The position numbers and the translations under genes were made by a program. The notes below the pieces were generated by a model. The model ran no database searches. It saw nothing but the letters and a program-made list of their open reading frames with translations, and had not been told where the DNA came from. A stretch of DNA of 48,487 bases from Candidatus Moranbacteria bacterium RIFCSPHIGHO2_01_FULL_55_24 (GTDB taxonomy: Bacteria > Patescibacteriota > Minisyncoccia > Moranbacterales > UBA1568). Shown piece by piece: positions 1 through 48,487 of the stretch; positions within the stretch are counted from its first letter, which is position 1, and each line of letters begins with the position of its first letter. The DNA lies in contig MFRW01000004.1 in the NCBI GenBank assembly GCA_001786575.1, positions 1-48,487 of the forward strand, given 5' to 3'.

Positions 1-1121
1 ATAGAGAAGTAAAACCCCAAAATGACGAGTAATCCACCGATTATCCAAAGAAAATGTTCCACGTGGAACATTTTTGGATAAAGATCCTTCATGTTCCACG
101 TGGAACATTGTTTGACTGACCCAAATGTTCCACGTGGAACATTTAATAATTGATTCTGATGTTCCACGTGGAACATTTGATACCATAAATAGCTTATTGA
201 GACTATAAGCGCTATCCACGCACCCTTTGAAAAGCTCAAGAAAAAGACAGCCAGTATCAGAATAAGGCTCAAAATGTTCCACGTGGAACATTTTGTGAGA
301 AATTGTCTTAATGTTCCACGTGGAACATTGTTTGACTGACCCAGATGTTCCACGTGGAACATGGATTTAGTAAGAAAGAAGAGTAATATTACTAAACCGA
401 GAAAGCCTCCTAATATATTCGGATGAAGGAAAAGTCCGTATGGACGCAACATAAATCCTTCATTTAAAGCAATTTTAGCTATTCCAGGATCTGTCCAATA
501 AAAGACTGATTCCCCAAAAATGCTTAATCCAAGCGAAAATCCGGTTATAATTTGGAAAATACCGATGATGCTATTCACCAGAGCTAGGAGAAATAGAGTA
601 TAAAAAGCCCCTTTCATAATGTTCCACGTGGAACATTTTGTGAGAAATTGTCTCAATGTTCCACGTGGAACATTGTTTGACTGACCCAGATGTTCCACGT
701 GGAACATTTTACTATCAATAGTTTTGATCAGGAAAAAGGCAAAAAAGAGTGTACAGGCCTGTATAAGTCTCAAAATGGCATAAAATCCGAGTATCTTATT
801 TTCAGCAAAGAATATGGTAGCTCCAGACAGGGCAATAAAGGCTAGAAGAGCATAAAAGAGTCTCTCATGTTCCACGTGGAACATCTTTTCCCTGTATATT
901 GACAATAACTGTATTTTATTGTTTAATATAAATAGGACAAGAAAACTGGCGAAAAATAGGTCAAAAAGATAGATCGAGACGTCCAGGTATTCGTTATAGC
1001 CAGAAGACAGAGGATTGAAGACAGCAAGAACAATCTGGATGTTCAGAAAGGCTGTAGCGATGAACAGCCAGAAAGAGAGTTTTTCAAACGTTTTAAGAAG
1101 GGGAGAGTCAAGTAATTTCAT
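1..1121 (-). CDS. O-antigen ligase/Wzy-like polytopic membrane protein (3' end outside window) carrying in-frame parS arrays; absent from the ORF track
   Basis: Hand translation from ATG at 1121 (MKLLDSPLLKTFEKLSFWLF...) is open to the window edge (373 codons). About 9 hydrophobic segments and family-type motifs IIGIFQ, SLGLSIFGE..PGIAK, RPYGLFLHPNILGGF and LSFSKGAWIAL, in the same order as the paralog at 18279-19574. Minus-strand TATAAT at 1147-1152. Confidence 0.9.
   Translation of the reverse strand, partial: MKLLDSPLLKTFEKLSFWLFIATAFLNIQIVLAVFNPLSSGYNEYLDVSIYLFDLFFASFLVLFILNNKIQLLSIYREKMFHVEHERLFYALLAFIALSGATIFFAENKILGFYAILRLIQACTLFFAFFLIKTIDSKMFHVEHLGQSNNVPRGTLRQFLTKCSTWNIMKGAFYTLFLLALVNSIIGIFQIITGFSLGLSIFGESVFYWTDPGIAKIALNEGFMLRPYGLFLHPNILGGFLGLVILLFFLTKSMFHVEHLGQSNNVPRGTLRQFLTKCSTWNILSLILILAVFFLSFSKGAWIALIVSISYLWYQMFHVEHQNQLLNVPRGTFGSVKQCSTWNMKDLYPKMFHVEHFLWIIGGLLVILGFYFS
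54..884. repeat. parS: parS (ParB-binding centromere) array: 11 perfect copies of TGTTCCACGTGGAACA
   Basis: 16-bp cores start at 55, 92, 126, 160, 275, 312, 346, 620, 657, 691 and 868. All extend to the 18-bp palindrome ATGTTCCACGTGGAACAT and match the canonical bacterial parS consensus. About 24-26 kb from dnaA/oriC. Confidence 0.93.
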
Positions 1122-1181
1122 GCGATCGGGAAAAGAAATTCCTTTTATTATAGACCATTCCTGGCTGGACCGTAAGGAGCG

Positions 1182-1209
1182 TTGACGAATACCCAAAAGC
1201 CGGTATGAT
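1182..1209 (+). promoter_or_regulatory. sigma70-type promoter for tRNA-Ala
   Basis: TTGACG (1182-1187), 16-nt spacer, TATGAT (1204-1209). Confidence 0.55.
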
Positions 1210-1230
1210 TAGGAGATGCCAGAACCTCAT

Positions 1231-1266
1231 GGGCCTGTAGCTTATCCGCCGGCTGGCGGAGCCTCC
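1231..1266 (+). pseudogene. Degenerate duplicate of the tRNA-Ala 5' end
   Basis: GGGCCTGTAGCTTA (1231-1244) is identical to tRNA-Ala nt 1-14 (1285-1298). It is followed by the hairpin TCCGCC-GGCT-GGCGGA and D-arm-like remnants. Confidence 0.75.
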
Positions 1267-1284
1267 GGGTTCGGCAAGGTAATC

Positions 1285-1357
1285 GGGCCTGTAGCTTAGC
1301 TGGTAGAGCGCCTCCATGGCATGGAGGAGGTCAGGAGTTCGAGTCTCCTCAGGTCCA
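1285..1357 (+). tRNA. tRNA-Ala(GGC)
   Basis: Full cloverleaf; anticodon arm CCTCC-ATGGCAT-GGAGG; TTCGA T-loop; CCA not encoded. Confidence 0.96.
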
Positions 1358-1395
1358 CACAGTCAGATCTTTCAAAAGATAGAGTAATCTTTTCT

Positions 1396-1424
1396 TTGAA
1401 CGAAATTGTTTTCTCTGATACAGT
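1396..1424 (+). promoter_or_regulatory. Promoter of the HTH-LAGLIDADG-like gene
   Basis: TTGAAC-17-TACAGT with TG extension, ending 8 nt before ATG 1433. Confidence 0.55.
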
Positions 1425-1432
1425 AGGAGCGT

Positions 1433-2056
1433 ATGAGAGGGATACCTGTATCAAAAGAAGAAATCCTGAAGATAAAGCGCTTGCGCCGAACCGGCCATAG
1501 TCTGCCAGAAATTCGCGCCCTCTTGAATCGGGGCAGCAGCACGGTCTTCAAATACATCCAGGGAGTGGAAGTCCTCCCTCAATACGCGCTTTTTCTTAAA
1601 GAAAAGCAAGGCGGAAGCAAGGCAAGATCCCAAAAACTCTGGGAAAAATCTCGCGAAAAAGTGCGAGAAATTTCTTTTTCTTCTCATAAGAAGGATCTTC
1701 TTCTGCTTATAGCGGGCCTTTATTGGGCAGAAGGAAACAAGAAGGACCTCAATCTTATCAATAGTGATCCTGATCTGGTACGTATTTTTATCCAAGGACT
1801 TCTCAAACTCGGCGTAGAAAAGGATGATCTGCGTATCAGTCTCCGTCTTTATGAGGATATAGATGAACTGGCGGCAAGGAAATTTTGGGCTGAAAAACTT
1901 GATATCGGAATAAAAAAGATAATCAGCATCGACAGGCTAGGTGGCAAGAAAAACGGCAAACTTCCGTATGGAATGTGCCGTGTCCGAGTGGCCAAAGGAG
2001 GTGATTATTTCAAGATTATCATGAGCAGTATTGAACAAATAAAGACCTTGTGGTAG
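1433..2056 (+). CDS. N-terminal HTH plus LAGLIDADG-like (homing endonuclease-related) protein
   Basis: HTH-like start (LRRTGHSLPEIRALLNRGSSTV), helix IAGLYWAEG resembling the LAGLIDADG motif, then NSDPDLVRIF and YGMCRV; a pattern typical of tRNA-adjacent CPR proteins. Confidence 0.7.
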   Translation: MRGIPVSKEEILKIKRLRRTGHSLPEIRALLNRGSSTVFKYIQGVEVLPQYALFLKEKQGGSKARSQKLWEKSREKVREISFSSHKKDLLLLIAGLYWAEGNKKDLNLINSDPDLVRIFIQGLLKLGVEKDDLRISLRLYEDIDELAARKFWAEKLDIGIKKIISIDRLGGKKNGKLPYGMCRVRVAKGGDYFKIIMSSIEQIKTLW

Positions 2057-2068
2057 CATGCACAGTCA

Positions 2069-2140
2069 GCTCTTGTAGTTCAACGGATAGAACGAGGGAC
2101 TCCTAAGCCTTAAATGCAGGTTCGACTCCTGCCGAGAGCA
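2069..2140 (+). tRNA. tRNA-Arg(CCT)
   Basis: GCTCTTG/CGAGAGC acceptor stem, loop CTCCTAA, T-arm GCAGG-TTCGACT-CCTGC; A31-G39 mismatch. Confidence 0.92.
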
Positions 2141-2155
2141 CTAAGCAACCTCTCT

Positions 2156-2488
2156 ATGTCACTCCGCATCACCAAGGTCAATGAACTCATCCGGGATCTC
2201 GTTTCCGAGACGATCAATACGGATCTCTCTTTGAAGCCGGGAGTTTTCGTCACGCTTACCAAATGCGAGACTTCCAAGGACCTGCGGCATGCACGCATCT
2301 TCGTGAGCATCTTTCCCGAAAGCGAAACGCGCTATGCTACTGAAACTCTCGCCAAAGAACGCGCGCGCATCGAGCGGAACGTGCATCAGAAGCTCTACAT
2401 GAAGCCGCTTCCGAAGATCTCTTTCCATGTCGACACTACCGCCCAGAGCGCAGATGAAGTGGAGAAGCTTCTGAAGAAAATTTTTTAG
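2156..2488 (+). CDS. rbfA: Ribosome-binding factor A
   Basis: RITKVNELIR...SKDLRHARIFVS...PKISFHVD. Start moved to ATG 2156 because the listed 2114 start overlaps tRNA-Arg. Confidence 0.92.
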   Translation: MSLRITKVNELIRDLVSETINTDLSLKPGVFVTLTKCETSKDLRHARIFVSIFPESETRYATETLAKERARIERNVHQKLYMKPLPKISFHVDTTAQSADEVEKLLKKIF

Positions 2489-2515
2489 ACAGTATCGACG
2501 GGGGATTTTCACCGC

Positions 2516-2524
2516 TTATCCACA
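2516..2524 (+). promoter_or_regulatory. Isolated perfect DnaA box
   Basis: TTATCCACA in the rbfA-nrnA intergenic spacer. Confidence 0.45.
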
Positions 2525-2549
2525 GGCTATACCCGAAACAGAACTCTTC

Positions 2550-3509
2550 ATGAAAAACTTTCGCAAAGAATTCCATACGCTCCGCTACGTGATAGAGGGT
2601 TCGAAGCGCATTCTCCTCGTGGCACATAAGCGTCCGGATGCCGACACGGTAGGCGCCAATGCAGCCATGCATGAATACCTGGTTTCGCTCGGCAAAGAAG
2701 TCGACATCGCCTGCTACGATGCATTTCCGGAAAGCCTGCGCGACCTGGGCATGAAAGAATTCGTGCATCCGGAAAAGCTCGCGCTCACGAAGTACGATGC
2801 CGTATTCGCTCTCGACAGTGTCGATCGCGGCTTCCATCTCTTCGCTCCCTCTCTTACGAAAAATCAGGTGACGGTCCTTCTCGACCATCATCCGGACATC
2901 GCGCTTTCCGGGGACATCGTCATCATCGACCCGAGCTATTCTTCCACTTCAGAACTTGTCTATCTCTATTTCTCCCAGGAGGGGATCCAGATTTCGAAAA
3001 AGATGGCGAGCTACCTCTTGGCCGGCATCCTCTTCGACACCGGAGGATTCCAGCATTCGAATGTCTCACCGCGCGTGATGGAAATAGCTTCCGCTCTTAT
3101 GAAGCACGGAGCGCCGCTCGCCAAGATTTCCCAGATCATTTTCACCAACAAGGACATCGCGGCCCTGCGCCTGTGGGGGAGAGCGCTCGAGAAAGCCCGT
3201 CTCCACCAAAAGAACGGGATGCTCGTGACGGCCATCACCCAGGAAGACATCCGTCTCTGCAACGCTTCTCCGGAAGATATCTACCAGGTCACTTCCATCT
3301 TGAGCGCGGTACCGGATGCCAAATTCGCCCTCGTGCTCTCGGAGCGCGATGAGACGACTGTCCGGGCCAGCCTGCGTTCCATGGAACACCACGGCGTGGA
3401 CGTCTCGGCCATCGCCCATACTTTCGGCGGGGGAGGCCACCGGCTCGCAAGCGGCTTCGAGATCCCCGGCAAGATCGTCGAAACCCTCGATGGATTCGCC
3501 GTCGTGTAA
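2550..3509 (+). CDS. nrnA: DHH/DHHA1 oligoribonuclease/pAp phosphatase
   Basis: HxxPDAD, DHH, DTGGF and GGGGH motifs. Confidence 0.88.
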   Translation: MKNFRKEFHTLRYVIEGSKRILLVAHKRPDADTVGANAAMHEYLVSLGKEVDIACYDAFPESLRDLGMKEFVHPEKLALTKYDAVFALDSVDRGFHLFAPSLTKNQVTVLLDHHPDIALSGDIVIIDPSYSSTSELVYLYFSQEGIQISKKMASYLLAGILFDTGGFQHSNVSPRVMEIASALMKHGAPLAKISQIIFTNKDIAALRLWGRALEKARLHQKNGMLVTAITQEDIRLCNASPEDIYQVTSILSAVPDAKFALVLSERDETTVRASLRSMEHHGVDVSAIAHTFGGGGHRLASGFEIPGKIVETLDGFAVV

Positions 3510-3524
3510 ACACCTCTCATACTT

Positions 3525-4133
3525 ATGGATACCCGTGCCCTCCTGCAAGAACTGAACGAACGTCACGACAGGCTCTCTCCATGCAAGCTCAAAGAGAGCG
3601 CGACGCACGCCGTACCAGGAGACGGGAATCCTGATGCGGATATCATGTTCGTAGGTGAAGCGCCCGGGAAAAACGAAGATCTGGAAGGGAAACCTTTCGT
3701 CGGTGCGGCAGGAAAATTCTTGAACGAAATGCTCGCAGGCATCGGCCTGAAGCGCGAAGATATCTACATCACCAATGTCGTGAAATACCGGCCGCCGAAT
3801 AACCGCGATCCGCTGCCGGAAGAAGTGGAGGCTTGCATGCCGTGGCTCCATGACCAGATCATGCTCATCAAGCCGAAGCTCATCGTGACGCTCGGCCGCC
3901 ACGCCATGGAGCACTTCGTGCCGGGAAAAAAGATATCCCAAATCCACGGAACTGCTTTCCGTCGATCCTTCGATGATATGGGCACCCAGGTCTTCTACGC
4001 CCTCTACCATCCGGCGGCCGCTCTTTACAACGGCGGCATGCGGGAAACGCTTATGAAGGATTTCCAGAAAATACCGGCTGTACTCGAAACTCTCGAAAAA
4101 GAGCGCGGCGGCCCTTCCGAGAAAGCTGTTTGA
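3525..4133 (+). CDS. Uracil-DNA glycosylase family 4
   Basis: GEAPG..ED..G.PFVG, RPP.NRDP and YHPAA motifs. Confidence 0.92.
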   Translation: MDTRALLQELNERHDRLSPCKLKESATHAVPGDGNPDADIMFVGEAPGKNEDLEGKPFVGAAGKFLNEMLAGIGLKREDIYITNVVKYRPPNNRDPLPEEVEACMPWLHDQIMLIKPKLIVTLGRHAMEHFVPGKKISQIHGTAFRRSFDDMGTQVFYALYHPAAALYNGGMRETLMKDFQKIPAVLETLEKERGGPSEKAV

Positions 4134-4158
4134 CAGAACTCTCTCTTTTCATTACTGT
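4130..4158 (+). promoter_or_regulatory. sigma70 promoter
   Basis: TTGACA-17-TACTGT upstream of 4184. Confidence 0.65.
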
Positions 4159-4183
4159 ATCCTGATATCCCGCAAAAAGGAGA

Positions 4184-4681
4184 GTGCTGATGTTCACGCA
4201 TGCTGATCCTTCTGATTTTGGGAGAATCAACGAGAAAAGGTTCTTTGAAATAGTACGCCGCTTACAATATCGTGCTCCGCACTGGTTTTTCACGCTCGAA
4301 CGGGCAACGGTCCCCACGGATGTCCGCGGCATCGATGCTTTCGCGCTCATCCGCAAGCGCAGCGATCCGGATACGGTCATCCGCGTGCCCATCCAGATCA
4401 AGAGCTCCAAAAAAGGTATCGAGCAGCACTACAGAAAACATCCCAGTCATTGGGTGGACGGTGTTGTTCTCCTGGTGGTCAACGATATTCGGAACGACCG
4501 GGAAATTTTCACGGAATTCCTCGAGCGACTCTTCGAAATCTGGAAAAAAGACTGGACGTATGAGCCGTTCTTTGCGCGACTCTATGCCGAACCCCTGGAT
4601 AAACGGGGAAGAAAGATCCGTGACGAGCTTATCGCCAGGGAATCCTCACGGAGAAAGAAGCCTTTCTCCCCAGAAAACTGA
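4184..4681 (+). CDS. Hypothetical protein, probable PD-(D/E)xK nuclease fold
   Basis: N-terminal G..NE helix, D.RGID and PIQIKSS (QxK variant). Confidence 0.65.
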   Translation: MLMFTHADPSDFGRINEKRFFEIVRRLQYRAPHWFFTLERATVPTDVRGIDAFALIRKRSDPDTVIRVPIQIKSSKKGIEQHYRKHPSHWVDGVVLLVVNDIRNDREIFTEFLERLFEIWKKDWTYEPFFARLYAEPLDKRGRKIRDELIARESSRRKKPFSPEN

Positions 4682-4718
4682 CAGCCCTTCTGATCATCCG
4701 AACAGAAGGGCTGTTTTT
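4681..4718. terminator. Intrinsic terminator
   Basis: ACAGCCCTTCTG/CAGAAGGGCTGT stem followed by a T run. Confidence 0.8.
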
Positions 4719-4738
4719 CATTCTCTTTCGATTCGCTG

Positions 4739-4821
4739 TGCCGCGGGAGAGACTCGAACTCTCATGGCCTTGCAGCCCGCGGATTTTAAGTCCGCTGCGT
4801 ATACCATTCCGCCACCACGGC
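4739..4821 (-). tRNA. tRNA-Leu(TAA)
   Basis: GCGGA-CTTAAAA-TCCGC anticodon arm, long variable arm. Confidence 0.96.
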
Positions 4822-4830
4822 TTGCTTTTG

Positions 4831-4901
4831 AGGTCGTGCCCGGAATTGAACCGGGGTAAAGGGTTTTGCAGACCCGTGCCTAACCACTCGGCCACACGAC
4901 C
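4831..4901 (-). tRNA. tRNA-Cys(GCA)
   Basis: GGTCGTG acceptor stem, CTGCAAA loop, U discriminator. Confidence 0.96.
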
Positions 4902-4915
4902 AGTTGACCTACCGA

Positions 4916-4944
4916 AGGGTATCAAAATGACCCTCCCCAGTCAA
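4916..4944 (-). promoter_or_regulatory. Promoter for tRNA-Cys/Leu
   Basis: TTGACT-17-TACCCT on the minus strand. Confidence 0.55.
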
Positions 4945-4945
4945 C

Positions 4946-4974
4946 CAAAAACTCCCCAGAAAGGGGAGTTTTTG
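4946..4974. terminator. Intrinsic terminator of the 3D-domain gene
   Basis: AAAAACTCCCC-AGAAA-GGGGAGTTTTT. Confidence 0.8.
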
Positions 4975-4981
4975 CAGATAT

Positions 4982-5536
4982 TTACCGGATAACTTCAGCT
5001 ACGAGATTCTTGCGTCCGAACTGGAACGCCTCGGCCTTCGTCACCATGTAGATATCGAATTTGTTTCCTTTGATGGCTCCTCCGCGGTCTTCACACCGGT
5101 AGTCTCCCATACCCTCGATACGCACAATGGTACCGAAAGGATAGTTAGGAGGACATGCCAGAGTACGGTCCTTAGCGACTTTCAAACCGGAAGCGGTGAT
5201 ACCGTCGCTTTTCCCGCACTCGTCGGCCGCAGCCGTATAGGCTGAAGCGTTGATAGTGAAGGCATTTTGCGGAAGATTGCTCCACAGATGATTCTGCTTC
5301 TCTTTCCAGCGAGCGAGCGTTTTTTCCTCTACGGTAAGCTCCTCTTTCATCTGGGAAATTTCCTTGGCCCGCTCTTTGAAGGTCCATTCTAGAAGAAACG
5401 GGTCTTCAGCGTAATAATAGTCCTCAAGAGTCGGCACCTGGGAAGCCTGGGAAGCAGGATTCTCTGCTTTGGCGATATTGGGAAGGATCAAGATGCTTAC
5501 TGCTACGGCGAAAAGGGTAACCTTTCCAAAAATCAT
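4982..5536 (-). CDS. Secreted 3D (Asp-Asp-Asp) domain protein, MltA-like peptidoglycan-remodelling family
   Basis: Signal peptide; SAYT, GITASG, PFGT and EDRGGAIKGNKFDIY motifs. Confidence 0.88.
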   Translation of the reverse strand: MIFGKVTLFAVAVSILILPNIAKAENPASQASQVPTLEDYYYAEDPFLLEWTFKERAKEISQMKEELTVEEKTLARWKEKQNHLWSNLPQNAFTINASAYTAAADECGKSDGITASGLKVAKDRTLACPPNYPFGTIVRIEGMGDYRCEDRGGAIKGNKFDIYMVTKAEAFQFGRKNLVAEVIR

Positions 5537-5618
5537 ACTGTGTACTTACGTGTAAGCCGCTTTTTCCGTGGAAGAAACGGGCCATCCCGAGAGCCAAGCT
5601 CTTTTAGGTTGACCGACT

Positions 5619-5647
5619 ATCCTAGCACAAAATAAGATCCCTGTCAA
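5619..5647 (-). promoter_or_regulatory. sigma70 promoter of the 3D-domain gene
   Basis: TTGACA-17-TAGGAT with TG extension. Confidence 0.75.
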
Positions 5648-5680
5648 GAGTATTCCGTCATTATTTGGCTTATATAAAGC

Positions 5681-5708
5681 AAAAACAGCCAGAATAATGG
5701 CTGTTTTT
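5681..5708. terminator. Intrinsic terminator, probably the ancestral tRNA-Gly terminator
   Basis: AAAAACAGCCA-GAATAA-TGGCTGTTTTT, just beyond the displaced tRNA-Gly 3' end. Confidence 0.75.
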
Positions 5709-5771
5709 CGCTTATTTGAGCGGGTTGCTATGCATCTTCAGAACTAAAACTGAAGAAAGTCCACGTGCCCC

Positions 5772-5827
5772 TTGACTTCCTGTGAAATTCACTCTACACT
5801 ACAAATATACTATTTTTGATATATTTG
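5772..5827 (+). promoter_or_regulatory. Toxin-antitoxin promoter with candidate operators
   Basis: TTGACT-17-TACACT (5772-5800); palindrome GTGAA-A-TTCAC in the spacer (5782-5792); inverted repeat CAAATATA/TATATTTG (5802-5827). Confidence 0.7.
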
Positions 5828-5829
5828 GT

Positions 5830-6168
5830 ATGGAGCTCAATTACCACCCGAAGGCGGCAGGTTTTATAAAGAACCTGACTGATCCGAAGGCGAGGCGGAA
5901 GATAAGCGATAAACTGGGATATCTGGAAAAATATGGTATTGAGCAAATGAAAAAGGCCACAGACGCCGAGAAGATACAAGGAATTGCCCCAATAAAGATG
6001 GACGAGTTAAAATTTCCCTACCGCAAGATGGAGTATCGTCTTTTTGGGGGAATAGTCGCAGACTTTTATGGAATATTTCATGGGTATATCAAGCGAGGGA
6101 GAAAGCTTGACAGAGGGGAGGTCAATACAGCGTTAGGTCATAGACAGGAGATGATCGGCCCTTTTTAG
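5830..6168 (+). CDS. HigB/RelE (Gp49-like) toxin
   Basis: About 112 aa; ELK...EYRLF...FHGYIK..KL...EV..A pattern; toxin precedes HTH gene. ATG 5830 is preferred because the listed 5782 start lies inside the promoter. Confidence 0.75.
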   Translation: MELNYHPKAAGFIKNLTDPKARRKISDKLGYLEKYGIEQMKKATDAEKIQGIAPIKMDELKFPYRKMEYRLFGGIVADFYGIFHGYIKRGRKLDRGEVNTALGHRQEMIGPF

Positions 6169-6194
6169 TATGTATTAAGATTAATAATATTAAG

Positions 6195-6638
6195 ATGCAA
6201 AGATTAATTATGAAACACGCAGAACTTAAAAAAATCCTTTCAGAAGATAAGGATTATAGGGATTTAATTAATCATTATGATTTAAAGTATGAGATTTCCG
6301 AACTTATAACGCGGGCTCGTATCTCAAGAGGGTTTAGTCAAGAGAAATTAGCTAAATTAATTAAGAGTAAACAACCTAATATTGCTCGACTTGAAAATGC
6401 TTCAGCGTTACCAAGCTTAAGCACGTTAGAGAAAATAGCCAAAGCATTTGATTCCTATTTAATTGCTCCAAAATTTGCCTTTTTAGAAGAAGAGGACAAC
6501 CATGCAAAGGAAACCCTGAAAACGGTTCGTGCTTGGGCAATTGAACCCGATGTCTTGGCCCATACCCATAGGAGATTATTTCCAATTAACGCTAATATAA
6601 GCTTTACACCATCGCCAATTAATAATCCTGCAAGTTAA
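6195..6638 (+). CDS. HigA-like XRE-family HTH antitoxin with C-terminal extension
   Basis: ARISRGFSQEKLAKLI..KQPNIARLEN...PSLSTLEKIAKA; about 55-aa tail after the HTH; alternative start at 6210. Confidence 0.85.
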   Translation: MQRLIMKHAELKKILSEDKDYRDLINHYDLKYEISELITRARISRGFSQEKLAKLIKSKQPNIARLENASALPSLSTLEKIAKAFDSYLIAPKFAFLEEEDNHAKETLKTVRAWAIEPDVLAHTHRRLFPINANISFTPSPINNPAS

Positions 6639-6642
6639 ATAT

Positions 6643-7089
6643 ATGAAAAATATCTGGTCTTTACTTTGCAGAAAAGCTCTTATTGATTCTCAGACTAATA
6701 CCATTAGCTTAATTGATTCCTTTGAAGAAATTGAGATCGGCATTGATCCAAGCGCAAAAGGGAAAAATGTAAATGTGGTTGTTGATTTTGAACTAGTTTC
6801 CTATTGGATAAAAGATAAGAATGACACTAAAAATTATTTAGGTAGCGTAGAAGTTACTGATCCAAATAATAAAATTTTAGGAAGCTTTCCCTTTAGTTTA
6901 GATTTTGCTAATTCCAACAGGTTACGGGCGCGTCTTCAGTTTTCTTCGATGATTGTTACAGTACAAGGTGAATATATTTTTCATGTCAAATATAAATCAG
7001 AAGATGAAGGGAAGTTTACAAAAGCTACAGAAATACCATTGTTAGTGAAGGTCGTAGAAACCATCAATAACTTAAAGTCCAATAAATAA
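6643..7089 (+). CDS. Beta-rich hypothetical protein (DUF6941-like), third gene of the toxin-antitoxin operon
   Basis: WSLLC..ALID..TN.ISLID N-terminus, DP..KIL and GEY.F motifs; 4-nt gap after the antitoxin. Confidence 0.65.
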   Translation: MKNIWSLLCRKALIDSQTNTISLIDSFEEIEIGIDPSAKGKNVNVVVDFELVSYWIKDKNDTKNYLGSVEVTDPNNKILGSFPFSLDFANSNRLRARLQFSSMIVTVQGEYIFHVKYKSEDEGKFTKATEIPLLVKVVETINNLKSNK

Positions 7090-7115
7090 AGCTGCTGACA
7101 TTCAATAAAAGATAC

Positions 7116-7148
7116 CAAAAAGGCCTGGAAAAAATCCAGGCCTTTTTG
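7116..7148. terminator. Bidirectional intrinsic terminator
   Basis: AAAAAGGCCTGGA-AAAAA-TCCAGGCCTTTTT. Confidence 0.85.
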
Positions 7149-7225
7149 TTACTTAGAGCTACTTAGCTCAATCTATTAGAACCGAATTTATACAAGAGAA
7201 CGTGTCAGATTCTCACCAAACACTC

Positions 7226-7588
7226 CTACTTAGTATTTTTATCTACTGGAATTGGATATTCTTCTTTCATAAGTAGTGCTATCTTTTTCTCAATATAGAA
7301 CTTTGAAATTAAAATTGCGGAAATATGAGCTAAAGCAATTAATAATAGCGCCCAGCAAGGATTCATCGAAAAATGGAACAAATGCAACAATGTCGCTACA
7401 GCAAGAAAAATTAGTCCAATCCAACCATCATAGAAAGCGCTTAGCTGTGCCCTAAGCACTAAAGCATTTCCACCATAGTAGGTTCTTGACTCGTCTTTTA
7501 TTACTCTCTTGGATCTTAAAACAATAGACTTTATGATCCAAAATCCAGCAACAAAATCGAAAACATAGGCTATTGTACTCGATTCCAT
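7226..7588 (-). CDS. Small hypothetical membrane protein (~3 TM)
   Basis: 120-aa ORF with three hydrophobic stretches; starts 13 nt after tRNA-Gly, inside the islet. Confidence 0.6.
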   Translation of the reverse strand: MESSTIAYVFDFVAGFWIIKSIVLRSKRVIKDESRTYYGGNALVLRAQLSAFYDGWIGLIFLAVATLLHLFHFSMNPCWALLLIALAHISAILISKFYIEKKIALLMKEEYPIPVDKNTK

Positions 7589-7601
7589 ATCTCACTTTGT
7601 G

Positions 7602-7673
7602 AGCGGGTAAGGGGAGTCGAACCCCTATCTAGTCCTTGGCAAGGACTCATAATAGCCGCTATACGATACCCGC
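7602..7673 (-). tRNA. tRNA-Gly(GCC)
   Basis: GCGGGTA/TACCCGC acceptor stem, AGTCC-TTGCCAA-GGACT anticodon arm. Confidence 0.96.
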
Positions 7674-7860
7674 TTATATACTATTGATCTGTTAAATATC
7701 TCTTCGCAAGACTCATGATAGCGGCATAATAGCCTCTGACTTATCACGATACCCGCTTATAGTACCTATTGATTTGTTAAAATATCTGTTTTTCGAGGTT
7801 CATGCTGGCCGCAGATAGCCTCTGACTTATCACGATACCCGCTTATAGTACCTATTGAAT
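7663..7860 (-). repeat. Degenerate tandem repeats (~83-86 nt) of the tRNA-Gly 5' end plus leader
   Basis: ACGATACCCGCTTATA...CTATTGA at 7663, 7746 and 7832; copies 2 and 3 share ATAGCCTCTGACTTATC. Confidence 0.85.
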
Positions 7861-7910
7861 CTGCTGCTAAATAACTGCTTATGCAGTATTTTCAAAAGAC
7901 TCTACTATAG

Positions 7911-7983
7911 TGGGACTGGCTGGATTCGAACCAGCGACCAAGCGGTTATGAGCCGCCTGCTCTTACCGCTGAGCTACAGTCCC
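7911..7983 (-). tRNA. tRNA-Ile2(CAT), lysidine type (rather than Met)
   Basis: GGCGG-CTCATAA-CCGCT anticodon arm; body resembles bacterial Ile2 tRNAs; no initiator features. Confidence 0.85.
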
Positions 7984-7999
7984 GGATAAGCCAAAGTCC

Positions 8000-8075
8000 G
8001 GTGGATAACTACCGTATAACTCACTTATCCACCCATATCCACACCGATATTATCAAAAAACTCTGTCCTTCTCAA
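8000..8075 (-). promoter_or_regulatory. tRNA promoter followed by three near-consensus DnaA boxes
   Basis: TTGAGA-17-TAATAT (8047-8075, minus strand); 8/9 boxes at 8000-8008, 8025-8033 and 8035-8043. Confidence 0.55.
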
Positions 8076-8087
8076 TCTTTTCTCGTG

Positions 8088-8159
8088 TGCCGAGGGGCAG
8101 GATCGAACTGCCGACACAAGGATCTTCAGTCCTCTGCTCTACCACTGAGCTACCTCGGC
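8088..8159 (-). tRNA. tRNA-Phe(GAA)
   Basis: GAGGA-CTGAAGA-TCCTT anticodon arm. Confidence 0.96.
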
Positions 8160-8184
8160 TTGCCATCGCATCTTAACAGTACTT

Positions 8185-8261
8185 TGGTGCACGCTCAAGG
8201 ACTCGAACCTTGGACCCCCTCGGTGTAAACGAGGTGCTCTAACCAACTGAGCTAAGCGTGC
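8185..8261 (-). tRNA. tRNA-Val(TAC), CCA encoded
   Basis: CCTCG-TTTACAC-CGAGG anticodon arm; ends in ACCA. Confidence 0.96.
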
Positions 8262-8278
8262 AGACGAGTTTTCCGGTG

Positions 8279-8362
8279 TGCCCAAGAGAGGACTCGAACC
8301 TCCAATCCCTTGCGGGAACTAGCACCTCAAGCTAGCGCGTATACCAATTCCGCCACCTGGGC
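8279..8362 (-). tRNA. tRNA-Leu(GAG)
   Basis: CTAGC-TTGAGGT-GCTAG anticodon arm, long variable arm. Confidence 0.96.
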
Positions 8363-8378
8363 ATGTGAAAGAGTGCGA

Positions 8379-8894
8379 TTAAGCCTCTTTCTTTTCTTCT
8401 GTCTCCTGCGAAGCCTCCGCTTCTACTCCCGCTACTTCTGCTTCTTCAGCCTGCTCTGGAGCCATTTCTTCGATAACCTCTTCCACTTCCTCGGAAGCGG
8501 TCTCGACAACGGCTACGGCCGGCTTCTGGCTGTCTTTCAAGGCCACCGTCTTCAGCTTCTTCGAAAGGACCTTGACCGACTTGTCGCGGACGAAGTAGAG
8601 CTTGGCACGGCGAGCCTTCGTGCGCTTCACGAACTCGATCTTCTCGATCTGCGGAGAAGAAAGCGGGAGCACCAGCTCCACGCCGATTCCGAAAGAAACC
8701 TTGCGGATAGTGAGGATCTGGGAAGAGCTCTGGCCGCCACGGATAGCGATAATTGTTCCCTGGAAGGCTTGAGTACGCTCTTTTCCGCCTTCTTTGATCT
8801 TGCGGTAGACCTTCACGACATCGCCTGCATGAAGCTCGGGAAGACCGAAATCTTTCCGCTGCGTCTTATTGAATGAGATGAGCTGTTGGTGCAT
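8379..8894 (-). CDS. rplS: 50S ribosomal protein L19 with acidic C-terminal tail
   Basis: GDVVKV..KIKEG.KER.QAFQG, GIGVE and RRAKLYFVR motifs; likely start ATG 8894. Confidence 0.95.
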   Translation of the reverse strand: MHQQLISFNKTQRKDFGLPELHAGDVVKVYRKIKEGGKERTQAFQGTIIAIRGGQSSSQILTIRKVSFGIGVELVLPLSSPQIEKIEFVKRTKARRAKLYFVRDKSVKVLSKKLKTVALKDSQKPAVAVVETASEEVEEVIEEMAPEQAEEAEVAGVEAEASQETEEKKEA

Positions 8895-8984
8895 AAGCTT
8901 CTGATTGGGAGCCATCCGAAAAAATCTTTCCGGCAAGCGAATAATGGATAAAGACTGTAGTAAATATAAAAAAGCCTAATGTCT

Positions 8985-10160
8985 CTATGAAGACAGGCTT
9001 TTCAAGGCCCCATTATCATAGCGAAATCCTCCGGTTTCGTCAATATCCTCCAAGAGCCCGCGAAAATCTTCCGGGAGCGGAGCGGAGAATACGTATTTTT
9101 GGCCGAAAAGAGGGAAGGAAAGCGATTCCGCATGGAGCATATGCCGGGGAATATCCGGGAATGCCGCCCGGGAGGCTTTGGAAGCATACAGCTTGTCTCC
9201 GAGAACAGGATTTCCCAAAGCGGCAGCATGAACCCTGATCTGGTGCATCCGGCCCGTTTTCGGGGAGAATTCCACCAAACTTGCTCCGGAACCTGGGAAA
9301 TGCGCCAATACCCGGTATTCGGTGACCGCCTCGCGCCTCTGGGGGTCTTCTCCATCCCTTGCCCGGGCGATGCGGCGCTTCAGAGTTCCCTTCTTTCGGG
9401 TCAGTGGGAGATCGATAATCCCAGCTTCTTGAGGCATTTTCCCATAAACCAGGGCCAGATAGGTCTTTTCCGCCTGTCTCTCCTGGAAGGCCTGTTTGAG
9501 CGCCTGAAACGCCTTTTCTGTCCGAGCAACCACAAGGACTCCGGAAGTCTCACGATCCAAACGATGGACTATTCCCGGACGCTCTTCGTCTTCTCCGACA
9601 TCCTTGATTTCCGGATAACGGAAAAGAATGGCTTCAATAAGGGAAAAATCAGAAGACTTTCTCCCGGCCTTGGGATGCACGGAAATACCGCTCTCTTTAT
9701 TGAGCACCAGAAAGTCCTTATTCTCCTCCAATACCCCAAGGGTATACCTTCTGGCACCCAGAGTTCTTTTTTCGACTGCCTCGCTGTTCCAAATCGCTTC
9801 GGACACTGTGATCTTATCCTTATAGAAAAGCTTGGTTTCGGGATTCGCGCGCTTCCCGTTTAGGAGGATATCCCCGGAGAGTATGAGCTTCTTGAGTTCG
9901 GAACGGGAAAAACGGGCACCTTCCGGCATATCCGGGTGTCCCTGAAGGAGGCTCGCAAGCGCCAGATCGAGACGCTTATCGACATATTTTCTGGGCACGA
10001 AAAAGGTCATGCCGAGGGGTCTTGGTTCCATAGCTGGTTTCGTGGTATTCCTGTTCTTTCCCGGGGAGCACCCCAGGAAATCGAGGGGCGGATGGCGTCT
10101 TGTTCTTGTGACACGGATTTGCTTTTTTGGCAAGGGAATGGCCGTTTTCTCTTTTCGCAT
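8985..10160 (-). CDS. RluA/RluD-family pseudouridine synthase
   Basis: S4-like domain, VHRLDRETSG and KTGRMHQIRVH; true start may be 10031. Confidence 0.92.
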   Translation of the reverse strand: MRKEKTAIPLPKKQIRVTRTRRHPPLDFLGCSPGKNRNTTKPAMEPRPLGMTFFVPRKYVDKRLDLALASLLQGHPDMPEGARFSRSELKKLILSGDILLNGKRANPETKLFYKDKITVSEAIWNSEAVEKRTLGARRYTLGVLEENKDFLVLNKESGISVHPKAGRKSSDFSLIEAILFRYPEIKDVGEDEERPGIVHRLDRETSGVLVVARTEKAFQALKQAFQERQAEKTYLALVYGKMPQEAGIIDLPLTRKKGTLKRRIARARDGEDPQRREAVTEYRVLAHFPGSGASLVEFSPKTGRMHQIRVHAAALGNPVLGDKLYASKASRAAFPDIPRHMLHAESLSFPLFGQKYVFSAPLPEDFRGLLEDIDETGGFRYDNGALKSLSS

Positions 10161-10200
10161 CTTGTGGTAATATCTTTATTGCATGCACAACATATAGTTG
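10152..10200. promoter_or_regulatory. Candidate NrdR box(es)
   Basis: GCACAACATATAGTTG (10185-10200) fits acaCwAtATaTwGtgt; weaker half-match at 10152-10167; upstream of sod-nrdAB. Confidence 0.5.
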
Positions 10201-10255
10201 ATTTATCATTTTTTACGTAAAATACGGACCGAAAGAGGGCTCTGGCAGCCGTTAT

Positions 10256-10284
10256 TTGACACCGCAATTTTCCACTCGTATTAT
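10256..10284 (+). promoter_or_regulatory. sigma70 promoter of sod-nrdAB
   Basis: TTGACA-17-TATTAT. Confidence 0.75.
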
Positions 10285-10358
10285 ACGGAAGCGACCCGAA
10301 AAATTTCCAGAGAAAATTCTCAAAAAAATAATAAAATAATTTCTTAAATACATTCCAT

Positions 10359-10931
10359 ATGCCGACCTACACCGCCAAAAATTATTCGCACCTTCTCGGT
10401 ACCGAAGGCCTAAGCGATACGCTCCTCACGAATCACTTCACTCTCTATGAAGGGTACGTGACGAACACGAACAAGCTCATCGAACTTTTGGAAACGAAAG
10501 AGATCGGCACGCCGGAGTATTCGGAACTGCAGAGACGCTTCGGTTGGGAGTGGAACGGCATCCGTCTCCACGAATACTATTTCGGCAATATGAAAAAAGG
10601 AGGGAGCGTTCTTTCGGATGGCCCTCTGAAGGAACAGATTGAAAAATCTTTCGGTAGTTTTGAAAATTGGCAGAAGCGGTTTTTCGGAATCGGAGCGATG
10701 CGCGGCATCGGCTGGGTGCTTCTCGTGCAGGATGAAGAATCCGGCGAGCTCTTCAACCTCTGGATCAACGAACATGATGCCGGACATCTTGCCGGAGCGC
10801 GCATTCTTTTGGTCATGGATGTTTTCGAACATGCTTTCGTCCTCGACTACGGCGTCAAGAAAGCGGATTATATCGCTGCCTTCTCCAAGGCCATCGACTG
10901 GGAGACGGTCAGCGCGCGGTTCCAGAAATAA
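10359..10931 (+). CDS. Fe/Mn-family superoxide dismutase
   Basis: NHF.LY.GYV, LHEYYF, GIGWV and DVFEHAF metal-ligand motifs. Confidence 0.88.
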   Translation: MPTYTAKNYSHLLGTEGLSDTLLTNHFTLYEGYVTNTNKLIELLETKEIGTPEYSELQRRFGWEWNGIRLHEYYFGNMKKGGSVLSDGPLKEQIEKSFGSFENWQKRFFGIGAMRGIGWVLLVQDEESGELFNLWINEHDAGHLAGARILLVMDVFEHAFVLDYGVKKADYIAAFSKAIDWETVSARFQK

Positions 10932-11016
10932 GAGCGGTTCTCAATAATCTTTTATCCCTTAATAGAGAGATCTGGGTGCAAGCGAATGATTTGCCTCATC
11001 TCAATGAGCGACACAT

Positions 11017-13851
11017 ATGGCGGACAATATCCTGAAGATCAAAAAGCGGAGCGGTGAGATCGTTGAATTCGAAAGCGGCAAGATCGCAATCGCGATCGAA
11101 AAGGCTTTCGTAGCAGTCACGGGAACCAAAGACCCTGCGCGTGTACAGGCGCTTGCCGACGAAGTCATCCGCCAGCTGGAAGTCCTTTTCGTAAACAGCG
11201 TTCCATCAGTAGAGAACGTGCAGGACCTCGTCGAGAAAGAGCTCATGAAGGGGGGCTACTTCGATGTCGCCAAGTCCTACATCCTCTACCGGTACGAGCA
11301 CCAGAAAGAGCGCGAAGAGAAGAAGAAAGAAACCATCAAGAAGATCGAGGAACGTGCGCTTCTCGTCACCAAGCGCGACGGACGTACGGAAAAATTCTCC
11401 CGCGAAAAGCTCGAGGCCTCTTTCCGCAAGATGGCCGGCGAGCTCGCAACGCAGGTAGACGTGGACTTCATCATCAACCAGACCCAGTCCGAACTCTATG
11501 ACGGGATCAAGACGACCGATGTTTTCCGTACGCTCATGATGACCGTGCGCGCCCTCATGGAACAGGACACGCTCTACTCGCACATCGCTTCGCGCATCCT
11601 CCTAAACAGCATCTACAAAGAGACGGTCGGAGGAGAAAAGATCGATTTCTCGGATCTCGAAGCGCTCTATCGCCGCGCCTTCGTCGAGAACATCAAGGAA
11701 GCCGTGCGTATCGAGCGGCTCGATCCGAAGCTTCTCGAATACGATCTCGAAGCCATGAGCCAGGAACTCGTGATCGAGCGCGACGATCTCTTCCGCTACC
11801 TCGGTATCCAGACGCTCTACGATCGCTATCTCATCGCCAACCCTCGCACGAAGAAGATCCTCGAGACTCCGCAGGCCTTCTGGATGCGCGTGGCTATGGG
11901 TCTCGCTCTCCGTGAGAACGACCGGACCAAGCGAGCCAAAGAATTCTACGATGTCATCTCGACCTTCCGTTTCGTTCCGTCCACGCCGACACTCTTCCAT
12001 TCCGGAACTGCCTCGCCGCAGCTCTCTTCGTGCTACTTGAATACCGTCAGCGACTCGCTCGATAACATCTTCAAGACCTACTCGGACAACGCGCAGCTTT
12101 CCAAATGGTCGGGCGGTATCGGGACCGACTGGACCAACGTGCGCGCGACCGGCGCCTTCATCAAGGGCACGGGCGTCGAGAGCCAGGGCGTCATCCCGTT
12201 CCTGAAAATCGCCAATGACGTGACCGTCGCCATCAATCGCTCCGGCCGGCGGCGCGGTGCAGCCTGCGTCTACCTGGAAAGCTGGCACGCCGATGTCGAA
12301 GACTTCCTGGAGCTCCGCAAGAATACCGGCGATGAGCGGCGGCGCACCCATGACATGGACACCGCCAACTGGATTCCCGATCTCTTCATGAAGCGCGTGA
12401 TGGAAGACGGGGACTGGACCCTCTTCTCCCCGGAAGAAGTCCCGGATCTGCACCATATCTTCGGCCGCGCCTTCGAGGAGCGCTATGCTCACTATGAAAA
12501 GGAAGCTGCCGCCGGCCATATGTACCTCGCGAAGACCATGAAGGCCCGCGACCTCTGGAAGAAGATGCTCGCGATGCTCTTCGAGACCGGCCATCCTTGG
12601 ATCACCTGGAAAGACCCTTCGAACGTGCGCTCCCCGCAAGACCACGTCGGCGTCATCCATAACTCGAACCTCTGCACCGAGATCACGCTCAACACTTCCG
12701 AAGACGAGACGGCTGTCTGCAACTTGGGCTGGATCAACTTCGCCAAGCACGTGAAGGACGGAAAATGGAATGAGGAGCTCGTGAAAGAAACCGTGACGGT
12801 CGGCATGCGCATGCTCGACAACGTCATCGACATCAACTTCTACCCGACGAAAGAAGCGCGGAATTCGAACATGAAGCATCGTCCGGTCGGACTCGGCATG
12901 GGAGGCTTCCACGATGCGCTCTACCAGATGAATGTCAATTTCGATTCCGAGGCGGCGGTCGAATTCGCCGACAGCAGCATGGAGGGGGTCTCCTACTACG
13001 CTCTCCTCGCCTCTGCGAATCTCGCGAAGGAACGCGGCACGTACGAGAGCTACAAGGGATCGAAGTGGGATCGGAATATCCTGCCGATCGACACGCTCGA
13101 CCTCCTCGAAACCGAGCGCGGCATGAAGATCGATGTCCCGCGCACCGCGCGCCTGGACTGGAGCGTCGTACGCGAAGCTATCCGCCAATACGGGATGCGC
13201 AATTCCAACTGCCTCGCCGTCGCTCCGACTGCCACGACTTCGAACATCGTCGGGTCCATCCCGTCGATCGAGCCGATCTACAAGAACATCTACGTGAAGT
13301 CGAATCAGGGCGGGGACTTCATCGTGCTGAACCCGTATCTCGTGGAAGAATTGAAGAAGCTCAATCTCTGGGATTATGAGATGGTCGGGAAGATCAAGTA
13401 CAACGACGGCAGCATCCAGAACATTTCGGAGATTCCTGAAAACATCCGCGCGAAATACAAGGAGGTCTTCGAGATCGATCCACGCTGGCTCATCAAGAGC
13501 GCCGCTTACCGCGGGAAATGGATCGACCAGAGCCAGTCGCTCAATATCTTCTTCCAAGGCACTTCCGGAAAACAGCTTTCCGAAGTCTACCTATACGCCT
13601 GGCAGCTGGGACTCAAGACCACCTACTACCTGCGCACTCTCGCCGCTTCCCAAGTAGAGAAGTCTACCGTCGATACGGCCCAATTCGGCTCGACGCACAC
13701 GCGTAAACAGGCGGACTCGGCGAAGATCGAAGCAGGTGCTCCGATGTCCGCTCCGGCCCCGGTACCGGAAAAAAAGATCGTGAGCGCTCCTCCGACCGGC
13801 GAAGTGAAGCTCTGCCGCATCGATGACCCGACGTGCGAATCCTGCCAATAA
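11017..13851 (+). CDS. nrdA: Ribonucleotide reductase class Ia alpha subunit with two N-terminal ATP cones
   Basis: Two KKRSG/TKRDG cone starts, SSCYL, SNLCTEI, APTAT, TTYY and a C-terminal CESCQ. Confidence 0.97.
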   Translation: MADNILKIKKRSGEIVEFESGKIAIAIEKAFVAVTGTKDPARVQALADEVIRQLEVLFVNSVPSVENVQDLVEKELMKGGYFDVAKSYILYRYEHQKEREEKKKETIKKIEERALLVTKRDGRTEKFSREKLEASFRKMAGELATQVDVDFIINQTQSELYDGIKTTDVFRTLMMTVRALMEQDTLYSHIASRILLNSIYKETVGGEKIDFSDLEALYRRAFVENIKEAVRIERLDPKLLEYDLEAMSQELVIERDDLFRYLGIQTLYDRYLIANPRTKKILETPQAFWMRVAMGLALRENDRTKRAKEFYDVISTFRFVPSTPTLFHSGTASPQLSSCYLNTVSDSLDNIFKTYSDNAQLSKWSGGIGTDWTNVRATGAFIKGTGVESQGVIPFLKIANDVTVAINRSGRRRGAACVYLESWHADVEDFLELRKNTGDERRRTHDMDTANWIPDLFMKRVMEDGDWTLFSPEEVPDLHHIFGRAFEERYAHYEKEAAAGHMYLAKTMKARDLWKKMLAMLFETGHPWITWKDPSNVRSPQDHVGVIHNSNLCTEITLNTSEDETAVCNLGWINFAKHVKDGKWNEELVKETVTVGMRMLDNVIDINFYPTKEARNSNMKHRPVGLGMGGFHDALYQMNVNFDSEAAVEFADSSMEGVSYYALLASANLAKERGTYESYKGSKWDRNILPIDTLDLLETERGMKIDVPRTARLDWSVVREAIRQYGMRNSNCLAVAPTATTSNIVGSIPSIEPIYKNIYVKSNQGGDFIVLNPYLVEELKKLNLWDYEMVGKIKYNDGSIQNISEIPENIRAKYKEVFEIDPRWLIKSAAYRGKWIDQSQSLNIFFQGTSGKQLSEVYLYAWQLGLKTTYYLRTLAASQVEKSTVDTAQFGSTHTRKQADSAKIEAGAPMSAPAPVPEKKIVSAPPTGEVKLCRIDDPTCESCQ

Positions 13852-13875
13852 TCCCTCTTAAACGTTCTTTCCGCT

Positions 13876-14910
13876 ATGCCTATCAACAAAACCGACCAGA
13901 AGGTCAACATAAACCAAAGAAGGGTGATCAACGGGGCCGATGCCGATGTCATCCAGCTCTACCCGATGAAGCATAAATTCGCCTGGGAGGCCTACCTCGC
14001 CGGGAATGCCAATCATTGGCTCCCGACCGAGATCGGCATGCAGAAGGATATCGAGCAGTGGAAATCGAATTCCGTGCTCTCGGAAGACGAACGTAAGGCG
14101 CTGAAAACGGTTCTCGGCTTCTTCACGACTGCCGATTCGATCGCCGCGAACAATGTTGCACTCGCTTTCTACCGCCATATCACCTCTCCGGAGTGCCGCC
14201 TCTATATCCTGCGCCAAGCCTACGAGGAAGCGATCCACACCCATGCCTACCAGTACATCGTGGAGTCGCTCGGCCTGGAAGAAGGAGAGATCTTCAACAT
14301 GTATCGCGAGGTAGAATCCATCTACAATAAGGACGCTTTCGTTCTCGGCTTCAATGAGGGGATATTCGACCCGGAATTCAAGACCGGTACCTTCGAAAAC
14401 GACCAGAAATTCCTCGAGAACATCTGCGTCTTCTCGCTCATTATGGAAGGCATCTTCTTCTACAGCTCGTTCGCGGTCATGTTCGGTTTCCAGCGCCAGA
14501 ACAAGATGATGGGAAGCGCCGAACAGATCCAGTACATCATGCGCGACGAGTCCCAGCACCTGAATTTCGGCATCAACCTCATCAACACCATCAAGGAGGA
14601 ACAGCCCGAGCTCTGGACTGCAGACTTCCAGGCTCACATCATCGACCTCATCAAACAGGCTGTGGTCCTCGAATACACCTTCGCTCGGGAAGTCTTCCCG
14701 AACGGCATCTTCGGCATGAACAGCGACAACTTCAAGCAGTACATCGAGCACATCGCGGATCGGCGCCTGGAGCGCGTGGGACTCCCCGCCCAGTACAATG
14801 TCGTCAATCCGTTCCCATGGATGTCGGAAGCGGTCGACCTCTCCAAAGAGAAGAACTTCTTCGAGACCCGCGTCACCGAATACCAGGTCGGTGGCACCCT
14901 CGAGTGGTAG
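13876..14910 (+). CDS. nrdB: Ribonucleotide reductase class Ia beta subunit
   Basis: FFTTADS (Asp ligand), EEAIHTHAY (radical Tyr retained), EGIFFY, RDESQH and NFFETRVTEY. Confidence 0.97.
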   Translation: MPINKTDQKVNINQRRVINGADADVIQLYPMKHKFAWEAYLAGNANHWLPTEIGMQKDIEQWKSNSVLSEDERKALKTVLGFFTTADSIAANNVALAFYRHITSPECRLYILRQAYEEAIHTHAYQYIVESLGLEEGEIFNMYREVESIYNKDAFVLGFNEGIFDPEFKTGTFENDQKFLENICVFSLIMEGIFFYSSFAVMFGFQRQNKMMGSAEQIQYIMRDESQHLNFGINLINTIKEEQPELWTADFQAHIIDLIKQAVVLEYTFAREVFPNGIFGMNSDNFKQYIEHIADRRLERVGLPAQYNVVNPFPWMSEAVDLSKEKNFFETRVTEYQVGGTLEW

Positions 14911-14927
14911 GAATCGGAACAAAGAGA

Positions 14928-14969
14928 AACCCCTCTCTTGCAAGGCCTGAAGAGAGAGGTTTTGTTTTT
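14928..14969 (+). terminator. Probable intrinsic terminator after nrdB
   Basis: Imperfect AAACCCCTCTCTT/AAGAGAGAGGTTT stem followed by a T-rich run. Confidence 0.55.
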
Positions 14970-15016
14970 CTCCCGGGTTCTCTCTGTGGTATAATGGCGG
15001 TGCTGACAAAAAGAAT

Positions 15017-15877
15017 ATGCGCAAAAACAAAATTTGGCAGAGTGTTCGCTTCGGCTTTCTTTCTTTCCTTCTCTTCTCGGTACCAGCGTTCGTTTCCGCA
15101 CAGGGCTTCAGCTATACGCCGCTCGAGAAAATACCGTTTCTCGATAATACCACCGGCGATTTAGGCCTTTATTTCGAAGGGATCTACAGGCTCGGCTTGA
15201 TCCTCATAGTGATTTCCGCGGTCCTCATGCTGGTGATCGGCGGATTCATGTATCTCACAAGCGCCGGCAACACCTCCCGCCTCGGTACTGCCAAAGACGT
15301 GATCCGGGATGCGATTATAGGGCTTATTTTAGCCATTATTGCTTATCTCATCCTCAATGTCATCAATCCCGACCTGACCAAGCTCCAGATTACTGGCATG
15401 GCCCCGGTAGTCGGCGCCCCGATCGAAGGCCAGGTAGTGCAAGTCACCGGAGGAAGAGCTCGTACGATTGTCGTAGACCCCAATCAATATACTCATGCCG
15501 AAGCGCTCGCGATTCTGAACGCGAGCGGAATTAGGTTGAGTTCAAGCGGAAATTGCAGCGATCAGAAGAATAAATCCTGTACCAGTTTGGATGGGATTCC
15601 GAAATCCACCATTGCGAAACTCGTAGCTTTCAAACAAGGCTGCGGGTGCAGCCCGATCATTACCGGCGGAACAGAAGTGGGCCATGCCACCCATGGCATT
15701 GGCCGGCCAATTGTGGATATCCGGCGAGAGAGTATTTCCTCTTATATCACCAAGCAGCCGCGCTGCGGAACTTCTAGTGGGCGAGCAATATATCGTGATC
15801 CTATCACCGGCGGAGACTTCTGGGATGAAAACAGTGAGCATTTCCACGTGAATTTCGGAAAATACTGTCTCAATTAG
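15017..15877 (+). CDS. CPR-type (VirB2/TrbC-like) pilin fused to a Cys-rich putative Zn-peptidase (M15/hedgehog-like) domain
   Basis: Signal peptide; pilin core GGFMYLTSAGN...AKDVIRDAIIGL...INPDL; C-terminal ITGGTEVGH..H......D and EHFH; TGnTATAAT upstream. Confidence 0.75.
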   Translation: MRKNKIWQSVRFGFLSFLLFSVPAFVSAQGFSYTPLEKIPFLDNTTGDLGLYFEGIYRLGLILIVISAVLMLVIGGFMYLTSAGNTSRLGTAKDVIRDAIIGLILAIIAYLILNVINPDLTKLQITGMAPVVGAPIEGQVVQVTGGRARTIVVDPNQYTHAEALAILNASGIRLSSSGNCSDQKNKSCTSLDGIPKSTIAKLVAFKQGCGCSPIITGGTEVGHATHGIGRPIVDIRRESISSYITKQPRCGTSSGRAIYRDPITGGDFWDENSEHFHVNFGKYCLN

Positions 15878-15879
15878 CC

Positions 15880-17019
15880 ATGAAGAAGGTCTTTTACGGA
15901 TCATTGACGCTTCTAGTACTGACGCTCATTTTCCTGGGAGCGTACAATTTCGCATTCAAGAACAACTCCAACAGTCCGGTAGCCGAGACCGGCAAGAACG
16001 AGGCGGTTATCGTTCCGGAAGCCGGCGAGGACTCCGTCGCAGTTTCGCTGGTGAAGAACCCTATCAATGAGCCCCTCTTGGGAGCAGTCATGGGAGGAGA
16101 CGAGAAGGTCTACTACTACTCATTCGATGATAAGGCTCTGAAGAAAGCGACGCTCGAAGGCAAGGACAAATCCGTTCTCCTAAGCAACCTCCCGGGAGAA
16201 CCGTCTCGTATCGTCTGGTCTCCGAAGCGTGATAAGGCTCTTTTGAGCATCAAGCTCGACGGACGGAACATCTGGCACACGGCCGATCTTCAGACTAAGA
16301 GCCTAGTCGCGCTCAAGCCGGAAGTGACCCGGGTCGCCTGGACCAATCTCGGGGACAAGATTTTCTATCTCTATACCGATCCGAAAAACTCCGAGCGCTC
16401 GCTCAACATCGCGAATCCCGACGGAAGCAGCTGGAAAGAGCTTGCCAAACTGGGAGCCCGCGATGCCTACCTCTCGGCTGTCCCGCAGAGCAGTTCCGTC
16501 TCTTTCTGGAGTCGTCCGAATGCGCTGGAAAAGACCGTGCTCGAGAGCGTTTCGAGCGATGGTACCGGCCGCAAAACCCTTTTCGGGGACGGTTACGGCA
16601 GCGACTATCTCTGGTCTCCGGACGGAGAGAAGATCGTCATGAGCGGGAGCTCGGAGAAGGGCGGGAATACGCTTTCCGTCAGCCTGCTCAACAAGAACGG
16701 CGGCGAGGCGCGCTCCTTGGCGCTGCCTACCCTCGTTTCGAAAATCGTCTGGTCTCGCGACAGCGCTTTCCTCTACTATGCCCTCCCTGGCGGACTTCCG
16801 GAAAACGCGACGCTTCCGAATGACTACTTCGAGAAATCCCTCGCCACGAAAGACACCTTCTGGAAAATGGATATCGAGACCGGCAAAAAGACGCGTCTCC
16901 TCGAGCCGAAGGATGTGGCCCAGAGTTTCGACAGTACTGATCTGTTCCTGTCGTCCGAAGAAGATGCTCTCTTCTTTACCGATCGGCAATCCGGCCGCCT
17001 CCATCGCATCGATCTCTAG
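15880..17019 (+). CDS. Membrane-anchored TolB/WD40-like beta-propeller protein
   Basis: N-terminal TM; repeated WSP/WSR/DG blade motifs. Confidence 0.75.
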   Translation: MKKVFYGSLTLLVLTLIFLGAYNFAFKNNSNSPVAETGKNEAVIVPEAGEDSVAVSLVKNPINEPLLGAVMGGDEKVYYYSFDDKALKKATLEGKDKSVLLSNLPGEPSRIVWSPKRDKALLSIKLDGRNIWHTADLQTKSLVALKPEVTRVAWTNLGDKIFYLYTDPKNSERSLNIANPDGSSWKELAKLGARDAYLSAVPQSSSVSFWSRPNALEKTVLESVSSDGTGRKTLFGDGYGSDYLWSPDGEKIVMSGSSEKGGNTLSVSLLNKNGGEARSLALPTLVSKIVWSRDSAFLYYALPGGLPENATLPNDYFEKSLATKDTFWKMDIETGKKTRLLEPKDVAQSFDSTDLFLSSEEDALFFTDRQSGRLHRIDL

Positions 17020-18272
17020 CCTCTTTTCTTCTCTCCAACGAAAGTCCGCTCCTCCGTAAGGGGGAGTTTTTGTTGCACAAGAAAAGAAAGAAGGACGAGC
17101 ATCCAGAAGAGGAATGCCAGGTCATTCCGGAAATATGGCGTATCGAGAAGGCCGAAGAGGAGAAGTGCTCCCCATAAGGAGAGAGCTAGACTCGCAAGAT
17201 CCTTTCTTTCCGGAAGGATGCGCCAAAGAAGGAAAAGACTTCTTCCGATAACGAGGAGAAATCCGCTTAGCCCGATTATCCCGGTACCAAACCAAAAAGC
17301 GAGTATCAGATTATGCGGCTCCGGGACTGCCCACTCGAGGTACGGTGGGAAATGACGCTGATACTCCAGATATGTTTCCTGGAAGCGTCCGACGCCGATT
17401 CCGAAGAAAGGGGAGTCGCCCAAAATCGCAAAAGAGGCCTTCCAGATCATCTCCCGTGACGAAAGCGACGAGCGTTCGTCGAAATGGACCAGGGATTGCC
17501 ACTTTCCTGTACCGCTTTCAGAGAAAAAGAAGGCTGTTGTCGAGACCGCCGCCAAAAGAAGGGCGGCAGCCAGGGTTTTGCGGAGCCCAGAAGCGCTGCT
17601 CCTAGAGGAGAGGAGCCAAACGAAAGCACCCGAGAGGGCGGCCCAGGCGCCGTAGGAGCGGGTTTCTATGAATGGAACGAGAAGGAGTAAGGCTGCGAGA
17701 AAAAAGAGCCAGGAGAGCCCTTTTTTGGTGCGGAAATAACGCGTCCCGAAAGCCGAAGCGATGAGGATACCGGACAAGAGAAGAATGGCGAGGAAGTTCG
17801 GAGAACTGTAGGGGAAAGCCAGGCGCTGATCGAAGGTATAGATGCCTTCCCGGATGCCGAGAAAAGCGGCTACAGCCACGAAAAGCGTCCCGAGAAGCCA
17901 GAAAATGAGCAATCTTTCGGCGGAGAGCTCCTTCCGCATGCTGATACCTGCGAAAAAGAGAAAAGCTGGGAAAAAGAACCAGGATTTCAGCATACCGAGA
18001 CCGGTGAGCGAGAACGGGTTCACGAAGAAAGAGAGAGCAGCCCCTGAAAGTGCCAGGAACACCCCGAGGGAAAGCAGCTTATCAGCAGAAAAAAGAGAAG
18101 AAAGCTTTTCGTCAGATACAAGGAACCTCCACAAGGCATAACCGAAAACCGGGATACTCGCTATTTCCAGGGAGTAGAGCGGCAGAGAGCCTAAAAGGAT
18201 CTTTTCTTGTGCAAGCAGGAGGAAAAGAAAGGGGAGCCCGAAGAGAAGATTTGAGAAGGAAGGGTGCGTCAT
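17016..18272 (-). CDS. O-antigen ligase family protein
   Basis: Polytopic; RLAFPYSSPNFLA, TRSYGAW, SR..IW, GIGVG and PHNL motifs. Confidence 0.88.
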   Translation of the reverse strand: MTHPSFSNLLFGLPFLFLLLAQEKILLGSLPLYSLEIASIPVFGYALWRFLVSDEKLSSLFSADKLLSLGVFLALSGAALSFFVNPFSLTGLGMLKSWFFFPAFLFFAGISMRKELSAERLLIFWLLGTLFVAVAAFLGIREGIYTFDQRLAFPYSSPNFLAILLLSGILIASAFGTRYFRTKKGLSWLFFLAALLLLVPFIETRSYGAWAALSGAFVWLLSSRSSASGLRKTLAAALLLAAVSTTAFFFSESGTGKWQSLVHFDERSSLSSREMIWKASFAILGDSPFFGIGVGRFQETYLEYQRHFPPYLEWAVPEPHNLILAFWFGTGIIGLSGFLLVIGRSLFLLWRILPERKDLASLALSLWGALLLFGLLDTPYFRNDLAFLFWMLVLLSFLVQQKLPLTEERTFVGEKKRG

Positions 18273-18278
18273 ACGCCT

Positions 18279-19574
18279 TCATGATAGCCGAAGCGCCTCG
18301 CTTTTGCGAGGGGAAACTCTTCCTTTTCCGCTTCTCATGAGTGCTGCAAGAACGAGAAGGTACAACGGGAACACATGGACCGAGTATATCGGGGTTTCAA
18401 AGAAGGAATGTACGAGAAAGGCTGTGAGCGCTCCGAGGTATCCCAAAACAAGAGGGTCTTTCCTCACCTTATAGCTCCCGAAAATCGCCATGAGCGGCAA
18501 GAGAATGAAAGCGAGGAGACCGATAAAACCGAGTTCGAGAGTGAGATCCAGAAAGAGGTTATGGGCATAGATCGGCTCGCGATAGGTCGCTTCAGGTTTG
18601 ACCGCAAGCGGATAATTGCCGAGCCCCGTGCCGAGAAGCGGCCTCTCTCGGATATGCTCGAGAGCCTCGCCCCAAAGCAGCAGACGGGCTCGGTTCGATC
18701 CTTCTTCGAGCGAAAAGCTCTCGAAGAAACGCGTACCCACCGGTGTCGTGGAAAATATTCCGAGAAAAGCCAGTACGCCGAGAAAGCAAATGAGAAACGT
18801 TCGTAAAGAAAAATGTTCTCGCATACGAAAAAATCCGAGCAAAGTGCCTCCACCGAACAAAGCGAGGTATCCGCCTCGGGAAAAAGCGAGAAGGACCGCG
18901 AGTGTCAGAATGCCGAAGACGATTGCCCAGAAAGTTTTCCGGTTTTCCATAAATATCCCGAGCGAAAGAAAAGCCGATATAGCCATGAAGAGAGAAAAGA
19001 GATGCGGGTCGGGGAAAAACGCCGTAGCGCGCATAAGGGTCTCCCCGGAAACATTCACGAGAAGGCTCGGGTACGTTGCGACTGCCGAAGCGAAATTCTC
19101 ACCGAGAAAGAAGGGGAGCAAAGTATTCGTCCAAAACCGGAAAAGTGTCTCTACCCCGACAATGAACTGGAGGAAGAATTGGAAAATCCCGATGCAGGCC
19201 GCTACAAAAGCGCCTAAGACAACGCCTTTGGCAAGCCTCATCCGCACATATTTTTCCTCGGCTACATCCCAAAGAATCGGAAAAAGGAGAAGGAAATTCG
19301 CAAGGAAAGAAGCTTTCCGGAAAGCCCATCCCGGCTCGGAAGCCCAAAACATCGACAGGAAACTGAACGCCGCGAAGAAAAGAAGTATGGAAAAAAGGAA
19401 TGGGGAAGGAAGATTAAGGGATCGCTTTGTGAGGCCCGAAGCGAGCCAGGCCAGAAAGAGAAGAGGGATCGCCACCCGGATCAAAGCGAAGTCGATACCA
19501 GAAGCCGGGGAGAGGGCGAACTGGAAAGGAAGCAAGAGAAAAATCCAAAAAAGCGCTGTTTCAAACATACTCAC
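18279..19574 (-). CDS. O-antigen ligase family protein
   Basis: RATAFFPDPH, FSRGG, GTGLGNY and AHNLFL..ELG motifs. Confidence 0.9.
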   Translation of the reverse strand: MSMFETALFWIFLLLPFQFALSPASGIDFALIRVAIPLLFLAWLASGLTKRSLNLPSPFLFSILLFFAAFSFLSMFWASEPGWAFRKASFLANFLLLFPILWDVAEEKYVRMRLAKGVVLGAFVAACIGIFQFFLQFIVGVETLFRFWTNTLLPFFLGENFASAVATYPSLLVNVSGETLMRATAFFPDPHLFSLFMAISAFLSLGIFMENRKTFWAIVFGILTLAVLLAFSRGGYLALFGGGTLLGFFRMREHFSLRTFLICFLGVLAFLGIFSTTPVGTRFFESFSLEEGSNRARLLLWGEALEHIRERPLLGTGLGNYPLAVKPEATYREPIYAHNLFLDLTLELGFIGLLAFILLPLMAIFGSYKVRKDPLVLGYLGALTAFLVHSFFETPIYSVHVFPLYLLVLAALMRSGKGRVSPRKSEALRLS

Positions 19575-20347
19575 AAAAAGAAGTTTCTGAAGCGATGGAA
19601 GAGGAAGAGGAGTTGCTGCTCGAAGAGGATGCGGTGTTTCTCGAAATAGCGTTTTTGGGAAGCGTAGTACCGCTCTTTCTGGAGAGAGCGCGAGTCCTGG
19701 CTTTTGCCTCCGAAATGCGTGACCGTGAAGCGCGGGTCGAAGCGGATAGCCGCGCCTTCCTGCCTGGCGCGCTTACAGAGATCCACATCCTCATAGTAGA
19801 GGAAAAATTCCTGATCGAAACCCTTGATCTTCTGGAAGAATGTTCGGGGGATGAAGAGAGCGCCTCCGCTTACCCAGGCAACTTCTCGAGAGGAGGTATT
19901 CTGAAGAGGCAAGTGATTCCGGATGATCCGGAGGAGCGAAACTTCCTGCCCTCGGCCGAAGCGCGCCTCCTTTCCAGAGGCGTCGAGGAGACTGATGCCG
20001 AGGACCGCCGGTTCGGATGAGGAGGAAAAGACTTCCTGTATCGCTTCCAGCTGCTTTCCGGGCCATTCGACATCCGGATTCAGAAAGCCGAGGACGGTGC
20101 CCCTGGCCGCCTCCGCGCCCAGATTAGCGGCTGTTCCGAAACCTTTATTCCCACCTGCCTCAAGCACTTGTATGGGGTAGGCTCTCTGGAAAGAATGAAG
20201 GGTTTTCGACTCGCTCGCGTCGTTATTGACGATGATGACTTCGAAAGTTCCTTGGTTTTCTGCCCGAAAGAGGCTTCGGAGCGCTTTTTCGAGATAGCGT
20301 GCGCTCCGATAGTTAACGAAGATGAGGGAAATTGCCGGATGTTCCAT
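19571..20347 (-). CDS. Glycosyltransferase family 2
   Basis: IFVNY, NKGFG.AAN, LNPD and GFD..FFLYYEDVDL motifs. Confidence 0.92.
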   Translation of the reverse strand: MEHPAISLIFVNYRSARYLEKALRSLFRAENQGTFEVIIVNNDASESKTLHSFQRAYPIQVLEAGGNKGFGTAANLGAEAARGTVLGFLNPDVEWPGKQLEAIQEVFSSSSEPAVLGISLLDASGKEARFGRGQEVSLLRIIRNHLPLQNTSSREVAWVSGGALFIPRTFFQKIKGFDQEFFLYYEDVDLCKRARQEGAAIRFDPRFTVTHFGGKSQDSRSLQKERYYASQKRYFEKHRILFEQQLLFLFHRFRNFFL

Positions 20348-21194
20348 GTCTTTTGGAAAAAAAATCGCGATAAGCCTGGGCTACCATGCGCGCTTTTTCC
20401 CTCCCGAAAAACACATCTAGAGCATTTTTGATTCTTCGTATTGTAACATAGAGCCGCGTATAGGGCCTAATCAAGCCTTTCGCATGCTTGGTAAAGAAAA
20501 TAAGGCCTGAAAACACGAGGTAGTAGAGCTTTTGCGGGCTTTCCTCGCTCTGTTCCTCATGGCGCGCCTTGGCCCCCGGAACGACGAGGAGAGGGTAGCC
20601 CATGTTCCGGGCGCGGAGCGAGTAATCGGTATCCTCGTAGTAGAGGAAGAACGCTTCGTCAAACAGACCGACTTGTTCCCAGACGTTCCTCGGGATAAGG
20701 AGCGCGCATCCGGAGAGAAAACCGCTCGGGTAGGGAGATGCGCTTCGAATCCTTCGTTCATGGACGGCGCGCATCCGGAAAAAATCGATCTTTCCGCCGG
20801 CAAACCAGGCGTTTCCCAGGTTATCGAAGATGACCGGCGAGAGGAGCGCTCCCTTCGGAAATTTTTCGGCAGCCGCTACGAGGAGAGTGAGCGCATCTTT
20901 TTCAGCGGTCGCATCCGGATTGAAGAGCCATACGAAATCCGCGCCTCTCGAGAACGCGTGTTCGATAGCCCGGTTCATCCCCGCTGCGAAACCGTAATTT
21001 TTTGAGAATGGGAGGAAACTCGCTTGAGGAAAATCCTGTTTCGCCTCATCGAACGAAGCGTCTGTCGATGCGTTGTCCGCGACGATAATCTCTTTTCGCG
21101 GATACTCGAGCGCGAAAAGGGACGTGAGAGCACGCTTGAGATGCGCTCCGCTATTGTAGTTCAAAACGATGAGAGCGACTTTGGGAACCGGCAT
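20313..21194 (-). CDS. Glycosyltransferase family 2
   Basis: VLNYN, DNASTD, NYGFAAG.N and FDE.FFLYYED motifs. Confidence 0.92.
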   Translation of the reverse strand: MPVPKVALIVLNYNSGAHLKRALTSLFALEYPRKEIIVADNASTDASFDEAKQDFPQASFLPFSKNYGFAAGMNRAIEHAFSRGADFVWLFNPDATAEKDALTLLVAAAEKFPKGALLSPVIFDNLGNAWFAGGKIDFFRMRAVHERRIRSASPYPSGFLSGCALLIPRNVWEQVGLFDEAFFLYYEDTDYSLRARNMGYPLLVVPGAKARHEEQSEESPQKLYYLVFSGLIFFTKHAKGLIRPYTRLYVTIRRIKNALDVFFGREKARMVAQAYRDFFSKRHGTSGNFPHLR

Positions 21195-21204
21195 AGGGAG
21201 AAGC

Positions 21205-22659
21205 TTAAGAGATCGGGTTCTCGACTGCCGCAGGAGCAGTCTCTTTGCTTGAAAAAATCATGCGGAGCTCCTCATAAGAGATAGCTTGCGTAATCCAGAG
21301 GCTGCCTATATAGATAGTGACTCCGGAGATCCCAGCGAGAAAGAACGAGTACGGTTCCAAGAAAAAGAGCGAGACCCCCATCGCTCCGGAAGCGAAAAGA
21401 ATCCTGCCGATATGCTCGAATGACGGCCGGTACTTCACATGCTGGAAAACGAGGAATCCGGTAAGCGTAATGACCAGAAGCTCTGTCGCGACCGAAGTGA
21501 AGGCGGCGCCGATGAAAGAATAAGTGGGGATGAGGAAAAGATTCAGGCTGATATTGAATACGGCAGCAAAGAAAAGCGCTACCATGAGCTTGCGCTGGGC
21601 GTTGCTCACGATGAGAAGCATATTGAAATAATGGCCGAAGAAGATGCATCCGAGAGCGAAGATAAGGATGCGCAGCACCGGCACGGATGCCTGGAAGCCC
21701 TCGCCGCTGACGATCTGGACGATATCCGGAGCCAAGAACCAGGTACCGACAATAAGAGGCGCTACGATAAGGAAAAAGACTTTGAATGTCTTGTCGGCGA
21801 TTTCATTGAAACGCTTGCGGTCGGTATAGATCGAGCGTGAAAGAAGAGGCAGAATCAATCCGGCAAGCATTGCCGGGAAGAAGATGAGATTCTCCATGAT
21901 CTTGTAGGCGACATTGTAGATGCCGACATCCGTATTCGACTGCATGAGCGAGAGGAGGATGGTGTCTAACTTGAAATACGCGAAGGTGATGATAGCTGTC
22001 GCTCCCATAGGAAGCGATTCCTTGAGAAATTCTTTCCAGTAGGAAAAATCGAGCGCGAGAGAGAACTTTACATAACGCCGGCTCCACCAGAAGACGAGGA
22101 TAGCATTGAAGGAAAGCGAGACGAGAAGCGTCGCCGCAATCGGGAGAAATCCGAGATCCTCCCGCACGATAAACACCACGAGCGCTACCTGGAGGAATTT
22201 GCCGCAGAACTCGATCATCGCCACTTTATCCATGGCCAGATACTTCTGGAAGATGCCATTGAGCACCAGGGAAAGGGTGGAGAAAAGGACGGCCGCAGCG
22301 GCTATGAGGATTCCCCACTCCTGATCTTCCGGGTAGCGGAAAACGAGAAGTGCGAGCGGTGCGATGAGGATAAGCGCAAGCGAAGAAAGCAGGCGGAGCG
22401 CTACGATGTTTCCGAGAATCTTCTTCTCTTCGGCTCCTTCCCGGGATATTTCCCGAGCAGTTACCGGACCGAGACCCAGATCAGCGATAGCGGAGAAGAA
22501 ACCGAAGAACGCGAGGATCGTCGCATACTTTCCGAAGCCGTCCGGACCGAGGTAGCCGGTGATCAGCCGGATAGAGAGAAGCGAGAGTGCGACCGTCGAA
22601 AACACCTTGAAGAAAGAATTCAAGACGACATTATAGGCAATCTTCCGCGCAATCGCCAT
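21205..22659 (-). CDS. Wzx-type polysaccharide flippase (MOP family)
   Basis: About 14 TM; YLGP..FG.Y, D.ILL and VGIYNVAYK motifs. Confidence 0.9.
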   Translation of the reverse strand: MAIARKIAYNVVLNSFFKVFSTVALSLLSIRLITGYLGPDGFGKYATILAFFGFFSAIADLGLGPVTAREISREGAEEKKILGNIVALRLLSSLALILIAPLALLVFRYPEDQEWGILIAAAAVLFSTLSLVLNGIFQKYLAMDKVAMIEFCGKFLQVALVVFIVREDLGFLPIAATLLVSLSFNAILVFWWSRRYVKFSLALDFSYWKEFLKESLPMGATAIITFAYFKLDTILLSLMQSNTDVGIYNVAYKIMENLIFFPAMLAGLILPLLSRSIYTDRKRFNEIADKTFKVFFLIVAPLIVGTWFLAPDIVQIVSGEGFQASVPVLRILIFALGCIFFGHYFNMLLIVSNAQRKLMVALFFAAVFNISLNLFLIPTYSFIGAAFTSVATELLVITLTGFLVFQHVKYRPSFEHIGRILFASGAMGVSLFFLEPYSFFLAGISGVTIYIGSLWITQAISYEELRMIFSSKETAPAAVENPIS

Positions 22660-22686
22660 ACGAAAAGAAAATAAAAAAATCTGCGT

Positions 22687-23154
22687 TTAATCCTTGAGGC
22701 GCACGAGCACCTTGCGTTCCTCTCCTTTGCCGACACTTTCGGTGAGAATCCGGTCATTCTTCGCGAGAATCGTGTGGACAACTTTGCGTTCGAAAGCCTG
22801 CATAGGCCGGAGAGTGACGGAAAGTCCGGTCTCAATCGCTTCTTGAGCGGCCTTTTCCGCTTCTGATTCCAAGAATCCGCGCTTTTCGGCGAGATAACCG
22901 TTCACATCCACCACGAGAGAAACTCTTTCCCCGAGAGCTTTGCGGCAGAGGAGGCGGAGTATATGTTGGAGCGCCGCCAGATTCATCCCATGCTGGCCGA
23001 TGAGGAAATTCTGATCCGTATGGAGGGAAATGTCGATAAAGAAGCTTTCTGGATCATTCTCCTCTTCGCGTACCGAAATCGTTCCAGAAAAGCCGAGCTT
23101 TTCGACGAGCGTCTCGGCAATCTGCTGCAAAGTGGCAAGAGGAGTATTTTCCAT
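22687..23154 (-). CDS. jag: Jag/KhpB (EloR) KH plus R3H RNA-binding protein
   Basis: LIGQHG.NL.ALQ and M..FERKVVH motifs; follows yidC. Confidence 0.9.
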   Translation of the reverse strand: MENTPLATLQQIAETLVEKLGFSGTISVREEENDPESFFIDISLHTDQNFLIGQHGMNLAALQHILRLLCRKALGERVSLVVDVNGYLAEKRGFLESEAEKAAQEAIETGLSVTLRPMQAFERKVVHTILAKNDRILTESVGKGEERKVLVRLKD

Positions 23155-23168
23155 AAGCTTTCGGCGGA

Positions 23169-23900
23169 TTAAGCCTTCTTAAGAGCGAAGATGTACTTCT
23201 GCTGGACAATCATGAAGAGGGTGGAGAAGAGCCAGTAGAGGGAAAGGGCTGCCGGGAAGGTTACCCCGATAAAGAAGGTGAGTCCGGGACCCAAGTAGAG
23301 CATCTGCTTATTCATTATAGCCGCAAAGTCCGGTTGGTCGGAAGGGCTGGCAGTAGCGCTGGAAGGGGCGGGCAATGAATGGAGCAGCATTTTGGTCTGG
23401 AAATATTGGGCAATGGACGAGAGGAACGCGAGCACGTAATTCGGCCGCGAAAGATCGACAAAATGGAGGAAGAGGTGATTGATGGCCCCAGGGTTAGCCA
23501 CAAAGGAATAGAGATCGTTCGGATTGACCATAAATCCCGCTTGGGAGATGGAAATAATGACCCGATAAATAGCGATCAGAAAGACGATCTGGACGAGGAG
23601 CGGGAGACAGCCTGAAAAAGGATTGGTTTTTTCGGCTTTATAGAGCTCTAGAAGGGCCTTTGTCTGTTCTTCCTTGTTCGTCTTGTGCTTCGCTTGGATC
23701 TCCTTCATTTTCGGCTGCAGTTCCTGCATTTTCTTCTGGGATTCGATCTGCTTCTTGGAAAGAGGGAGCATCACGAGCTTCAAAAGGAGGGTGGTCAGGA
23801 TGATGGCGATTCCGAAATCGGCTCCCGGAACGACATTGTAAAAGAAAATGAGGGCGTTATAGAGCGGATCGTAGATAAAGGTATGGAAAAGTGTGGCCAT
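23169..23900 (-). CDS. yidC: Membrane protein insertase YidC (short form)
   Basis: GIAII, LQPKMKEIQ, NPFSGCLP and LYW motifs. Confidence 0.95.
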   Translation of the reverse strand: MATLFHTFIYDPLYNALIFFYNVVPGADFGIAIILTTLLLKLVMLPLSKKQIESQKKMQELQPKMKEIQAKHKTNKEEQTKALLELYKAEKTNPFSGCLPLLVQIVFLIAIYRVIISISQAGFMVNPNDLYSFVANPGAINHLFLHFVDLSRPNYVLAFLSSIAQYFQTKMLLHSLPAPSSATASPSDQPDFAAIMNKQMLYLGPGLTFFIGVTFPAALSLYWLFSTLFMIVQQKYIFALKKA

Positions 23901-23904
23901 ATGC

Positions 23905-24246
23905 TTATTTTTTGTCTTTTAGACTCCTCTTAATGTTAAGAATAAAGCTTTGTAATTCCTCTTTTTCGATGTTTTTTCCCTTCTTTAAGCTAAAAAATAC
24001 GATGTCATACCCTTTTGGGAGTTCTCCGTAGCTTTCCTCGATAAAGGCACTCAACTGCCGGCGCAAGCGGTTTCTTTGGGTAGCCAAGGGGAAATGCTTC
24101 TTACTGAAAGAAAAGCCTATCCGAAGCGAGTCTGTGCTGTTTTTGGCTATTTTACAGGCTATTTCTCTAAAAAAAAGGGGACTTCCGGAACGAAATACCC
24201 TCTCAAAGTCCTCTTTTTTCCTTATCCGAAGGCTTTTTTTCAGCAT
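23905..24246 (-). CDS. rnpA: RNase P protein component
   Basis: RIRK.EDF..VF, RIGFSFSKK and RNRLRR motifs. Confidence 0.93.
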   Translation of the reverse strand: MLKKSLRIRKKEDFERVFRSGSPLFFREIACKIAKNSTDSLRIGFSFSKKHFPLATQRNRLRRQLSAFIEESYGELPKGYDIVFFSLKKGKNIEKEELQSFILNIKRSLKDKK

Positions 24247-24253
24247 ATGGATG

Positions 24254-24391
24254 CTATTCGGAAAGTTTTTTCCTTCCTTTTTGGCGCCTGTTGGTGATCA
24301 CGCGCTTACCGCCCGGGGTACTCATACGCTTCAGAAAGCCGTGGCGTCTGGCCCGCTTTCTCGTTTTCGGCTGATACGTCCTCTTGCTCAT
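24254..24391 (-). CDS. rpmH: 50S ribosomal protein L34 (below the ORF-track length cutoff)
   Basis: Hand translation: [45 protein letters not shown]. Confidence 0.97.
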
Positions 24392-24469
24392 AGAACCACT
24401 CTCAATAACTTAAAGTCTTTGTAAAAAAGTTTCTTTAGTGTATCAGAAAGCCAAGGAAAGTCAATAATA

Positions 24470-24552
24470 GGGGTATAAATCCACTTATCCACCCGTTATG
24501 CACTTTTTAACCATTTTTCAGCCTCGCTCATCCTTTTTTAGCGTGATATAAT
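24470..24552 (+). promoter_or_regulatory. dnaA upstream region with DnaA-box-like sites and an extended -10
   Basis: TTATCCACC (24485-24493), TTATGCACT (24496-24504), TGATATAAT (24544-24552). Confidence 0.65.
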
Positions 24553-24589
24553 GACATTCAATCTTCGCTATTCTCTGAAGCAGGAGCTT

Positions 24590-26008
24590 ATGACTAATGA
24601 GGAACTTTGGAAGGCTGTCTTAGGCCAAATAGAGCTTTCTTTGTCGAAAGCGAATTTTATTACTTGGTTCAAGAATACTTCTCTGGTGGATAACCAGAAT
24701 GGCTTGGTAACCATCGGCGTACCGAATGGGTTTGCGAAAGAATGGCTTGAGAATAAGTATAATATGTACATTCTCAAAGCTTTGAAGAGTCTTGATCCGT
24801 CTGTCCAAGAAATCCGTTGCGCTATCACGCTCCAGAATAAGCCGGGCGCTGCTCCGATCTCTGTGGATTCGGTTCGCAACGTAGATGCGGCGATACCCCG
24901 CGAACAAAGCGGATTTGTGCGGAAGAAAATTATTGAAAAGCCGGTATTCAGCAATACGCCGGGTTTGAATAACCAGGTTTTTCATGAAACAAACTTAAAC
25001 TCCCGTTACACCTTCGAGAATTTTATCGTGGCTGAAAATAACGAACTTGCCCGCGCTGCTTGTTATGCTGTTTCCCAGAATCTCGGCATGGTGTACAACC
25101 CGCTCTTCATTTATGGCGGGGTGGGGCTCGGGAAAACGCATCTCCTCCAATCGATCGGGAATGAAGTGATGAAGGAACATCCGGAAAAGCGCATAAAATA
25201 CATCACTTCGGAACGTTTCACTACAGAGCTCGTCGACTCGATCAAGAACCAGAAAATAGACCTTTTCAAGGAATACTACCAGCAAATGGACCTTCTGATT
25301 ATCGATGACGTGCAGTTCCTCTCGGGCCGCGAAAAGACCCAGAACGAATTTTTCCATATATTCAATGCTCTCTATCAGATAAATAAGCAGATTGTCATAT
25401 CCAGCGATCGGCCTCCGAAAGCCATCGCTACCCTCGAAGAACGCCTGCGTTCGCGCTTCGAAGGAGGGATGATCACTGATATCAGCCGTCCGAGCCTCGA
25501 AACAAGGATTGCGATTCTTCAATCAAAAATCCTTGAAAAAGGCTTTATTATAGATGAAATCACCCTGAAATACATCGCTGAAAAGGTAAATCAGAATATC
25601 CGGGAATTGGAAGGCGCTTTAAACCGGATAATCGCTTATTGCGAATTCCATAAACTTCCGCCGAGTCTTGAAAACACCCAGAAGATCCTCGCCGAACTCA
25701 TCGAGGATAACAAGAAAAACATCCATTCTGATGATGTTTTCCGGGTAATCAGCGATTTTTATGGTGTCGCTAAAGAAGAGTTGATCAAAAAAGGGCGGAA
25801 AAAAGAGATTTCTCACCCGCGCCAAGTAATGATGTATATTCTCCGAAACGAACTCCAAATACCTTTTTCTTCTATAGGAGAGCTTCTGGGAGGTAGAGAT
25901 CATACGACCGCGCTTCATGCATTTGAGAAGATTGAAACACAAAAAGAAAACAATTCACGGTTGAAAGAGGAACTTGATACGTTGCGAGAACGCCTCTATT
26001 ATAGTTAA
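24590..26008 (+). CDS. dnaA: Chromosomal replication initiator DnaA
   Basis: YNPLFIYGGVGLGKTHL, IDDVQF, RL.SRF and GRDHTT motifs; ATG 24590 has AGGAG upstream. Confidence 0.98.
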   Translation: MTNEELWKAVLGQIELSLSKANFITWFKNTSLVDNQNGLVTIGVPNGFAKEWLENKYNMYILKALKSLDPSVQEIRCAITLQNKPGAAPISVDSVRNVDAAIPREQSGFVRKKIIEKPVFSNTPGLNNQVFHETNLNSRYTFENFIVAENNELARAACYAVSQNLGMVYNPLFIYGGVGLGKTHLLQSIGNEVMKEHPEKRIKYITSERFTTELVDSIKNQKIDLFKEYYQQMDLLIIDDVQFLSGREKTQNEFFHIFNALYQINKQIVISSDRPPKAIATLEERLRSRFEGGMITDISRPSLETRIAILQSKILEKGFIIDEITLKYIAEKVNQNIRELEGALNRIIAYCEFHKLPPSLENTQKILAELIEDNKKNIHSDDVFRVISDFYGVAKEELIKKGRKKEISHPRQVMMYILRNELQIPFSSIGELLGGRDHTTALHAFEKIETQKENNSRLKEELDTLRERLYYS

Positions 26009-26273
26009 ATATTGTTGATAAATCTGTATAAACCCTCTTTTTCTGTGGGTAGCCCTAGGATAACAACGCCTTTAATGTGGATTATTCGAGCGAAGAAATA
26101 ATAAGAGTAAGTTTTCCACTAAGTTTGGTGAGGAAGTGGGAGAAATATAAAACTTTTTTGTATAAAAAATACTTTATCTAAAAGAAAAACTTCACTTATC
26201 ACACTATCCACAGTCTTAATCATAATAATAAATCTTTAAATATATATAATTATATTAAAGATTACAGAAACCT
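26009..26273. other. oriC: oriC (dnaA-dnaN intergenic): DnaA boxes, DnaA-trio-like tract and AT-rich unwinding element
   Basis: Near-consensus boxes at 26013-26021, 26076-26084, 26112-26120 and 26204-26212, followed by TAATCATAATAATAA and a TA-rich tract. Confidence 0.85.
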
Positions 26274-27434
26274 ATGGAACTTATCTGTACACAAGAGAAT
26301 CTTTCACTCGCTCTCTCATATCTGGACCGAATCGCCGGGAAACAGAGTTCGCTCCCGATCTTGAGTAATCTTCTTCTGGAGACTGAAAAAGGGAGACTGA
26401 AGATTTCTGCGACAAACCTAGAAATCGGGGTAGTAGTTTATGTAGGGGCGAAAATAGAAAGTGATGGAAAGTTCACTGTACCAGCGAAAATCTTTGCTCA
26501 TTTTGTGCATAATTTGCCACCTGGAGAGGTTTTGAATATCAAAGTGGTACAGCAGCACCTTTTTATTGCAAGCGGCGGCTACACGATGAAAATAAAAGGT
26601 TTGGATGGAAAGGATTTCCCTATCATTCCGCAATACAAAAACGACTATCCCTTCTCTCTCCCAGCTCAAGATGTAAAACAAGCGCTTCAAAGGCTTCTTT
26701 TCTGTGTGAGTACGAATGAAGCGCGTATCGAATTGACTGGTGTGTATGTTTCCTTTGAGGAAGGAGCGCTCCATCTCGCTGCAACGGATAGTTTCCGGCT
26801 TGCTGAAGAGATTATCCCTTTCACTGATCAGAGTTCGGGGTATAAGCAGTTTCTCTCTGAAAATACCTCGCTTATCATCCCAAGCGCCACTCTCCAAGAA
26901 CTCCTTCGGGTGATTACTCCCGAAACGATGAATATCAAGCTTGCACTCGAGGAAAATCAGCTTTTCTTCGAGGTAGATAATGTGCAGATCGTTTCACGTA
27001 TCATCAGCGGGAAGTATCCTGACTATCAGCAGATCATCCCGAAAAAATTCACCCTCCAAGCGGTCATAGAGAAAGATCTTTTCCTCCGTTCTTTGAAGTT
27101 AGCAAGCTCCCTTTCCTCTTATACATCGGGCGAGATAGCACTTATCTTCGATCCGGAACAGAAACAATGCACGCTCGTCTCTCAATCGAAAGAAATCGGC
27201 GAGAATACGAGTATTATCCCTTTGGAGGTGCAAACCGGAACGGAGCCGCTCACTCTCGTTTTCAATCCGCGCTACGTGATAGAGGGGATAAACGCGCTTC
27301 ATTCGGACAAACTACTCTTCCTCGCGAATACGAATACCTCTCCGGTAGCACTCCGTGAATTCAACGAAGAGAAGAAAGAGGAGGATGGAAAATATCTCTA
27401 TATCATGATGCCGATCCGGAAAGAATATGCGTAA
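26274..27434 (+). CDS. dnaN: DNA polymerase III beta clamp
   Basis: LPILSN, ATNLE, ATDSFRL, G.YPDY and YIMMP motifs. Confidence 0.97.
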   Translation: MELICTQENLSLALSYLDRIAGKQSSLPILSNLLLETEKGRLKISATNLEIGVVVYVGAKIESDGKFTVPAKIFAHFVHNLPPGEVLNIKVVQQHLFIASGGYTMKIKGLDGKDFPIIPQYKNDYPFSLPAQDVKQALQRLLFCVSTNEARIELTGVYVSFEEGALHLAATDSFRLAEEIIPFTDQSSGYKQFLSENTSLIIPSATLQELLRVITPETMNIKLALEENQLFFEVDNVQIVSRIISGKYPDYQQIIPKKFTLQAVIEKDLFLRSLKLASSLSSYTSGEIALIFDPEQKQCTLVSQSKEIGENTSIIPLEVQTGTEPLTLVFNPRYVIEGINALHSDKLLFLANTNTSPVALREFNEEKKEEDGKYLYIMMPIRKEYA

Positions 27435-27723
27435 TCTCCGAGACCTTCTTTCTTCACGGAAGAGCACGGAAGAAACAGCTCTTTCGAAGCCTCTCGATGA
27501 AAAAACCATCTTTTTTATCTGCAAGAAAATCCTCCAGGAAGAATATGGCAGCCGCGGGAGCGAGAATATCGAGGCGGTAACATACAAAGAAAAGAAGCTT
27601 TCCTTGAGAGCGAGGAATTCTCTCTGGAGGAATGAAGCGGCTCTTCAGAAAGAACATCTCAAAAATCGCATCAATACCCTCCTCGCTCAAGAAGCGGTGG
27701 AAGAGATAAAGATCTTCTACTAG
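27427..27723 (+). CDS. dciA: DciA/DUF721 helicase-loader family protein
   Basis: L.L.A.NS.W.NE.....E.LK.RIN...V.EI pattern; follows dnaN. Confidence 0.75.
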   Translation: MRNLRDLLSSRKSTEETALSKPLDEKTIFFICKKILQEEYGSRGSENIEAVTYKEKKLSLRARNSLWRNEAALQKEHLKNRINTLLAQEAVEEIKIFY

Positions 27724-27751
27724 AGATGAGCTTCAAAAAATCCACTACTTT

Positions 27752-30310
27752 CTAGTAGTGGATCAGCATACTTTTCTTATCTATCGCTTTATTCCCGTTA
27801 TTATCCTCTATTTCCGCCTCTATCGTGACGGTGCTATTGTTCTTACTCCCCGGAATCGAGTAGGAAAGAGAATACGGTTTGGAGGTGGATGACCCTATAT
27901 CGCTGCCATCCATCCGGTAGACTACTTGTTTTGTTCCGTACGGAGCGTCTACCTGTGCAGAAAAAGCGACAGAAGAGCTGCTGGTCTCGCTCGGAGCTGC
28001 GAGAGCGATAGAAGGTTTGTATTTAGAGAAGTCTTCCGCTTTGCACTCATCATTCGGGACATCGCGCACAATCACGCCTTTCTGTTTCTCATACCAATTT
28101 TCCACTGCCTTTTCCCAGCTTTTGTACTGCGGATCATTTTCCGGTTTTTCCGGTTCCGGACCGCGCGGATCTTCACGATTCACATAGTGGAGAATATCAT
28201 GATCGCTCGCGAAATCTTTCTTCTCCTCTTCATCTTCCGGACAGTATTTATTCGCGAGGCAGTAATCTTTCTTACCAGGTATGCGGCAGACTTTCACATC
28301 CTTCTTTTCCTCGAGCTTTCCAGCAAGCATCGGCTTGTTGGTTTTTCCTTCGCCATCCCCGATCTCGTCATCCGGATTATATTTCGGAAATTCTTCAAGG
28401 GCGTAGTTCCCGAGAGCTTTATCCAGGAATGCCCGCCAGATCGGCGCTGCCACATTCACGCCGTCCGCGCCAGCCACCATCGGGCTGTTATCATTATTCC
28501 CAGCCCAGACACCGACAGCAAGGGAGGGAGTATAGCCGATGGTCCAGCCATCACGAAACTCGTTTGTCGTTCCGGTTTTCGCGACTACCTGACGGTTGTC
28601 GAAGCGCAGCGGAGAGTTCTCGCCGAACACCCAGGCACGGTTCTCATTATTCGAGAGCACTGAATCGAGCATCGCTACGTATTTTTCCTCCACGACGCGT
28701 TCCCCAGGGCTTTGCTTGAATTCCTCCAAAACTTTTCCGGAAGAATCTTCAATCCGCAAAATAGCGCTCTTTTCATGCTTGATACCACCGGTGGCAAGGG
28801 TGCCGTAGGCGTTTACATGGTCGAGGAGCTTCACCTCGCCCCCACCAAGCACCAGAGACAGCCCGACCCGGTCAGGATCGCTGATACCGGTGATTCCGAG
28901 GTCATGGGCAAGCTTCACGGAATCCTTCACTCCGGCCAGATAAAGAGTCTTCACCGCCGGGACGTTGAGCGAACCTCCCAAAGTCTTCTTCATCGGGAGA
29001 GGGCCGTTGAACTTACCGTTATAATTCTGGGGTTTATAGGATTTTTCCTGGCCGGTATCGAATTCCGTCTCTACGTCATAGAGCATCGTTTCCGGCAGAT
29101 AACCCTTGGTAAAGGCGGTGAGGTAGACATAGGGCTTGAAGGAAGACCCCGGCTGACGGTCGCGGATGGCGACGTTCACCTGCCCATCGATGGATTCATC
29201 GAAGTAATCCTTCGATCCCACCATGGCGAGGATCTGGCCATTCTTCGGATCAATGGCTACCAGAGCGGCATTCGAGGCGTTCCAGCGCTTGTTGTCAGCC
29301 GATCCTTTGCGGACGGCCTCTTCTGCCATCTGCTGCTTGTCCCAATCGAGCGTGGTGATGACTTTGTATCCGCCTTGTTCCACTGCCTGGTCCCCGTACT
29401 TTTCCTGAAGATAATCCTTGATATACATGACGAAATGAGGTGCGGCGATAATGTCCTTCTGGGGCAGGACTTTATCAAGCGTATTCGCTGCGATCGCCTC
29501 CTGGGCCTGTTCTTCGGTAATATAGCCGAGTTTCGCCATCTGCATGAGCGCATAGTCCTTGCGGGCGATGAGGCGTTCCGGATGGCTGCCGTAAGGGGAA
29601 TAGTAGGCTGTACCGCGGGGCAGCGCCGCAAGCAGCGCCGCTTCATCGAGCGAGAGATCGCGTGCCGGCTTCCCGAAATAGGTCTCTGCAGCCGCTTCGA
29701 TCCCATAGGCGTTCTGGCCGTACGGGATCTCGTTTAGGTACATGGCGAGGATCTCATCCTTCGTAAAAAGCGTTTCGAGCTCTATGGAGAGAATCGCCTC
29801 CTTGACCTTGCGCGTCAGGGTCTGCTCGTTCGAGAGAAGCGAATTCTTCACGAACTGCTGGGTAATTGTCGAGGCTCCCTGGGCGGTATCGAAGGTGATA
29901 ATATCCTTGAAAAGGGCGCGCAGGATAGCCTTCGGCTGGATGCCGAAATGGTGGTAGAAATCCTGGTCCTCGAGGGCGATCGTCGAGGCTCGGACCACTT
30001 CCGGCATCTGGTCAAAGGGGATGACGGTGCGCTTCTCCTCTCCGTGGACCTCATAGAGAAGGTGTTCGCCGCTCCGATCGTAGATCTTCGTGGATTCGGC
30101 GACGAAACGTTTGTTGATATTCCCGGCGTCCGGCAGATCTTTCGCGATATAGAGAAAAAGCGCCGCGACCAGCACAAATCCGGCCCCGCCGGCGATTCCT
30201 GCTACTTTTCGGATTTTCTCCCAATCCCACTCTCTCCAATTTCCCCAGTCGATCTTTTTCGTTTCTGATAAAGTGGCTAGAACTCGTCTTTTTTTACGTA
30301 AAAACCGCAT
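27752..30310 (-). CDS. Class A penicillin-binding protein (PBP1A family) with C-terminal Ig-like domain
   Basis: ED..FY.H.G and GASTITQQ (glycosyltransferase); SSFK, SLN and KTGT (transpeptidase). Confidence 0.95.
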   Translation of the reverse strand: MRFLRKKRRVLATLSETKKIDWGNWREWDWEKIRKVAGIAGGAGFVLVAALFLYIAKDLPDAGNINKRFVAESTKIYDRSGEHLLYEVHGEEKRTVIPFDQMPEVVRASTIALEDQDFYHHFGIQPKAILRALFKDIITFDTAQGASTITQQFVKNSLLSNEQTLTRKVKEAILSIELETLFTKDEILAMYLNEIPYGQNAYGIEAAAETYFGKPARDLSLDEAALLAALPRGTAYYSPYGSHPERLIARKDYALMQMAKLGYITEEQAQEAIAANTLDKVLPQKDIIAAPHFVMYIKDYLQEKYGDQAVEQGGYKVITTLDWDKQQMAEEAVRKGSADNKRWNASNAALVAIDPKNGQILAMVGSKDYFDESIDGQVNVAIRDRQPGSSFKPYVYLTAFTKGYLPETMLYDVETEFDTGQEKSYKPQNYNGKFNGPLPMKKTLGGSLNVPAVKTLYLAGVKDSVKLAHDLGITGISDPDRVGLSLVLGGGEVKLLDHVNAYGTLATGGIKHEKSAILRIEDSSGKVLEEFKQSPGERVVEEKYVAMLDSVLSNNENRAWVFGENSPLRFDNRQVVAKTGTTNEFRDGWTIGYTPSLAVGVWAGNNDNSPMVAGADGVNVAAPIWRAFLDKALGNYALEEFPKYNPDDEIGDGEGKTNKPMLAGKLEEKKDVKVCRIPGKKDYCLANKYCPEDEEEKKDFASDHDILHYVNREDPRGPEPEKPENDPQYKSWEKAVENWYEKQKGVIVRDVPNDECKAEDFSKYKPSIALAAPSETSSSSVAFSAQVDAPYGTKQVVYRMDGSDIGSSTSKPYSLSYSIPGSKNNSTVTIEAEIEDNNGNKAIDKKSMLIHY

Positions 30311-30355
30311 ATTTTATATACAATGAGTATCTCCATTGTATACCATAAAAAAGCG

Positions 30356-30383
30356 AAAAAGAGAACCCGAAGGAACTCTTTTT
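30356..30383. terminator. Probable terminator after the ATP-grasp cluster
   Basis: AAAAAGAG..CC-CGAA-GG..CTCTTTTT hairpin. Confidence 0.5.
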
Positions 30384-30410
30384 GGAAGAACAGTTTCAAA
30401 TTCGAAGGCC

Positions 30411-31355
30411 TTAACGCGAAGCCCGTTTGGCAAGAGCTTCAAGAGTATTTTCAATGAATAACTCTGAAGAGTTCATTTTTTCGGAAGGAAAGCCGATCTG
30501 GTCATTCAGCTCAAAAACAAAAGGCTGGGAACCGGCCTGGATCCCGAAATCTATCGAGTAGAGCGGGAAGTCGAATTCCTCATCGATCACAGCTTGAATT
30601 TCTTGGACGCACGAGAGAATGAAAGAAGGGATCTTCTCAAGAGGCACTTCTTCGATAGATCCTCCCAAAGCGACATTGGCCAGAAGAGAACCTTCTTTAG
30701 GGGTTCGTACGTGGGCTAAGGTAATCTTCCCGTTGACAACAACGATACGAAGATCGTGGTACCCCTCTGTTATCCCGGGAATTCCTTGGGAGGTATCGAC
30801 AAATTCTTGGAGTACATATTCGCTCTTTTCCTCCAAAACGACGTGAGCCAAGTTTTCCGGCTTATCGATAAGAATACCCTTTCCCTGCATTCCCTTGGCC
30901 GGTTTCAGTACGGCGAGAGGAGCGCCTTCGAGACTTTTCAATTGAGAAAGAAGCTCCTCCTGGTTTTTAATAACGAAACTTCTCGGCATGAATCTTCCAA
31001 GACGGATTCCCATGAGATTCTTATCATGGCAGAGATGCTTGAATTCGCTGCTATTCAAAGTTTTCTGTCCGATTTCTACGGGCGGGAAGGAAATCCCGCC
31101 GCTCCGATCGAATACGGCGTCTGCTTCTATAATGCCTTTCTGTAACTCGAAAAAGTTTCCGGTATAGAGATAGGCATCTTTGAATGTCAGAGGAGGCTCG
31201 TAGTTTTCTTTTCCATTCGCTACATACATGTCGAACCCCAAGCCCGTTCCTTTCTTGAAAAAAGAATGGTAAACGGATCTTTTGATTCCGAGCTTCTGAA
31301 ACGGATCGGAGCTCAAGGGGCGCCGATGGAAATACATGACTATTTTTTTTCGCAT
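30411..31355 (-). CDS. ATP-grasp ligase (RimK/GshB/YheC-like)
   Basis: VLKP..G.QGKGI, LQEFV, DLR, ANVA.GG, SIDF and FELNDQ motifs. Confidence 0.85.
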   Translation of the reverse strand: MRKKIVMYFHRRPLSSDPFQKLGIKRSVYHSFFKKGTGLGFDMYVANGKENYEPPLTFKDAYLYTGNFFELQKGIIEADAVFDRSGGISFPPVEIGQKTLNSSEFKHLCHDKNLMGIRLGRFMPRSFVIKNQEELLSQLKSLEGAPLAVLKPAKGMQGKGILIDKPENLAHVVLEEKSEYVLQEFVDTSQGIPGITEGYHDLRIVVVNGKITLAHVRTPKEGSLLANVALGGSIEEVPLEKIPSFILSCVQEIQAVIDEEFDFPLYSIDFGIQAGSQPFVFELNDQIGFPSEKMNSSELFIENTLEALAKRASR

Positions 31356-32251
31356 AAGGCAAGGTAGTCGGCTAAGCGCTCGATTTCTTGAGAAATACCG
31401 GGATCAAGGGTAAGCGCAGGGCAGGCGTTCACTTCGAATATCACCGGCTCGCCGTTTTCCTTTACTACGATATCTACGCCGGCTACCTGGATGTCGGTTA
31501 TCGCTGATGCCAGCAGGGCTTCTCGCCGGATCTCTTCCTTTACAGCATCTACGTCCATGAATTCCTCTCTTGCTCCAAGGTGGACATTGTTTCTGAATTC
31601 TTCTTTTTCGGAACGGATCTTCTTTTCGGCGACAGCGACCTTGTCGCCAGTCACTAGAAGGCGATACTCGAATGTGTTGGGTATGAATTCTTGCAAGAAT
31701 ATCGCTGATCGCTCGTTTTTTTCTGAAAGGCGGCCGATAACCTCTTGCAGAGAAGATAGGTCTTTCGCCAAGAAAACACCTGCTCCCTGGGAGGTATTGC
31801 ATTCTTTGACGACGATCGGGAAGCCGAGATATTCTTCGGCGCTTTTCAAGTGTTCTTCCGAGTAGCTTCCGGCGAAGTAGGTTTTCGGAATGGATGCTCC
31901 GGCCAATGCCAAGCGGAACATCTGAACGATCTTGGCGACATCCGAAGAATCCTTTATCTGCTCATGAAAGCGATCGATAAAGTAGACCCCTTTCTTTTTT
32001 GCCAGGTGCGCCAGCATAAAGGCGAGACCGCCATGCCTCCCTACTTTTCTCGGATAAATCGTATTCCAGTTTTCAAGAGGCTTTTTCTCAATAAAAAGAT
32101 CGACATTTCCTTTTTCGATGAACACCTCGATGTCCTCAAAACTTGAAACAGAAAATGCTACGCCGCGGCTGGAAAGCTGATCGCCGAGCAAGCCGAGAAG
32201 TTTTTGTACCCGAGGACCTGAAGCTTTCTTGCTTTTTAAAACGAGAAGCAT
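31340..32251 (-). CDS. RimK-family ATP-grasp ligase
   Basis: IPKT, FPIVVK...SQGAGV, QEFI, FRNNVHLG, GVD and EVN motifs. Confidence 0.88.
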   Translation of the reverse strand: MLLVLKSKKASGPRVQKLLGLLGDQLSSRGVAFSVSSFEDIEVFIEKGNVDLFIEKKPLENWNTIYPRKVGRHGGLAFMLAHLAKKKGVYFIDRFHEQIKDSSDVAKIVQMFRLALAGASIPKTYFAGSYSEEHLKSAEEYLGFPIVVKECNTSQGAGVFLAKDLSSLQEVIGRLSEKNERSAIFLQEFIPNTFEYRLLVTGDKVAVAEKKIRSEKEEFRNNVHLGAREEFMDVDAVKEEIRREALLASAITDIQVAGVDIVVKENGEPVIFEVNACPALTLDPGISQEIERLADYLALCEKK

Positions 32252-32264
32252 ATGCGGATGAAGC

Positions 32265-33659
32265 TTATTTATTTACATCGATAAGAAATTTCCTCAAGCT
32301 TTTTCTCCCCACGATGACCGGGTATTCGAGATGGGAGCGCCCGATGATGGAAACTTTGGCAGGAACGGTAACGCCGTCTATCACCAGGTCTATTCTGACC
32401 ATCGGCCGATAGGAAGTGCCATGGGATGATTTGACTGGAACGGTGCTGGCGAGATCGGGAATATCCGCGAACAGCTTTTCGCGCTCCTCTTTCGAGAGTT
32501 CCTGCAAGATGTCCCGATTGGCTACCCTCCGCTCGAACTCTTCGAGAGCCTCATGAAAGCCGAGCTCTTCGGCGATTTGAGTATCAATGGAAGTGGAATC
32601 GGCACCTGTATCGATTTTGGCTTCGACTTCCAGTTCTTTCCCATCCTTACCGATCAGCTTCACTTTTTCTATTGCTCCGATGACCCGTTTACCGGAGATT
32701 TCCTCGATCTCTTCCTCGATCTCACCGCCGAAGAGATTCATGCCGACGCGGATACCTCGGTCGACTGATCGGATCTTCAGTCCGGAGACGCGGTCGAGAC
32801 GCTCCTTGAGTCCGGAGAGATTCGCCAGCTGGATAGAGAGACCTGGGCGGGCGTTTAGCTCGAGGATGACCGGCCCGCGCTCGCGATCGATCGCGATGTC
32901 CGCTCCCAGGAACCCGAGACCGGAAATCTTCTGCGCTTCTGCCGCCATCCGGAGAATCTCTTTCCAGTAGGGGATCTTGATACCCGAAAGCACGAGGCGC
33001 GTTCCAGGCACGTATTCGATGACATGCCCCTTGCCGATAATGGCGGTCGTGGTGGTGCCGGTTGCGAGGTCGATACCGACGCCGACAGCGCCCTGCTGGA
33101 GATTGGCTTTGCCGTCGGAACCTCTGGTCGGCAGACGGAGCATGGCCATTACCGGGACGGAATTGAAGACGATGACACGGATATCCGGGATGCCTTTGAA
33201 AGCATATGGTTTGAAGAGTTTCAAAAGCGTCAGGCGCTCTTCGAAGAAGGCAGTGTCGGGGATATTGGCGAGCGAGAAAGAGCCGTCGAGAATGTTTCTG
33301 ATATGGCTCTTCAGGTCTTCGATAGTGATCACTGTCCCATCGGCTTTGACCCAGGCATCGTCACGTCCTTTTTTCCGGGCATAGACGACGAGGATTCCCT
33401 CGCCGCCGAAGCCGCGGTTCGGCTTCAAGGCGAAGCTTGCCGGAAGCTTCGCCCAATCGAACTGTTCGAGCGCCTCATGGGTACTGATCTTCCCGATGAG
33501 AAGCGGCACGGCTAAACTGTTCTTCTTCAAGATGCGTTTGCAGAGGAGCTTGTTGTCTGCAATCTCCATGCCGCGCTTCCGGTTGTAGGGGCGGATGTAT
33601 TCCAGATTTCTCGCGTTCATGCCGAGAAGCTTCTGGCTCTTCCTGAAAAAATCGAACAT
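32265..33659 (-). CDS. Alpha-L-glutamate ligase-like ATP-grasp protein fused to a C-terminal retropepsin-like protease domain
   Basis: LGMNARN, PDIRVI, AMLRLPT..SDGKANL.QG and ELNARPGLSIQ; C-terminal AKIDTGA...RP...YPVIVGR. Confidence 0.88.
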   Translation of the reverse strand: MFDFFRKSQKLLGMNARNLEYIRPYNRKRGMEIADNKLLCKRILKKNSLAVPLLIGKISTHEALEQFDWAKLPASFALKPNRGFGGEGILVVYARKKGRDDAWVKADGTVITIEDLKSHIRNILDGSFSLANIPDTAFFEERLTLLKLFKPYAFKGIPDIRVIVFNSVPVMAMLRLPTRGSDGKANLQQGAVGVGIDLATGTTTTAIIGKGHVIEYVPGTRLVLSGIKIPYWKEILRMAAEAQKISGLGFLGADIAIDRERGPVILELNARPGLSIQLANLSGLKERLDRVSGLKIRSVDRGIRVGMNLFGGEIEEEIEEISGKRVIGAIEKVKLIGKDGKELEVEAKIDTGADSTSIDTQIAEELGFHEALEEFERRVANRDILQELSKEEREKLFADIPDLASTVPVKSSHGTSYRPMVRIDLVIDGVTVPAKVSIIGRSHLEYPVIVGRKSLRKFLIDVNK

Positions 33660-33681
33660 ACGGGAGAAAATGGAAAAGAAA

Positions 33682-34338
33682 CTAGAGGTGAGGGAGGATC
33701 TTTCGGAAGCGGAAGTATTCCACGATGCGGAGCCCGGTCCATTTTCCGAGAGTGAAGTTGATCACGAAGGTGAAAAGGATGATCCACGGATAGCGGAGGA
33801 TGAGGATGGTGAGCATGTCCCAGCTTATGAGCGCGTAGCCGACGAGCGAGATAAGGAGGGTTTCCAGAGCCAGGAAAAAAGCGGCTTTGCTACCCTTCTC
33901 GATCTGGGTCGCGACGAATTTCTCGGCGAGCGTGATCATGATGAGAAGCGGGAAGATGGAAACCGAAGCGAGGCCGGTACGATGGAAGTGTCCGCCCGCG
34001 ACGAGGATCCCGAGGATGGCGAGGGCCACGATGGAAATCGTGATAGCAACACGCGGCAGGTACAGGAGGCGGAACTGCTTCAGGATAAAACGCGAGACCA
34101 TGCCCACCAGGATGATGCTGACGAAAATGGCGATGCCGTATTTGAGGCCGTTCGGATCGAAGGCGAAAAGAGCGAAGGTGATGATCGAAGGCGTATAGAT
34201 GCCGAACGCCTTGATGCCCACCACTTGGCGGAAGAAGGCGACGAGCGTCGCGACGACGGGAACCATCAAGAGGAGCGCGATGGTCTGAAGAGGCACGCCC
34301 TGCGAAACGATAAAACTGACCCAAGGATGGTAGTACAT
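33682..34338 (-). CDS. 7TM membrane protein of the transglutaminase-associated 7TM family
   Basis: RQVVGIKAFGIYTP, YLPRVA, FPLLI and GKWTGLRIVEYFRF motifs. Confidence 0.85.
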   Translation of the reverse strand: MYYHPWVSFIVSQGVPLQTIALLLMVPVVATLVAFFRQVVGIKAFGIYTPSIITFALFAFDPNGLKYGIAIFVSIILVGMVSRFILKQFRLLYLPRVAITISIVALAILGILVAGGHFHRTGLASVSIFPLLIMITLAEKFVATQIEKGSKAAFFLALETLLISLVGYALISWDMLTILILRYPWIILFTFVINFTLGKWTGLRIVEYFRFRKILPHL

Positions 34339-34383
34339 ATGCGGAAGCGCTAATGGTTCAATCGTACTCTAGCTGTCTGTATC

Positions 34384-34878
34384 TTACTTCGAATTCTTGA
34401 TATTTTCCATGCGCCTCCGGTTGGCATGGCAGATCGCGATTGCGAGCGCATCCGCCGCGTCGTCGGGTTTCGGTATTTCTTTGAGCTTCAGGATGGCCTT
34501 GACCATCGTCTGGACCTGCAGTTTGTCCGCTTTCCCGTAATTGGTCAGCGCTTGTTTCACCTGAAGCGGAGTGTAACCGGCTATGGTAATACCGAACTTC
34601 TCGAGCGTCAAGAGGATCGCCCCGCGCGCCTGGCCGACGGAGATGGCAGTTTTCTGGTTATTGGAAAAGAAGAGCTCCTCCACAGAAGCTTCTTCCGGAA
34701 CATAGAGCTGGAGCAGGTGTTCCAAATCGGAAGCGATTTCTTCAAGCCGCTTCTCGAGGGGGAGTTCTTTGCTCGTGCTGATGTGGCCGAACGCGAGAGG
34801 AGTGATCTTCGATCCGATCACTTCGATCACGCCCCAGCCGACGGTCGCCGTGCCTGGATCGATGCCGATGATTTTCAT
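34384..34878 (-). CDS. ruvC: Holliday junction resolvase
   Basis: IGIDPG, VEELFF and PDDAADALAIA motifs. Confidence 0.97.
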   Translation of the reverse strand: MKIIGIDPGTATVGWGVIEVIGSKITPLAFGHISTSKELPLEKRLEEIASDLEHLLQLYVPEEASVEELFFSNNQKTAISVGQARGAILLTLEKFGITIAGYTPLQVKQALTNYGKADKLQVQTMVKAILKLKEIPKPDDAADALAIAICHANRRRMENIKNSK

Positions 34879-34890
34879 GGGAGCGGATTT

Positions 34891-35439
34891 TTAGAGAGAG
34901 GCTTTCGGGGATCCGCTTGCGGCATCGCGAGTGATACGCATGATCGTATCTTTCAGATGGAGCGGATCCGGCACCTGGCGGAAAATGAAGCGCCCGTTCT
35001 CTCCGGCGGTCTGCACATACAGGTCGCCGAAATTGAACATGGTCGGGACGATGCCTTCGACAGTAGTGGTGATGTCCTGCACCCGGCCATAGGTCAGCTC
35101 GCTTATGTGGCGGACGAAAAGGCCTTTCTGTTCGATATTCAGGATACGTTCATCCGTGATGATCCAGATATCGAAATAGTAGTCGATCCAGACGAGAAAC
35201 CCGTAGAGCCAGAGAAAGACGAAAAGCGTGTTCTGTAGGAAGATGAGGAACCGGAAGCGCTCGCCGGCGGTAATTTCCGGAAAGAGCAGAGGAATCAGAA
35301 ACAGGCTTCCCAGGAGGAAGAACGCCATCACGAACACGATAAAGAGGTGCGAAAGCAGGTTGAACCAGTGCCGATGGACGATACTCACTACGGTTTCCGT
35401 CTCACGCTGTCCTGGGAAATGGATTTTTTTCATATTCAT
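34891..35439 (-). CDS. Membrane protein with bacterial PH (bPH_2-like) domain
   Basis: Two TMs, then WIITDERI..IEQ.GLF and FGDL.VQTAG. Confidence 0.8.
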   Translation of the reverse strand: MNMKKIHFPGQRETETVVSIVHRHWFNLLSHLFIVFVMAFFLLGSLFLIPLLFPEITAGERFRFLIFLQNTLFVFLWLYGFLVWIDYYFDIWIITDERILNIEQKGLFVRHISELTYGRVQDITTTVEGIVPTMFNFGDLYVQTAGENGRFIFRQVPDPLHLKDTIMRITRDAASGSPKASL

Positions 35440-35449
35440 AGAAGAATAT

Positions 35450-35674
35450 TCAGAGCGAGGAGGTTTGCGGGAGCAGATCGCCCCAAGGAAGAGTGAAAAA
35501 GAGGATCGCGTTCGTGAAGAGGAGAACCGTGATGACGCCTAAGAAGAGGAGAAGCGCCGCGAAAGCGGTCTTCTTGTCGAGAGAATAGTGCGCGATGTGG
35601 TACACGATGAAAAGAGCCGTGAATACATAGCTCATGAAAAGGAGCGTATAGAGGAGTCCGAACAGCGCCTGCAT
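35450..35674 (-). CDS. Small two-TM hypothetical protein
   Basis: Hydrophobic 74-aa ORF in operon with ruvB; FIVYH motif. Confidence 0.7.
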   Translation of the reverse strand: MQALFGLLYTLLFMSYVFTALFIVYHIAHYSLDKKTAFAALLLFLGVITVLLFTNAILFFTLPWGDLLPQTSSL

Positions 35675-35700
35675 GCGGGTGTTTGTTTTCTTTTCCTATT

Positions 35701-36711
35701 CTACAACAATTTGTCCTGGTGGTCTTCCGGCATTTCCATCCCGAGATGCGAAAAGCCTTCCTTGGTGACGATGCGTCCGCGCGGGGTGCGCGCGAGAAAG
35801 CCGATCTGGATGAGGTAGGGCTCGTATACGTCTTCGATCGTCTGGATCTCTTCGCCGGTCACGGCAGCGAGCGACTGGACGCCGGCTGGCCCGCCTTTGA
35901 ATTTCTTTATGAGCGTTTCCAGGATATTGCGGTCAGTCGGTTCGAGGCCCAGGTAGTCGATTTCGTAGAGCGAGAGCGCTTCTTCTGCGACACCCTCGGT
36001 GATCGTGTCGGCATTCTGGATCTGGGCGAAGTCGCGCACGCGCTTTAAGATACGGTTCGCAACGCGGGGCGTCTGGCGGCTGGACCAGGCGATGCGCTTG
36101 GCGCCGGAATCATCCAGCCCGATCCCGAGGATCGAGGCGGAGCGCTTCACGATGCGCTCGATGTTTTCGGGCGTGTAGAATTCCAAGCGATGCGTCGATC
36201 CGAAACGGTTCCGTAGCGGATTGGAGAGCGATCCGAGGCGGGTGGTGGCGCCGATCAGGGTGAAACGCGGCAAGTCGAGCTGGATAGTGCGTGCTGCGGG
36301 CCCTTTGCCGATGATGATATCGAGCTTGTAGTCTTCCATCGCCGGGTACAGGACTTCCTCGATCAGCTTGTTCAAGCGGTGAATCTCGTCGATAAAGAGT
36401 ACATCGCCGTCATCGAGGTTCGTGAGGATGGAGCCGAGATCGCCGACTTTCTCGATAGCCGGGCCAGAAGTTACCTTTATATTCACGCCCATCTCTTTGG
36501 CGATGATGTGAGCGAGGGTGGTTTTGCCTAGACCGGCCGGCCCGTAGAGGAGCACGTGGTCGATCGTCTCTTTCCGCTTCTTGGCGGCCTGGATGAAGAT
36601 ATCGAGGTTCCGTTTGATCTTTTCCTGCCCGATATATTCGCCGAAACTCTGCGGCCGGAGGGTATTGTCGAGTGACTGCTCTTCAAAGCTCTGATTTTCG
36701 GTATTTATCAT
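35701..36711 (-). CDS. ruvB: Holliday junction branch-migration ATPase
   Basis: [23 protein letters not shown] and TPRGR motifs. Confidence 0.98.
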
Positions 36712-36769
36712 AAAAAAGGCTTAAACAAGGTAAAAATGTCCATTCAGTACCTTGCTATTGTACCACCTC

Positions 36770-36798
36770 TTGACAAAAAAACCAACCCGTGCTACTAT
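36770..36798 (+). promoter_or_regulatory. Strong sigma70 promoter driving a putative ncRNA
   Basis: TTGACA-17-TACTAT with TG extension. Confidence 0.8.
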
Positions 36799-36804
36799 CG
36801 AAAG

Positions 36805-37002
36805 TCGCTTCGTTACCAAATATCAGGTGAGAGCCTTTCACCTGTAGGCAATTTTTGGGGATATCTATCTTTTGTCCTCAAATTCGGGAATCGTTGTCCA
36901 GATCCGGGTAGGGTGGTTTCGCGCTGCGCTATTCCTCGACACTTTTCCTTTCCTCGGGCTCCTATGCCCGAGGATTTTGTCTGCAGTTGAAAGGTGAAGC
37001 GA
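36805..37002 (+). ncRNA. Putative structured non-coding RNA (unassigned; possibly a divergent 6S-like RNA)
   Basis: Lies between promoter and terminator; 5' and 3' ends pair; 18-bp helix 36834-36851/36977-36994 encloses three stem-loops; no credible ORF. Confidence 0.7.
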
Positions 37003-37007
37003 AAAGC

Positions 37008-37038
37008 AAAAGCCCCTCTTTCGAGAGGGGCTTTTTTT
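37008..37038. terminator. Bidirectional intrinsic terminator (ncRNA and pilB)
   Basis: AAAAGCCCCTCT-TTCG-AGAGGGGCTTTTTTT. Confidence 0.9.
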
Positions 37039-38797
37039 ATGCCTTTTTTTCAGGAAGAGGCGCTTCTCCCGGGCTATTTTCCAATATGTCATTATAGAGC
37101 GCCTCAAGCGCCTCATCGCGTCCGGTGTTGCGCCACACTTCTTCGAACGTGGTCCTGCCTTCGATCACCTTCAGGATGCCATCCTGGTTCATGGTGAGCA
37201 TGCCTTGCTCCCGCGCAGCTTTGCGGATCTCCTGTTCGGAGGCATATTCGTTTATCAGTTTCGCGATCCGGTCGCGGACCGGGAAGATTTCAAAAATCCC
37301 TTTGCGTCCGCGATAACCGCTAAAGTTGCACGAAGCGCAGCCGACGGGTTTATAGAGCACGGTGATTTCCGGGAGAACGACACCGGCTTCTTTGGGGATT
37401 GTCGCGAGGAGCTTCTTGAGAGCCTCTACGGTTTTGGTCGCGGGAGTATAGGCGGCTTTGCATTCCGGACAGAGGATGCGTACCAGACGCTGTCCGATGA
37501 AGAGATTCACCGCGCTTCCGATAAGCTGCGCCTTGATTCCGAGCTCACCTAAGCGGGTGATCGATGCGGGGGCGTCGTTCGTGTGAAGCGTCGTGAAGAC
37601 GAGATGGCCGGTCAAGGCGGCATTCACGGCTACTTCCGCGGTCTCGTCATCGCGGATCTCTCCTACGAGAATCACGTCGGGATCTTGGCGGACGATGGCG
37701 CGCAGAGCTTTCGCGAAATCATAATCCTGTCCCGGGGAGACTTCTGTCTGCACGACGCCGGGAATCGTGTACTCGATCGGATCTTCCACCGTGATGATCT
37801 TGATCTCCGGCGTATTGATGGCGCGGACCAGGCTATAGAGCGTCGTGGTCTTTCCCGAGCCGGTCGGGCCGGTGTTGATGATCATGCCGTGAGGCCTCTC
37901 TATCTGACGTTTGATTTCTTCATAAGCGCTGCCGTGCAGACCCAGTTCCTCGATCGGCACATTCGCATCCTCGCCGGTCAAGAGGCGCATATTGATCGTC
38001 TCGCCATGGCTCGAAGGGATCAGGTTGACGCGGATATCGATGCGTTTGTCGTTCTGCATGATGAAGAAGTGTCCGTCTTGCGAGCGCTCGCGGATGTTGA
38101 GCTTCATTTTTCCGAGCATCTTGATGCGCGAGAGGCCGAGGCGGTACATATCGCTCGGCAGATGGCCGATGTCTTCCAGGATGCCGTCGATGCGGTAGCG
38201 CAGCCGCGCGCCTTCTTCTTCCGGCTCGATATGGATGTCGCTCGCCCGGAGCTTCGCCGCGCCGGCGAGGATGATCTCGATCGCCCGGGAAGTCGGAACG
38301 GAATGGGCGGAATTCTTGAGGCTCAAAAGATCTCCGAAATCCGTTTCAAAGACGCGCAGATCTTCTCCGGAAAGGCTGATGCGCATCGAATCCAGATGTT
38401 CGATAAAGGGCTTTTTCGCGTATTCGGCCCACGCCTTTTCGAGAGAGGCGCTTGAGACGACGTAGGCTTTCGCTTCGAAGCCGTGTTCGGCGGCAAAGGC
38501 TTTGATGGCCGCGAGAGCCTCCGGGTTTTCCGGATCGGCGAGCGCGAAGCGGGCGATAGAATGTTCCTTCTGAAAAAGCGCTATCTGGAGCGAGCGAGCT
38601 TCGGTTTCTGGAAAGGTGCGTACGTCGTCGCCTTCCAAAGGAAAGACAGCAAGATCTATATAAGGAAGACCTGCTTTGTTCGCGAGCCGTAGCCCCGCTT
38701 CTTCGCGGGAAGTGGTTTCAAGTTTTTTCAAAACCTCCTCGGTTTTTCCTTCTTGGGATCCCGGAGTGAGGCTGGTGCGCTTGACGACTTTGACCAT
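37037..38797 (-). CDS. pilB: Type IV pilus assembly ATPase (PilB/GspE)
   Basis: ASDIHIEP, GPTGSGKTT, RQDPDVILVGEIRD, TGHLV..TLH and two CxxC pairs. Confidence 0.92.
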   Translation of the reverse strand: MVKVVKRTSLTPGSQEGKTEEVLKKLETTSREEAGLRLANKAGLPYIDLAVFPLEGDDVRTFPETEARSLQIALFQKEHSIARFALADPENPEALAAIKAFAAEHGFEAKAYVVSSASLEKAWAEYAKKPFIEHLDSMRISLSGEDLRVFETDFGDLLSLKNSAHSVPTSRAIEIILAGAAKLRASDIHIEPEEEGARLRYRIDGILEDIGHLPSDMYRLGLSRIKMLGKMKLNIRERSQDGHFFIMQNDKRIDIRVNLIPSSHGETINMRLLTGEDANVPIEELGLHGSAYEEIKRQIERPHGMIINTGPTGSGKTTTLYSLVRAINTPEIKIITVEDPIEYTIPGVVQTEVSPGQDYDFAKALRAIVRQDPDVILVGEIRDDETAEVAVNAALTGHLVFTTLHTNDAPASITRLGELGIKAQLIGSAVNLFIGQRLVRILCPECKAAYTPATKTVEALKKLLATIPKEAGVVLPEITVLYKPVGCASCNFSGYRGRKGIFEIFPVRDRIAKLINEYASEQEIRKAAREQGMLTMNQDGILKVIEGRTTFEEVWRNTGRDEALEALYNDILENSPGEAPLPEKKA

Positions 38798-38850
38798 AGA
38801 GATATTTTTCTCTATTGTAGCGCACCCTTTTGTTCTCGGCCAAGGAATTT

Positions 38851-39996
38851 TCAGGCGCGAGGCGTCTTCGGAGTCAATTTTTCGAAAAGAAGCGCCTCGG
38901 CTTTTTCCAAACTATCGGCAGGAAGCGACGCTATGAGCGTCTCGCCTTCGAGGTGCGCTTCGGGGAAAAGCGGGAGCGTAGAGCGCAGGAGTTCGCGCGA
39001 CTGGGCCTTGATGATCACGCGTACGGAAGCAGGAGTCTCGGGAGAAAGGAGGACAAAGAGCTGTCCGGAGGCATAGTTGCCCTTGATCTTCTCGAGGACG
39101 GCCGGCAGGTCATCGATGTGCGCACGCGCATGGACGAGGTCTTCGATCCCGACCAGCGACCAGATAAGGCGCAGTTCCTCGTTCCACTTCACTTGAGCCA
39201 TCGCCTTGCCCCAGAGCTTCAGGAGGTGGAGAGGCTGCGTCTTGTAGAGAGAGCGGACGATCTTCTGCTGGTCGGCGCCGTGCTGCATGAGGAGCGATGC
39301 GAGGTGCAGGGATTTCGGAGTCGTATTCTTTTTCTGGAAACTGTCCGTTGCGGTGATGATACCGGCAAGCAGGCTTTCGGCGACGCTTTCCGGGAGCGTT
39401 TCCGGAGCGAGGGAGAAGAAGATATCCGCGAGAATTTCTGCGGCGGAAGAGGCGGTGACGTCTACCAGGTTCAGCTGGCCGAAGAGCTCGTTATCGCTAT
39501 GGTTATCGATATTGATGATCGGCATCTCGTAGAAGATGTCCGCATTGTGCTCGAAGATGTTGCCGAGACGTTCCTTGTCGACCGCTCCGATGACGATAGC
39601 GAGGTCGAAGGTGAATTTCGCCGGAATGAAGGAGAAGTCGCGCGGATCGATGATGCCGTGTTCCGGAGTCAGGTAGATGCGGAGCTCTTCCGGGAGCGTC
39701 TCTGTCCGCACGTCGATGATCTTGTTGCGTTCAGTATTGAAAGAGAGGACGAAATCGCGCGCTCCGGTGATGGCGCCGCGCAGGTCGCGAGGATTGGCGA
39801 GAAAGGAAAGAGCCTCTTTGTCTTGGAGGAGGGTGTCTCCGGCGACGGTCACTTCTTTCTCTTTGGTTTCGAACCAGAGAGCGAGGGCGTAAGCGGTAGC
39901 GATGGCATCGGCCGAAGGGAAGGCTGGAAGCAGAACCAGCGGGCGTGAGGTCTTCTTGGAGAGTTCGTCAAACTGTTGGGCGGGCGTGAGGGACAT
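38851..39996 (-). CDS. Divergent DHH-family phosphoesterase-like protein
   Basis: PSADA, NIDNH (DHH variant) and ATDSFQ; lacks GGGH. Confidence 0.75.
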   Translation of the reverse strand: MSLTPAQQFDELSKKTSRPLVLLPAFPSADAIATAYALALWFETKEKEVTVAGDTLLQDKEALSFLANPRDLRGAITGARDFVLSFNTERNKIIDVRTETLPEELRIYLTPEHGIIDPRDFSFIPAKFTFDLAIVIGAVDKERLGNIFEHNADIFYEMPIINIDNHSDNELFGQLNLVDVTASSAAEILADIFFSLAPETLPESVAESLLAGIITATDSFQKKNTTPKSLHLASLLMQHGADQQKIVRSLYKTQPLHLLKLWGKAMAQVKWNEELRLIWSLVGIEDLVHARAHIDDLPAVLEKIKGNYASGQLFVLLSPETPASVRVIIKAQSRELLRSTLPLFPEAHLEGETLIASLPADSLEKAEALLFEKLTPKTPRA

Positions 39997-40117
39997 GGGG
40001 CAAGGGATTCAGAGGGATGTATTTGAAAGATAGTCAAAAGTAACAGATTGGAAGCAGGGTGTCAATTGCGGAAAAAAGCTCGCCAAAGGCGCTCACTCGC
40101 GCTACCATGGAGGCGCT

Positions 40118-40558
40118 ATGGAAAAAGAATTTTTTGCCAAAACGAAAGAAGAAACCCGGGATTTCGGCCGCAAGCTCGCTTTAGAGCTCGCTCCAGGGAC
40201 TTTCCTTGCCCTTTCCGGAGACCTCGGTGCCGGAAAGACCGCTTTGGCCCAGGGCATTCTGGAAGGTCTTGGCGCCAGCGGGCCTTATGTCAGTCCCACC
40301 TTCGTCATTATGAAAGAATACGCGCTTCCGGAACCGAGTCCGAAAGGAGTGAAGCGTGTCTACCATGCCGATGCATACCGGGTCGAAGCCAAGGATTTCG
40401 ATACGATCGGCTTTGCGGAATGGGGTTCTGATCCGGAGGGCTTGGTCATTCTCGAGTGGCCGGAACGTGTGAGCGCCCTTCTTCCCGCGGAACGCCTGAC
40501 CATAACCCTCTTGCACGAGCCCGATGCCGGAGAGGGAAGGCACATCAGCATCTCCTAG
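40118..40558 (+). CDS. tsaE: t6A biosynthesis ATPase
   Basis: GDLGAGKT, SPTF, H.D.YR and EWP motifs. Confidence 0.95.
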   Translation: MEKEFFAKTKEETRDFGRKLALELAPGTFLALSGDLGAGKTALAQGILEGLGASGPYVSPTFVIMKEYALPEPSPKGVKRVYHADAYRVEAKDFDTIGFAEWGSDPEGLVILEWPERVSALLPAERLTITLLHEPDAGEGRHISIS

Positions 40559-40568
40559 AAGGCGCTTT

Positions 40569-40597
40569 TTGCCTTTAAAAAGCCAAAGAAGTATACT
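40569..40597 (+). promoter_or_regulatory. polA promoter predicting a leaderless mRNA
   Basis: TTGCCT-17-TATACT; ATG begins 7 nt after the -10 box. Confidence 0.6.
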
Positions 40598-40603
40598 AAA
40601 GGC

Positions 40604-43228
40604 ATGGAAAGAAAGAAGAAAACCATCGTGCTTTTGGACGGAAATGCGCTTATCCATCGGGCGTACCATGCTTTGCCGCCGCTCACGACCAAGAAGGGCG
40701 AATTGGTGAACGCCGTCTACGGATTCACGACGACCCTCCTTTCCGTTCTGGAGAAATTCAAGCCGGAGTACATCGCTGCCTCCTTCGATCTGGCCGGCCC
40801 CACCTTCCGCCATGAGCAGTACGAAGACTACAAAGCCACCCGCGTCAAAGCGCCGGATGACCTGTATGCCCAGATCCCTCGGGTGAAGGAAATCGTCCAG
40901 GCCTTCAATATCCCTATTTACGAGAAGGAAGGCTTTGAGGCGGATGATTGCGTGGGGGCGCTCGCTCGCCAAGCTTCCAAAGAAGGTGCAGAAGTGATCA
41001 TCGTGACGGGTGACAATGACGTCCTTCAGCTGGTGGACGATTCTGTGAAGGTTTTCACGATGCGCAAGGGCATCAAAGACACCGTTCTCTACGACGAGGC
41101 GCTCGTCGAAGAGAAATACGGCTTCAAGCCGGAGCAGATTCCGGATTACAAAGGTCTGGCGGGGGACAGTTCGGACAATATCCCCGGCGTGCGCGGGATC
41201 GGACCGAAGACCGCAAGCGACCTTTTGAAGAAATACGTGACGCTCGAGGGCATCTACAGTCACATCGATGAGATAAAGAGCAACGTCCAGGCCAAGCTCA
41301 TCCAAGACAAAGAGCAGGTGTTTCTTTCGAGGGAATTAGGGAGGATCGACACGGCGGCACCGGTAACGCTCCGTTTGCCGGACGCGCTCGCGCATGACTT
41401 CGACCGAGCCAAGCTCACAGCACTTCTTCAGGAGATGGAATTCTGGAGCCTCGTGAAGCGCTTGCCTGGCGGAGAAGGCGCGCTTCCAGCTACTAAAAAG
41501 AAAGAAGCGAAGAAAAAAGCGCAGCAGAAACGCGCCAAAACATTGGCAGAACCGGAAGCGATACGGACCTTCCTTTCCGCAAACGAGGGAAAGCTTGCCG
41601 CGGTCTTCGTTACGGCTGAAACAGGATCGCTTTTCGGACATCGCCCGAGCGGTATCGACGTAGCCTTTTCCGAGAGGGGCTCGACCACTCTGGAATGGAA
41701 CGAGAAGACGAAGCCGGCCATCAAGGCGTTCTTGGAGGATGAAAAGATCGCCAAAACGGTGTATGACGAAAAGACCCTCCTCCACATGCTGGCGCCGGAA
41801 GAAACGGGCCTTGCCGGAATCTCATCCGATATCATGATAGCGGCCTATCTCTTGAATTCCGGAGGCAATGTAGAGCTCCCGTACCTCGCCCTCTCCGAAC
41901 TCGGGGAAGAAGAGATCGCGTTTCCCGCTGTCACGCTCTTCCGCCTCCACGAGCAGTTCGAAAAAAAGCTCCGCGACGTGAGCAAGACCCAGAAGAAGGG
42001 GCGGACGCTTGAGGACGTATTCCGCAATATCGAGATGCCGCTCATCCCCATTCTTTACGGGATGGAAAAAGAGGGCATCTATCTCAACACGGAGAAATTC
42101 CGCGCGCTTTCCGAAGAGCTCGGCAAAGAATTGGAAACCCTCGAGAAAGACATCTACAAGTTCGCCGGCAAGGAGTTCAATATCAATTCGCCCAAGCAGC
42201 TCTCGGAAATCCTCTTCACCGACCTCAAGATTCCGACCACGAATATCAAGAGAACCAAGACCGGAATCTCGACGGCTTCGAGCGAACTGGCGAAACTCCA
42301 GGAGTATCCGATTATCCAGAAGATCGAGAGCTATCGCGAACTTTTCAAATTGAAAACGACCTATCTCGATGCCTTGCCGCTCCTGGTCGATAAGGATTCG
42401 CGCCTCCATACGACATTCCAGCAGGCGGTCGCGGCGACTGGCCGGCTCTCTTCGACCGAGCCTAATCTCCAGAACATTCCTGCACGCAATTCCTGGAGCG
42501 AGCGCATCAGAAGCGCTTTCGAGGCGGGAAAGGGGAAAGTTCTCGTCGGAGCGGACTATTCGCAGATCGAGCTCCGCATTATGGCGCATATGTGCGGGGA
42601 CAAGGCGTTGGTGGAAGCGTTCCACAAGGGAGAGGATGTGCACCGGACGACCGCTGCCGTGGTATTCAAAGTGAAGCCGGAAGAAGTCACTCCTGATATG
42701 CGCCGCAAGGCCAAAGTGTTCAACTTCGGGCTCATGTACGGCATGGGATCCTACGGGCTGTCCCAAGCAGCAGAGATCACCCCGCAAGAAGCGGCAGAAT
42801 TCATCAACGCGTATTTCAAGAAGTTTTCCGGCGTGAAGAAATTCATGGAGCGCTTGAAGGAAGAGGCGCGCGAGAAACTTTTCGTCGAGACGGAGCTAGG
42901 ACGCCGCCGCTATATCCCGGAAATCCAAAGCGGCAATTTCCAAGTGGTGCGCTCCGCGGAACGCATGGCGATCAACATGCCGATCCAGGGCATGGAGGCG
43001 GACATCGTCAAGCTCGGTATGATCGCAGTCGACGCGCTCATCAAGGAACGCTTCTCGGAAAGCGTCCGCATGGTGCTCCAGGTGCATGACGAACTCATCT
43101 TCGAAGCGGAAGAAGCGGTGGGTGAGGAATTCGCCAAAGAAGTGAAGCGTGTTATGGAAGAGGTGTACACGCTCTCTGTGCCGCTCATCGCGGAAGTCTA
43201 CACCGGAAAGGACTGGGGAGAGATTTAA
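40604..43228 (+). CDS. polA: DNA polymerase I
   Basis: 5'-3' exonuclease (LLDG, EADD, GDSSDNIPG) and polymerase (DYSQIELR, QVHDE) motifs; proofreading domain appears degenerate. Confidence 0.98.
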   Translation: MERKKKTIVLLDGNALIHRAYHALPPLTTKKGELVNAVYGFTTTLLSVLEKFKPEYIAASFDLAGPTFRHEQYEDYKATRVKAPDDLYAQIPRVKEIVQAFNIPIYEKEGFEADDCVGALARQASKEGAEVIIVTGDNDVLQLVDDSVKVFTMRKGIKDTVLYDEALVEEKYGFKPEQIPDYKGLAGDSSDNIPGVRGIGPKTASDLLKKYVTLEGIYSHIDEIKSNVQAKLIQDKEQVFLSRELGRIDTAAPVTLRLPDALAHDFDRAKLTALLQEMEFWSLVKRLPGGEGALPATKKKEAKKKAQQKRAKTLAEPEAIRTFLSANEGKLAAVFVTAETGSLFGHRPSGIDVAFSERGSTTLEWNEKTKPAIKAFLEDEKIAKTVYDEKTLLHMLAPEETGLAGISSDIMIAAYLLNSGGNVELPYLALSELGEEEIAFPAVTLFRLHEQFEKKLRDVSKTQKKGRTLEDVFRNIEMPLIPILYGMEKEGIYLNTEKFRALSEELGKELETLEKDIYKFAGKEFNINSPKQLSEILFTDLKIPTTNIKRTKTGISTASSELAKLQEYPIIQKIESYRELFKLKTTYLDALPLLVDKDSRLHTTFQQAVAATGRLSSTEPNLQNIPARNSWSERIRSAFEAGKGKVLVGADYSQIELRIMAHMCGDKALVEAFHKGEDVHRTTAAVVFKVKPEEVTPDMRRKAKVFNFGLMYGMGSYGLSQAAEITPQEAAEFINAYFKKFSGVKKFMERLKEEAREKLFVETELGRRRYIPEIQSGNFQVVRSAERMAINMPIQGMEADIVKLGMIAVDALIKERFSESVRMVLQVHDELIFEAEEAVGEEFAKEVKRVMEEVYTLSVPLIAEVYTGKDWGEI

Positions 43229-43246
43229 TTGTTTTAAAGAAAAAAT

Positions 43247-44107
43247 ATGGGATTTGAAGATAATTTTCTGGCTGGGCTGGATAGAAAAAAGGAAAGCAAG
43301 GATTTCTTGCATCCGAATATCGAAAAGGCGCACAGAAGAACAGAGGAGATATTCAAGAAAGAGGCTATCCAATTGGATGAGTTCATCGATCCTTATCCTG
43401 AAGACCAGGTCAGTGCAGATAAGTCTAAGGCCGCGGATCTGAAAAAGAAATTTGAGACGAATGAACCTCATAAGAAATATGCAGATGTCATGGAAGGGGT
43501 AATCTATCGGCAGATAGGCAGAAGCGGATGGTTTGGAGAAAAAGCGCAGGCAATCAAAACTTCTCTCTATGATGATTACATCAACGGAATTGACCTGATG
43601 GTGGAGTTTGAAGAAGAATCCCGCGCCTTCCGACATTTGGGCTTGGCTATTGATGTGACATTCAGCGCGGATAGGAATTCAGGCACTCTCGATAAAAAAT
43701 TCGACCGCATTAAAAAAGAAATGGACGAAGGACATCTTGCTCAAGTAAAATATTTCAAGTCGAAGAATTCCCGTATGAAAGGGGTTTTCGAGAATCTGCC
43801 TCGGGTGGTGGTAGGGATGGAAAGGACTAAGGTGATGGAACTAGCCGCTATTTGGCTCAATGAGGACCGACATGCGGAATTTTTGAAACATCCAGCACAA
43901 AGAATGATTCTAGAGCAGGTCCTTGTTCAACTGATTGCTTTTTCGCGATATGCCAAAGAATGCGGCCATGATCATATAGCCAAAATCTTGAGTGATGAAA
44001 TCCCTCTTATCAAAGGTATCTTAGAAGAGAAGAATGATATTCATATGGGAGATATGAAATTCGACCAGGTCCATCGCGATATTATCAGCCGGGCGAACGG
44101 TTTCTGA
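43247..44107 (+). CDS. Hypothetical protein, possible PD-(D/E)xK-like nuclease fold
   Basis: DD..NGIDL.VE...LAIDVT and PRVVVG; AT-richer than its neighbours. Confidence 0.6.
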   Translation: MGFEDNFLAGLDRKKESKDFLHPNIEKAHRRTEEIFKKEAIQLDEFIDPYPEDQVSADKSKAADLKKKFETNEPHKKYADVMEGVIYRQIGRSGWFGEKAQAIKTSLYDDYINGIDLMVEFEEESRAFRHLGLAIDVTFSADRNSGTLDKKFDRIKKEMDEGHLAQVKYFKSKNSRMKGVFENLPRVVVGMERTKVMELAAIWLNEDRHAEFLKHPAQRMILEQVLVQLIAFSRYAKECGHDHIAKILSDEIPLIKGILEEKNDIHMGDMKFDQVHRDIISRANGF

Positions 44108-44120
44108 TACTGGTGAGAGT

Positions 44121-44972
44121 ATGCCTGAACTTCCAGAAGTACAGACGGTCGTCGTCCAACTCGACCGGAAAATCACCGGGAAAACCATCCGTTCCTTCTG
44201 GAGCGATTGGGGGAAGAAAATCTATTCTTCCAAGACGACCTTTGCGAAGAAGATCAAAGGTGCCGCTGTTCTCGGCGTGCGGCGTTTCGGCAAGCACATC
44301 GTGATCGATCTCGACAACGGCTACTCTATCGTCGCGCATCTCAAGATGACCGGGCACTTCCTGTACAAGACAGAGGAGAACCGCGATGACAAGGCGTTCA
44401 CAGAAGACCCGATAAACGGATACATCCATCACATCATCACGTTTTCCGACGGTGCGACGCTCGAGTTTTCCGATATGCGCAAGTTCGGCTGGCTGCGAGC
44501 GGTAGAGACCGGAGAAGCGGAAATGCTCTCCAGCATCATGACGCTGGGCATCGATGCGCTTTCTCCGAAGCTCACGCAGGATGTCTTCAAGGGACTGCTT
44601 CTGGCGAGGAGTTCCCGGCCGATCGGGGCGGTCCTCCTGGAACAGCACCTGATTGCCGGCATCGGGAATATTTATCGGAGCGAAGCGCTCTTTCTCGCGG
44701 GCATCCTTCCTATGCGCAGGATCGCGGATATCAAGCCGAGCGAATGGCCGAAAATCCTCCCGGCTATCAAGAAAGTCTTGCGCCATGCCGTAAGGCTCCA
44801 CGGGACGAGCGACGGCGATTTCCGTGATACGGATGGTCTGCCGGGACGCTTCCAGCGGACACTCTTCGTCTATCGCCGACAGGGAGAACCATGCAAGAAA
44901 TGTGGTACAATAATCGTACGTAAAAAAATGGGACAGCGGAGCGTCTTCTATTGCTCAAGCTGCCAAAAATAA
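44121..44972 (+). CDS. mutM: Formamidopyrimidine-DNA glycosylase
   Basis: PELPEV, HLKMTG, GIGNIY..E and a C-terminal zinc finger. Confidence 0.97.
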   Translation: MPELPEVQTVVVQLDRKITGKTIRSFWSDWGKKIYSSKTTFAKKIKGAAVLGVRRFGKHIVIDLDNGYSIVAHLKMTGHFLYKTEENRDDKAFTEDPINGYIHHIITFSDGATLEFSDMRKFGWLRAVETGEAEMLSSIMTLGIDALSPKLTQDVFKGLLLARSSRPIGAVLLEQHLIAGIGNIYRSEALFLAGILPMRRIADIKPSEWPKILPAIKKVLRHAVRLHGTSDGDFRDTDGLPGRFQRTLFVYRRQGEPCKKCGTIIVRKKMGQRSVFYCSSCQK

Positions 44973-44984
44973 CACTTTTACCAT

Positions 44985-46109
44985 ATGAGTAATAAACAAA
45001 AGGTTGTCATTCTGCTGGTCGCTCTGGTGATTGCCGGGCTCGCCAGCTATTTTTTCTTCTGGAAGAAAGAGGCTCGCCAGCCGATCGAACTCGAGAAAAA
45101 GGGGCTGCCAGTCCAGACCGGACCTCTGAATGAAGGGAACATCAGCCCGATTTCCGGACTCCCGTGCGATAACTGGAACCGCCGCTCTATAGCGGTGATG
45201 CAGCCGGGAGACGTGACAGCGCGTCCGGCAGCCGGATTCGGAGCGGCGGATATGGTGATAGAGATGCCGGTCATTACGGCGTCCATCACGCGCCTCATGG
45301 GAATCTATATCTGCAATACCCCGCCGGAAGTCGGCTCGATGCGGAGCGCGCGCCATGACTTCATCCATCTTGCCAAGGGTCTCGACGCCATCTTCGTCTC
45401 ATGGGGACGCTCGGAATCGCATTCCGAGACCGATCCGGTCGGTCTTGCCAAGGGCATCCTCGACCGCAACGAAGTGGAGAACATCAACTGCAATGGCGAT
45501 GCGGGAAAATCCGCGAATGCCTGCCCGGTGAATCCCTGCTTCCGCAAGGAGGGGATGGCTCGCGGCGTGGACAGCGGCTACGGCAAACCGGCTGACTTCC
45601 TGGCCTGCGCCCAAAACTTCGGTTACCGCATGGAGAACAAATTCGTCGGATACAAACACGCCGCAGAAGCGCCAGTAGAGAACCGCGCCAAGGGCGGACA
45701 CTTGCGTGTCGCCTTCGCAGGCCCGTTCGCGGCGGAATATGATTACGATCAGGAGAGCAATAGCTACAAGCGCATCTGGGGCAATGTGGCGGATGTAGAT
45801 CGGAATACCAACGAACGTCTCGCGCCGAAAAACGTCGTCGTGATTATGGCTCAATCGGAACAGATCGAAGGGCAGTACAACAACCTGCAGCTGGGCGACC
45901 CGTGGTATGACCACACCGACAGCGGCGATGCGTTCTACTATATGAACGGGCAGGAAATCCGCGGTACCTGGAAGAAGGACAAGTCGAGTATCGACAGCAA
46001 GCTCTTCTTCCTCGACGAGTCGGGCAACGAGATCGCTTTCGTCCCGGGCCAGATCTGGGTCGAGGTGCTCGAGCCGGGCCAGAGCCTCCGATGGGTTCCT
46101 GTAAACTAG
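44985..46109 (+). CDS. DUF3048-like membrane-anchored protein
   Basis: SPISG, RP.AG...AD.V.E, ITRL, RSAR, NVVV and GQIWV motifs. Confidence 0.8.
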   Translation: MSNKQKVVILLVALVIAGLASYFFFWKKEARQPIELEKKGLPVQTGPLNEGNISPISGLPCDNWNRRSIAVMQPGDVTARPAAGFGAADMVIEMPVITASITRLMGIYICNTPPEVGSMRSARHDFIHLAKGLDAIFVSWGRSESHSETDPVGLAKGILDRNEVENINCNGDAGKSANACPVNPCFRKEGMARGVDSGYGKPADFLACAQNFGYRMENKFVGYKHAAEAPVENRAKGGHLRVAFAGPFAAEYDYDQESNSYKRIWGNVADVDRNTNERLAPKNVVVIMAQSEQIEGQYNNLQLGDPWYDHTDSGDAFYYMNGQEIRGTWKKDKSSIDSKLFFLDESGNEIAFVPGQIWVEVLEPGQSLRWVPVN

Positions 46110-46129
46110 CCAAGAGCACATCATTGAGA

Positions 46130-46156
46130 AAAACAGCCCGGGCCTCGGGCTGTTTT
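46130..46156. terminator. Intrinsic terminator
   Basis: AAAACAGCCCG-GGCCT-CGGGCTGTTTT. Confidence 0.8.
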
Positions 46157-46207
46157 GCTATACTAGGGGACTGGAGAGAGATTTGAATTTTCTAGAATCC
46201 GTACCAT

Positions 46208-47170
46208 ATGATCCGTTTCATTTCCGGCAACGATCTTTTCCTGCTTGGCCGGCGGCGCCGCGAGCTCCAAGAGGCTTTTCTCGCATCTTCTCCGGAAGCC
46301 GAGCTGTTCGTGTTCGATTTCGAGGATCAGGGCAGACCGGAGGATGTGAACCGTTTTTTTCAGGCGTGCGAGGCAGGGCTCTTCGCGGCTCCGAAAATGC
46401 TCATAGCGTTCCATCCGCTTGCGCTTGCGGCGGAAGCGGGCGAGCGTCTGGAAAAATTTCTGGAGACGGCGGCTCTCACGGAACGGGACGACGTGACGCT
46501 TCTTTTCATCGAACCGGGGAATCCCAAGAAGAGCGATCCGCTCATGAAGTGGTTCGCGAAGCATGCGCAAAGCGAAGTCCTCGCAGCGCTTGAAGAACGC
46601 GGACAGGAGAAGCTGGTTTTAGAAGAGCTCGCGCGCCTCGGATCCGGCGCACGCTTCTCTCGCGAAGGACTCCGGCTCTTCTTGGCGCGGGCAGGGAAGG
46701 ATACGGCGAACCTGTGTACGGAACTGGAGAAGCTGGCGCTGTATCGGGCAGGCGAAGAAATCCGCCCGGCAGATGTAGAGCTCATGGTCGGAAGCGATAA
46801 GGAAGACACTGTGTTCCAGGCACTCGATGCCCTCGCGCGCGGCGATCGGGGCACGGCGCTTCTCTTGTTCCGCAACGCAGCGGAAAACAAAGAAGGGGTA
46901 TTGCCGCTCCTCGCGCTCTGCGCCTGGCAGCTCCGGCAGTTCATGATGGTGCGTGAAGCCTCCGACAGTGGACTGCGGGAGAGCGGCCAGATAGCGAAGC
47001 AGACCGGGATCTCGCCATTCGTGGCGGGCAAAGCGCTTCGGGTGACGGGGGAGTTTCCGCTGGCGCGGACCCGGCGCGGACTCCGGATGCTGGCGGAAGC
47101 GGATCAGGAAATCAAGCGAGGCGATACCGATAGCCTGCTCGCACTCGATCTCTTTATCTCGCGCCTCTGA
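46208..47170 (+). CDS. holA: DNA polymerase III delta subunit
   Basis: G.D.F start, GLF, ELEKLALY, VFQALDA and D.EIK.G motifs; adjacent to rpsT. Confidence 0.9.
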   Translation: MIRFISGNDLFLLGRRRRELQEAFLASSPEAELFVFDFEDQGRPEDVNRFFQACEAGLFAAPKMLIAFHPLALAAEAGERLEKFLETAALTERDDVTLLFIEPGNPKKSDPLMKWFAKHAQSEVLAALEERGQEKLVLEELARLGSGARFSREGLRLFLARAGKDTANLCTELEKLALYRAGEEIRPADVELMVGSDKEDTVFQALDALARGDRGTALLLFRNAAENKEGVLPLLALCAWQLRQFMMVREASDSGLRESGQIAKQTGISPFVAGKALRVTGEFPLARTRRGLRMLAEADQEIKRGDTDSLLALDLFISRL

Positions 47171-47177
47171 AAAACCA

Positions 47178-47205
47178 AAAACCCTCTCCGGAAAGAGAGG
47201 GTTTT
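47178..47205. terminator. Bidirectional terminator between holA and rpsT
   Basis: AAAACCCTCTC-CGGAAA-GAGAGGGTTTT. Confidence 0.85.
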
Positions 47206-47230
47206 ATTTTTTCGGTAAGGTGCGCCAGGA

Positions 47231-47500
47231 TTATTTCTGGGCCGCCTTTTTGACGAGAGCGTTCAGGCGGGACTTCTTGCGGGCAGCGGTATTCTTCTTG
47301 ATGATCTTCTTCTGGGCTGCCTTGTCGATAGCCTTCTGGGCTTTCTTGAACAGATCTTTGGCTTCGGAGAGGTTTCCGGCCTGGGCCGCCTCCCGGGTCT
47401 TGCGCACAGCGCTCTTGAGCACGCCCTTTACGATCTTGTTCTGGGCCGTCCGGCGCGCAGTCTGGCGCATGTACTTCTCGGCTGACTTCTTGATTGGCAT
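47231..47500 (-). CDS. rpsT: 30S ribosomal protein S20
   Basis: MPIKKSA.K..RQ and IDKAA.K.II.KN.AAR.KSRL motifs. Confidence 0.97.
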   Translation of the reverse strand: MPIKKSAEKYMRQTARRTAQNKIVKGVLKSAVRKTREAAQAGNLSEAKDLFKKAQKAIDKAAQKKIIKKNTAARKKSRLNALVKKAAQK

Positions 47501-47647
47501 ATCAATGCGATAATTTAGTGGCTAAATAACACGACGAACATGGATTTGAGACATACCCTTTCTACCATGCTTCACCTGTCTTGACAAGACGCGACTTTTT
47601 CCGCGGGAATGCCCGCGTGTTACAATGGGACGGAACGGAAAAACATT

Positions 47648-48214
47648 ATGATAGCGCGACTTTCAGGAAATATAGCGGCCATCAAGGGGAACAGCGTCAT
47701 CCTCATGGTCGGAGGCGTCGGATACCAGGTGGCTGTGACCGTATACGCTCTCGGCAAGCTCGCAGGCCAAGACGAAGTGATGCTTCACATCCACACCCAC
47801 GTGCGCGAAGACGCGCTCCTTCTCTATGGTTTTCTCGACGAGGAAGAGCTCCACATGTTCGAGCTTCTCATCACGATCTCCGGAATCGGCCCGAAAGTGG
47901 CCCTTTCCATCCTCTCGATTGCCGATACCAAGACCATCCGTACGGCTATCGTGAACAAGGACCCGAGCATCCTCTACCGGGTTTCCGGAGTGGGGAAGAA
48001 GACGGCCGAGCGTGTCATTATCGAGCTCCAGAACAAGGTAGAAGCGGTGGATCTCGCCGACCAGGAAGGGGCGCTCGCCGACCAGGAGGCCCTCGAAGCC
48101 CTTACGGCGCTCGGCTATTCTGTCACCCAGGCTCGCGATGCGTTGAAGCAGGTGCCGAAAGAAGGCGACATCAGCGGCCGCATCCGCCAGGCTCTCAAGA
48201 ATTTAGGCAAGTAG
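47648..48214 (+). CDS. ruvA: Holliday junction DNA-binding protein
   Basis: GVGY, LYGF, GIGPK.AL, GVGKKTAER and AL.ALGY motifs; start at MIARLSG. Confidence 0.97.
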   Translation: MIARLSGNIAAIKGNSVILMVGGVGYQVAVTVYALGKLAGQDEVMLHIHTHVREDALLLYGFLDEEELHMFELLITISGIGPKVALSILSIADTKTIRTAIVNKDPSILYRVSGVGKKTAERVIIELQNKVEAVDLADQEGALADQEALEALTALGYSVTQARDALKQVPKEGDISGRIRQALKNLGK

Positions 48215-48487
48215 ATGGACCAGCACGAGAATTTTCTCAAAACCCATGCCAAAGACGGGGGATTGCTCCAATCAGCGGCCTGGGGAGCGTTTCAGCGGGC
48301 TCTCGGCAAGGAGACGCTCCTCCTTGGAGATGGGAGTTCTTACTGTGCGCAGGGAATAACGGAGAAAGCCCCGCTTGCGAGTTTCATATATTTTCCGCGC
48401 GGGCCCGTAGTGGCTCCGGATGCCGGAGAGGAAGCGTTTCGGGCTATAGCGGAGGCAGGTTCGGAGAGTCAGGCCGCTTGGATCCGT
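48215..48487 (+). CDS. FemABX-family peptidoglycan peptidyltransferase (partial, runs off the window)
   Basis: Hand translation: MDQHENFLKTHAKDGGLLQSAAWGAFQ...FIYFPRGPVV. Confidence 0.8.
   Translation, partial: MDQHENFLKTHAKDGGLLQSAAWGAFQRALGKETLLLGDGSSYCAQGITEKAPLASFIYFPRGPVVAPDAGEEAFRAIAEAGSESQAAWIR

Follow-up and report, generated by a model that had tools for sequence, protein, structure and literature searches.

The 12 perfect parS sites of Candidatus Moranbacteria bacterium RIFCSPHIGHO2_01_FULL_55_24 all lie in frame within a single gene, whose product is a Wzy_C/WaaL-like membrane protein with 12 TM helices. The array is likely the ParB-loading centromere of this chromosome, dual-coded in five loops of the host gene; ParB binding, partition, and expression are inferred. 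The dual-coded arrangement extends across Candidatus Moranbacteria and into one or more further classes of the phylum. The window analyzed here comprises 48,487 nucleotides (positions 1 to 48,487 of contig MFRW01000004.1, here C4).

The parS array and the reading frame of its host gene

An exact 16-bp palindrome, TGTTCCACGTGGAACA, is present in 11 copies in the window, compared with 0.01 expected by chance, and 11 copies were reached in none of 100 shuffles. Each copy forms an 18-nt palindrome (ATGTTCCACGTGGAACAT). The 16-mer fits the canonical parS pattern TGTTNCACGTGNAACA and is identical to parS2/parS3 of Pseudomonas aeruginosa, the highest-affinity ParB sites of that organism (PMC4368675). 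A twelfth exact copy is found on contig C5 (C5:315-330), and no further site was detected in the 789-kb genome, even with two mismatches allowed. Depending on the frame, the sites are read as MFHVEH, NVPRGT, or CSTWN. parS 1 (868..883, MFHVEH) falls in loop B1, between TM2 and TM3. Loop B2 (TM4-TM5) holds parS 2, 3, and 4 (691..706, 657..672, and 620..635), read as MFHVEH, NVPRGT, and CSTWN, respectively. The same succession of peptides recurs in loop B3 (TM6-TM7; parS 5, 6, and 7 at 346..361, 312..327, and 275..290) and in loop B4 (TM8-TM9; parS 8, 9, and 10 at 160..175, 126..141, and 92..107), the latter with an additional MFHVEH site (parS 11, 55..70). parS 12, the copy on C5 outside the window, is read as VPRGT in loop B5.

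A 94-nt module of three sites occurs in three copies. Relative to the reference copy (269..362), a second copy in a different loop (614..707) is 98% identical, and a third, more diverged copy (49..142) is 88% identical. Among spacers, pairs with at least 85% identity make up 22 of 170 within-gene comparisons vs. 5 of 3847 between-genome comparisons, indicating that copying between loops is general. A role of the palindromes as intragenic terminators was also considered and dropped, as a scan of positions 1-1500 for terminators and promoters found no more than chance would give (2 vs. 1.6 and 4 vs. 3.5).

The host gene occupies the minus strand at 3..1121 (first 373 of 514 codons, ATG at 1121, from the ORF list), or 3..1196 if read from a TTG, and leaves the window at its left edge. 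This edge is the contig end (C4:1), where the first 62 nt of the two contigs overlap, C5:1-62 matching C4:1-62 exactly in reverse complement. The gene continues on C5:63-486, with the stop codon at C5:484-486, and the joined ORF is uninterrupted over 514 codons with all 12 parS sites in frame. The five alternative frames of this locus contain 24-33 stops each, and the host frame was open in 0 of 20000 shuffles, with an analytic probability of being open of 6e-12. Contigs built independently from public data (three runs, two studies) extend approximately 700-2700 nt beyond window position 1 and reproduce pieces of the array. Each X1 or X2 piece covering the array has 0 mismatches, and two X3 pieces have one differing base each. 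The array is located at a contig end, and it breaks short-word assemblies.

ParA-ParB and the origin region

Adjacent parA and parB genes are encoded on contig C8. ParA matches AAA_31 (223 bits), and ParB has all three domains (ParB_N 113, HTH_ParB 132, and ParB_C 40.5 bits), with the GERR motif visible in the translation. A dnaA gene (Bac_DnaA domain; 24995..25480, plus strand) is located approximately 24 kb from the array, and the window has an excess of DnaA-box-like 9-mers (19 vs. 5.9 expected), with clusters at 22.3-24.7 and 26.0-26.5 kb. The distance between array and dnaA is 9-37 kb in the four relatives that have both on one contig. Among 50 congeners, 12 yielded no ParB orthologue, including three with non-coding arrays; these are MAGs, and an assembly gap is possible. 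No ParB match was obtained in G006, G003, and G002 (non-coding arrays), nor in G041, G051, and G015 (ORF arrays).

The original prediction, made from the window's sequence alone, was that 11 perfect parS sites lie in one unbroken minus-strand reading frame and translate as the three peptides given above, which held; genome-wide mapping, which it had proposed, raised the number to 12 sites, all within one gene. Its claim that the array fits the ParB-loading consensus held for the sequence, an exact canonical parS, without binding data, and its placement of oriC about 25 kb away held for dnaA, oriC itself being unmapped. The leftward extension that it had called for located the stop codon and the C-terminal part on C5; parAB is on C8. 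Among the observations that it had named as refuting, a downstream frameshift or stop is not present in the host gene, though the gene is broken or absent in a minority of relatives. Neither is ParB lacking, given the full ParA-ParB pair on C8, nor do read data show the array to be an assembly artefact, its pieces recurring in runs of two studies.

Family and fold of the host protein

The assignment of the host product to the Wzy_C/WaaL-like 12-TM proteins rests on homologues, for both family and fold, and there are no data on glycan ligase or polymerase activity. The part encoded on C5 matches Pfam Wzy_C (PF04932) at positions 53-149 (E 1.3e-5) with 25.5 bits vs. a cut-off of 31.7, and the 373-aa window part gave no meaningful Pfam match; in this test, the domain was divided by the contig break and by the parS inserts. 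Homologues score 70.8 (L045), 69.5 (L122), 58.7 (L133), and 38.5 bits (L136), and the site-rich orthologue L017 only 16.4 bits. No NCBIfam model matched any of the four proteins searched, and a profile of 68 homologues found no match among PDB sequences. The motifs RPYGLFLHPNILGGF and FSKGAW are present in the host protein, and QPVHN is conserved in the C-terminal part of the family. Across the 68 aligned homologues, R226, Y228, H233, P234, N235, and S298 are invariant, with the Arg, His, Pro, and Asn located in the large outer loop.

An AlphaFold2 (AF2) model of the 373 aa has a pLDDT of 77 and nine TM helices, with the parS inserts in segments of pLDDT <50 between confident TM helices. Foldseek searches with this truncated model yielded only chance-level matches (best E 3.5) and no PDB match. 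The full-length model of a parS-free congener homologue has 12 TM helices, and its top match is WaaL (7TPG_B, E 3e-6, TM 0.58/0.64).

All 12 parS sites lie in the five loops of one side (B-side), opposite the conserved catalytic loops. The same holds more widely: of 257 sites in 45 genes, 236 fall in the five B-side loops or at adjoining helix ends, one of them at the N-terminus. Loops B2, B3, and B4 measure 29, 25, and 37 aa in the host protein vs. 3-6 aa in the model of the parS-free homologue. Two tandem, parS-free Wzy_C paralogues in the window (17016..19574, minus strand; Wzy_C 67.9 and 76.3 bits) served as comparators; their loops are short at the places where those of the host are long (5-7 vs. 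29 aa and 9-14 vs. 25 aa), and the paralogue alignment gives 5-19 aa for B2 and B3. The loop table for paralogues and homologues is unreliable for B4 and A5, as the host was aligned as two fragments, and only B2, B3, and B5 were taken from it. From helix parity and knowledge of the family topology, we infer that the insert loops are cytoplasmic; the K/R count of the parS-free homologue (7 in 45 vs. 10 in 143 residues) lends this weak support.

Selection on core, spacer, and parS codons

Core codons of the host gene are under purifying selection at the protein level, with pairwise dN/dS of 0.13-0.37 (12 pairs). Most spacers with data are near neutral (dN/dS 0.57-0.9 in four of seven pairs). The parS codons are conserved at the DNA level and nearly frozen even at synonymous positions, with dS of 0.02-0.05 in five genus pairs, against 0.23-1.4 for the core codons of the same pairs (0.23 in the closest pair and 0.6-1.4 in more distant pairs). 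All three frames are used, by 165, 263, and 303 of 731 sites, and since the 16-mer is kept identical in each of them, the constraint acts on the DNA and not on the peptide.

Spacing of parS sites in coding and non-coding arrays

Distances between neighbouring sites follow a codon-phase rule. In coding arrays, only 9 of 302 close spacings (9 of 258 distinct spacer clusters) are multiples of three nucleotides (3n), vs. 9 of 28 in the non-coding arrays of relatives (Fisher p = 1.8e-6), which also tend to wider spacings. These statistics are drawn from related genomes and are not independent. Four of the nine exceptions in coding arrays fall in two genes that are broken, and the frameshifts of L023 and L028 are located inside parS clusters. 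Since the spacing is almost never 3n, the loss or gain of one repeat unit would shift the frame of the host gene. As the depletion of 3n spacings shows, the array is shaped by selection on the reading frame.

Conservation of the arrangement in relatives

Across 29 congener loci, one orthologous ORF accounts for 324 of the 337 perfect sites, and in 23 of these loci every site (6-18 per locus) falls within one ORF of 482-729 aa. In 77 of the 80 best public loci the sites fall in the ORF (599 of 612), and both catalytic motifs are retained within a single ORF in 69 of the 80; the query used for this ranking itself contained parS-encoded peptides and favours site-bearing genes. Other families have 1-7 perfect sites in the ORF. 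In G089 (L136), from another family of the phylum, 3 of 3 sites are in the ORF, and in a genome of another class (L133) 7 of 7. Overall, orthologous genes contain 2-18 in-frame sites. In some genomes all copies are the other canonical variant, TGTTTCACGTGAAACA. The array is confined to one origin-proximal locus in every genome examined.

The association is not universal. Six congeners with genomes of 0.6-1.0 Mb have 3-16 sites at the same chromosomal place without a long ORF, and together with several other lineages such ORF-less arrays comprise 2-16 sites at the same syntenic position. No ligase remnant was detectable in them, as tblastn with ligase proteins matched only parS-encoded peptides. 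Three congener copies of the gene are frameshifted or have an in-frame stop. Judging by the ORF-less arrays, the host gene is dispensable for the array. Because the six congeners are of similar genome size, the embedding is not forced by lack of space.

The remaining claims of the original prediction fared as follows. The family motifs RPYGLFLHPNILGGF and FSKGAW are indeed kept, and the ligase paralogues do have short loops at the equivalent places and no parS. The dN/dS comparison of core and insert codons that it had suggested found the core constrained and most spacers with data near neutral, so that its central inference of a dense centromere in the tolerant loops of a constrained gene held, in the absence of data on ParB binding or expression, with no RNA run containing the locus. 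The search of relatives that it had advised found orthologous genes with in-frame sites in congeners and other families. Its view of the locus as a compact solution for a reduced genome is not supported, as congeners of similar size keep non-coding arrays.

Proposed mechanism and alternative explanations

In the mechanism that we propose, ParB-CTP would load at the 12 sites and, with ParA, segregate the origin region. The palindrome would be tolerated in a coding sequence as none of its frames contains a stop codon, and the short, mildly positive peptides that it encodes would be acceptable in disordered cytoplasmic loops. Modules may spread from loop to loop by recombination anchored at the identical sites. 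A slip that removes or adds one unit would cause a frameshift and be purged by selection ("frame lock"), whereby selection on the protein would stabilise an otherwise deletion-prone repeat array. That the host reading frame stabilises a repeat-rich centromere through the out-of-phase spacing of parS is a hypothesis that we consider less likely than not, and the frame lock may merely result from selection on the gene and not be the cause of the association. A bolder reading, which we merely raise, is that transertion of the 12-TM product tethers ParB-parS to the membrane; if true, it would provide an origin anchor for tiny cells without a dedicated polar protein.

The rival that we cannot set aside is neutral hitch-hiking, in which a centromere was seeded by chance in a gene that is non-essential, close to the origin, and tolerant in its loops, the ORF conferring no benefit and the spacing being a passive filter. 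It may be correct, as six congeners and other families retain arrays at the same syntenic position without an ORF, and a single intragenic parS is nothing unusual elsewhere (P. aeruginosa PAO1 has 9 of its 10 sites inside genes; PMC4368675). However, the association with one gene family is seen repeatedly, across families and in at least two classes, and core dS is 0.23 in the closest pair and 0.6-1.4 in the more distant ones; the wider spacing of non-coding arrays and the 3n depletion, a sign that frame selection shapes the array, also speak against it. That the palindromes are something other than ParB sites, either a mobile or REP/MITE-like element or a repeat selected for its peptide, is very unlikely. 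The recurrent copying of 94-nt modules between loops at 98% identity and the A/T-rich flanks that extend the palindrome would fit such a repeat, but the 16-mer is exactly canonical parS, is absent elsewhere in the genome, is identical in all three frames, and is restricted to one origin-proximal locus in every genome examined, and in some genomes every copy is the other canonical variant, TGTTTCACGTGAAACA. Finally, the gene could be a decaying pseudogene that is open by chance, or the array an assembly artefact, as hinted at by its position at a contig end, where it breaks short-word assemblies, and by the three broken congener copies. This can be all but excluded given the probability of an open frame (~6e-12; 0 of 20000 shuffles), the core dN/dS of 0.13-0.37, the retention of both catalytic motifs in one ORF in 69 of 80 public loci, and the reproduction of array pieces in runs of two studies.

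Comparison with known systems and implications

Like the chromosomal ParABS systems of P. aeruginosa, Bacillus subtilis, Caulobacter, and others, the probable dual-coded centromere described here has an origin-proximal array, with ParA and a three-domain ParB encoded in the genome, and its 16-bp palindrome is the same as in P. aeruginosa parS2/parS3. Intragenic single sites are known in these systems as well, as in PAO1 (9 of 10; PMC4368675). Known chromosomal clusters, with 4 sites in Pseudomonas and ~20 in Streptomyces or Myxococcus, span many kb and many genes. In contrast, all genomic sites (12 here and up to 18 in relatives) lie within one ORF of 1.5-2.2 kb, in frame, on one face of a membrane protein, and with non-3n spacing, and this arrangement is conserved across a candidate phylum-level lineage. 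The iterated centromere of the F plasmid, sopC, consists of 12 tandem 43-bp repeats. The Moranbacteria array resembles such plasmid centromeres in having a dozen identical, dense sites for a ParB-family protein at 34-50 bp spacing; theirs are non-coding tandem repeats, whereas the Moranbacteria array lies on the chromosome, has TM-coding segments between its sites, and is, by inference, translated. With WaaL/Wzy_C proteins (PDB 7TPG), the host family shares the 12 TM helices and the invariant Arg/His/Pro/Asn of the large outer loop, with homologues scoring 38.5-70.8 bits and the model of the parS-free homologue matching WaaL, but the predicted cytoplasmic loops of the host are enlarged by parS-encoded inserts.

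While parS/ParB centromeres and single intragenic sites are already known, a whole centromere array coding within one conserved membrane protein, its translation being inferred, is new in the literature searched. It is accompanied by the codon-phase rule for the spacing of the repeats. In the open literature, without subscription journals and supplements, we found nothing on parS in Patescibacteria, CPR, or Moranbacteria, no parS in O-antigen ligase genes, and no parS-related meaning for MFHVEH, CSTWN, or VPRGT. Chromosome segregation in the candidate phyla radiation is almost unstudied, and one 16-mer, one ParB, and one gene offer a testable entry to it. The pattern spans hundreds of uncultured Patescibacteria genomes, providing a large natural sample in which a DNA-level and a protein-level code overlap, with a clean signature for each layer, and it suggests a general route by which selection on an ORF may protect a recombination-prone repeat array. 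For annotation, the peptides MFHVEH, VPRGT, and CSTWN in these proteins should be regarded as footprints of a DNA signal.

A parS array within a membrane protein gene

The window contains 11 exact copies of the ParB-loading site TGTTCCACGTGGAACA between positions 55 and 883 (0.01 expected; 11 reached in 0 of 100 shuffles), each embedded in the 18-nt palindrome ATGTTCCACGTGGAACAT. All of them lie inside a single minus-strand ORF that is open at the window's left edge, and they are translated as MFHVEH, NVPRGT, or CSTWN, one peptide per reading frame. Three 94-nt modules (49-142, 269-362, and 614-707) hold three sites apiece, and the latter two are 98% identical despite different protein loops. 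A twelfth site is located beyond the window at position 315 of contig C5, and a whole-genome search allowing up to two mismatches found no further parS in the source genome (G000; 11 contigs, 789,426 bp).

The window (C4:1-48487) starts at the first base of contig C4, leaving 373 residues of the host ORF, counted from the ATG at 1121, within the window. C5 opens with a 62-nt stretch that is exactly reverse-complementary to C4:1-62; the unique portion of this overlap is not found anywhere else. C5 extends the frame by 140 codons to a stop at C5:484-486, which gives a joined ORF of 514 codons, and the remaining five frames contain 24-33 stops. With the sites held fixed, the frame was left open in 0 of 20000 shuffles, and the analytic probability of an open frame is 6e-12. 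Contigs built independently from three public sequencing runs (X1, X2, and X3, from two studies) extend ~700-2700 nt past window position 1 and recover pieces of the array, with no mismatches in any array-covering piece from X1 and X2 and one differing base in each of two X3 pieces; one loose contig end from public runs matches the sequence following the C5 site. The best-matching run is possibly the source sample, and the independence of this support is only partial. The original prediction of a parS array in frame in a ligase-like ORF held, as sites, frame readings, and the open ORF were all confirmed, and its dual-coding reading is supported, although ParB binding and gene expression remain inferred. 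It had also proposed a leftward extension to find the C-terminal ligase domain, the stop codon, and parAB; the stop codon and a Wzy_C match lie on C5, and parAB is on contig C8.

Conservation across relatives

Exact sites occur, tightly clustered, in 31 of 41 sampled relatives (1-17 per genome), and an orthologue of the host gene (E <= 1e-10) is present in 31 of 50 genus genomes, G000 being included in both counts. Among the 29 congener loci read, 23 have all their sites (6-18) within one ORF of 482-729 aa, three have an ORF split by a frameshift or in-frame stop, two carry the same gene with the other canonical variant TGTTTCACGTGAAACA, and one is a paralogue lacking parS; in total, the single best ORF contains 324 of 337 perfect sites. 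Per-locus counts equal genome totals in the 13 genomes common to these loci and the sampled relatives; in those genomes as well, all sites sit in the gene. The same arrangement, with 1-7 perfect sites, is found in other families of the order. Searching 185,579 species genomes yielded 570 relatives (Candidatus Moranbacteria / Moraniibacteriota). Of the best 80 of these, 77 contain sites; the ORF accounts for 599 of 612 sites, and both catalytic motifs are retained in 69 ORFs. This ranking is biased toward site-bearing genes, since the query included parS-encoded peptides. When the phylum was sampled evenly, exact sites were present in only 32 of 151 genomes, mostly 1-3 each. Still, all sites are in the orthologous ORF in a genome of another class (L133, 7/7) and in one of another family of the phylum (L136 in G089, 3/3).

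The variant TGTTTCACGTGAAACA, read as MFHVKQ or VSRET, occupies every site of the gene at loci L037 (G056), L044 (G015), L112, L116, L120, L124, L128, and L133; sites within a genome therefore vary in concert. At a locus from another family of the phylum (L137, G074:C10:15500-19500), two of three parS are in frame (NVSRET, DVSRET) in a 762-aa ORF, which we take to resemble a class I aminoacyl-tRNA synthetase from a reading of its translation without a Pfam check.

Family and topology of the host protein

The C5-encoded part of the host protein matches positions 53-149 of Pfam Wzy_C (E 1.3e-5, 25.5 bits) without reaching the cut-off of 31.7 bits, and the part encoded in the window has no Pfam match. 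Homologues above the cut-off include two without parS (L045, 70.8 bits; L122, 69.5 bits) as well as L133 (58.7 bits) and L136 (38.5 bits); L017, a site-rich orthologue, reaches only 16.4 bits. An AF2 model of a parS-free congener homologue shows 12 TM helices (pLDDT 84, pTM 0.87), with WaaL (7TPG_B; E 3e-6, TM 0.58/0.64) as its best PDB match and RodA (6PL6) next. The window's 373 residues are modelled with nine confident TM helices (pLDDT 77, pTM 0.75), and no PDB match was obtained for this truncated model. The multi-site inserts correspond to the model's segments with pLDDT <50 (139-145, 151-166, 258-263, and 327-352), and the lone site close to residue 80 is in a block with a mean pLDDT of 58. 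The case for WaaL-family membership is good for the orthologues as a family and only indirect for the split gene of the window.

Helix counting places the invariant residues R226, Y228, H233, P234, N235, and S298 and the QPVHN and DHYxWD motifs on one face of the membrane (side A); all 12 host-gene sites are in five loops of the opposite side B. The conserved loop is periplasmic in the WaaL family, so the insert-bearing side-B loops are expected to be cytoplasmic, for which K/R counts in the parS-free homologue (7 in 45 vs. 10 in 143 residues) provide weak support. When 257 sites were mapped over 45 genes, 236 were in the five B loops or adjoining helix ends (one of these sites at the N-terminus), 20 were at one conserved spot of outer loop A5, read NVSRGT or NVSRET and missing from the window's gene, and one was ambiguous. 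The A5 site (TGTTTCACGTGGAACA or its form ending in GAAACA) corresponds to position 338 of the reference L045, in the structured outer domain directly before a GxGxGQ motif, and is found in L051, L052, L054-L057, L060, L061, L064, L065, L068, L077, and others. The two tandem paralogues at 17016-19574 (minus strand) had been predicted to have short loops at the equivalent places, which held for the two loops compared (5-7 vs. 29 and 9-14 vs. 25 residues in the host).

Partition machinery and origin

Contig C8 encodes adjoining parA (271 aa; AAA_31, 223 bits) and parB (314 aa; ParB_N 113, HTH_ParB 132, and ParB_C 40.5 bits), and the ParB translation contains the GERR motif. The 16-mer TGTTCCACGTGGAACA is identical to P. 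aeruginosa parS2/parS3, the best ParB-bound sites in that organism, where 9 of 10 parS are intragenic (PMC4368675). A dnaA domain is encoded at 24995-25480 of the window, in which 19 DnaA-box-like 9-mers (up to one mismatch) compare with 5.9 expected; the array lies 29, 9, 37, and 17 kb from dnaA in the relatives G011, G003, G053, and G006, respectively. The 9-mers cluster on either side of dnaA (22365-26512), and the cumulative GC-skew minimum is closer to 16-17 kb, leaving the exact position of oriC unmapped. In its inferred mode of working, the array resembles a chromosomal ParABS centromere, and it shows every parS/ParB feature that could be examined by sequence analysis. In site density it resembles iterated plasmid centromeres such as sopC.

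A ParB orthologue is present in 38 of 50 congeners (including G000) and was not found in 12 (G002, G003, G006, G015, G041, G051, and six others), three of which have non-coding arrays and three ORF arrays. Several of these genomes retain 8-17 perfect parS, and G003 is rated 100% complete. The missing matches may reflect gaps in the assemblies or a different reader of the sites, possibilities that cannot be distinguished in MAGs. A second ParB_N protein of 320 aa (59.9 bits) is encoded in the source genome outside the window (C4:71350-72312; L002 1390-2352), with no ParB HTH or C-terminal domain matched.

Selection, codon phase, and arrays without the gene

In 12 orthologue pairs analyzed by the Nei-Gojobori method, core codons have dN/dS values of 0.13-0.37 (dS 0.23-1.4). 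For codons between close sites, seven pairs yielded data, with dN/dS values of 0.57-0.9 in four of them and of 0.27, 0.15, and 0 in the remaining three. In the five genus pairs that share many sites, dS of the parS codons is 0.02-0.05, which corresponds to 5-50 times stronger conservation at synonymous positions than in the rest of the gene. The 731 sites of 94 distinct genes are distributed over the three reading frames (165, 263, and 303), indicating that the constraint acts on the DNA and not on the peptide.

Adjacent sites up to 70 nt apart are rarely spaced by multiples of three in these 94 genes (9/302; 197 with a remainder of one, 96 with a remainder of two; 9/258 once similar spacers are merged), vs. 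9/28, near one third, in non-coding arrays (Fisher p = 1.8e-6, although the genomes are related and thus not independent). Of the nine exceptions, four are in two broken genes (L028 and L042) and three in one close pair, the frameshifts of L023 and L028 are located within site clusters, and close spacings in the window's gene are all 34 or 37. Spacer pairs at least 85% identical are found in 12 of 91 genes and make up 22 of 170 within-gene vs. 5 of 3847 between-genome pairs; whole modules have thus probably been copied between loops.

Outside any long ORF, 3-16 perfect sites are found in six congeners (G002, G003, G006, G013, G014, and G021), in the unchanged syntenic position between a TSP3-repeat protein gene and tRNA/rbfA genes, and no ligase remnant was detectable at these arrays. 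Non-coding arrays also occur in other families (L005-L007) and, elsewhere in the phylum, in family f75 (L132, L134, and L135). The array can do without the host gene. These ORF-less arrays argue against a shortage of space in reduced genomes as the cause of embedding, and the compact-solution rationale of the original prediction was not supported. Growth by simple tandem duplication is disfavored, as it would bias spacings toward multiples of three, the opposite of what is observed. The mechanism we favor is one in which slippage between neighboring perfect 16-18-nt direct repeats would delete or add one unit, and any change that is not a multiple of three would shift the frame and be purged by selection on the protein.

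The novelty lies in the arrangement, with an entire centromere read in frame as part of a single conserved gene for a membrane protein, on one protein face, and in its conservation, with a codon-phase rule, over a lineage of candidate-phylum scale. No prior description of such a gene-embedded centromere was found in the literature searched, which excluded supplements and subscription journals.

Base composition and neighboring genes

The host gene (window 1-1121) has a GC content of 0.377 (GC3 0.397), compared with 0.51-0.53 (GC3 0.57-0.60) for the paralogues and 0.52-0.56 for the contigs. Among 98 related loci (L017-L130 range), 88 have a gene with lower GC content than its flanks (mean -5 points, extreme -18.6), and non-coding arrays are 6-15 GC points below theirs. 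Either selection on the DNA near parS or a lateral origin could account for this. Next to the array, a 207-aa plus-strand ORF (1433-2056) with only a sub-threshold HTH_38 match (E 0.009) is flanked by tRNA-Ala (1285-1358) and tRNA-Arg (2069-2141), followed by rbfA (2114-2488).

What the first reader, a model, noticed from the sequence alone, without database searches (positions are those of the whole stretch)
54..884. All four parS clusters fall in alternate, same-side loops of the protein: possible transertion-based centromere tethering
Seen: by eye the clusters (1, 3, 3 and 4 sites) sit after hydrophobic segments 2, 4, 6 and 8, and never in odd-numbered loops, including the long loop carrying RPYGLFLHPN. 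Established: in WaaL-type ligases the functional Arg/His loops face outside, so the even loops would be cytoplasmic. Inference: the inserts are tolerated only on the cytoplasmic face. Co-transcriptional membrane insertion of this protein could also hold the ParB-parS region near the membrane, or ParB spreading could couple glycan-ligase expression to the cell cycle. Both mechanisms are speculative.
Basis: inference. Interest (0 to 1): 0.8.

Follow-up and report, generated by a model that had tools for sequence, protein, structure and literature searches.

The report
Chromosome centromere written inside a membrane-protein gene
All of this tiny bacterium's chromosome-segregation sites (parS) are written in frame into the inward-facing loops of one membrane enzyme gene near the replication origin, but relatives keep the same site array in non-coding DNA, so a membrane-tethering role for the gene is not needed.

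Summary
The window has 11 exact copies of TGTTCCACGTGGAACA at 55-883 (0.08 expected). The 789-kb genome has one more, on the contig that continues the same gene. All 12 lie in frame in one ORF.

The ORF's full-length form, P0001, models as a 12-helix WaaL-fold protein (Z 24.4 to 7TPG). The clusters of 1, 3, 3, 4 and 1 sites follow helices 2, 4, 6, 8 and 10, so they fill all five cytoplasmic loops and no periplasmic loop.

The sites match the parS consensus. They lie about 24 kb from dnaA, and the genome has a canonical parAB operon. This is the chromosomal centromere.

In 80 related loci, 675 sites lie inside the homologous ORFs and 6 outside. Insertions occur only in cytoplasmic loops. About a third of relatives also carry an insertion-free site in the long periplasmic loop.

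The transertion and regulation ideas gain no support. In an even sample of 61 genomes of the order, 24 hold every site inside the gene. Another 24 hold the array outside it. Seven arrays lying outside the gene were read (five in this sample, two in other same-genus genomes); none lies in an ORF, and five sit in the same syntenic slot.

Earlier notes of this scan reported the same arrangement in other genomes. I found no paper describing it.

The parts
3..1121 (-). First 373 codons of the host gene, a WaaL-fold / Wzy_C-family 12-helix membrane protein. ATG at 1121. The ORF runs off the window's left end and continues on contig C5:1-486. The full protein has 514 aa and is P0001 apart from one residue.
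   Evidence: Wzy_C scores E 9e-5, 22.7 bits, below the Pfam cut-off of 31.7. Foldseek gives 7tpg_B at E 1.8e-5. VIA-align gives Z 24.4 with 368 of 403 residues aligned.
868..883 (.). parS site 1 in gene order. It is read as MFHVEH and lies in cytoplasmic loop 1, after helix 2.
620..706 (.). Cluster of 3 parS sites (620, 657, 691) in cytoplasmic loop 2, after helix 4. The three sites are read in three different frames: MFHVEH, NVPRGT and CSTWN.
   Evidence: pLDDT is below 50 at residues 143-147 and 162-165.
275..361 (.). Cluster of 3 parS sites (275, 312, 346) in cytoplasmic loop 3, after helix 6.
   Evidence: pLDDT is below 50 at residues 255-269.
55..175 (.). Cluster of 4 parS sites (55, 92, 126, 160) in cytoplasmic loop 4, after helix 8. 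This cluster interrupts the Wzy_C domain.
   Evidence: pLDDT is below 50 at residues 326-344.
269..362 (.). Reference copy of a 94-nt, three-site cassette. The other copies are at 614-707 (98% identical) and 49-142 (88%). This points to recent copying or gene conversion between loops.
   Evidence: family D2.
417..446 (-). Codons for RPYGLFLHPN (residues 226-235) in periplasmic loop 3. R226, H233 and N235 are invariant in 98 homologues. No parS lies here.
1285..1358 (+). tRNA-Ala(ggc), the conserved neighbour that bounds the centromere slot. tRNA-Arg(cct) is at 2069-2141.
24995..25480 (+). Match to the DnaA ATPase domain (dnaA gene), about 24 kb from the array. The cumulative GC-skew minimum lies near 16 kb.

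Best explanation
The palindromes are the chromosome's parS sites, where ParB loads, and together they form its only centromere. They are written in frame into the five cytoplasmic loops of a gene for a WaaL-type glycan ligase or polymerase with 12 membrane helices.

Two selective pressures share the same DNA. Selection for ParB binding keeps the 16-mers exact. Selection on the enzyme keeps the frame open and keeps the periplasmic Arg, Arg and His residues.

The sites sit where they do because the cytoplasmic loops can take extra disordered residues, while the helices and periplasmic loops form the active site. Clusters grow and homogenise by local copying of multi-site cassettes.

The overlap is a tolerated historical arrangement, not a coupling device. 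Relatives run the same array without any ORF, and they have site-free homologues of the gene.

Shown here: the sequences, their uniqueness, the topology model, the conservation and the two states. Inferred: ParB binding, enzyme activity, and tolerance as the cause.
For: Identity as parS.
- 12 of 12 sites are exact, and they are the only ones in the genome.
- The sequence differs at one base from the M. xanthus parS consensus TGTTCCACGTGGAACG quoted in PMC3899335 (passages).
- A parA-parB operon is present. Its ParB has ParB_N, HTH_ParB and ParB_C, and scores 191.9 bits on TIGR00180.
- dnaA is 24 kb away and the GC-skew minimum is near 16 kb.

Selection on the DNA.
- The same 16-mer is read in all three frames: 5 MFHVEH, 4 VPRGT and 3 CSTWN.

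Topology.
- The AF2 model has pLDDT 83.5 and pTM 0.87, with 12 helices and low confidence only at the inserts.
- The WaaL match has Z 24.4.
- R226, R387 and H431 are invariant in 98 sequences.
- K+R is 15 per 107 residues in the 'in' loops against 5 per 139 in the 'out' loops.

Family-wide pattern.
- 881 of 907 site peptides in 98 homologues map to the five cytoplasmic loops or to helix ends bordering them. 26 map to periplasmic loop 5 and 0 elsewhere.
- In 80 loci found with non-parS motifs, 675 sites lie inside the ORFs (137,217 bp) and 6 outside (530,509 bp). 78 of 80 loci have at least one site.

Separability.
- Of 61 genomes in the order sample, 24 have every exact site in the gene. Another 24 have none in their homologue but hold 1-13 exact sites elsewhere.
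- 7 of 7 arrays read outside the gene lack any ORF of 90 aa or more (L012 has one 97-aa open frame over 2 sites that runs through withheld bases). Five of them have the TSP3 gene and the tRNA-Ala/Arg pair beside them.

Copying.
- The 94-nt cassettes are 98% identical.
Against: - ParB binding is untested.
- Tolerance explains where sites can lie within the gene. It does not explain why five or six founding events all hit this one gene and none hit the neighbours (no site within 300 bp beyond the ORFs; one one-mismatch match, in L060, about 3 kb away in about 530 kb of flanks).
- It also does not explain why the states are all-or-none.
- The order of events is unresolved. Arrays outside the gene show no relic of the ORF (all E > 0.07). 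Site-free members sit in both clades of the gene tree.
- The A1 alignment came from a word-based search that favours proteins sharing the parS peptides.
- Only 57 of 80 loci could be mapped by anchors.
- The model is of P0001, which differs from the window's product at one residue (G in the window, W in P0001, residue 334, by eye).
Confidence: 0.65

Rival explanations
1. Transertion tether. Co-transcriptional and co-translational insertion of the 12-helix protein would hold the ParB-parS complex at the membrane, giving a centromere anchor in cells that lack known polar anchors.
For: The array is inside a polytopic membrane-protein gene in 24 of 61 sampled genomes, and there it is always all of the sites. 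Passages of preprint 10.64898/2026.07.20.739713 say transertion repositions chromosomal loci. The arrangement is old and conserved.
Against: 24 of 61 genomes keep the array outside the gene, including same-genus relatives. All 7 arrays read outside the gene are non-coding, and five have the TSP3 gene and tRNA pair beside them. No expression data exist. Dense ParB occupancy and strong mRNA structure (-47.2 kcal/mol per 3-site cluster) would if anything hinder coupled transcription and translation.
Confidence: 0.08
2. Regulatory coupling. ParB loading, sliding or bridging over the gene body would throttle transcription of the ligase, so that glycan ligation follows the replication and segregation cycle.
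For: All ParB loading sites lie within the transcription unit. ParB-dependent repression near parS is reported for P. aeruginosa (title and abstract of PMC5521831, seen in the listing only).
Against: Site-free homologues exist in about half of the sampled genomes, so the enzyme does not need the sites. No promoter or expression evidence was obtained.
Confidence: 0.1
3. Escape from conflict. The in-gene state is a burden, and lineages repeatedly separate the two functions into a non-coding array plus a site-free gene. The overlap would then be mildly deleterious rather than neutral.
For: States are all-or-none, with both found within families f1 and f4. The gene tree has two clades, each with SH-aLRT 99, and each genome holds one or the other gene.
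Against: The direction of change is not established and no relics were found. The in-gene state is stable across at least ten families.
Confidence: 0.12
4. Not parS. On this reading the palindrome is a mobile or repetitive element (MITE/REP-like), or an assembly artefact at a contig end.
For: The repeats sit at a contig end, and the contig break falls inside a repeat.
Against: All copies lie in one locus and there are none elsewhere. Contigs of runs from two studies tile 1-1310 without differences. P0001 spans the whole gene on a single 5,658-nt contig. The same arrangement appears in 78 of 80 other species' loci.
Confidence: 0.02

Closest known systems
Dense origin-proximal chromosomal parS clusters, for example Myxococcus xanthus with 22 sites in about 3 kb (PMC3899335, abstract and passages read)
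   Same: Many near-identical 16-bp palindromes are packed into 1-3 kb near the origin. The consensus is almost the same (TGTTCCACGTGGAACG). A canonical ParA/ParB pair is present.
   Different: Here every site lies inside one ORF, in frame and sorted into the cytoplasmic loops of a membrane protein. The density is higher, at 12 sites in about 1.4 kb. The passages I read do not say whether the M. xanthus cluster is coding.
Intragenic parS sites, for example Pseudomonas aeruginosa, where 9 of 10 predicted sites lie in coding sequences (PMC4368675, passages read). B. subtilis parS within spo0J is recalled, not checked.
   Same: parS can overlap a coding sequence and be read as ordinary codons.
   Different: Those are single sites scattered over different genes and fitted into existing codons. 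Here the whole centromere sits in one gene, mostly as extra residues, and the arrangement is conserved across families of an order.
WaaL O-antigen ligase (PDB 7TPG; CAZy GT121, PMC10920833 passages)
   Same: The fold has 12 helices, a long periplasmic loop with conserved Arg and His, and an R..G...HPN-type motif. Z is 24.4 over 368 residues.
   Different: Sequence identity is 13%. The Pfam Wzy_C score is below the cut-off. The host lineage (Patescibacteria-type, by the record titles of relatives) is not known to make lipopolysaccharide (recalled), so the acceptor is unknown. About 100 extra loop residues are encoded by parS clusters.
Protein anchors of the ParB-parS complex (PopZ, DivIVA/RacA, HubP; recalled) and transertion of membrane-protein genes (passages in 10.64898/2026.07.20.739713)
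   Same: These are ways in which an origin or centromere region can be held at the envelope.
   Different: Nothing here shows anchoring. The array works in relatives without lying in a translated gene.

Membership tests
Chromosomal parS / ParABS centromere | 16-bp palindrome matching the parS consensus | tested here: met
   TGTTCCACGTGGAACA occurs 12 times. It differs at one base from the M. xanthus consensus quoted in PMC3899335. Relatives use TGTTTCACGTGAAACA.
Chromosomal parS / ParABS centromere | Sites confined to the origin-proximal region | tested here: met
   All 12 sites lie within about 1.4 kb, 24 kb from dnaA. The GC-skew minimum is near 16 kb of the window. The genome is in 11 contigs, so distances to other contigs are unknown.
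Chromosomal parS / ParABS centromere | Cognate ParB with a parS-binding HTH, and a ParA ATPase | tested here: met
   ParB has ParB_N, HTH_ParB and ParB_C, all above cut-offs, and scores 191.9 bits on TIGR00180. Next to it is a ParA-family Walker ATPase whose best match is ParA_partition, below that model's equivalog cut-off.
Chromosomal parS / ParABS centromere | ParB binds the sites and they support segregation | not testable with these tools
   This needs EMSA, ChIP or a partition assay.
Wzy_C / WaaL-type (GT121-like) membrane glycosyltransferase | Pfam PF04932 score above the gathering cut-off | tested here: not met
   P0001 scores 22.7 bits against a cut-off of 31.7, E 9e-5, over residues 285-450, which the 4-site insert interrupts. 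Many homologues carry a precomputed PF04932 hit.
Wzy_C / WaaL-type (GT121-like) membrane glycosyltransferase | 12-helix WaaL fold | tested here: met
   The AF2 model has 12 helices. Foldseek gives E 1.8e-5. VIA-align gives Z 24.4, rmsd 5.0, 368 of 403 aligned, well above the next hits (SEDS proteins, Z 12-14).
Wzy_C / WaaL-type (GT121-like) membrane glycosyltransferase | Conserved Arg, Arg and His in periplasmic loops | tested here: met
   R226, R387 and H431 are invariant in 98 sequences. A weak profile match aligns the R...GxGxGQF...HN stretch to 7tpg_B (E 0.64).
Wzy_C / WaaL-type (GT121-like) membrane glycosyltransferase | Ligase or polymerase activity on an undecaprenyl-PP-linked glycan | not testable with these tools
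   No assay was possible. Donor and acceptor are unknown.
   In 24 of 61 genomes the array lies outside the homologue. All 7 arrays read outside the gene are non-coding, five with the TSP3 gene and tRNA pair beside them.
   This needs imaging with start-codon mutants.

The most novel reading that the evidence does not exclude
The interleaving is adaptive in the lineages that keep it. One version is that making the 12-helix protein physically couples the ParB-parS complex to the membrane. Another is that ParB occupancy, together with the very stable palindrome-derived mRNA structures placed after every second helix, gates or paces synthesis of the enzyme. Either way, one locus would link chromosome segregation to envelope glycan assembly. 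The strict all-or-none pattern would then reflect two alternative, internally consistent designs. In 24 of 24 in-gene genomes every site is inside the ORF.
Probability: 0.12. Interest if true: 0.85.

Novelty: new variant of a known kind. Interest (0 to 1): 0.6.

Why it matters
This is a whole bacterial centromere that is also protein-coding sequence. The same 16 bases must bind ParB and also be readable in three frames as harmless loop peptides. In relatives, a site in the periplasmic helix is fitted in with a Ser codon instead of the Pro codon used in the loops.

It is a clear natural case of dual coding. It shows which parts of a WaaL-fold protein tolerate insertions.

Both forms exist side by side in one order: the array in an ORF, and the array in non-coding DNA. 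That gives a ready-made comparison for asking whether centromere context matters.

It also marks the centromere and origin region in a large group of uncultured, ultra-small bacteria.

A practical point is that the repeats break assemblies. The window starts inside the array, and two relatives show sites only at contig ends.

Tried and rejected
- **Family scans.** Pfam on the window's 398-aa fragment gave no family at E 0.01 and only chance-level hits at E 10. NCBIfam found nothing for P0001.
- **First survey.** All 120 listed homologues carry the site peptides, but the candidates were picked by shared 5-mers. I treat that survey as biased and rely on the motif-independent loci.
- **RNA.** No RNA holder is listed, so nothing can be said on expression.
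- **Assembly check.** Only contigs were available. No single piece spans the array, and the support comes from overlapping pieces.
- **Relics of the ORF.** tblastn with the site peptides masked found no relic in 7 non-coding arrays. All hits had E > 0.07, so the direction of change stays open.
- **The 11 genomes with no exact site.** I checked 5. All 5 have an HTH_ParB protein. 2 of the 5 show parS cores only at contig ends. Many of these 11 are therefore probably unassembled arrays, not losses.
Only two one-mismatch words flank one site. I make no claim from them.
- **Literature.**
  - 'parS' + ParB + 'Candidate Phyla Radiation': 2 irrelevant papers.
  - 'parS' + Patescibacteria: swamped by words that begin with 'pars'.
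  - Moranbacteria + ParB: 0 papers.
  - parS + 'O-antigen ligase' + ParB, whole words: 1 unrelated review.
- **Earlier scan notes.** A look-up by place gave nothing.
- **Considered and rejected.**
  - Peptide-level function of the repeats, because three frames give three different peptides.
  - A Noc-type site or the second ParB_N protein as the binder, because that protein lacks the HTH.
Full report
**1. What is in the sequence**

The window holds 11 exact copies of TGTTCCACGTGGAACA. They start at 55, 92, 126 and 160; at 275, 312 and 346; at 620, 657 and 691; and at 868. Allowing up to 3 mismatches adds no further match. Shuffles give 0.08 expected matches, and 0 of 100 shuffles reach 11. Each site is the core of the 18-mer ATGTTCCACGTGGAACAT.

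A 94-nt unit with three sites occurs three times, at 269-362, 614-707 (98% identical) and 49-142 (88%).

The window is the start of contig C4 of a 789,426-base genome in 11 contigs, rated 99.2% complete. That genome has exactly one more exact site, at C5:315-330, and nothing else within 2 mismatches.

The left end of C4 overlaps the left end of C5 by 62 nt. The minus-strand ORF at window 3-1121 therefore continues at C5:1-486.

A database protein, P0001, has 514 aa and was found on a single 5,658-nt contig. It covers the joined gene. By eye it differs from the window's product at one residue.

Contigs of public runs from two studies tile window 1-1310 with no differences, apart from one C>T in one run. 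The array is therefore not an artefact of this assembly. No single piece spans all of it.

**2. What the palindrome is**

The sequence is the bacterial centromere site parS. It differs at one base from the M. xanthus consensus TGTTCCACGTGGAACG given in PMC3899335 (passages).

The genome has a parA-parB operon on contig C8. Its ParB carries ParB_N, HTH_ParB and ParB_C, all above the Pfam cut-offs, and scores 191.9 bits on TIGR00180. A second ParB_N protein lacks the HTH.

The DnaA ATPase domain maps to window 24995-25480. The cumulative GC skew of the joined C5/C4 sequence has its minimum near window position 16 kb. The array is therefore close to the origin.

The same 16 bases are read in all three frames: MFHVEH five times, VPRGT four times and CSTWN three times. 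What is conserved is therefore the DNA, not a peptide.

**3. The host protein and its topology**

P0001 matches Pfam Wzy_C only weakly, at 22.7 bits against a cut-off of 31.7, because the four-site insert splits the domain.

An AlphaFold2 model was built with 98 homologues. These are 98 of the 120 listed; the 22 left out were all 450 aa or shorter. The model has pLDDT 83.5 and pTM 0.87 and shows 12 long helices. Confidence falls below 50 almost only in the insert segments.

Its best structural match is the WaaL O-antigen ligase 7TPG. Foldseek gives E 1.8e-5. VIA-align gives Z 24.4 with 368 of 403 residues aligned, and the next hits are SEDS proteins at Z 12-14.

[quoted passage not shown] In the alignment R226, H233, N235, R387 and H431 are invariant. 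R387 and H431 lie in the long loop between helices 9 and 10.

With that loop outside, the loops after helices 2, 4, 6, 8 and 10 are inside. The count of K+R agrees: 15 in 107 'in' residues (11 without the site-encoded Arg) against 5 in 139 'out' residues.

The site clusters of 1, 3, 3, 4 and 1 fall after helices 2, 4, 6, 8 and 10. They fill every cytoplasmic loop and none of the six periplasmic loops.

**4. Relatives**

A scan of one genome per species used two protein motifs that are not site peptides (RxYG.F.HPN and QPVHN). It returned 80 loci, all from Moranbacteria/Parcubacteria-type MAGs by their record titles.

The table counts TGTTNCACGTGNAACA with up to one mismatch in those 80 loci.

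| Location | Sites | Bases |
|---|---|---|
| Inside the homologous open frames | 675 | 137,217 |
| Outside them | 6 | 530,509 |

Five of the six outside sites lie next to broken frames. 78 of 80 loci have at least one site, with a median of 8 and a maximum of 18. In one search the best open frame covered at least 99% of the match in 75 of 80 loci.

In the 98-sequence alignment, 881 of 907 site peptides map to the five cytoplasmic loops or to helix ends that border them. 26 map to periplasmic loop 5, and none map elsewhere.

An anchor-based map at the DNA level used 57 of the 80 loci; 23 were dropped because the anchors were not found.

| Interval | Sites |
|---|---|
| Holding cytoplasmic loops 1 and 2 | 153 |
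| Holding cytoplasmic loop 3 | 101 |
| Holding cytoplasmic loop 4 | 102 |
| Holding cytoplasmic loop 5 | 71 |
| Within periplasmic loop 5 | 20 |

The sites in periplasmic loop 5 add no residues. They replace helix residues as NVSRGT, nine residues after the invariant Arg. 18 of the 20 use TGTTTCAC (a Ser codon), whereas the cytoplasmic-loop sites mostly use TGTTCCAC (a Pro codon).

**5. Two states of the centromere locus**

An even draw of 60 genomes of the order, plus this one, was searched with P0001 and with the site pattern. Gene regions were fetched for 40 of them.

| State | Genomes (of 61) |
|---|---|
| Every exact site of the genome lies inside the homologue | 24 |
| The homologue has no site, but the genome has 1-13 exact sites elsewhere | 24 |
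| Sites present, no homologue found with this query | 2 |
| No exact site | 11 |

- **In-gene state.** Of the 24, 15 come and this genome is one more.
- **Outside-gene state.** Of the 24, 16 were shown by fetched regions. The other 8 were shown by comparing the places reported.
- **No exact site.** Of 5 such genomes checked, all 5 have an HTH_ParB protein, and 2 show site cores only at contig ends. Some of these are therefore probably unassembled arrays.

No genome was mixed.

Seven arrays lying outside the gene were read (L011, L012, L018, L020, L101, L103, L104). Four of these genomes are of the same genus as this one and one is of the same family (G013, G006, G070, G014, G031). None lies in an open frame of 90 aa or more, apart from one 97-aa frame in L012 that spans withheld bases. 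Their GC is 20-35%.

Five of them have the orthologue of the TSP3-repeat gene that follows the host gene here (E 2e-41 to 2e-99). Six have tRNA-Ala(ggc) and/or tRNA-Arg(cct) beside them, and three also have rbfA or the DHH gene. These are the neighbours seen in this window.

A tree was built from 41 of these proteins with the site peptides masked. Genomes not fetched as ORFs were left out, and the tool dropped G025. The tree splits into two clades, each with SH-aLRT 99. One clade holds all 18 site-bearing genes plus 7 from genomes without exact sites. The other holds all 15 site-free genes of outside-gene genomes plus one more. Families f1 and f4 appear in both clades.

I could not tell which state came first. 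The non-coding arrays show no relic of the ORF.

**6. How it most likely works**

Shown: the locus is the only set of parS sites in the genome. It is near the origin, a canonical ParAB pair is present, and the ORF is kept open with its catalytic-loop residues conserved.

Inferred: ParB-CTP loads at the 12 sites and forms the partition complex, and the gene still makes a working WaaL-type enzyme. The sites lie in cytoplasmic loops because only there can extra disordered residues be added without harm. Clusters grow by copying cassettes.

The two functions can be separated, since both site-free genes and ORF-free arrays are common. I rate this reading at 0.65.

It does not explain why all founding events hit this one gene, or why the states are all-or-none.

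**7.

Transertion is physically plausible, and loci of induced membrane-protein genes do move (passages in 10.64898/2026.07.20.739713). But the array persists in non-coding DNA in as many genomes as it does in the gene, so the tether cannot be a requirement. I rate it at 0.08.

It is not excluded for the in-gene lineages. The conserved neighbour gene also begins with a hydrophobic stretch that looks like a membrane anchor (by eye; not tested).

ParB-dependent regulation of the ligase is untested, and I rate it at 0.1.

A by-product is worth noting. The mRNA of one three-site cluster folds to -47.2 kcal/mol, z = -8.55.

**8. Comparison and novelty**

Dense parS clusters are known, such as 22 sites in 3 kb in M. 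xanthus. Single intragenic parS sites are also known, such as 9 of 10 in P. aeruginosa (PMC4368675, passages).

What differs here is a whole centromere interleaved in frame with one polytopic membrane-protein gene, sorted by membrane side, and conserved across families.

My searches found no paper on this. Four earlier notes of this scan describe the same arrangement in other genomes.

This is a new variant of a known kind, with interest 0.6.

Noticed in passing
window 1433-2056 (+): A 207-aa ORF with only a weak HTH_38 hit sits between tRNA-Ala(ggc) and tRNA-Arg(cct). In four relatives the two tRNAs are only 47-200 bp apart, so this looks like an insertion. A stretch of it looks LAGLIDADG-like by eye, which I did not test.
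   Followed up: partly
window 1231-1244: A 14-nt exact copy of the 5' end of tRNA-Ala lies 54 nt upstream of the tRNA gene (family D5). It may be a scar of an integration or a duplication.
   Followed up: no
window 41-49, 73-81, 2516-2524, 8000-8043: DnaA-box-like words are enriched in the window, 19 with up to one mismatch against 5.9 expected. Two TTATCCAAA words flank the parS at 55-70. One exact box lies after rbfA, and three lie among the tRNA genes near 8 kb. The origin itself was not located.
   Followed up: partly
window 1-1200: The host gene has 37-39% G+C, against about 53-55% for the contigs. The non-coding arrays of relatives are also AT-rich compared with their surroundings.
   Followed up: no
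L021-L100 (80 related loci): Neighbouring sites up to 70 bp apart are almost never in the same reading frame. Only 9 of 282 spacings are multiples of three, against 173 with remainder 1 and 100 with remainder 2. Peaks fall at 37, 41 and 49 bp. This is not corrected for shared descent.
   Followed up: partly
L038, L099, L093; arrays of G025, G053, G068: Some genomes use TGTTTCACGTGAAACA at every site instead of TGTTCCACGTGGAACA. L038, for example, has 14 of 14. The whole array switches variant together, which suggests concerted evolution or co-evolution with ParB.
   Followed up: no
L101, L103, L018 (non-coding arrays of same-genus genomes): Non-coding arrays show regular spacings of 109-118 bp and 54-58 bp, as if built by tandem duplication. 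The in-gene arrays are spaced instead by pairs of helices.
   Followed up: no
G000:C4:71461-71706 (L008:1390-2352): This is a second protein with a ParB_N domain, 320 aa long. It has no HTH_ParB and no other Pfam domain. Its role is unknown.
   Followed up: partly

Follow-up and report, generated by a model that had tools for sequence, protein, structure and literature searches.

A free-standing LAGLIDADG-like gene between a decayed half-tRNA and an intact tRNA-Arg(CCT) gene in a Moranbacteria genome

In a 48,487-nt stretch of DNA from Candidatus Moranbacteria bacterium RIFCSPHIGHO2_01_FULL_55_24 (contig MFRW01000004.1; this whole stretch is called the window below), a single open reading frame (ORF) lies between two tRNA genes, with a nearly perfect 14-nt repeat on either side of it. 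The locus raises the question of what this gene is, how it came to stand there, and whether the repeat marks its entry. An initial annotation, made from the letters alone, had proposed a minimal selfish element that inserts at tRNA 5' ends. The features of the locus, all on the forward strand, are as follows.

1285..1358, +: tRNA-Ala(GGC), upstream neighbour (ARAGORN; Rfam tRNA 64.6 bits)
1358-1371, +: repeat copy 1, CACAGTCAGATCTT; 8 nt identical to the tRNA-Arg leader, then relic nt 1-6
1366..1396, +: decayed tRNA-Arg 5'-half relic (gapped alignment to 2061-2091; by-eye register)
1396..1429, +: putative ORF promoter, TTGAAC 1396-1401, 17-nt spacer, TACAGT 1419-1424 (by eye, inferred)
1425-1429, +: AGGAG after the putative ORF promoter (by eye)
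1433..2056, +: ORF, 207 aa; HTH at residues 1-46, LAGLIDADG-like domain at residues 83-207 (1679-2053)
2031..2059, +: putative tRNA-Arg promoter, TTGAAC 2031-2036, 17 nt, TGgTAGCAT 2051-2059 (by eye, inferred)
2061-2074, +: repeat copy 2, CACAGTCAGCTCTT; 8-nt leader and tRNA-Arg nt 1-6
2069..2141, +: intact tRNA-Arg(CCT) (ARAGORN; Rfam 62.2 bits)

Between the repeat copies only this one ORF is present, and its stop codon lies 12 nt ahead of the intact tRNA-Arg(CCT). The surrounding genes include rbfA, a DHH/DHHA1 phosphoesterase and a UDG-family gene; no integrase, transposase or recombinase was found among the ORF's neighbours, and Rfam gave no intron match in positions 1-9000, in agreement with the initial description of the insert as a single gene lacking these functions. 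The ORF is free-standing, outside any intron or intein, and is followed by a complete tRNA, not by a 3' exon. The putative tRNA-Arg promoter falls within the last ORF codons, with the stop codon TAG (2054-2056) in its -10 box, and relatives without the ORF have a comparable TTGATA-17-TGnTAnnnT, seen by eye, ahead of tRNA-Arg. Both putative promoters score 8/12 by eye, where the threshold of the consensus scan is 9/12. The Ala(GGC)-Arg(CCT) synteny is kept in the genus (the same pair occurs in 20 same-genus loci), and the tRNA-Arg(CCT) allele of the window is shared by G023, its sole same-site ortholog, and by G004, in which the ORF is absent.

The first repeat copy begins on the final base that ARAGORN assigns to tRNA-Ala(GGC), and the last 6 nt of the second are nt 1-6 of tRNA-Arg(CCT). 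The copies are identical at 13 of 14 positions, and their starts are 703 nt apart. Between 1345-1432 and 2045-2141, such a match was equalled in only 1 of 1000 dinucleotide-preserving shuffles, and the duplication reported initially is therefore real. A gapped alignment lengthens it to 1358-1383 against 2061-2091 (tRNA positions -8 to +23) with a 5-nt gap, at a score of 24 that was equalled in 4 of 2000 shuffles. The upstream sequence corresponds to tRNA-Arg nt 1-36 from which 5 nt are deleted and in which CCT has decayed to CTT; over 1378-1401 it is identical to the relics of relatives at 17 of 24 positions (by-eye register), and nhmmer did not detect it. In G023, whose ORF is 66% identical, the relic has the first 6 nt of the tRNA and lacks the 8-nt leader, so that the leader portion of the 14 nt belongs to the lineage of the window alone. 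A mosaic relic with a host-like left end was recognized in the window and G023 only, and gave no signal as a general rule across 12 loci. As judged from these alignments, the 14-nt repeat is the conspicuous beginning of a decayed copy of the entire tRNA-Arg(CCT) 5' half, at 1366-1396, and is neither a target-site duplication at the tRNA 5' end nor an insertion footprint. A later patch by gene conversion is the likeliest origin of the 8-nt leader identity. The element in the window appears to be old, its relic having decayed.

The relics are better preserved in some relatives. In a search with nhmmer, 12 of 78 upstream regions of close homologs contained a clear tRNA-Arg relic (model nt 1-36, E < 1e-4), ten of these 12 ending at model nt 36-38 and 31-37 nt ahead of the ORF, and 12 further loci gave weaker matches at the same place; thus, a recognizable relic exists in 12-24 of 78 loci. 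Such a match occurred in none of 77 downstream control regions (nhmmer), and none of the five Arg-type loci of the phylum sample had a recognizable relic. 3' relics downstream are rare, namely nt 37-73 in L065 (E 3.5e-6) and nt 43-73 in L109 (E 0.0075). At nt 27-36, the relics are closer to one another (6.2/10) than to the adjacent tRNA (4.3/10), and match a real allele type of ORF-less relatives, for example that of L050. As regards a foreign origin of the working copy, the relic differs from the resident tRNA at nt 27-36, but the ORF-less G004 carries the tRNA allele of the window. The C31-G32-T33 context of the relics is found in 17 of 78 ORF-bearing residents against 9 of 22 ORF-less relatives, these samples not being independent. 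In the better preserved relatives, the relic extends to about anticodon nt 36 and the putative ORF promoter follows directly, a TTGAxx being visible by eye after the CCT of the relic in many of them. These boundaries point to the anticodon loop as the ancestral entry point, and not to the 5' end that had been named as the target. For paralogs beside other tRNAs, upstream half-tRNA matches scored no better than downstream controls.

The attachment to tRNA genes extends through the family. Among the close homologs, tRNA-Arg(CCT) starts at -51 to +62 nt from the stop codon in 78 of 80 cases, irrespective of the upstream content; the ORF is intact in 78 of 80 loci, and in 52 of 78 the reading frame terminates inside or on the tRNA. 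Eighteen of 22 paralogs in the genus sample and, of 40 distant paralogs drawn from the phylum sample, at least 36 adjoin a tRNA; the partners of these paralogs are Trp, Gln, Gly, Met, Thr, Ile, Lys and Ser. The association of homologs with tRNA 5' ends is thus far above expectation, as had been anticipated, with the working tRNA downstream of the gene and, in the window, the duplicated 5' piece upstream. The ORF is a member of a very large Patescibacteria family (4383 cluster representatives, E up to 1e-3) of free-standing, homing-endonuclease-like HTH-LAGLIDADG genes with predicted homodimeric products, in which each sub-family keeps to the 5' end of a particular tRNA gene; that of the ORF is the tRNA-Arg(CCT) sub-family, with at least 165 loci. 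We found no published description of such tRNA-linked cassettes, and the family, which is carried by ultrasmall bacteria, seems to be undescribed.

In the full-length model, the N-terminus of the protein resembles the HTH domains of Tc3, IstA and Hin. The C-terminal domain has a single motif, LYWAEG, with the acidic residue E100; E100 and G101 are invariant in two alignments (41/41 and 35/35 sequences), and an acidic residue followed by Gly is found in all 22 of 22 paralogs. The nuclease domain was modelled at a pLDDT of 91, and a fold search with this model by VIA-wide returned I-DmoI at Z 8.0 (rmsd 2.7, 82 aa, 27% identity), a score that lies on the tool's own caution line; LAGLIDADG folds made up 12 of the best 13 entries, and WhiA was the second-best structural match (Z 7.3). 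Profile searches matched motif 2 of I-DmoI at E 0.011-0.026 (profile A1) and from E 0.012 (profile A2), with LYWgeG opposite the LYVAEG of I-DmoI. By DSSP the domain model reads a-b-a-b-a-b-b-a, against the canonical a-b-b-a-b-b-a, the first beta-hairpin being shortened and strand 2 absent. The fold comparisons by which the protein was to be checked thus bore out the annotation in the fold and profile searches, but not in Foldseek, which returned weak IspF-like rows from the PDB with both models and no LAGLIDADG match. A single-sequence PDB search with the ORF protein found nothing; no Pfam LAGLIDADG model matched it (weak HTH matches only, E up to 1) or any of 30 distant members (E up to 0.01), and the nuclease domain has no family in Pfam, NCBIfam or PHROGs.

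A homodimer was predicted via the motif helix, scoring 0.64 where the best control scored 0.20, with a symmetric interface made up of residues 87-100, contact agreement of at least 93% between runs and a partner pLDDT of at least 79. In the calibration of the tool, 20 of 30 proteins solved as pairs attained this mark, as did 1 of 23 solved as single chains, and the pass may be due in part to likeness to solved dimers. The models, together with the conserved motif Glu, indicate an HTH protein with a LAGLIDADG-like domain, much as had been read from the sequence; this domain has a single motif, and a homodimeric form is predicted. We infer endonuclease activity and homing.

The distribution of these genes is patchy. 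Of 400 phylum genomes, 5 have an Arg-type gene and 79 have a family member of whatever type, the copies in one genome numbering seven at most. In the genome of the window the ORF is single-copy; tblastn with a panel of family proteins found the ORF itself only, and the tRNA-Met/tRNA-Gly spacer (236 nt), which holds paralogs in relatives, gave no family match. Phage and plasmid collections gave no tblastn match either. Nineteen same-genus Ala-Arg sites lack the ORF, with spacers of 17-350 nt in which tblastn found nothing better than E 1.6; the initial annotation had called for such empty sites in relatives, and here they are, with no trace of the ORF. Promoter-like spacer ends that can be read in frame were considered as ORF relics and rejected, because, once the -35 and -10 boxes are set aside, no more than 5 of 15 bases match the window, which is the chance level. 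Logan contigs contain the occupied form only, none skipping the insert in this strain; in one contig, from another organism, 33 other letters lie between tRNA-Ala and tRNA-Arg. The protein tree broadly tracks host groups, which would also be compatible with old vertical descent and many losses.

Based on these results, we consider it probable, though well short of certain, that a homing-endonuclease cassette entered the anticodon loop of the tRNA gene and supplies a working tRNA. The unit in the window consists of a tRNA-Arg 5'-half relic ending at the anticodon, a putative promoter, the ORF and an intact tRNA-Arg. In a sensitive tRNA-Arg(CCT) allele, the enzyme dimer would recognize the DNA of the anticodon arm, which is palindromic by nature, and would cleave within the anticodon loop. 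Repair would then copy in the cassette, which would bring a replacement tRNA, whole or in part, so that the host would retain a working tRNA while the displaced 5' half would stay upstream, its last bases merging into the -35 box of the ORF. The upstream relic could act as a portable left homology arm. Because the intact tRNA still has an anticodon loop, self-cleavage must somehow be avoided; the sequences weakly suggest that the resident alleles may be resistant variants, immune through a variant anticodon stem. The identity of the 8-nt leader is left unaccounted for by this cassette model itself.

The same locus can be read in other ways. As first annotated, it would be a minimal element that inserts at the tRNA 5' end with a 14-nt target-site duplication (-8 to +6), and the 13/14 repeat does flank the insert exactly, with the 5-nt gap of the relic starting directly after it. 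We regard this as highly improbable, since the same-site sister ortholog G023 has no leader duplication, the upstream copy of relatives is nt 1-36 without the leader, and homing endonucleases are not known to produce target-site duplications; no -8 to +6 duplication was found in 77 loci, where the matches fall within tRNA positions 0 to +25. Simple arithmetic gives about 185 pairs with a 13/14 match by chance anywhere in the 48-kb window, which would suit an ordinary intergenic gene beside an accidental repeat. Repeats as good as these are rare at the two junctions themselves (1/1000 and 4/2000 shuffles), however, and a fusion to tRNAs that runs through the whole family cannot be put down to chance, so that this reading is hardly to be credited.

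A domesticated, LAGLIDADG-derived DNA-binding regulator of the following tRNA gene, similar to WhiA, inherited vertically since early Patescibacteria and mostly lost, would be in line with the host-tracking protein tree, the high rank of WhiA among the structural matches, the intact ORFs (78 of 80 loci) and the overlap of the ORF end with the putative tRNA promoter; a relic at the ORF's own promoter would also suit an operator. But the motif Glu, which WhiA has lost, is invariant here; the Arg type is confined to 5 of 400 genomes, yet up to seven family copies occur in one genome; same-genus genomes manage without the gene; and the locus is strewn with partial tRNA copies. This explanation seems to us unlikely. 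Because the frame ends inside the tRNA at 52 of 78 loci, the ORF and the tRNA must often share a transcript, and an action at the RNA level can be imagined, in which the protein would be maturase-like on its own mRNA-tRNA co-transcript and the tight fusion would serve co-transcription and RNase P processing; LAGLIDADG maturases do exist. Against this stand the DNA-binding HTH of Tc3/Hin type, the conserved Glu of catalytic type and the dispensability of the gene in most genomes, and we judge it improbable. The entry of a cassette into the anticodon loop remains our preferred reading.

Among known nucleases, LAGLIDADG homing endonucleases of the I-DmoI/I-CreI type provide the best fold and profile match. 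They cleave DNA site-specifically and leave 4-nt 3' overhangs, and I-CreI dimerizes via its motif helix, as is predicted for the ORF protein. Unlike these enzymes, the ORF protein has no Pfam LAGLIDADG match, has a shortened first beta-hairpin and carries an extra N-terminal Tc3/Hin-like HTH, and its gene lies outside any intron or intein. Group I introns in tRNA genes, such as that in tRNA-Arg(CCU) of Agrobacterium, sit where the inferred entry point of the cassette is, after anticodon nt 36, whereas here no intron RNA was detected with Rfam and a complete tRNA, instead of a 3' exon, follows the ORF. Islands and prophages that integrases bring to tRNA 3' ends are similar in that a tRNA gene receives the insertion and is restored from a copy on the element; however, they depend on a tyrosine integrase and it is the 3' end that becomes duplicated, whereas the present unit is about 0.75 kb, has no integrase and leaves its relic on the 5' side.

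Phage T4 SegB is described (PMC2330249) as a free-standing GIY-YIG homing endonuclease gene in the T4 tRNA gene cluster, whose product recognizes a conserved tRNA-gene motif and which is co-inherited with neighbouring tRNA genes by intronless homing. As in the present locus, a free-standing endonuclease or endonuclease-like gene stands among tRNA genes; the nuclease family, the phage host and the T-psi-C target are different, and SegB as described has neither a fusion to a tRNA 5' end nor a half-tRNA relic (PMC2330249). Closer in architecture are the fungal mitochondrial mORFs (Allomyces atp6; Glomus atp6, atp9, cox2 and nad3), which are described in PMC3630166 as free-standing LAGLIDADG or GIY-YIG genes in an essential gene, intronless, that carry a replacement of the displaced gene part, the native part remaining alongside as a relic. 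The window similarly has a relic beside the ORF and a working tRNA 12 nt past its stop. The part replaced in mORFs is the 3' end of a protein-coding gene, with a relic on the downstream side, whereas here a bacterial tRNA gene is concerned and a 5'-half relic lies upstream; unlike the mORFs so described, the ORF family is fused to the 5' end of a working tRNA, on Patescibacteria chromosomes (PMC3630166).

If the cassette reading is correct, a major bacterial phylum harbours a class of intron-less homing elements that is specific to tRNA genes. These genes rank with the most conserved and essential targets that a cell offers, and bringing a spare would be a third route, besides introns and inteins, by which a nuclease gene can reside inside an essential gene. 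The reading would account for such annotation oddities as ORFs running into tRNAs, half-tRNAs and tandem tRNA fragments, would predict nuclease-driven exchange of tRNA alleles, and would offer a large stock of compact, natural nucleases with long sites, the likely target of each being legible from its neighbours. A broader picture, which we put forward tentatively and think somewhat doubtful as a whole, is a phylum-wide guild of tRNA-gene parasites, in which homodimeric HTH-LAGLIDADG enzymes would each recognize the palindromic anticodon arm of one tRNA species, cut the anticodon loop and overwrite alleles with cassettes of about 0.75 kb whose homology arms are tRNA only. With arms consisting of the tRNA alone, namely the half-tRNA relic as left arm and the replacement tRNA as right arm, such a cassette could home into any genome whatever its flanking genes. 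In that case, selfish nucleases would drive the horizontal turnover of tRNA genes in these bacteria, in co-evolution with 'sensitive' and 'resistant' alleles of the anticodon stem.

The source genome of the window is 789 kb in size and 99% complete, and it carries a single copy of the 207-aa ORF, which is the sole ORF between tRNA-Ala and tRNA-Arg. The locus is organized as follows:

1285-1358, plus strand: tRNA-Ala(GGC)
1358-1371: first copy of the repeat, CACAGTCAGATCTT
1433-2056: ORF of 207 aa
2061-2074: second copy of the repeat, CACAGTCAGCTCTT
2069-2141, plus strand: tRNA-Arg(CCT)

The 14-nt repeat described in the initial annotation is indeed present at both junctions (13 of 14 positions identical), and a match of this quality between the two junction regions was equalled in 1 of 1000 dinucleotide-preserving shuffles. 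If a single 5-nt gap is allowed, the alignment extends to 1383 and 2091 (namely, -8 to +23 of the tRNA) at a score of 24, which was equalled in 4 of 2000 shuffles. Housekeeping genes surround the locus (rbfA, a DHH/DHHA1 phosphoesterase and a UDG-family protein); no recombinase was found among these neighbours, and an Rfam search revealed no intron at the locus.

Pfam gave only weak HTH matches for the 207-aa protein and likewise for 30 distant family members, and NCBIfam and PHROGs contain no family for it. The AlphaFold model of the full-length protein, based on 41 homologs (pLDDT 85), has an N-terminal three-helix HTH similar to Tc3 transposase (Z 6.2), IstA and Hin. When the C-terminal domain was modelled separately (pLDDT 91, pTM 0.83), a fold search independent of Foldseek matched it to I-DmoI at Z 8.0 (rmsd 2.7, 82 residues, 27% identity), right at the tool's own caution line, followed by WhiA (7.3, 7.0 and 7.0), the TliVMA intein endonuclease (6.9), E-DreI (6.8) and I-Vdi141I (6.3). 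LAGLIDADG folds made up 12 of the 13 best entries; Foldseek returned none of them. Among nucleases, the two profiles built from the family matched I-DmoI only (E = 0.011-0.026 for A1, from 0.012 for A2), and the alignment pairs LYWgeG with LYVAEG, the second motif of I-DmoI. Homodimer prediction scored 0.64, against 0.20 for the best control, with at least 93% of contacts in common between runs and a partner pLDDT of at least 79; in the calibration of the tool, 20 of 30 proteins with structures solved as pairs attained this mark, compared with 1 of 23 solved as single chains. The predicted interface is symmetric and consists of residues 87-100, the motif helix. The profiles and the predicted homodimer are independent lines, and both agree with the modelled fold.

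Residues E100 and G101 of the motif LYWAEG are invariant (41/41 and 35/35 sequences), and an acidic residue followed by Gly is kept in all 22 paralogs examined. E100 is presumably the counterpart of a metal-binding residue of I-DmoI, a Glu that we take WhiA to lack. On the strength of the fold search, the family profiles, the predicted homodimer and the conserved motif Glu, the C-terminal domain, which lies outside the curated sequence families and has a shortened first hairpin, is classed as LAGLIDADG-like and is probably catalytic.

A word-indexed search yielded 491 relatives of the ORF, almost all about 207 aa long, and an exhaustive profile search yielded 4383 cluster representatives at E <= 1e-3 (2208 at E <= 1e-10). 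One peptide pattern retrieved 165 relatives from GTDB genomes, and in 78 of the best 80 of these 165 a same-strand tRNA-Arg(CCT) begins -51 to +62 nt from the stop codon; of the two exceptions, locus L081 has a broken ORF and locus L129 lacks a tRNA call. The tRNA starts 76-152 nt, in most cases 84-92 nt, from the conserved GMCR motif. At 52 of the 78 Arg-type loci the ORF reads onto or into the tRNA before it stops, and in 17 of these 52 the stop codon is the tRNA's own T8-A9-G10. Since the upstream neighbour varies (tRNA-Ala, tRNA-Gly(CCC), tRNA-Pro on the opposite strand, or none), what is constant is the tRNA and not the neighbourhood. Distant paralogs (about 30% identity) show the same habit at other tRNAs. 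In a genus and order sample, 18 of 22 adjoin Trp, Gln, Gly, Met or Thr tRNAs. For an even draw of 400 phylum genomes, 40 matches were followed in the order listed, and at least 36 of them adjoin Gly, Ile, Arg, Thr, Lys, Met, Gln or Ser tRNAs; the remaining four comprise one ORF truncated by the end of its contig, two loci whose retrieved sequence contains no tRNA, and one left without an assignment. The tie to tRNA genes proposed in the initial annotation is found in all three sets. At locus L171 (genome G159, contig C2), a paralog ORF has tRNA-Ser(GCT) on its upstream side and, 3 nt past its stop, another tRNA, called as Ser(ACT); a full tRNA copy may have been kept on both sides.

In an alignment, many pre-ORF regions start with a recognisable tRNA-Arg 5' half. 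When a tRNA-Arg model was searched against 250 nt upstream of the 78 ORFs, 12 gave matches at E below 1e-4 beginning at model nt 1-3, 10 of which stop at nt 36-38, 31-37 nt ahead of the ORF, and 12 additional, weaker matches were in the same register. Among the 77 downstream controls there was no match of this 5'-half kind; the sole hits were a true tRNA (L077) and a 3' half (nt 37-73, L065). When the 300 nt past the tRNA were examined again, L109 also gave a probable 3' relic (nt 43-73, E = 0.0075). These orphan 3' parts lie 51-87 nt (L065) and 10-40 nt (L109) past the working tRNA; the L065 relic matches the tRNA of L066, a related locus, and has a GC hairpin in its anticodon loop. The 5' relic ends just past the third anticodon base and is followed directly by TGAxxx, so that the junction ...CCT|TGAAC yields a -35-like TTGAAC.

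Window positions 1378-1401 share 17 of 24 bases with the relics of relatives (counted by eye), with CCT now CTT and a 5-nt deletion after nt 6; nhmmer alone did not detect this copy. Because it is in the same register, the 14-mer resolves into the first 6 nt of the relic plus the 8-nt leader. In the sister genome G023, which has an ortholog 66% identical at the same site, the relic begins with the lineage-specific GCTCTT of the resident tRNA and has the relic-type anticodon arm, with no leader in common. The leader identity is therefore peculiar to the window; we infer it to be a later conversion patch, and it is the least explained detail. The hallmark of the element is not a 14-nt target-site duplication but a half-tRNA relic ending at the anticodon. 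Relic nt 27-36 match the resident tRNA of their own locus at 4.3 of 10 positions and other relics at 6.2 of 10, by which comparison the relic is no fresh copy of the adjacent tRNA; its anticodon arm belongs to a real allele class, carried by relatives that lack the ORF (L050, for example).

The Ala(GGC)-Arg(CCT) pair is conserved across the genus, and in 19 other same-genus genomes the spacer is 17-350 nt long with no ORF trace (best tblastn E = 1.6), so the empty sites that the initial annotation called for do exist. Arg-type genes (E below 1e-39) occur in just 5 of 400 phylum genomes, and any family member in 79, with a maximum of seven per genome. No match to the ORF was found in phage and plasmid collections, and no relics of paralogs were detectable in the window's genome. 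The protein tree roughly tracks host groups (Moranbacteria, Microgenomates-type, Azambacteria and Zambryskibacteria each cluster), which indicates either spread mostly among relatives or an old gene often lost. A 236-nt spacer separates tRNA-Met from tRNA-Gly(GCC) at window 7674-7909, a spot at which the same-genus loci L018 and L021 have a paralog of the endonuclease gene; tblastn found no paralog relic in the window's spacer. Cassettes that are identical or nearly so (L070/L073 and L098/L101, together with L114 and numerous records named 'uncultured Gammaproteobacteria') occur in bins labelled Nanoarchaeota, Bathyarchaeia, Gammaproteobacteria or Bdellovibrionales, which probably means that Patescibacteria contigs were placed in the wrong bins.

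Two other repeats were recognized in the window and its genome (G000):

54-884, within the minus-strand ORF 3-1196: cluster of the perfect 18-nt palindrome ATGTTCCACGTGGAACAT
G000 contig C5, position 314: copy of ATGTTCCACGTGGAACAT outside the cluster
1230-1284: stretch with a 16-nt GC-rich hairpin (TCCGCC-NNNN-GGCGGA)
G000 C3 ~46297; C10 ~5674, ~5970 and ~24775; C4 56004 and 66620; C9 39202: further sites of the hairpin

Eleven of the 12 genomic copies of ATGTTCCACGTGGAACAT are packed into 830 nt inside a single long ORF, some of them as roughly 90-nt units with three copies each (272-362 and 617-707), and translate in frame as MFHVEH, NVPRGT or CSTWNI. Pfam gave no match for this ORF; the pattern suggests that palindromic repeats have inserted in frame into a membrane-protein gene at the contig end. 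The hairpin adjoins many tRNA genes and, in the clearest cases, splits an incomplete, decayed duplicate of the 5' part of the tRNA in question, immediately ahead of the intact gene: nt 1-14 of tRNA-Ala(GGC) are copied exactly (14/14) before the hairpin at 1244-1259, and at tRNA-Ser(TGA) it replaces the D-loop of the pseudo-copy. This is a second, ORF-less type of 5'-side tRNA duplication.

The layout of relic, promoter, ORF and tRNA is constant across the phylum and sporadic in occurrence, and the encoded protein is predicted to be nuclease-like and dimeric. A homodimeric enzyme would be suited to a palindromic site, such as the DNA of the anticodon stem-loop may provide, and the relic end point 36/37 would fall mid-palindrome, at the expected cutting position of a LAGLIDADG enzyme. 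If the break were then repaired from a copy that bears the cassette, promoter, ORF and replacement tRNA would be installed, with the old 5' half left upstream and, seldom, the old 3' half downstream; relic and tRNA may then serve as portable homology arms. Self-immunity is a problem for this model since an intact anticodon loop is still present in the working tRNA. The resident allele is often unlike the relic type (ACT instead of CGT at nt 31-33 in 45 of 78), and 17 of 78 do not differ from it. The relative G004, which is without the ORF, has exactly the window's tRNA allele, which fits either a resistant allele left after loss of the element or a native allele.

Other partial tRNA-Arg copies occur at this locus in genomes without the ORF, which favours recurrent breakage and repair there. 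Same-genus ORF-free spacers (L037, L038, L035, L040, L044 and L051) contain a tRNA-Arg 5' fragment or two of them, which run to about nt 21 and in most spacers are followed by a GC-rich palindrome such as CCTGCCTGCCGGCGGGCAGGG; the tRNA-Arg locus thus has partial duplications even in genomes without the endonuclease gene. In L030 (genome G054), a pseudo-tRNA-Arg (about nt 1-56) in the spacer upstream of the working gene has a 4-nt duplication (GTCC GTCC) in its anticodon loop, near the inferred cut.

Full-text searches of openly available articles found no account of Patescibacteria endonuclease genes that are fused to tRNA genes, and one may exist in subscription journals or supplements; a study that surveyed CPR rRNA genes for insertion sequences and LAGLIDADG enzymes mentions tRNA 0 times (PMC11270868). 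The nearest parallel is offered by the mobile endonuclease ORFs of fungal mitochondria, which lie in atp6, atp9, cox2 or nad3 and supply a foreign replacement C-terminus, the native one being left as a relic (PMC3630166). A second analogue is SegB of phage T4, a free-standing GIY-YIG enzyme in a tRNA cluster, which recognises a tRNA-gene motif and drags adjacent tRNA genes along (PMC2330249); intronless homing is also treated in a review of bacterial group I introns (PMC3984707). We rate the element as a free-standing, mORF-like homing element, a variant of that known type. Of the selfish element initially proposed to target tRNA 5' ends, the 14-nt duplication as a mark of insertion has fallen away, whereas the link to tRNA, the probably selfish nature and the maintenance of a working tRNA through a 5'-side duplication stand; on balance we favour a tRNA-linked selfish cassette, predicted to home.
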